From the NCBI RefSeq assembly GCF_006345805.1, contig NW_021833478.1, positions 1-28,708 on the forward strand: a stretch of DNA of 28,708 bases, written 5' to 3'. A program made the translations under genes and the position numbers. Source of the stretch: Octopus sinensis (lineage: Eukaryota). Below the pieces are notes generated by a model. That model ran no database searches, was not told where the DNA came from, and saw only the letters and a program-made list of their open reading frames with translations. Position 1 is the first letter of the stretch. Every line of letters starts with the position of its first letter. Shown piece by piece: positions 1 to 28,708 of the stretch.

Positions 1-62
1 ACTGTCTTTCCTTATAAGCATTCTATGGATCTATCTTATTTCAGTTATTTTATAGGAATGTA

Positions 63-110
<48 letters not shown>

Positions 111-150
111 GATAGATACACATACATATAAACATACATACATGTCTGTT

Positions 151-162
151 TAGATAGATAGT

Positions 163-231
<69 letters not shown>

Positions 232-353
232 GGATGGATAGACAGAGAGACAGATAGATAGATAAATAGATTGGTAGATAGATAGACTGATAGATAGATG
301 GATAGATAGATGGATGGATAGATAGATAGGTAGATAGAGAGATAGACAGACAA

Positions 354-421
<68 letters not shown>

Positions 422-700
422 TTAGATGGATAGGCAGGTAGATGGATAAATAGATAAATTGATAGATAGATGATGGATAGATAGATAGCTAAAAAGACAG
501 AAAGATGATATATAGGTAACTGATTTACACACACACACACACACATATGAGTTTACGTCTATACGAATAGATATACATACATGCATGCATGTAGATAGAC
601 AGACAGATAGACAGATAAAGAGATAGAAAGAAAGAAAGGTAGGTAGATAGAAGGATAGATAGATAGCTAGGTAGAGGGATAGATTGGCAGATAAATACAT
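151..700. repeat. (GATA)n tetranucleotide microsatellite, degenerate toward the 3' end; preceded by (CA)n(TA)n at 65-110
   Basis: Directly visible tandem repeat; explains the 31..546, 162..353 and 422..700 ORFs. Confidence 0.97.
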
Positions 701-769
701 ATAAAGATGATATATATGTAACTATGTGATTGTGTAGTTGCGTAGTTGCGTAGTTGTGTACACTTCTAG

Positions 770-1310
770 TTTACATAATTTCGTTACTGGAAAGTTTCAT
801 ATCCTTATCGATTGTAAATCATAAAAATGGTGTTATCCCATACAACGAAAACCTCTCAAATTACTTTTCTGATTTCTGACTAGTCTTCCATTCATGATCA
901 CTATCAACAGGCTCCCGATTGCTCGGCTGCTTATATTCAATCGAGTCTAAAAGCTATGTGAAGATTAGCAATTTAGTAAAGTTTCTCGTGTCGTCATACT
1001 GAGATTAGCTCTGACTGTCATTTTAATATATACGTTATTCTGTAGACAACTGCAGACACAACATCAATTTAAACGAGCAGTGATCGCGGGGATAAACTTT
1101 GTTAGAGACTAGTCAATATTCTGATTTTTGAAATACTATACATGATGATGCTGTGGATCATCTTTTGCCTTTGTACGAAAAGATGGAGTTATGTTTTACA
1201 TACGCTTAAGCCAAACAGTGAGAATAAGTGATCAACAACGCATTGGTGCAGGAATATTCCTTATTTGTAAGTCAACAAGGCAACCAATGTTTTTATGCGC
1301 AGAACTCGTC
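770..1310 (+). pseudogene. Highly decayed RTE-like LINE reverse transcriptase fragment
   Basis: Manual translation with frameshifts gives ILIFEILY-[frameshift]-DDA at ~1118-1152 (cf. RTE ELLYADDA). FAFVRKDG.MFYIRLSQT follows (cf. FA.A.K.FGL.I.L.KT) and LALTVI lies upstream (cf. LAPTLF). Many stops; by-eye similarity only. Confidence 0.45.
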
Positions 1311-1311
1311 A

Positions 1312-1435
<124 letters not shown>

Positions 1436-1448
1436 TATATGTATATAA

Positions 1449-1877
1449 GGCGCAGAAGTGGCTGTGTGGTTCCACGTTCAGTCCCACTGTGTAGCACCTT
1501 CGGCAAGTGTTTTCTACCATAGCCTCGGGCCGAGCAATGCCTTGTGAGTGGATTTGGTAGATGGAAACTGAAAGAAGCCTGTCGTATATCGATATATATA
1601 TATATATATGTGTTTGTATGTGTGTGTGTGCGTGTGTGTGTATGTATTTGTGTGTGTGCGTATGCATTTGTGTTTGTCCCTCACCATCGCTTGACAACCG
1701 ATGCTGGTGTGTTTACGTTACCTTAAGTTAGCGATTCGGCAAAAGATATCGATGAAATAAGTATTTGGCTTACAAAAAATAATTTCCGGAGACGATTTGT
1801 TCGACTAAAGATGGTGTACCAGCATGGCTGCAGTCCATTCCCTGAGACAAGTAAAAGAATAAAAGAATAAAAGAATA
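1449..1877 (+). mobile_element. tRNA-derived SINE, family A, with a 27-bp deletion in the head
   Basis: A-box-like TGGCTGTGTGG, B-box-like GTTCAGTCCC, internal (TA)/(TG) tract and (AAAAGAAT)n tail. Aligns to copies at 9862, 16799 and 23156(-). Confidence 0.9.
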
Positions 1878-1879
1878 TA

Positions 1880-1926
<47 letters not shown>

Positions 1927-1965
1927 AAAAATGTAGATGATGCTAAAGTAATTTTATAAAAAAAA

Positions 1966-2007
1966 TTTCAGTACCGGTTTCAGTCATTGATACTTTTTCA
2001 ACTGTAA
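1966..2007 (-). ncRNA. Minimal type I hammerhead ribozyme-like motif (U3-A8 core variant) within a short (TA)n-flanked element at ~1925-2056
   Basis: Minus strand reads UUACAG-UUGAAAA-AGU-AUCAAUG-ACU-GAAA-CCGG-UA-CUGAAA: stem I CAG/CUG, stem II AGU/ACU, palindromic stem III ACCGGU, cleavage triplet GUA. Confidence 0.6.
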
Positions 2008-2269
2008 GTATGGAAAACAATTAAATTTTGAAAAAAAATTAAAAGAAAGTTTTCTTAAAAGAATATTTGTATGGTATTCAAATGCAAGTGGCATTCTCCT
2101 TCTTTCTGCCTGTCTCTGTCTCTCTTGTTTACTGTTATATATATATATATATATAATTTTCTTCTAATTTCTACAACAGCATTTTGCTGAGTCAGCCATA
2201 GATTCGTATGGCAAATATATGTACTGACTATCACCATTTAGCCAAGCCAAGTCAGCTTGTAATTTCAAG

Positions 2270-2380
2270 GGAAACTAGACCAGTATAAAGATCTCGCTCG
2301 CTGAGGGGCAGTTATCTCCCCTGTCAGACTATAAAAAATGTGCTTTCTTGAAGCTCTAAAGGTTTTTAACTCTCATTTCT
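2270..2380 (+). pseudogene. Possible relic of the C-terminal RLE endonuclease region of an R2/R4/NeSL-type LINE
   Basis: Translates KLDQYKDLAR* then L*KMCFLEALKVF, resembling the RLE motifs EK..KY.DL..E and LQK..LLG...IL. Short and interrupted by stops. Confidence 0.3.
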
Positions 2381-2503
2381 AGCAATATAGGTACTACCCT
2401 GCACCCTTAGGCAGAATTAAGTACAACTGAATTTTTCCTTTTCGGTATCATATTGCGCATGGGTGCCTTTGCTATGTCCACACACACACACACATAAATA
2501 TAT

Positions 2504-2571
<68 letters not shown>

Positions 2572-2681
2572 TATACATATATGTGTGTTGTGTGTGTGTA
2601 TGATTTTGTGTTTCATAATAGAGAGGAATAGCTTTGGTGCATGTCTCAGAGTTTAATTATTTATATGCATATGTATGCATG

Positions 2682-2714
<33 letters not shown>

Positions 2715-3147
2715 TGTATATATATATGTTATATATATATATTATTTATATATACATATACTTGTTTTATATATATATATATAAAGACACGTTATACACA
2801 TACGTATGTATAATATATTACGTACAAATATATGTATATATACACACACACGCACACACATATATATATATATATACAAATATTTAAATTATATATACAT
2901 TTACATACATATATGCATATATACAATGTACATTTAGTACGCGTATCTGGAATATGTGGACTGAAGTGTCACTATGTACAGACGTAGGTGAAGGGGATAC
3001 TGCCTGATATGAATAGAGCTTTACCCATCACATACCCCCAACCCACAGCACCCGGACACCCCCACTCTTAGCCCAGGACCAACTCTAGCCCCCATCGCGA
3101 ATTCAGACAATCAAAATCAATACAACAAAAAACACAACGTAATTTAA

Positions 3148-3148
<1 letters not shown>

Positions 3149-3201
<53 letters not shown>

Positions 3202-3267
3202 GCACACACACACACACACATACACACACACACTCTCACACACACACACACGCACGCACACACGCAC
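3149..3267. repeat. (CA)n microsatellite
   Basis: Directly visible. Confidence 0.97.
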
Positions 3268-3837
3268 AAATGACTCAACAAAAGAATTAATATGGCCGCT
3301 GTCAATAAGGGTCGTACTTCATAGAGACGAAGTATTCTTTTGTCTCTGACACCATTTGTTTTTTTTAACGCGACCGCAATACACTAACTGCCTGACTGTA
3401 CTATTGAAAGGTTGAATAACGGGGTTGGAATAAAAGAACAATGTGTTAGGTTCAAGAAAATAATACAGAGAGGAAATACAATTATCAAATTACCACCGAT
3501 ACATTCTCGTCTGTTTTACAAACATTAATTGTCGCTCTTGAGTTATTTTGCTTTTGTCGTAGAGTTTTAATAATGAAATCTGTTGACGTGTAGAACTAAT
3601 TATGTTTGTAAATTTGTTTCTTCCTCCTTATTCCAGGTGGAATCTTAATTAATTAACTACTCTGTGGCGGTGACTATATCAAGGTTGATAGTCAGGACTT
3701 AGCTATGGGTTATACTTGCGTATGTCACCCCTGCGTCATTGTCTCCTGTTTATAATCAACTGTCATTCCTCTGTTGAGATATATTACTGTTAGCACTCGG
3801 AGTGACTCAGCTTTGTATGTGTGGGCATGTGTATAAG

Positions 3838-3955
3838 TATATGCATGTATGTATGCATGCATGCATGCATGAATGTATGTATGTATGTATGTATGTATGT
3901 ATGTATGTATGTATGTATGTATGTATGTATGTATGTATGTATGTATGTATGTATG
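3838..3955. repeat. (TATG)n microsatellite
   Basis: Directly visible. Confidence 0.97.
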
Positions 3956-4045
3956 TCATTATTCAGTTCTATTTCAAAATCTCTTGCCAATAGAGAAAGA
4001 GCTGGTTTCTAACCTAGATCCAAGGCTTCTTCAGTGGAATTCCCA
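3955..4045 (-). mobile_element. Short microsatellite-adjacent element with a degenerate hammerhead-like motif (Penelope-like relic?)
   Basis: Minus strand CUGAAGA-AGCCU-UGGAUCU-AGGUU-A-GAAAC-CAGC-UC. Exact core boxes and stem II are present; stems I and III are imperfect. Confidence 0.4.
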
Positions 4046-4140
4046 CAGTATATATACCTGCAAATTTGTGTTTTGTTTTATGTATGTATTCTTATGCATA
4101 ATGTATATAAGCATGTATGTATGTATGAACGAATGTATGT

Positions 4141-4392
4141 GTGAAGGCGCGAGTCCTAGTGTTTAGGTTATCGCACTCACGATCGCGAGACCGTGGGTTA
4201 GGGTTAGGGTTGTGTTCTTGAGCAAAACCCTTCATTTCACGTGGCACCAGTCCACTCTGCTGTCAATGGGTGCTAAACCTCTGACCAAACACCTTTCCAA
4301 TCGGGGGAAAATGTTTGCCTGCCCGCCTAGCTTGCACAGTGGCGTCATTCTAAGGCTAAAACGATACGAAGCGCATTGTGACCAGCGGTGAT
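4141..4392 (+). mobile_element. tRNA-derived SINE, head D (CORE-like central domain) with its own tail
   Basis: Head GTGAAGGCGCG..TAGTG.TTAGG..CTCACGATCG and domain TTGTGTTCTTGAGCAA..TTTCACG..CCAGTCCACTC, shared with 17242, 27032(-) and 27420. Confidence 0.75.
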
Positions 4393-4776
4393 GTATGTAT
4401 CTATATGTTTCTCCGAGTGCATATGAGTATCCGAATGAATGCGTCTGTGTTTATATGTGTATATAAGTGTATATGTGCGAGATACTCAGCCAGGTTAAGT
4501 CATTGGAATCGGACAAATTAATCACCACCGCTGAACGGCATAAATACATATGTATAAGGTAGTGCCCCTATATATGTAGAGGTGTGTATATGCGTGAGTG
4601 TGCGCGTGTGTGTATATGTATATATATATACATATGTAAATGCTTATATATATATATATATATACAATATATATATATATTATATATATTATATATATAT
4701 ATATATAATACAGAAATATATATATATATGTGTTTGTGTGTATATATATGTGTGTGTGTATGTACGTATATGTATA

Positions 4777-5030
4777 TACTCTTGTGCCTGGGGAGAGTCA
4801 TTCTCTTTTAGTGCCTTATAATTTAACACACTCACCGGTAAAATTTCCACTCATTTCCGTCTTTATTTTTCTAAATTTTTGTTGCGTCTTGCAACCTTTT
4901 CAATACTTTTGAGTCAAAGCTATTGACAATTTTAGAAAAATAGAAAAGAAATAAGTGGAAATTTTACCGGTGAGTGTGTTAAATTATAAGGCACTAAAAG
5001 AGAATGACTGCCCAGACGCAACAGAATATG
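4777..5030. mobile_element. Inverted-repeat (fold-back) element in a (TA)n/(TG)n context
   Basis: Perfect 56-bp inverted repeat 4796-4851 / 4954-5009, with imperfect extension inward and outward. Confidence 0.85.
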
Positions 5031-5240
5031 CCTCAACACACGAATTCACTTAAAGAATCTTGCAAACCAAATCCAAAAACGATCTCTCTCTCTCACTCTC
5101 TCTATCTATATATATATACATACACACACATATTATTAGTATTGTTATTATTAAGTTGACAACGTCGATTTGACGGAGAGAGAGAGTGCGGCAAAAACAT
5201 CTGATCACGTTGAACAAATCATTAGTGCAGGTGGTTCGGC

Positions 5241-5342
5241 GAAAGCCGACCTCGGCGGAATTTGAACTCAGAACGCAGCGGCGGACGAAATACCACGAAG
5301 CATTTCGCCCGACATGCTAACATTCCTGCCAGCTCGCCACCT
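5241..5342 (-). mobile_element. SINE family C, 5' portion only
   Basis: Reverse complement GGTGGCGAGCTGGCAGGAATGTTAGC...GTTCTGAGTTCAAATTCCGCCGAGGTCG matches the 23710 copy. Confidence 0.88.
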
Positions 5343-5393
<51 letters not shown>

Positions 5394-5472
5394 AACTACT
5401 ACTACTACTACTACTACTACTAATGCTGCTGCTGCTACTACTACTACACTACTAATGCTGCTGCTGCTGCTG

Positions 5473-5512
<40 letters not shown>

Positions 5513-5563
5513 ACTACTAATGCTGCTGCTGCTGCTACTACTACTACTACTACTACTACTACT
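5343..5563. repeat. (CTA)n/(CTG)n compound trinucleotide repeat
   Basis: Directly visible. Confidence 0.96.
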
Positions 5564-6045
5564 ATTGAGTGAGAGAGCAGCGCATGCCATCAAAGTGACA
5601 CTGGGGTACAAATATACGAAGCCCAATACACCCATCATGACCACCCCTTCTGATAAGGGTTCACCAGGCACATGCATTACAACCATTTGTGCACGACATG
5701 GTGATTTTATATCGAGATAAACAGCGCATGACCTTTCAGGTGGGATCCAGTTAGATTTTTCCTCTGGTCGAATAGCCCATCCCATTCAAAAGTCCCTGAA
5801 TAAGGGTTGTTTAAAGATGTCAAACGAAACACCATGTTTTCAACGAATTCATCTCAACACATGGCTATGATGCTCCGCCACTGTTTCTGCTTTTGATGAG
5901 AGTTGCACATATCGTCAGCCGCTAAGGGACACGCTCAACTGGTTAAGGTCAAACAACTGACAAGGTGAAACAACTAACAAATCTGTGGTATGGAGAAGAG
6001 TATTTGCTGTAGCCATATTTTATGCCGTGATAAAACAAATTATTT
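5564..6045 (-). mobile_element. Interspersed repeat abutting a trinucleotide microsatellite; probably the 3' UTR of a microsatellite-targeting non-LTR element
   Basis: Complex non-coding block with a sharp boundary at the (CTA)n tract (minus-strand end ...CTCTCTCACTCAA-TAGTAG). I recall it as a common octopus repeat. It is single-copy here, so the class is inferred. Confidence 0.5.
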
Positions 6046-6090
6046 GTTGTTTTCATTGATATCGTCGTTGTTGTTGTTGTTGTTTGTTTG

Positions 6091-6419
6091 TTGAGTGAAG
6101 TGGTCTTCGTCCCATTGTAGTGGAAGAAGTCCAAAACGTGGTCCTTTACTATTCGTAAGACCCGCAGAAGAGAAAGCAGGTCAACCCCCGACACCGAGAG
6201 CATCGACGGATGGATGAATGCGCATCCAGGTTCAGCGGTTGCGTAGGAAGTCTGGGAGAAGAAACAGGAAGAAAAAGTGAGAGAAAGTTGGAGCGAAAGA
6301 GTACAGCAGTGGTCTCGTGGAGCATTAGGTGTTTTCGCTCAATAAACATTCACAAAGCCCGGTCTGGGAATCGAAACCGCGAGTCCGCTGCCCTAACCAT
6401 TGGGCCATTGCGCCTCCAC
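6091..6419 (-). mobile_element. tRNA-derived SINE, head B + tail T2
   Basis: Reverse complement starts GTGGAGGCGCAATGGCCCAATGGTTAGGGCAGCGGACTCGCGGTTTCGATTCCCAGACC. Aligns to the 11535 copy up to CTTCCTGTTTCT, then diverges completely; ends at (CAA)n. Confidence 0.88.
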
Positions 6420-6569
6420 TGCTGTTGCTGTTGCTGTTGTTGTTATTGATGTTGTTGCCGCTGCTATACTGAAATATTGTAATTAATTGTGTTGTGTAAA
6501 TAACTAAATCTATGTAGTCTTACATGGAACACTAGAATGAAATTGATGAACACAGTTAAAGATCGATGT

Positions 6570-6602
<33 letters not shown>

Positions 6603-6929
6603 TAATAATAATAATATAATAGTAATATGAAAAAGAAAAATAACAATCCCGGTTATGTTGGGTTATGTTCGGTAGGTGGTAGCACGTTCGAATAATTAAT
6701 GATGACGTGAGCAATTTCTAAATCTGTCAAAAACGTTTTACTTTCTTGTTTTTACGTTTTCTTTGATTATATTTTATTTTATAATAATTTTTGAATAAAA
6801 ATAAATGATAAATAAATAACAAATTATGAAGTCTCTAGTAAATATTACGTTAAGAAATATCGAATAATTATACAACGGACGACAACAACGACAGCAACGT
6901 CTTGCAGAGCAATACTAGATTTATTTAAA

Positions 6930-6935
6930 ATGATG

Positions 6936-6996
<61 letters not shown>

Positions 6997-7020
6997 TAAT
7001 AATTAATAAAATAATAATAA
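6930..7020. repeat. (AAT)n microsatellite (another at 6571-6620)
   Basis: Directly visible. Confidence 0.97.
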
Positions 7021-7194
7021 CGAGAGCTGCATGAATAGAATTCTTTTAGAACAAAACTACCGAAATCAGTCGCACACCACTCCACCAAAAAAACAATTGA
7101 AAAAGAATTATTTTATCGTGTGGAAATTTTAAAATCTTAAGTTTTAATCTTAAAGCTAGTTTTTTGTACATTGGCGTCGTTGCTATTTTTCTCA

Positions 7195-8092
<898 letters not shown>

Positions 8093-8339
8093 GTCATTAT
8101 CTCAACACTAATCCAAAAAATGTCAGTATTTTAAAAACATTATGACAATTGCATAAGCTGAAGAGTGACAGTTTATATGTGAGTGTGTGCGTGATTGTGT
8201 GTATTCATGTTTGCTGCTGGATATGTACGCAAAAACACATAAAATGTATGTATACATACATCCAAATCTACCTACCTATTTAATATGCATATACTCATTC
8301 GCATATACAATTACCAATGTACGTACACAGGTATGCATC

Positions 8340-8341
8340 AA

Positions 8342-8404
<63 letters not shown>

Positions 8405-8488
8405 GTGTGTGTGTATATATATATATATGTATATATACATTTATATACATATATATGTATATATATATACACACACACCACACACATA

Positions 8489-8533
<45 letters not shown>

Positions 8534-8715
8534 CATATATATATATAGACATATACGTATATATATACATATGCATATATGTATGTGTGTATATATGTAT
8601 ATGCATGAACATTTTGTCAATCTATGTACATATATATCCTCCCACAAATATATATATACATACATACATGCATATATATACATATATATGTATATATACA
8701 TATATACACACACAT

Positions 8716-8753
<38 letters not shown>

Positions 8754-8795
8754 CATATATATATTTATATATATATAAATATATTTAAATATTAT

Positions 8796-8828
<33 letters not shown>

Positions 8829-8835
8829 TATATAC
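8340..8835. repeat. (TA)n-rich compound dinucleotide tract
   Basis: Directly visible. Confidence 0.96.
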
Positions 8836-9333
8836 GTGTACTAGCACGCATATTATGCATGTATAATGTTGATATATGTGTGTTCGTGCGTGTGTGTGGT
8901 TCATGTATATATATATATATATGTATGTACAAATGGCATCTGCACACTTACAGTTGCACGCACACACACGCACACACACACACACAAATACACACGGACA
9001 CACGCGAACACACATGGACACACACACATAAATAGTGAAAGAATAATTTTTCTGCAAATGGTTTCTCTACTTAACAGTAAATTTCAGAGAGAAATCAATA
9101 TTCTTACCTTCCCGAGCGGCGCTAAACTCTCTTCTATAATAACTCGTCACTTTAAGGACGAATGACTTATAGTTTCCTTAACTGCAACATTGAGCGTATG
9201 TGCCTACGGTCGTCTATATGTTTGCTTATGTATGTGTGTGTATATTTGTTGATGTATGATATGTTGCGTTATATACGCACGCACACACACACACACACGA
9301 ATATATATATATATACACACACACACAACACCA

Positions 9334-9381
<48 letters not shown>

Positions 9382-9402
9382 AGAGAGAGAGAGAGAGAGA
9401 GA

Positions 9403-9597
9403 GACGTGGGCGTAGATGTGTGGTAAGAGGTTTGCTTCGGAAACATGGTTTTGAGTTCATTCCCGTCGAAAGGCATCTTGGGCAGGTGTTTTGTGCTATT
9501 GTCTCAGACCGACCAAGAAACTGAACGAAACCTGTCAGATACACACACACATATGTATACTTGTGTCTGTGTGTGTCTTTGTGTTTTGGTTTGCCTC
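9403..9597 (+). mobile_element. Degraded SINE family A, 5' half
   Basis: TGTGTGGTAAG..TTGCTT..ACATGGTT..CATCTTGGGCAGGTGT..CTAT..CTCAGACCGACCAA aligns to family A. Confidence 0.75.
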
Positions 9598-9701
9598 CTA
9601 AACGAGGTTGTGGTGGCGAACGCGTAGGAAGACGTGTTCTTGTTTGTCTCATGTCCAAGCTTGATTTACGCGTTCGCTACCACAACCTCACTTATGTTTA
9701 G
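9598..9701. repeat. Inverted repeat / hairpin: 23-bp stem, 40-nt loop
   Basis: 9604-9626 GAGGTTGTGGTGGCGAACGCGTA vs 9667-9689 TACGCGTTCGCTACCACAACCTC (22/23); outer CTAAAC/GTTTAG. Confidence 0.9.
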
Positions 9702-9861
9702 CAGCACTTCCTGTTTGTTTATCCCAAATTTTATTTAATTTGCTTTGCAAGAACAACTGTTTTATCGAAAGCATATATTGTTGTTAAATGCTCGAAATGT
9801 ATGAAACATGTAAAAGAAAAGAAAAAGTGTATGTATGTATGTTTGTATGTATAAAGATACA

Positions 9862-10276
9862 GGTTCATGCGTGGCTGTGTGGTAAGAAGCCTGCTTCCCA
9901 ACCACATGGATATGGGTTCAGTCACACTGCGTGGCACTTTGGGCAAGTGTCTTCTGCTATAGCCTCAGCCTGACCAAAGCCTTGTGAGTGGATTTTGGTA
10001 GACGGAGACTGAAAGAAGCCCGTCGTATACATACGTAATTATAGATCAACCTGTCCATGTCTTTGTGTCTGTGTTTTTTCTCTCATCACTATTTGACAAC
10101 CGGTGTTGGTGTATTGACGTCCCCGTAATTTAGCATTTCGGCAAAAGTGTCCGATGCTGTATAAATAAGTCCCGGTGTCGATTTATTCGACTAAAAGGCT
10201 TTCAACGAGGTGCTCCAGCATGGCCTCAGTCAAATGACTGACACAAATAAAAAAAAATAAAAGAATACAAGAATAC
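9862..10276 (+). mobile_element. SINE family A, full length
   Basis: Aligns end to end with the other A copies; AAGAATA tail. Confidence 0.92.
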
Positions 10277-10699
10277 GGTTGTGTAGGTGCATGTACTAAG
10301 ATGTTTGCGCAGCAGGACCGCTTCTTGGATTGCCAAACTTTTAAAGAGGGGAAAAGCTTTTCGTTTGTAACAATTAAGCGTTTTACACGCCTTGTCTGCA
10401 TTTATGTAAATAAAATAACAGCTATTAAGAAACGAAAGAAAGAAAGGAAAAGAAAGAAAAGAAAGGAAGACAGATAGAAAGAAATTAACGCTGAAGTTGA
10501 CGCACACTTAATATAGTCAAATATTTTCTCCGATTGAATGTGACAGGTTTGTTTTCTCTTAAATCTGATTCTCTCATTCCAGAACCTTCCTACCAAGAAC
10601 CTTCCTCAAAATATATAACTTCAAACAACCAGAAAAATATTTGCAACAGAAGCGAAATTCTTATCAACATTTAATACTTATAATAGCAAATTCAGTCAT

Positions 10700-10775
10700 A
10701 ATGATGACGACGATGATGATGATGATGACGACGATGATGATGATGATGATGATGATGTTGACGATGATGATGATT
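10700..10775. repeat. (GAT)n microsatellite
   Basis: Directly visible. Confidence 0.95.
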
Positions 10776-11067
10776 ATTATTATTCTTGTTGTTGTTAAGG
10801 AGTGTTCAAGGTGTACCCGAATATGAACCATTCTAACAGGAATGTTAGAAACATTGAAAGTATCCAGAGATAAGTAAACGTTTCGCAATATGAAACGTTT
10901 AGTATTTTGTTCCTAATACATTCCATCCCCGTCCCTACTCCCTACTCAAAACCGGTTCCCTAAAGTTAAAAGCCCAAACAAACTGGTTTACATGTTAGTA
11001 ATACAGGTTTTGCGTTACTGGGTTTGGTAATGTCATGTTAAATAATGCAAGTTAGTGACTGTTGTAG

Positions 11068-11300
11068 AACGGCGAATTAGCGGAATCGTCAGAAAGACGG
11101 ATAAAACACAATGCAGTATTAGTTGAAGCCTTTTGAACTCCAAGTTCAAATGGCGCCAAGATCATCTTCCCGCGGTCCATGCACTGTGGAACCTGTCAAG
11201 TACTGAGATCAACAAAATCGATTATGCATTGCCACCCGCCACCCCCCAAACCTGGGATCGGTATCTATGTCAGACACTGCATTTGTCTGAAATTTTAGCA
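11068..11300 (+). mobile_element. Highly degraded SINE family C
   Basis: GGCGAATTAGCGGAATCGTCAG...AAGTTCAAATGGCGCCAAGATC resembles the C head. Confidence 0.55.
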
Positions 11301-11367
11301 CAAGGCCAGCAATTTTGGGTTCTCATTTTGTTCGAGGTATTAACAGTTCTGCCCGCTCGCCAACTTC

Positions 11368-11534
<167 letters not shown>

Positions 11535-11920
11535 GTGGAGGCGCAATGGCCCAGTGGTTAGGGCAGCGGACTCGCGGTCATAGGATCGCGGTTTCGATTC
11601 CCAGACCGGGCGTTGTGAGTGTTTATTGAGCGAAAACACCTAAAGTTCCACGAGGCTCCGGCAGGGATGGTGGTGATCCCTGCTGTACTCTTTCACCACA
11701 ACTTTCTCTCACTCTTACTTCCTGTTTCTGTTGTACCTTTATTTCAAGGGGCCGGTCTTGTCACTCTCTGTGTCACGATGAATATCCCCGAGAACTACGT
11801 TAAGGGTACACGTGTCTGTGGAGTGCTCAGCCACTTACACGTTAATTTCACGAGCAGGCTGTTCCGTTGATTCGGATCAACCGGAACCCTCATCGTCGTA
11901 ACCGACGGAGTGCTTCCCAA
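11535..11920 (+). mobile_element. tRNA-derived SINE, head B + tail T1, full length, inserted in (AAT)n
   Basis: A box TGGCCCAGTGG, B box GTTTCGATTCC; near-identical to 22684-23058. Confidence 0.93.
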
Positions 11921-11944
11921 TATAATAATAATAATAATAATATT

Positions 11945-12125
11945 TTCAACTAAAGACGCAAGGCCTGAAATTTTTAGGGTGGAGATAAGCCGATTATATC
12001 GACCCCAGTGCGTAACTGGTATTTAATCGACCCCGAAACGATGAAAGACAAAATCGGCCTCGGCAGAGTTAGAACTCCGAACGTAAAAGTAGACGAAACG
12101 CCGCTAAGCATTTTCCCCCGTCACT
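11945..12125 (-). mobile_element. SINE family C; further degraded C fragments at ~12160-12410 and ~12600-12770
   Basis: Reverse complement contains ATGCTTAGCGGCGTTTCGTC...TTTCGGGGTCGATTAAATACCAGTTACGCACTGGGGTCGATATAATCG. Confidence 0.85.
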
Positions 12126-12979
12126 CTATCGATCTTACCACCCATCACTCAGTTTTTGTTAAGATTCCTTTAAATTGGCACAAGTCCGAAATTTGCGAGG
12201 TCGATGAAATTGTTTCTCGAAGACTTGATTGCTGCTTTTATAAACTTCTACAGAATGGAAGTGGACATCGATACGGCAGACTCAAATAAAATATATTTTA
12301 TTGTATTTCTTCCGTTCTTTTACGTCCTCACTTCGAACCCAGCTGAGTCCGACTTTACCGCTCATCTTTGTGCAGTCGACAGATATAAAATGCCAAGCAT
12401 CCAGTTGGGTTTTCTTCTTTCTTCAGGCTTCACCGTCTTCCTCACTCCCCACCTCTGTCTCTCTATCTTTGTATGTTTGTCTGTCTCTTAAAAGTGGCTA
12501 TAATCGATAATATAGTGTCTGGCAAAAAATAAAATATAAAAAACTCCAGGCGAAAGGTTATGGGAATCTCTTTTGAAGTCCCCTAAGATATTCATTAGAG
12601 TATCTTAGTATTTGCCAAGGAAGTCACCAGGGGATGCAGTCGTATTAATGACGTAAGGAAGGATTAAGAACAAATTCAATCGTGACGGAATTTCAACTTG
12701 GAATGTAAATGAACCTAACAAAAATACCACGAAATATTTCGTCCATTGCTCCAACTATTCGTCACCTTACATTAACTTCTAATTAAAATAAAAAGAAAAT
12801 CTTTTTGTTCTTCTACTTTATATTTGCATTGATGAATAATAAATTCATTGATATTTGCATTTATGAATATTAATTACATAGGCTGTTGTTGTGTTTGTTT
12901 CTTGAAACACAAATTGATGGGTTGAGTAAAGAATAGTTTTAGCCGTATGCTCAGAGGCCAGGACTTTCAGCTATCGCAT

Positions 12980-13088
12980 TATTAAGGAGTATCTTGTTAT
13001 TAACTAATCAAGGAGTATTTTGTCATACACTAATTTAGAATTATTTTGTTATAAAACTAATTAAAGATTATATTATTAACTAATCAAC
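12980..13088. repeat. Degenerate ~25-bp minisatellite, about 4 units
   Basis: AAGGAGTATCTTGTTATTAACTAATC / AAGGAGTATTTTGTCATACACTAATT / TAGAATTATTTTGTTATAAAACTAATT / AAAGATTATATTATTAACTAATC. Confidence 0.75.
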
Positions 13089-13340
13089 TCGTTAATGCCC
13101 CAAGAAACTATACATGGAGATCGTTAAAACAATAGGTAAATATTTCGTTTTCAAAAACTCTTCATATACACAAGCTATTGGGTTATCTCCCTTTTATAGT
13201 TTCTTCTGCCATTTTGTCTTCTCGTTTTTGTTAAAAGTCAATACAAAGGTAGAATATAGCAGTCAATCCACTTGGACGTATTCATCTTTTATGTCAGAAG
13301 GATTTTGTCGTACAACTGGCATTCATTATTGGGAATTTTT

Positions 13341-13700
13341 AAGGTGGCGATCTGACAGAATCGTTGACGCGTCGGACAAAATGTTTAGTTCATTTTCTAC
13401 AAAGGTCAATTTTTCGTTTCATCTGTTTGGGGTTGATAATACAAGTATTGGTTGAATACAGGAATCGATGCACTAGTGTAGCTAGGGTGTGTGGGGCCGT
13501 GGCGGCCCTTCCGTTTGCTGTCCTTGGACCCCTCAAAAGACACATACTGCCTAGAGCAGACCCAAAAGTGCCGCCCCTCTAAAAATGCCGCCCGCGGCGG
13601 AACGCCCCTGCCGCCCCTTGCTAGCTACGCTAATGGATCGTTGTAATCGATTAAAACGCTGATCCCAAATTTCAAGTCTTGAGCCTATGATAAAAGGGTT
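13341..13700 (+). mobile_element. Degraded SINE family C interrupted by a MITE
   Basis: AAGGTGGCGATCTGACAGAATCGTT... resumes as TAATCGA...TCCCAAATTTCAAGTCTTGAGCCTA after the insert. Confidence 0.75.
13471..13635. mobile_element. 165-bp GC-rich hAT-like MITE
   Basis: TIRs CACTAGTGTAGCTAG / CTAGCTACGCTAATG (13/15). Imperfect 8-bp TSD AATCGATG (13463-13470) / GATCGTTG (13636-13643). Confidence 0.8.
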
Positions 13701-13712
13701 AATAGGAACCCT

Positions 13713-14103
13713 TAAGGCTGTGAGCTTGTTGGCTCGTAGGGTGTAATGTTTGGCGACACTTCTGACTTATTAATTTTTGAGCTCAAATGCCACCGATATC
13801 GACTTTGTGTTTCAATCTTTCGGGGCCTTTAGAATAAGCACTAGGCAAGCACTGCAGCCGTTGGAATTGACTAGTCCCTCCCTTCAAATCTGTTGGCTTT
13901 ATGCCGGAACGAGTAGAAAGAACTGTTAACAATCCTTGAGGCGATGAGCTGGCAGAATAGTTAGTACGCCGGAGTAAATGCTTAGCGGCATTTCATCCGA
14001 CTTCACTTTCTGAGTTCAAATTCCACCGAGATCGATTTTGCCTTTCATTCTTTCGGGGTCGATAAATTAAGTACCAGTGAATCACTGGGGGGTCAATGTA
14101 ATC
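13713..14103 (+). mobile_element. Two tandem SINE family C copies (~13713-13920 degraded; 13938-14103 3'-truncated)
   Basis: GAGGCGATGAGCTGGCAGAATAGTTAG...GAGTTCAAATTCCACCGAG...TTTCGGGGTCGATAAATTAAGTACCAG. Confidence 0.82.
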
Positions 14104-14122
14104 AACAACAACAGCAGCAACA

Positions 14123-14627
14123 GTGGAAGGGTAATGGCCCAGTGGTTAGGGTAGCGGACTCGCGGTCGTAAGAACGCGATTTCGATTCCCAGACCGAGGA
14201 TTGTGAGTGTTTATTAAGCTCCACAAGGCTCCGGTGAGGATGGGGTGAACCCCACTGTACTCTTTCACCACAACTTTCTCTCACTCTTTCTTCCTACTTC
14301 TGCCACAAAGCAGAGGAACTAGTCTAGATTGCGAATCATCTGTACCCCAGGATTGTCCAGTTCTCCACCCGTCAAAAGCCACCGTTTACGGAATGAGGAT
14401 AACAACGTAGCTTTCGCGCCCGTGCAATCCCCAGTCTATCGCGTGTGGTAGGTGGATCTTCAAGTTGCCGCACGCATTCTTAGTAGCTTAGAGTAGGCTC
14501 GAATTAGAGATTATTCTTTGTGGCTAATGGCATGAGTCCTGACTGGAAGAAGAAGAAGAAGAAGAAGAAGAAGAAGAAGAAGAAGAAGAAGAAGAAGAAG
14601 AAGAAGAAGAAGAAGAAGAAGAAGAAG
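14123..14627 (+). mobile_element. tRNA-derived SINE, head B + tail T3 ending in (GAA)n
   Basis: Head aligns to B through CTTTCTCTCACTCTTTCTTCCTACTTCT (14301). About 245 bp of unrelated sequence follow, then (GAA)n at 14546-14627. Confidence 0.8.
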
Positions 14628-16732
14628 CAACAACAACAACAACAATAACCATCACAACAACTGATTGTCTTCTGGAATTGTTTTCAGTAAAAACAATTTT
14701 GTCATAATAGCAACCATATCTATTATGGATATTCTATGAAAATATGTTAGAACAGTGAAAGCGGTGCTCCAGTATAACGTTGGTTCTGATGGCTAAAACA
14801 AGCCAAAGAACTACAGAATATGTTAGCAAGGTAATTTTTGATAATGTTAAATGGTTAAATGGTTAATTTGATACGCGATACGCCTCACTATCTTGTTTTT
14901 TTTATTTGCTATTTTTTATTTTGTAGCGGGCGAAAAAGAAAGCAAAAGGATAATAAAGCAGAATACAAACAAAATATAACAAAGATTATAAAAGTAGAAA
15001 AAAAAAGATATAAAATCTCATAGCTGTAACGGCGGCCATTAAAGCAGAGAAAATACCAGGCTGCCATTTGCAAATGGAAGGTAAATCAGTAAGGAATGGT
15101 GGAAAAAAATAGTTAAATGCCACAGGAAGACCTGAAAATTGGCAGGAATAAACGTAGCGTTTTAACGAAGGTCGTAACTTATTCACATTTATTTAAACTT
15201 ATTAATTACTTAATTATATGATTAAACAATCTATTAATTAGAAAATGTATTCAAACTTATAATCTCAGGGTAAAAAAAAATAAACAAACGGAACAAAACA
15301 AAACAAAAAACAAAACGAAACAAAAACAAACAAGCAATAAATAAAAGGCAACCAGTGACAGCAAAAAAAAAAATAAATGAATAAATAAATATGCGAATGA
15401 ATAAAAAATATATATAATTACATAACATCAATTAGATAAATTAGAACCCGAACGTGTTGCATTTAAGAAAAATAACTACGGTTCAACACGCACGCACTTT
15501 CACACACATACGCTAATGCATGCACACACACACACACGGTACCCCCCACACATATCCACACATTCTCTCTCTCTCTCTCTGAATTTATAGATTTTCTGTC
15601 TTTCTTTATCTCTCTCTCGCCCTCTCTCTGCCATACACACATACGACACTATTCTCTCACTTTCTTTCACTCTGTTTCTTTAATCTATCTCTCTTTCTGT
15701 GTGTGTATCTCTCTCTCTCTCTCTTTCTTTCTCTCTTTCTCTTTCATTCGCTTCCCTAACCATCATTATAAAAACATAAAAATTTAGAAGAAAAAAAACC
15801 CCGGAAAATTCAAGAACAAGCAGCAATTGAACGCAATAAAAAATTATCAATAAAATAAATAAAAAAATGATAATGAAATAACAAAAAACAAAACAATATA
15901 ATTCTGCAAAAAAAAGAATAATTTTTTTAATCGATTAAACTAAGAAAAACAAAACACAACATATGCAAAAAACAAAACGAAAACAAAAAAACGCAAACAA
16001 TATCAATAATAACAATAACAATTATTGCTGGAAAATATAAAAAAAAAACAACAACAATAACAACAGCAACAACAATAACAAGAATAATCACAACAATAAA
16101 TGCTGAAGATATTGCATAGTAATTAGTTGACACACATTTAAACAGACATTGAGCGAGGACGAGGCTGAGTAAAATTAGCATTCAAAGATATTCCACGCCA
16201 TTTGTTCAGACAAGCAATCACATTACATCCTACGAAATTAGCATATAAACATTCAATATTTCAGTTAATGGTCATTGGCAATGATGTGGTCAGCACTAAA
16301 AAATACAGCAATAACACATGAAGTCTTCAGTGAGATTTTGATGACTTTGAAATTGACGATGGCGTAGCGGTTTCGATATCAGGTGGTTAGGAAACGTTCG
16401 TTATAATTATTGAAAGGTGGGTGAATGTTGGAAGAATGGCTTGTGTGAAAGAATCAATTCTCAGCGCGTACCTATAAAAAGGAAATTAAAGGAGAAGGGC
16501 TCTTGATTTGTAGATCAAGCACCTGTGGTTTTCCTGGGTTTTTCCACGAGGACCTTAAAGCGCCTCCCCTATTGGGTGTTAAAATTGGTTAAATTTTAAT
16601 TGTTATTCAAATTGTTTAGACGCGGAAAACCTATTGTATCGTCCTGTTTTTATCTTTTATGTTGTAGCATGTCTTTTAATGTTATATCATGTGAGCCCTT
16701 GTGGTTAATAAAAGAATGAATTATTATTATTA

Positions 16733-16794
<62 letters not shown>

Positions 16795-16798
16795 GTTA

Positions 16799-17202
16799 GA
16801 CATAGGAGTGACTGTGTGAAAAGTAGCTTGCTTACCAGCCACATGGTTCCGGGTTCAGTCCCACACTGTGGCACCTTGGGCAAGTGCCTTCTACTATAGC
16901 CTCAGGCCGACCAAAGCCTTGTGAGTAGATTTGGTAGACGGAAACTGAAAGAAGCCCGTCGTATATATGTATATATAATATATAATGTGTGTGTGTGTGT
17001 GTGTGTATGTTTGTGTGCCTGTGTTTGTTCCCCCAATATCGCTTGACAACCGATGTTGGTGTGTTTACGTCCCCGTAACTTAGCGGTTCGGCAAAAGAGA
17101 CCGATAAGTCCTGGAATCGATTTGCTCAACTTAATGCGGTGCTCCAGTATGGCCACAGTCATATGACTGAAACAAATAAAAGAGTAAAATAGTAAAAGAG
17201 TA
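16799..17202 (+). mobile_element. SINE family A, near full length, preceded by (ATT)n at 16720-16795
   Basis: Aligns with the other A copies; (AAAAGAGT)n tail. Confidence 0.93.
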
Positions 17203-17241
17203 TTATTAATTAGCATAAAGCCATTAAGTTAGTGTTCAATG

Positions 17242-17552
17242 GTGAGGGCGCGTGGCTTAGTGGTTACGGTGCTCGGCTCACGATCGTGAGTTCGGTTCTG
17301 GGTGGCGCGTTGTGGCCGTGAGCAAGAAACTTTATTTCACTTTACTCCAGGTCACTCAGCTGGCACAGTTGAGTTTTACGTTTAATTCAAAGAACCGACT
17401 TTGTCACACTCTGTGTCACACTGAATCTGCCTGAGAATTACATTAAGGGTGCGAGTGTCTGTGGAGTGCTCAGCCACTTGCACCTCAATTTCATGAGCAG
17501 GCTGTTCCGTTGATCGGTTCAACCGGAACGCTCATCATCGTAACCGACGGAG
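17242..17552 (+). mobile_element. tRNA-derived SINE, head D + tail T1
   Basis: Head GTGAGGGCGCGTGGCTTAGTGGTTA and CORE-like domain. The 3' part TTGTCAC.CTCTGTGTCAC...CGTAACCGACGGAG matches the tail of 11535 and 22684. Confidence 0.87.
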
Positions 17553-17631
17553 AACCTGTTTTGTTTTAAAATTAGCATATAAACATTCCGTACATCAGTC
17601 ATTGCACATTGACAGTGATATAAGCAGTATT

Positions 17632-17767
17632 CAAATTCCGCCGAAGTCGACTTTTCCTTTCATCCTTTTGGGTTCGATAAATTAAGTACCAGTTGCGTAC
17701 TGGGGTTAATCTCATCGACTGGCCCCTCCCCCAAAATCTCGGGCCTTGTGCCTTGAGTAGAAAAGGT
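17632..17767 (+). mobile_element. 5'-truncated SINE family C with 13-bp TSD
   Basis: TATAAGCAGTATT (17619-17631) / TATAGGCAGTATT (17768-17780). Confidence 0.88.
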
Positions 17768-18172
17768 TATAGGCAGTATTAAAAATATAGCAGCAACACA
17801 AAAGCTCTTTTCAGAGCTTTAGGATCACTTCGATATTGACGGCGTCGTAGCGGTTTCAATTCCAGGTGATAAACGTTCCATTTTATTTTTAGAAATTTAC
17901 ATATAAGTGGTGCCCCAGCATAGCCACATCCTTGGAGCAGAAATATATAAAAGAATAAAATAATAATAAAGCAATCATTTTGTCAGTTATCGTTCATCGA
18001 CAATGTTGTGGTCAACATTAAAAATACAGCAGCAGCACGGAACTTCACTGATCTTTAAAATGGCTTTCAAATTGATGATGACATAGCGGTTTCGATTCCA
18101 GTAGCTGCTAAATGTTCCATGTAACTATTTTTTAAAACTAGAATATAAGCGTTCAGTATGTCAACTAACGTT

Positions 18173-18348
18173 AAAGTCGGCGAGCTGGCAGGACGTATTA
18201 CGATTAACGGCATTTCGTATATTTTAACGTTCTGAGTTCAAATTCCGCCTGGGTCGACTTTGCCTTTCGGGGTCGATGAAATAAATACTGGTTGAGACTT
18301 ACTCTCTACCCGAAATTACAGGCCTTGTGTCAAAAATCTGAAACCAAA
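18173..18348 (+). mobile_element. SINE family C with 15-bp TSD
   Basis: ATGTCAACTAACGTT (18158-18172) / ATGTCAACTGATGTT (18349-18363). Confidence 0.86.
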
Positions 18349-18410
18349 ATGTCAACTGATGTTCGTTGATGATGATGTGTGTGGTCAGGACTAAATATAA
18401 AGAAAACACA

Positions 18411-18708
18411 ACAGGCCGTTTATAACTGCCTGAGTATTCCAAAGACACGGTTTGCCTTAATGCAGTTTTTCAGTGGAATCAGCGTGACAGAGATTGTGAT
18501 AAGGAAGGTTGGACTCTTTGAGTCTCAAGTACACACAATCCGGTTCCCCACCGCAAATGATTTCATCCTCTCCATTTTCACTCGAAAGTTTTGCATCAGT
18601 TGGAGGCTACAGAAAACCACATTTCTCCGAGAGATCACGCGGTGGAATCGAACCCAAGTCCTGGTGACAGCGAAGACAAATTCTTATCCATTTGGCCATG
18701 TTGCTTCC
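18411..18708 (-). mobile_element. Old SINE, A-like head + tail T1
   Basis: Reverse complement: TGGCCAAATGGATAAG..GGGTTCGATTCCACCGCGTG..AAATGT..TGTAGCCTC (A-like), then CTCTGTCACGCTGA..CATTAAGG..CGTGTCTTTGGAATACTCAG (T1). Confidence 0.65.
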
Positions 18709-18725
18709 ATAGCTCTTTAAACTTT

Positions 18726-19510
18726 CACTTGTCGAAAGCCTTTTCATAAGTTTGTCCTAAACTTCTGAGCTTGTTTCCAGACTTTTCAATTAACCTTTGT
18801 TTCTAAGCAACATAAATCTTTCCTTGCGTAAGTCCCATGTTACTCTAAAGATTAAAAAGATATGAGTAACGTGTATCTCATATAATGCATGGAAACCAAG
18901 GAAATATGTCGTTTGTACTACACATGATAAACAGAACAGGCAAAGAGTTAGCTCTTCGTGGTACAGTTCTCTACTCGTCTCCTCATTCAACTCTTCTTGA
19001 CACTGACCATCCCAGACACTCGTTAATTGACCCTCTGCCTGACTAAAGTATTTTCGTAAGCTTTGTCGCAATCGTCGTCCATGCTTGTTTAGAAATTTGA
19101 TGCAGCTTTTTGTTTTGAACGTTCCAATTTATATAAAGCTTTCCTTTCATAAGTCCTAAGTTACTCTGGTGGTTGACAAAAAAAAAACGGGAATCTATAT
19201 CATATAAGATGACCGAACGCCTGAGAAATATACCCTGTGTGTCACATTTGATGCACAAGACGAGCAAAGGGTTAAAACACCTCTTGAGACTTGTGACATT
19301 CTAACACATACCACACGTCTTTTACAAGTTCGAGCCATTATTTTTGATCTTGTTAGATATTTCGGTTTCTTCTGGTAAAATATCATACCGCATACTTTTG
19401 CTTTTACGCAGCATTGATTTTTCTCTAACGTAATCCAGCAAACTAGTTAGCCTCTTAGGATCCTGGGAGATTACACAAGATTTTCATAATTACTATTTTA
19501 TAGTGTGATA
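18726..19510 (+). pseudogene. Decayed CR1/Jockey-group LINE reverse transcriptase fragment
   Basis: Collinear motif remnants across frameshifts: HLSKAF (18726-18743, cf. DLSKAFD), SFL, broken NAG.PQG (~18884-18902), broken ADD region (~18952-18975), RNLMQ (19091-19105), GLKHLL (19269-19286), QVR (19325-19333, cf. QVRP.MEY), LFY (19493-19501). Confidence 0.55.
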
Positions 19511-20219
19511 AATTTATGAACGCATGGTGAGAATAATCTTGGCTGGCAATAAAAGAACAATTTAACGCAATATGGCCCTGCATTAACTTGGCTCAAATAG
19601 AAGAAATGACACTCTTAATGCAGAGATACTCATTATAGTAAGTCGATGTGAAATGGCGTCCTTCTCGTTGGTAATAAAAATTGGTTTCAAAATAGGTTCT
19701 CAGTCACAGATGATGTCAATTCTAATTATTCGTACAACACACAACCTACATCAACATCAGCTATAAAAAAAAAGCAAGCCAAAATAAAAGGAAAAGAAAG
19801 CATTCAAAGAATGTAAAAAGAAGACAATGAGGAAAAAATCGAAAAAGAATTAGAGAATAGAATTTTCTTTAGGAGAGACAAAATGCATAAGAAATCCAAC
19901 ATGATTGAGGGCGGAAAGTTCCAAAAAAGAAAAGAGAAAAAAAGTCTCGTCCAAAATACTGAGGCTTTTATTAAAGGAAGGATTACAGTCTCCATACCAG
20001 GTCAACACCGCAGCATCATGGTATTAGTTCTTTTAATTCTTAACTTAGACATCAAAACAACATCAGCAACAATTCTTGACTCCCAAATCAAGAATTGCAA
20101 AAATTTGTATTCAAGATCTTAAGCAAGTTTTTTTTACATCTTCGTTAGCTTTTTTTGTGAATTTTATTTTTATCATTATTGTCTTGTTAATTAGTACCTT
20201 AAAAGATAGAGATACCTAT

Positions 20220-20622
20220 ATCACACACATTCACACACAGTTACACACGCACACGCAGACACACGCACAAACACACTCAGACACAGTCACACACACACAC
20301 GCTCACACAAACGCAAGCACACATGTGTATAAATATATATTTATATGTATATGTATGTATGTGTGTATGTATGCATATATCATACACACACACACACATA
20401 CACATATATATGTATACACATACATACATATATATGTTTATGTATGTAAGTTCACATATATAGAAGCATTCACACGTACGTATATATACCTATATAAATG
20501 TATATATAAATATAAATATGTATATATGTATGTATATATGTATATATATACATATATATATACTTATGCATAATATAAATATATATATTTAATTATATAT
20601 ACAGAGTTTTATATATATGCAT

Positions 20623-20672
<50 letters not shown>

Positions 20673-20705
20673 TATAAATAAATTATATATATATATATAT
20701 ATATG
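20220..20705. repeat. Compound (CA)n/(TA)n/(TATG)n tract; similar tract at 21175-21640
   Basis: Directly visible. Confidence 0.93.
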
Positions 20706-21642
20706 ACATAATGTATATAGTAATGAAAGCCTGACGTAACCGGTAATGAAAGCAGGCTATTATTTTATCATTTCTTTTTCCCTCTTCTCTCCTGGACATT
20801 GTGAAACTGAAAATAAAATGGCATCGTTAAGCTAAAAACAAGAGATTATCTAAGAAGATAAGGCTTAGGGGGCGCCACCAATCTCGAAGCAAGGCTTAAC
20901 TAAGATGAGATTTGGCGCGTTCATGACTATCTCTATGTTATTTTTCTCGGCATTTTTTTTTATATTTCTTGATTTGTTTTAGATAAATTTATTTATATTT
21001 TTTAAATATTTTAAAAGAATTTTTTCTTTTATGTCGCAAGAAGTTTCTAAGTTTTGAAATTGCAAGAAATTCTGACGACTTGATTTTAGATTTGCTTAAG
21101 AGAAAGATAAAAGCGCAACAAATAAATATATACAACAATACAAATAAAACCGGTGCAGTGTAAATTTTCTTGAACATATATTTATATATTTATATTTTAC
21201 TAACTCATTACAATATGTATGTGTGTTTATGTGTGTGTATATATATGTATATATTTGTGTGTGTATGTGTGTGTGTATGTATGTATATACATATGTATAT
21301 ATATATGTACATATATATGTATATGTGTATACATATATGTAGGTATTTGTATGTATGTATATATATAATATATTATATATATATATATATTATATATATA
21401 TATATAATGTGTTGGTGTGTGTGTGTGTGTGTGTGTGTGGTGTGTATGTATATGGGTATGAACGTTTACATGAGAAGAAAATCAATTATATATTTTACTT
21501 CGTCAGCACCATATATATATATATATATACTACCTACCAGCCTAAACACACACACACCACACACACACACATACACACGCACACATATGTATATATATTA
21601 TGTGTGTGTAGGTTGGTAGGTAGTTATATATATATATGTATA

Positions 21643-22014
21643 CTAGCAGTATCGCCCGGCGTTGCTCGGGTTTGTAAGGGAAATAACTATAAAGCATTTT
21701 TAGAGAGTTATAGCCAAAAAATGGAAAAAAAGTGATGGTAAATTTTTTTTTTAGTTAAAAAGGTCGAGTTGCGTCCCCTAGACAGTCCGTGGTTTGTGTT
21801 TCTGATTCTCGACCCCATGTCGAATTTATCGATTTTTTTCAGAACTGGGGGAACTTTTCAAAATTTTCGCTGCGTTAGTTTTGAATTATGACATTGGGCT
21901 ATGTGTGTGTCAAGTTTCATCAGAATCGGTTGAAAGCCGTGGTCAGGGTGAGGGTACAACCTAACAGACACACAGAAATACACACAGACAAACTGCCGTT
22001 TATATATAGAGAGA
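21643..22014 (-). mobile_element. Complete 372-bp non-autonomous Helitron
   Basis: Minus strand A|TCTCTCTATATATAAACGG ... ACCCGAGCAACGCCGGGC-GATACTG-CTAG|T: 5' TC, subterminal GC-rich hairpin (21654-21671), 3' CTAG, inserted between A and T with no TSD. Confidence 0.88.
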
Positions 22015-22095
22015 TGTATATATATAGGCATTTATCTCTAGCTTTTGGAGTAAGAATTATATATAATCTATGTGCGACATTGTGCGTCTGTGTGT

Positions 22096-22131
<36 letters not shown>

Positions 22132-22191
22132 TGCATGATGCCAAAAAAACATAAGCCGTCGATTCAGGAGCGGCATTGTCCAGTGTGTTGG

Positions 22192-22387
22192 CAATATCTC
22201 TATGTAGATGGATGTTCTAGAGGTGGTAGTTGTTTTGTGAAGTAATCACACCACACACACACACATACACACATACACACACGCGCGCGCGCACACATAT
22301 ACATATATATGCACACACACACAATCAAACAGAAGCATGCCATACATACAGATATATACATGGACAAAGAGATACGAAGTTGGAAAC
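22192..22387 (+). repeat. Segment with an inverted homologue at 26817-27010
   Basis: GAGGTGGTAGTTGTTTTGTGAAGTAATCACA..(CA)n..CATGGACAAAGAGATACGAAGTTGGAAAC vs reverse complement GAGGTGATAGGTGTTTCGTGAAGCAATCACA..CATGCACAAAGAGATACGAATTTGGAAAC. Confidence 0.85.
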
Positions 22388-22683
22388 AGGTACGTTGCTA
22401 TGTTTTATGTTTTACGCGTCTGCCAAAGAAAATGATAAACGAAATTATAATATATAAAAAAAAAAATCAAACAAAATATTTCCTATTAGAACTTAGATAA
22501 CGGGATCAAAATAAATATAAATAAAATTCACTTTTGCCTTTATAGCGTCGCGAGTCGTGATTGTAAAGTAGTTCAGCAGACCACAGAGAATGTAATTAAG
22601 AATGTTCCATCTTTATTGATTGCTTTTTACAAGCTTTAGAATTGGTAAAATTGCTAGAGCGACACGAAAAGTACCCTTGCGGC

Positions 22684-23058
22684 GTGGAGGTGCAATGACC
22701 CAGTGGTTAGGGCAGCGGACTCGCGGTCATAGGATCGCGGTTTCGATTCCCAGACCGGGCGTTATGAGTGTTTATTGAGCGAAAACACCTAAAGCTCCAC
22801 GAGGCTCCGGCAGGGGATGGTGGTGATCCCTGCTGTACTCTTTCACCACAACTTTCTCTCACTCTTACTTCCTGTTTCTGTTGTACCTGTATTTCAAAGG
22901 GCCGGCCTTGTCACTCTCTGTGTCACGCTGAATATCCCCGAGAACTACGTTAAGGGTACACGTGTCTGTGGAGTGCTCAGCCACTTACACGTTAATTTCA
23001 CGAGCAGGCTGTTCCGTTGATTCGGATCAACCGGAACCTTCGTCGTCATGCTTCCATC
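22684..23058 (+). mobile_element. SINE head B + tail T1 with perfect 11-bp TSD
   Basis: TSD ACCCTTGCGGC at 22673-22683 and 23059-23069; near-identical to 11535-11920. Confidence 0.95.
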
Positions 23059-23155
23059 ACCCTTGCGGCATTCCTTCCGACTCTGTACGCTTTGAGTTCA
23101 ACTTTGTCCTCCGTCCTTTTAGGGTCGAAAAACATAAAGCACCAGTCACTAGTGG

Positions 23156-23414
23156 TCTTTTATTCTTTTACTTGTTTTAGTCATTTGGCTGCAGCCAAGC
23201 TGGAGCACTGTCTTTTAGTTGAACAAATCGACTGCAGGAGTTATGCTTTGTACGCCTTCTACTTATTCTATCGCTATCTTTTTGCCGAAGCGTTAATGTT
23301 ACGGGGACGTAAACACACCAACATCGGTTATCAAGCGACGGTGGGAGGACAAACACTAACACACAAATACATACACACACAAATACATACACACACACAC
23401 TAACATACATACAT

Positions 23415-23445
<31 letters not shown>

Positions 23446-23612
23446 AACATGACGGGCTTCTTTCAGTTTCCGCCTACCAAATCCACTGACAAGGCTTTGA
23501 TCGGCCCGAAGCTATAGTAGAAGACACTTGCCCAAAGTGCCTCGCAGTGGGACTGAATCTGGAACCATGTGGTTGGGAAGCAAGCTTCTTACCACACAGC
23601 CACTCCTGCGCC
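23156..23612 (-). mobile_element. SINE family A, full length
   Basis: Reverse complement starts GGCGCAGGAGTGGCTGTGTGGTAAGAAGCTTGC and ends AAGTAAAAGAATAAAAGA. Confidence 0.93.
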
Positions 23613-23709
23613 TTGTTTGAGAAGTAGTCATCACTTACCAATACCGTTCTCTCAAAACTACTGGCCTCTTGCCTAAGTTAGAAACAAGTCAGAAATAAGG
23701 CAGAAATAA

Positions 23710-24495
23710 GGCGGCGAGCTGGTAGAAGCGTTACCACGCCGGGCGAAATGCTTAGCGGTATTTCGTCTGCCGCTACGTACTGAGTTCAAATTCCGCCGAG
23801 GTCGACTTTGCCTTTCATCCTTTCGGGGCCGATTAAATAAGTACCAGTTACGTACTGGGGTCGATATAATCGACTTAATCCGTTTGTCTGGCCTTGTTTG
23901 TCCCCTCTGTGTTTAGCCCCTTGTAGGTAGTAAAGAAATAGGTATTTAATCTGCCGTTACGTTGTGAGTTCAAATTCCGCCGAGGTCGACTTTGCTTTTC
24001 ATCCTTTCGGGGTCGATTAAATAAGTACCAGTTACGCACTGGGGTCGATGTAATCGACTTAATACCTATGTCTGTCCATGTTTGTCCCCTCTATGTTTAG
24101 CCCCTTGTGGGTAATAAAGAAATAGGTATTTCGTCTGCCGCTACGTTCTGAGTTCAAATTCCGCCGAGGTCGACTTTGCCTTTCATCCTTTCGGGGTCGA
24201 TAAATTAAGTACCAGTTACGCACTGAGGTCGATGTAATCAACTTAATCCGTTTGTCTGTCCTTGTTTGTCCTCCCTCTGTTTAGCCCCTTGTAGGTAGTA
24301 AAGAAATAGGTATTTCATCTGTTTTTACGTTCTGAGTTCAAATTCCGCCGAGGTCGACTTTGCCTTTCATCCTTTCGGTGGGGTCGATAAATCTAGTACC
24401 AGTTACGCACTGGGGTCGATGTAATCGACTTAATTCCTTTGCCTGTTCTTGTTTGTCCCCTCTATGTTTAGCCCCTTGTGGGCAATAAAGAAATA
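23710..24495 (+). mobile_element. SINE family C with one head and four tandem 184-bp body units
   Basis: GGTATTT unit starts at 23757, 23941, 24125 and 24309 (period exactly 184). Each unit has B-box-like GAGTTCAAATTCC and T(T/G)(C/T)CTTTCATCCTTTCGGGGTCGAT-like domain. Confidence 0.95.
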
Positions 24496-24544
24496 AGAAA
24501 CAAGTTAGAAACATGACAGAAACGAATCAAAAACAAGGCAGAAA

Positions 24545-25130
24545 TATGGCAGAATCGTTGGCATATTGGACAAAATGCTTAGCAGCATTTCTTCCGGTTG
24601 TTTACATTCTGAGTTGAGATGCTGTTGATAAAATAAAGTACCACTCACGTACTGCTACTGTATGTACTTGATTATAGATTTGCTAAAGAAGCGAGATGAT
24701 AGAATCGACCGCAGGCTGGGCAAAATGCTTAGCGGCGAGCTGGCAGAGTCGTTAGCACGCCGGGCGAAATGCTTAACGGTATTTCGTCTGCGTTACGTTG
24801 TGAGTTCAAATTCCGCCGAGGTCGACCTTGCCTTTCATCCTTTCGGGGTCGATAAATTAAGTACCTGTTACGCACTGGGGGTCGATGTAATCGACTTAAT
24901 ACCTATGTCAGTCCTTGTTTGTCCCCTTTATGTTTAGCCCCTTGTGGGTAATAAAGAAATAGGCATTTCGCCGGTTTTTACGTTCTGAGCTCAAATTCCA
25001 CTGAGGTCGACTTTGCCTTACATCCTTTTGAGGATTCATAAAATAAGTATCAGTTGAACAAAGAGTTCGATGGGATGATCTAACCCCTCCTCCAAAATTT
25101 CAGGTCTTGTGTATATTCTAGAAAGGAATA
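24545..25130 (+). mobile_element. Further family C copies: degraded 24545-24730, young 24733-24960, then an older body to ~25130
   Basis: GCGGCGAGCTGGCAGAGTCGTTAGCACGCCGGGCGAAATGC... matches 23710. Confidence 0.85.
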
Positions 25131-25306
25131 TAAACCTGTTTGTTCAAGGCTGACCTTGAGCTAACCAACAACTAAAACGACAACACTGTGGCTTACGTAC
25201 GAATGACGGACCCTCTACCTGACTGTTCGATCTACTATACTATATATATATATATGATTATATATATATATATATATGATTATATATATATATATATATA
25301 TATGAT

Positions 25307-25318
<12 letters not shown>

Positions 25319-25360
<42 letters not shown>

Positions 25361-25580
25361 TGTGCGTGTGCGCGTTCGTGTTCGTCCTCCACCACCTCTT
25401 GACAACCGATATTGGTGTGTTTACGTCCCCGTAACATCGCGGTTCGGTTGAGGCGACCGATAGAATAAGTACCAGCGCTTTAAAAACTAAGTACTTGGGT
25501 CTATCCATTAGACTAAGATTCTTCACGACAGTGCCCCAGCATGGCCGCAGTGTCAGGACGGAAACAAGTAAAACAATAAA
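25319..25580 (+). mobile_element. SINE family A, 3' half (isolated tail fragments also at ~14760-14820 and ~17907-17960)
   Basis: CTTGACAACCGAT.TTGGTGTGTTTACGTCCCCGTAAC...CCAGCATGGCCGCAGT...GAAACAAGTAAAA. Confidence 0.87.
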
Positions 25581-25989
25581 AAAAAAAACAATAAAAAATA
25601 CACTCTGCGTTGATTTTTCTCAACATTATATTTTCTGCTCATTTGAACAGAAAAAAATAAAATAAAATAGAAATAAAATCAAATCTAATCCCTCGGACTT
25701 TGACTAATTTCTCTTCGTTGGTCTATTTATTTACTTTGCTTTTATTTAATTTTCTTATCCCATGTTGATCTTTCTACGTCAACACCCTCTGTCCTTTCCA
25801 TCTAGATTAATTAAAAACTAACAACTAGAAGAGAAAAGTTCTGTTGTTATGTTCGCTTTTGTTTCCTGAACAACAGTACGGCAACGACGGCTCTTTGATG
25901 ACGCTTTCCAATTTATTAACGTTACAAAATAAGGGCTTGTCTTTCCTTTAGAATAATTTATCAAAATTGCGTAAACAAGCAAGCTGGGG

Positions 25990-26530
25990 GCGTATCTGGC
26001 TTAAGTGTAGAATTCACGGCGTGGAACACATCTGGCTCCCGAAACAGTTCTTGGAGAACATATTCTGGCTCATAACAATCCTTAAACGCAAAGAAGCAGC
26101 TGACATACATACATACATACATACATACATACATACATACATACATGCATACCTACATACATACATACATACATACATACACACATGCATACATACATAC
26201 ATACATGCATACATACATACATACATGCATACATACATACATACATATATACATACATGCATACATACATACATACATACATACATACATACATACATAC
26301 TACACACATACATACATACATACATACATACATAAATACATACATACATACATAAATACATACGTACATACATACATACATACATACATAAATACATACA
26401 TACATGTATACATACATGCATACATATATACATACGTACGTACGTACATACATTTCTTGGCAGATGCTTAAAACATTAAAGCACAGCAGTATACAAGAGG
26501 TAGTGTTTATCGCCCCTTTAACGTGGGTGT
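25990..26530 (+). pseudogene. Possible RTE-like LINE C-terminal relic interrupted by (CATA)n
   Basis: IHGVEHIWLPKQFL (cf. V.RM.D.RLPKQLL) before the microsatellite and LKTLKHSSI (cf. LK.SLK.C.I) after it. By-eye similarity only. Confidence 0.35.
26103..26451. repeat. (CATA)n microsatellite
   Basis: Directly visible. Confidence 0.98.
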
Positions 26531-27031
26531 TCTTTAAGAGCCGACGATGCTGTTATTTTAACCCCAGGAAAATATCTCCTCCTGGTTATACAATACGCTT
26601 TCGCATTTGATATTCATTGCGCGTGGGAGAGAACTCCTGCCATCCTGGACCATCAGATCATATGATTTCGGTCTTACTGGATCACTTCAGAGCTGGGCAC
26701 TCGTTTGCCAGGCTTGGCATTAGTCTGACCTCACTTGCAATATGCAGAAAATATACTGTCATACAATTACTGATCTTCTAACTCGCGTAGTAGTCCGTTT
26801 GAAAATCTCTGTTGCCGTTTCCAAATTCGTATCTCTTTGTGCATGTCTATATTTGTATATATACATATTTCTGTCTTACTATTTTTTGATTGTTTGTGTG
26901 TAGGTGTGCGTGTGTGTGTGGTTGTTTGTGTACGTGTGAGTGCGTATGTGATTGCTTCACGAAACACCTATCACCTCTTAATTCCCTCCCCCAAATATAA
27001 AGAGACATTGTGAATAGACAGGCGAATAGAT

Positions 27032-27220
27032 AGCGTGGCACAGACTGTGACAAGGCTGGCTCTTTGAATTACTGTAACAACCCACTTTTGTCAGTTGAGA
27101 GGACTGGAACAACATGATATGAAGTGTCTTGCTCACGGATACAATGTACCTCCGTGAATCGAACTCACGGCCTGGCGATCATGAGCTGAATATCCTGAAC
27201 ACTAAACCACGCACCTTCAC
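27032..27220 (-). mobile_element. SINE head D + start of tail T1, 3'-truncated
   Basis: Reverse complement GTGAAGGTGCGTGGTTTAGTG...GAGTTCGATTC..GTGAGCAAGACACTT..TCAAAGAGCCAGCCTTGTCACA.TCTGTG.CACGCT. Confidence 0.8.
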
Positions 27221-27257
27221 ATACAAGCATCCATACACACACACACCACACATACAC

Positions 27258-27386
27258 AGAACGTGAAACTCTGAAACTCGGAATAACAATTTTTGTGATA
27301 TTTTTGCTGCTTTTCAATAAAGCATATTACTCTACCTCTGGTATTCGAGTACTATTTTCCCACCTTGTTTCACATTTATGTGCATT

Positions 27387-27388
<2 letters not shown>
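27258..27388 (+). mobile_element. Partial copy of the (TA)n-flanked element at 27837-28020
   Basis: Near-identical direct repeat GATATTTTTGCTGCTTTTCAATAAAGCATATTACTCTACCTCTGGTATTCGAGTACTATTTT. Confidence 0.88.
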
Positions 27389-27419
<31 letters not shown>

Positions 27420-27422
<3 letters not shown>

Positions 27423-27683
27423 TGTTGTGTTCTTGAGCAAGGCATTTTATTTCACGTTGCTCCAGTTCACTCAGCTGTAGAAATGAGTTGCGACGTCAAT
27501 GGTGCCAAGCTGTATCGACCTTTGTCTTTCCCTTGGATAACACTGGTGGCGTGGAGAGGGGAGGCTGGTATGCATGGGCGACTGCTGGTCTTCCATAAAA
27601 CAACCTTGCCCGGACTTGTGTCTAGGAAGGTAACTTTCTAGGTGCAATCCCATGGTCATTCATGACCGAAGGGGGTCTTTACC

Positions 27684-27688
<5 letters not shown>
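27420..27688 (+). mobile_element. 5'-truncated SINE, D-type central domain with a third tail
   Basis: TTGTGTTCTTGAGCAAGGCATTTTATTTCACGTTGCTCCAGTTCACTCAGCTGTA, then a tail ending CTTTACCCTTTA unrelated to those at 4141 and 17242. Confidence 0.8.
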
Positions 27689-27719
<31 letters not shown>

Positions 27720-27735
27720 GCACACACACACACAC

Positions 27736-27813
<78 letters not shown>

Positions 27814-27836
27814 GTATGTATGTATATATATATATA

Positions 27837-28015
27837 CTTTATTGAAAAGCAACAAAAATAACCTGAAAGCTGTAACTCAGAGTGTCACGTTCCCGTTCAT
27901 CCGACGAGAACGTAAAACTCTGAGTAACAATTTTTGCGATATTTTTGCTGCTTTTCAATAAAGCATATTACTCTACCTCTGGTATTCGAGTACTATTTTT
28001 TCCACCTTTATGTGC

Positions 28016-28020
<5 letters not shown>
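27837..28020. mobile_element. (TA)n-flanked fold-back element with degenerate hammerhead-like motifs at its centre
   Basis: Imperfect palindrome 27837-27963. Minus arm CGGAUGA-ACG-GGAA-CGU-GACAC-UCUGA-GUU; plus arm CCGACGA..CGU-AAAAC-UCUGA-GUA. Confidence 0.75.
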
Positions 28021-28053
<33 letters not shown>

Positions 28054-28101
28054 TATATATTATATATATATGCTATATTGTTATATGTATATATTGTTAT
28101 A

Positions 28102-28708
28102 TTTCGGAATGGCCATTTTGCCAGTTTAGCCAATAAAACACAAGCACTATATATTTGGTGTTACTATGCTTCAGAGTTATTTATTTTTTACATTAATCTT
28201 AATCTTATTTCGGCCAGAGTTCTTTCGTCACACTCCTGTGACCGCATCAGTGGTCCTTTGTTTTCTTCTATCTTATTTGTGTCTCTCTTTACTAACCGTC
28301 AGCCATTTTGTATTTCTAGTGTATGTCTACATTTGCGCATGCTTGTATCTGTATGTGCGTCTATGTTTATTTAGTGTGTGTATGTGGGGAGGATGCCTGT
28401 AATATTTGTATCTTCTGTTTATATACATTCATGTAATTTGTTTTTGTTGTTGTTGTTTTTGTTTATTCTTATTTTTTTCATGTGTTTACATCCACTTATT
28501 ATTATCATTACGTATGCTTGTAAGTATGTATGTATGTATGTATAACAACAATACTAGTAATAATAATAATAATAATAAATAAATAAAAAAAAATCTTTTA
28601 AATTAAACGAAAAAAAACAAACAAAAACAGGAGTGTGACGAAAGAACTCTGGCCGAAATAAGATTAAGATTAATTTAAAAAATAAATAAATCTGAAGCAA
28701 AGTAACAC
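28102..28708. mobile_element. (TA)n-flanked inverted-repeat element running off the window; hammerhead-like motif at 28212-28256 (-)
   Basis: Arms 28158-28239 and 28627-28708 (82 bp, 3 mismatches). Minus strand GGACCA-CUGAUGC-G-GUCAC-AGGAGU-GUGAC-GAAA-GAAC-UC-UGGCC. Confidence 0.82.

What the first reader, a model, noticed from the sequence alone, without database searches (positions are those of the whole stretch)
1966..2007. Topologically complete minimal hammerhead ribozyme with a U3-A8 compensatory core
Seen (minus strand): CAG-UUGAAAA-AGU(AUCAAUG)ACU-GAAA-CCGG-UA-CUG. Known: the hammerhead core CUGANGA has a C3-G8 tertiary Watson-Crick pair, and U3-A8 is a tolerated variant. Minimal type I hammerheads with a palindromic stem III that act as dimers typify Penelope-like elements and retrozymes. 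Inferred: both paired positions have changed together while all other core bases are intact, which argues for selection on cleavage in the source element. A plain CUGANGA scan would miss it.
Basis: partly seen in the sequence, partly recalled or inferred. Interest (0 to 1): 0.72.

Follow-up and report, generated by a model that had tools for sequence, protein, structure and literature searches.

The report
Hammerhead relic in Penelope-like transposon end
This is one decayed copy of a very common repeat, the tail end of a Penelope-like jumping gene in what is likely an octopus genome, and the whole family carries a hammerhead-shaped RNA motif (predicted to self-cut, untested) with a swapped core pair already published from blood flukes, so it is a new example of a known kind.

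Summary
The motif is real (1969-2004, minus strand; 1 hit in 300 shuffles). It lies in a 209-nt solitary repeat (1925-2133) set in a (TA)n run. The repeat is the 3' end of a Penelope-like element (PLE): longer copies carry RT, a CX4CX2C linker and GIY-YIG coding remains upstream on the same strand. U3-A8 is family-wide (80 of 88 copies sampled without regard to the core; C3-G8 in 0 of 88) and fixed in three subfamilies. The identical UUGAAAA core is published for Schistosoma mansoni PLEs (PMC4209133), and this scan has noted U3-A8 cores in octopus repeats before. Evidence for selection on the source element is modest: pair 10.1-11.1 occurs as A-U, G-U and G-C, but the strict core-conservation test is not significant (p=0.16), and no C3-G8 ancestor was found. 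This copy is 90% like its subfamily, has a broken fourth stem II pair and no partner copy in its contig, so it is most likely inert. One unusual point: the cleavage base A17 can pair with U3, which would compete with the active U3-A8 pair. Cleavage is untested.

The parts
1925..2133 (-). 5'-truncated 3' end (pseudo-LTR piece) of a Penelope-like retroelement, subfamily S2; no coding sequence, no 3' tail
   Evidence: 85-87% to long copies L062, L063; 144 of 160 columns equal the S2 majority; no tblastn hit of a PLE protein in the window
1969..2004 (-). Minimal type I hammerhead motif
2002..2004 (-). Stem I 5' strand (CAG), pairs with 1969-1971 (CUG)
   Evidence: inner two pairs kept in all three subfamilies, third pair A/A in S3
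1995..2001 (-). Core positions 3-9, UUGAAAA, with U3 (2001) and A8 (1996)
1982..1994 (-). Stem-loop II, closed by A10.1-U11.1; fourth pair broken in this copy by C>A at 1991
1973..1981 (-). G12-A13-A14 and the self-complementary ACCGGU (1978-1973) predicted to form stem III between two copies
   Evidence: dimer folding
1971..1972 (-). Predicted cleavage site, 3' of A17 (1972) in GUA; A17 is complementary to U3
   Evidence: hammerhead numbering (established knowledge); A17 in 85 of 87 copies
1875..1924 (.). (TA)n microsatellite at the 3' side of the element, likely the insertion target
2136..2155 (.). (TA)n run at the 5' side of the element

Best explanation
The motif is a hammerhead-type sequence in the 3' end of an abundant Penelope-like retrotransposon family whose copies all carry the U3-A8 core, and this particular copy is likely an inert, 5'-truncated fossil pasted into a (TA)n run. 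In the source element the motif would have worked as in other PLEs: two neighbouring copies in one tandem transcript pair through their ACCGGU palindromes, U3 pairs with A8, and the RNA is cut slowly after GUA, probably with help from the element's protein (all inferred from published PLE hammerheads; about 0.6 that the master ribozyme cleaved). After insertion the copies decay without regard to the motif (shown).
For: Family: 1309 first-look candidates, 1408 exact matches to a 17-nt upstream anchor against 0 for the control. PLE link: GIY-YIG remains upstream on the same strand in 6 of 60 loci; RT motifs in long copies; 9 of 12 long loci show ORF then this end piece in the same orientation; a 57% identical full-length protein has RVT_1 plus GIY-YIG; inverted end pairs in 16 of 120 loci and (TA)n flanks, both described for PLEs. 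U3-A8 family-wide: 81 of 100 listed with the core left free, 80 of 88 sampled by an upstream anchor, 96 of 100 with Y3/R8 free; kept in subfamilies S1, S2, S3; no core difference at 8% or more in contigs of four runs of four other organism labels. Structure kept between subfamilies: 10.1-11.1 is A-U, G-U or G-C, A-C in 2 of 78 (Fisher p=1.6e-4, one lineage event), while loop 2 changes sequence and length. Decay: only 55 of 88 copies keep all 14 core positions; G5 changed in 7 of 100. Same core published in a PLE (PMC4209133 supplement).
Against: Cleavage was not tested. Strict subfamily-level test: core 0 of 14 against flank 14 of 108 columns changed, p=0.16; core plus stems 3 of 30, p=0.47. 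Stems carry more private changes than flanks (7.4% against 4.4%). S3 has only 2 bp of stem I, S2 and S3 close stem II with A-U instead of G-C, and U3 pairs with A17 in the predicted dimers of S1 (P=0.84) and S2 (P=0.39), the analogue of the inhibitory C3-G17 pair (PMC3884650). No intact ORF and no upstream pLTR in 12 of 12 long loci; only 3 of 120 loci hold two same-strand copies.
Confidence: 0.85

Rival explanations
1. The ribozyme was already dead or nearly so in the master elements: C3 and G8 drifted to U and A in an A+T-rich end piece, U3 is trapped by A17, and the family spread without cleavage.
For: Strict conservation test not significant; U3-A17 pairing in predicted dimers; S3 stem I only 2 bp; hammerhead mutants did not affect insertion by an Anolis PLE in vitro (PMC11167929) and Naiad PLEs spread without hammerheads.
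Against: 0 of 14 core positions differ among three subfamilies; 10.1-11.1 moved through paired states only; the only two departures from the canonical core are the paired positions; U3-A8 hammerheads are reported active in vitro (PMC3088659).
Confidence: 0.3
2. This copy is an active, locally useful ribozyme in a host transcript.
For: All 14 core positions are intact in this copy.
Against: 55 of 88 sampled copies also have an intact core; stem II pair 4 is broken; no second copy in the 28.7-kb contig; predicted pairing of stems I and II in its homodimer is about 0.01; monomer hammerhead fold +5.8 against -6.2 kcal/mol.
Confidence: 0.04
3. The match is chance in A+T-rich DNA.
For: No Rfam match; folding z=-0.02; the descriptor was written after the fact.
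Against: 1 hit in 300 shuffles; it sits where PLEs carry hammerheads, in hundreds of copies (800 exact matches, control 0); the family's stem II is better than this copy's.
Confidence: 0.02

Closest known systems
Minimal hammerheads (min-HHR) of metazoan PLE pseudo-LTRs, U3-A8 variant of Schistosoma mansoni Cercyon elements (Cervera and de la Pena 2014, PMC4209133; read parts 1-2 of 4 and passages of supplement file 2)
   Same: Type I layout, short stem I, palindromic stem III, place in a PLE end, mostly solitary truncated copies and inverted pairs, and the same UUGAAAA core as their S. mansoni(4) row.
   Different: Here N17 is A (complementary to U3) where S. mansoni(4) has U; no extra base between 9 and 10.1; stem II is 4 bp and closed by A-U in two of three subfamilies; palindrome is 6 nt (ACCGGU); host is likely an octopus.
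Natural U3-A8 hammerheads of Perreault et al. 2011 (PMC3088659; read section 8 and passages)
   Same: Same compensatory core pair, stated there to be active in vitro.
   Different: Those were not described as PLE families in the section read; activity of this weak-stem, A17 context is unknown.
Neptune/Nematis-type EN+ PLEs (as defined in 10.1101/2021.04.23.441226; passages read)
   Same: RT, then CX2-5CxxC linker, then C-terminal GIY-YIG, pLTR with hammerhead, inverted end pieces, microsatellite targets.
   Different: Clade not tested by a tree; no intact or pLTR-flanked full-length copy found.
Hammerhead of the Anolis Poseidon element PAc (PMC11167929; passages read)
   Same: PLE pLTR hammerhead; no RNA-seq read ends at the cut site there either.
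   Different: Canonical C3-G8; cleavage shown, only with added protein, and dispensable for insertion in vitro.

Membership tests
Hammerhead ribozyme (minimal type I) | Core Y3-U4-G5-A6-N7-R8-A9, G12-A13-A14, A15.1-U16.1, H17 with a 3-8 Watson-Crick pair | tested here: met
   all present, U3-A8, A17
Hammerhead ribozyme (minimal type I) | Three helices around the core | tested here: inconclusive
   Stem I 3 bp (2 in S3), stem II 3 bp here and 4 in the family, stem III only between two copies; typical S1 and S2 dimers fold this way, this copy does not. The canonical family B also failed to fold as a hammerhead in this model (gap 13.7 kcal/mol), so the model is a weak judge.
Hammerhead ribozyme (minimal type I) | Covariation in stems | tested here: inconclusive
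   One pair (10.1-11.1) covaries between subfamilies; 2.3-1.3 changes from C-G to A/A or G/A; other pairs have the same majority letters in all three
Hammerhead ribozyme (minimal type I) | Match to an Rfam hammerhead model | tested here: not met
   E<=1; expected for minimal PLE motifs (own inference)
Hammerhead ribozyme (minimal type I) | Self-cleavage 3' of N17 | not testable with these tools
   needs an in vitro assay
EN+ Penelope-like element | Single ORF with RT and C-terminal GIY-YIG upstream of the end piece | tested here: met
   In broken form in family copies; Pfam GIY-YIG 22.4 bits, just under the 22.6 cut-off; full-length homologue P0005 has both domains. Absent from the window copy.
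EN+ Penelope-like element | Hammerhead in the pLTR; inverted or tandem end pieces; 3' tail on some copies | tested here: met
   16 inverted-only and 3 same-strand pairs in 120 loci; a shared 3' extension on some copies
EN+ Penelope-like element | ORF flanked by pLTRs on both sides | tested here: inconclusive
   0 of 12 long loci have an upstream pLTR; all 12 have broken ORFs that lack the homologue's start; 12 of 4147 first-look candidates examined
Neptune clade | CX2-5CxxC linker between RT and EN | tested here: met
   CGKFICGIC in L039; shared with Nematis
Neptune clade | RT phylogeny with reference elements | not tested
   no reference set fetched
Non-LTR retrozyme | Non-coding tandem monomers of a few hundred bases, each with a hammerhead | tested here: not met
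   88 of 120 loci single, 3 with same-strand pairs; end piece is continuous with PLE coding sequence

The most novel reading that the evidence does not exclude
The fixed U3 plus A17 combination is a built-in off switch: U3 pairs with the cleavage-site A17 and extends stem I until dimerisation or the element's own protein moves U3 to A8, so the family evolved a conditionally active hammerhead, with the youngest subfamily regaining the canonical G10.1-C11.1 pair through a G-U step.
Probability: 0.15. Interest if true: 0.55.

Novelty: new member of a known kind. Interest (0 to 1): 0.2.

Why it matters
It confirms that core-variant hammerheads missed by CUGANGA and Rfam scans are common in this genome, and gives a natural series (three subfamilies, three states of pair 10.1-11.1, U3 with A17) for asking how much activity a PLE hammerhead needs, which is an open question. 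The locus itself is ordinary transposon debris.

Tried and rejected
Rfam scan: only microsatellite-driven microRNA-type matches, no hammerhead. Monomer folding: no signal. Search for a C3-G8 ancestor: 3 family copies with C3-G8 (the other 2 matches there are unrelated DNA); about 0.4 expected from independent changes (my estimate from 2 of 100 and 2 of 100 single changes), all S2-like, and one has an inverted twin arm with U3-A8, so I read them as later changes, not as an ancestor; a small revertant lineage is not excluded. Lenient subfamily test (0 of 14 against 35 of 134, p=0.019) set aside because it counted indel columns singly and included the columns used to define subfamilies. CpG decay as the source of G-U at 10.1-11.1 rejected: 13 of 22 G10.1 copies have U11.1 while G12 is intact in 34 of 34 S1 copies. 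Sequencing runs: no RNA holder listed. Three RNA runs of one study (organism B, not known to be the window's species, about 6% of each read) gave 138, 113 and 53 reads, both strands alike, 75-85% running on into unlike sequence, and no pile-up of ends: this fits read-through of scattered copies and says nothing on cleavage. Literature: 'hammerhead ribozyme'+'octopus' 5 papers, none on this by title or start of abstract; 'U3-A8' 1 paper; an O. vulgaris repeat paper has 0 occurrences of 'hammerhead'; a 2026 retrozyme preprint has 0 of 'octopus' or 'U3-A8'. Lunse et al. (PMC5785218) is not held and was seen only as a reference entry; it and supplement file 1 of PMC4209133, which could not be searched, may list cephalopod variants. 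No covariance model or tree was built.

Full report
Observation. The minus strand at 2004-1969 reads CAG UUGAAAA AGU AUCAAUG ACU GAAA CCGG UA CUG. A dimer-type hammerhead descriptor, written after seeing the motif, finds only this site in the window; 300 dinucleotide shuffles gave 1 U3-A8 hit and none with a 4-nt palindrome. Rfam has no hammerhead among its 138 matches at E<=1 and the stretch folds no better than shuffles.

What it sits in. A search of the own genome with 1925-2110 gave 1309 first-look candidates, of which 40 were scored, at 88-92% identity for the full-length ones; a 17-nt upstream anchor has 1408 exact matches, control 0. The window copy spans 1925-2133 between two (TA)n runs and is the only copy in its contig. 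In 6 of the first 60 loci a GIY-YIG coding remnant lies upstream on the same strand. Long copies add RT motifs and a CX4CX2C linker, the arrangement described for Neptune and Nematis PLEs (10.1101/2021.04.23.441226, passages). Of 12 long loci extended upstream, all have broken ORFs, 9 have the end piece downstream in the same orientation and none has one upstream. An RT fragment is 87% identical to a protein named from Octopus bimaculoides and 57% to a 772-aa protein with RVT_1 and GIY-YIG, so the host is likely an octopus. Among 120 loci, 88 hold one copy, 16 an inverted pair only, 3 a same-strand pair and 13 none detected.

Is U3-A8 a family trait? Yes. With the seven core bases left free, 81 of 100 listed matches (of 358) read UUGAAAA and none CUGANGA (counted by eye). 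With Y3 and R8 free, 96 of 100 listed (of 800) are U-A, 2 C-A, 2 U-G, 0 C-G (counted by eye). For a sample blind to the motif I took 98 of the 100 anchor matches listed, dropped 10 that lacked homologous flanks on both sides, and found U3-A8 in 80 of 88 and C3-G8 in none. A third, older subfamily S3 (150 matches, 30 examined) has the same core. Contigs of four runs under four other organism labels show no core difference at 8% or more, while loop 2, 11.1, 1.3 and 1.4 do vary. Three family copies have C3-G8; they look like later changes (see Tried and rejected). So 3-8 is fixed, not covarying, and the direction of change rests on other PLE hammerheads, not on an ancestor seen here.

Selection on the source element. 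For: pair 10.1-11.1 is A-U in S2 (34 of 41) and S3, and G-U (13), A-U (10) or G-C (9) in the 34 S1 copies; A-C is 2 of 78 (p=1.6e-4, but a single lineage event). S1 is the youngest (flank identity to own majority 95.1%, against 91.7% and 88.6%), which suggests a move towards the canonical G-C pair (inferred). Loop 2 changes in sequence and length. Private changes are slightly rarer in the core than in flanks (31 of 1044 against 281 of 6317, p=0.03), which residual subfamily structure or alignment noise could explain. Against: the strict subfamily test gives 0 of 14 against 14 of 108 (p=0.16) and 3 of 30 with stems (p=0.47); stems carry more private changes than flanks; S3 has lost the third stem I pair. 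Copies decay after insertion: 55 of 88 keep all 14 core positions.

This copy. It equals the S2 majority at 144 of 160 columns and has C>A at 1991, breaking stem II pair 4. Its hammerhead fold costs +5.8 kcal/mol as a monomer (best fold -6.2) and lies 7.3 above the best homodimer, against 2.2 for a typical S2 copy whose best dimer has the hammerhead layout. The model ignores core contacts and also misfolds the canonical family B, so this is weak evidence. With no partner nearby it is most likely inert.

Mechanism (inferred). In a tandem transcript two copies would pair through ACCGGU, U3 would pair with A8, and cleavage would follow GUA, slowly: PLE minimal hammerheads showed no monomer and low dimer activity (PMC4209133), and the Anolis PLE hammerhead cleaved only with protein and was dispensable for insertion in vitro (PMC11167929, passages). 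One point peculiar to this family: A17 (85 of 87 copies; only 34 intact-motif matches have another base) is complementary to U3, and predicted dimers form U3-A17 with probability 0.84 (S1) and 0.39 (S2). The analogous C3-G17 pair is the proposed reason for poor cleavage at G17, though tertiary-stabilised ribozymes tolerate it (PMC3884650, passages). This could mean an attenuated, a conditional or a dead ribozyme.

Comparison with what is known. Natural U3-A8 cores were reported in 2011 (PMC3088659, section 8) and about 1300 in S. mansoni, found through the Cercyon PLE (PMC4209133); the supplement's S. mansoni(4) row has the same UUGAAAA core with U17. I found no paper on cephalopod PLE hammerheads, but one key paper and one supplement file could not be read. 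This scan holds 10 earlier findings with these words, 8 shown, which reach the same reading on other octopus DNA (unchecked AI notes); none was found by sequence.

Verdict. Real, correctly read, a new member of a known kind; the copy is a fossil and cleavage is untested. Interest 0.2.

Noticed in passing
G000 genome-wide; e.g. L259-L264, L029, L096 (not found in the window): A much larger hammerhead-like family: 15,228 exact matches to a 26-nt pattern, control 0. Core CUGUNGA: position 6 is U in 99 of 100 listed instead of the conserved A, while position 7 takes all four bases (about U 47, A 24, C 17, G 12, counted by eye). Stem II GAGC/GCUC, ACGU palindrome, U/A stem I; GIY-YIG remnant upstream in L261. 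A look-alike family with canonical A6 has 2,756 exact matches. A search for 'hammerhead'+'A6U' listed one paper, on twister ribozymes, not read. Possibly more interesting than the finding itself.
   Followed up: partly
L122-L132, L137, L139-L143, L145-L147, L149-L150, L222, L223: A young family with a canonical C3-G8 core and the same ACCGGU palindrome, in 355-360-nt tandem and inverted units without coding signature: retrozyme-like. No similarity to the finding's family outside the motif was detected.
   Followed up: partly
L121, L133-L136, L138, L144: Further single CUGANGA...GAAACCGGU matches, some with plausible stems (L134, L144); background of this pattern is 30 control matches against 157.
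   Followed up: no
window 23757-24495: Four tandem 184-nt copies (89% matches) of an interspersed repeat also seen in fetched loci; from recall an octopus SINE, not tested.
   Followed up: no
window 1467-1673, 9861-9995, 16804-16977, 23361-23613: Copies of another dispersed repeat in opposite orientations; the window is otherwise microsatellites and repeats, with no tRNA and no convincing long ORF.
   Followed up: no
L039:1260-1400: This copy joins the end of the ORF to the end piece with the middle of the 3' region missing; the gap between EN and motif varies by several hundred bases among long copies, partly through a (CTT)n tract.
   Followed up: no
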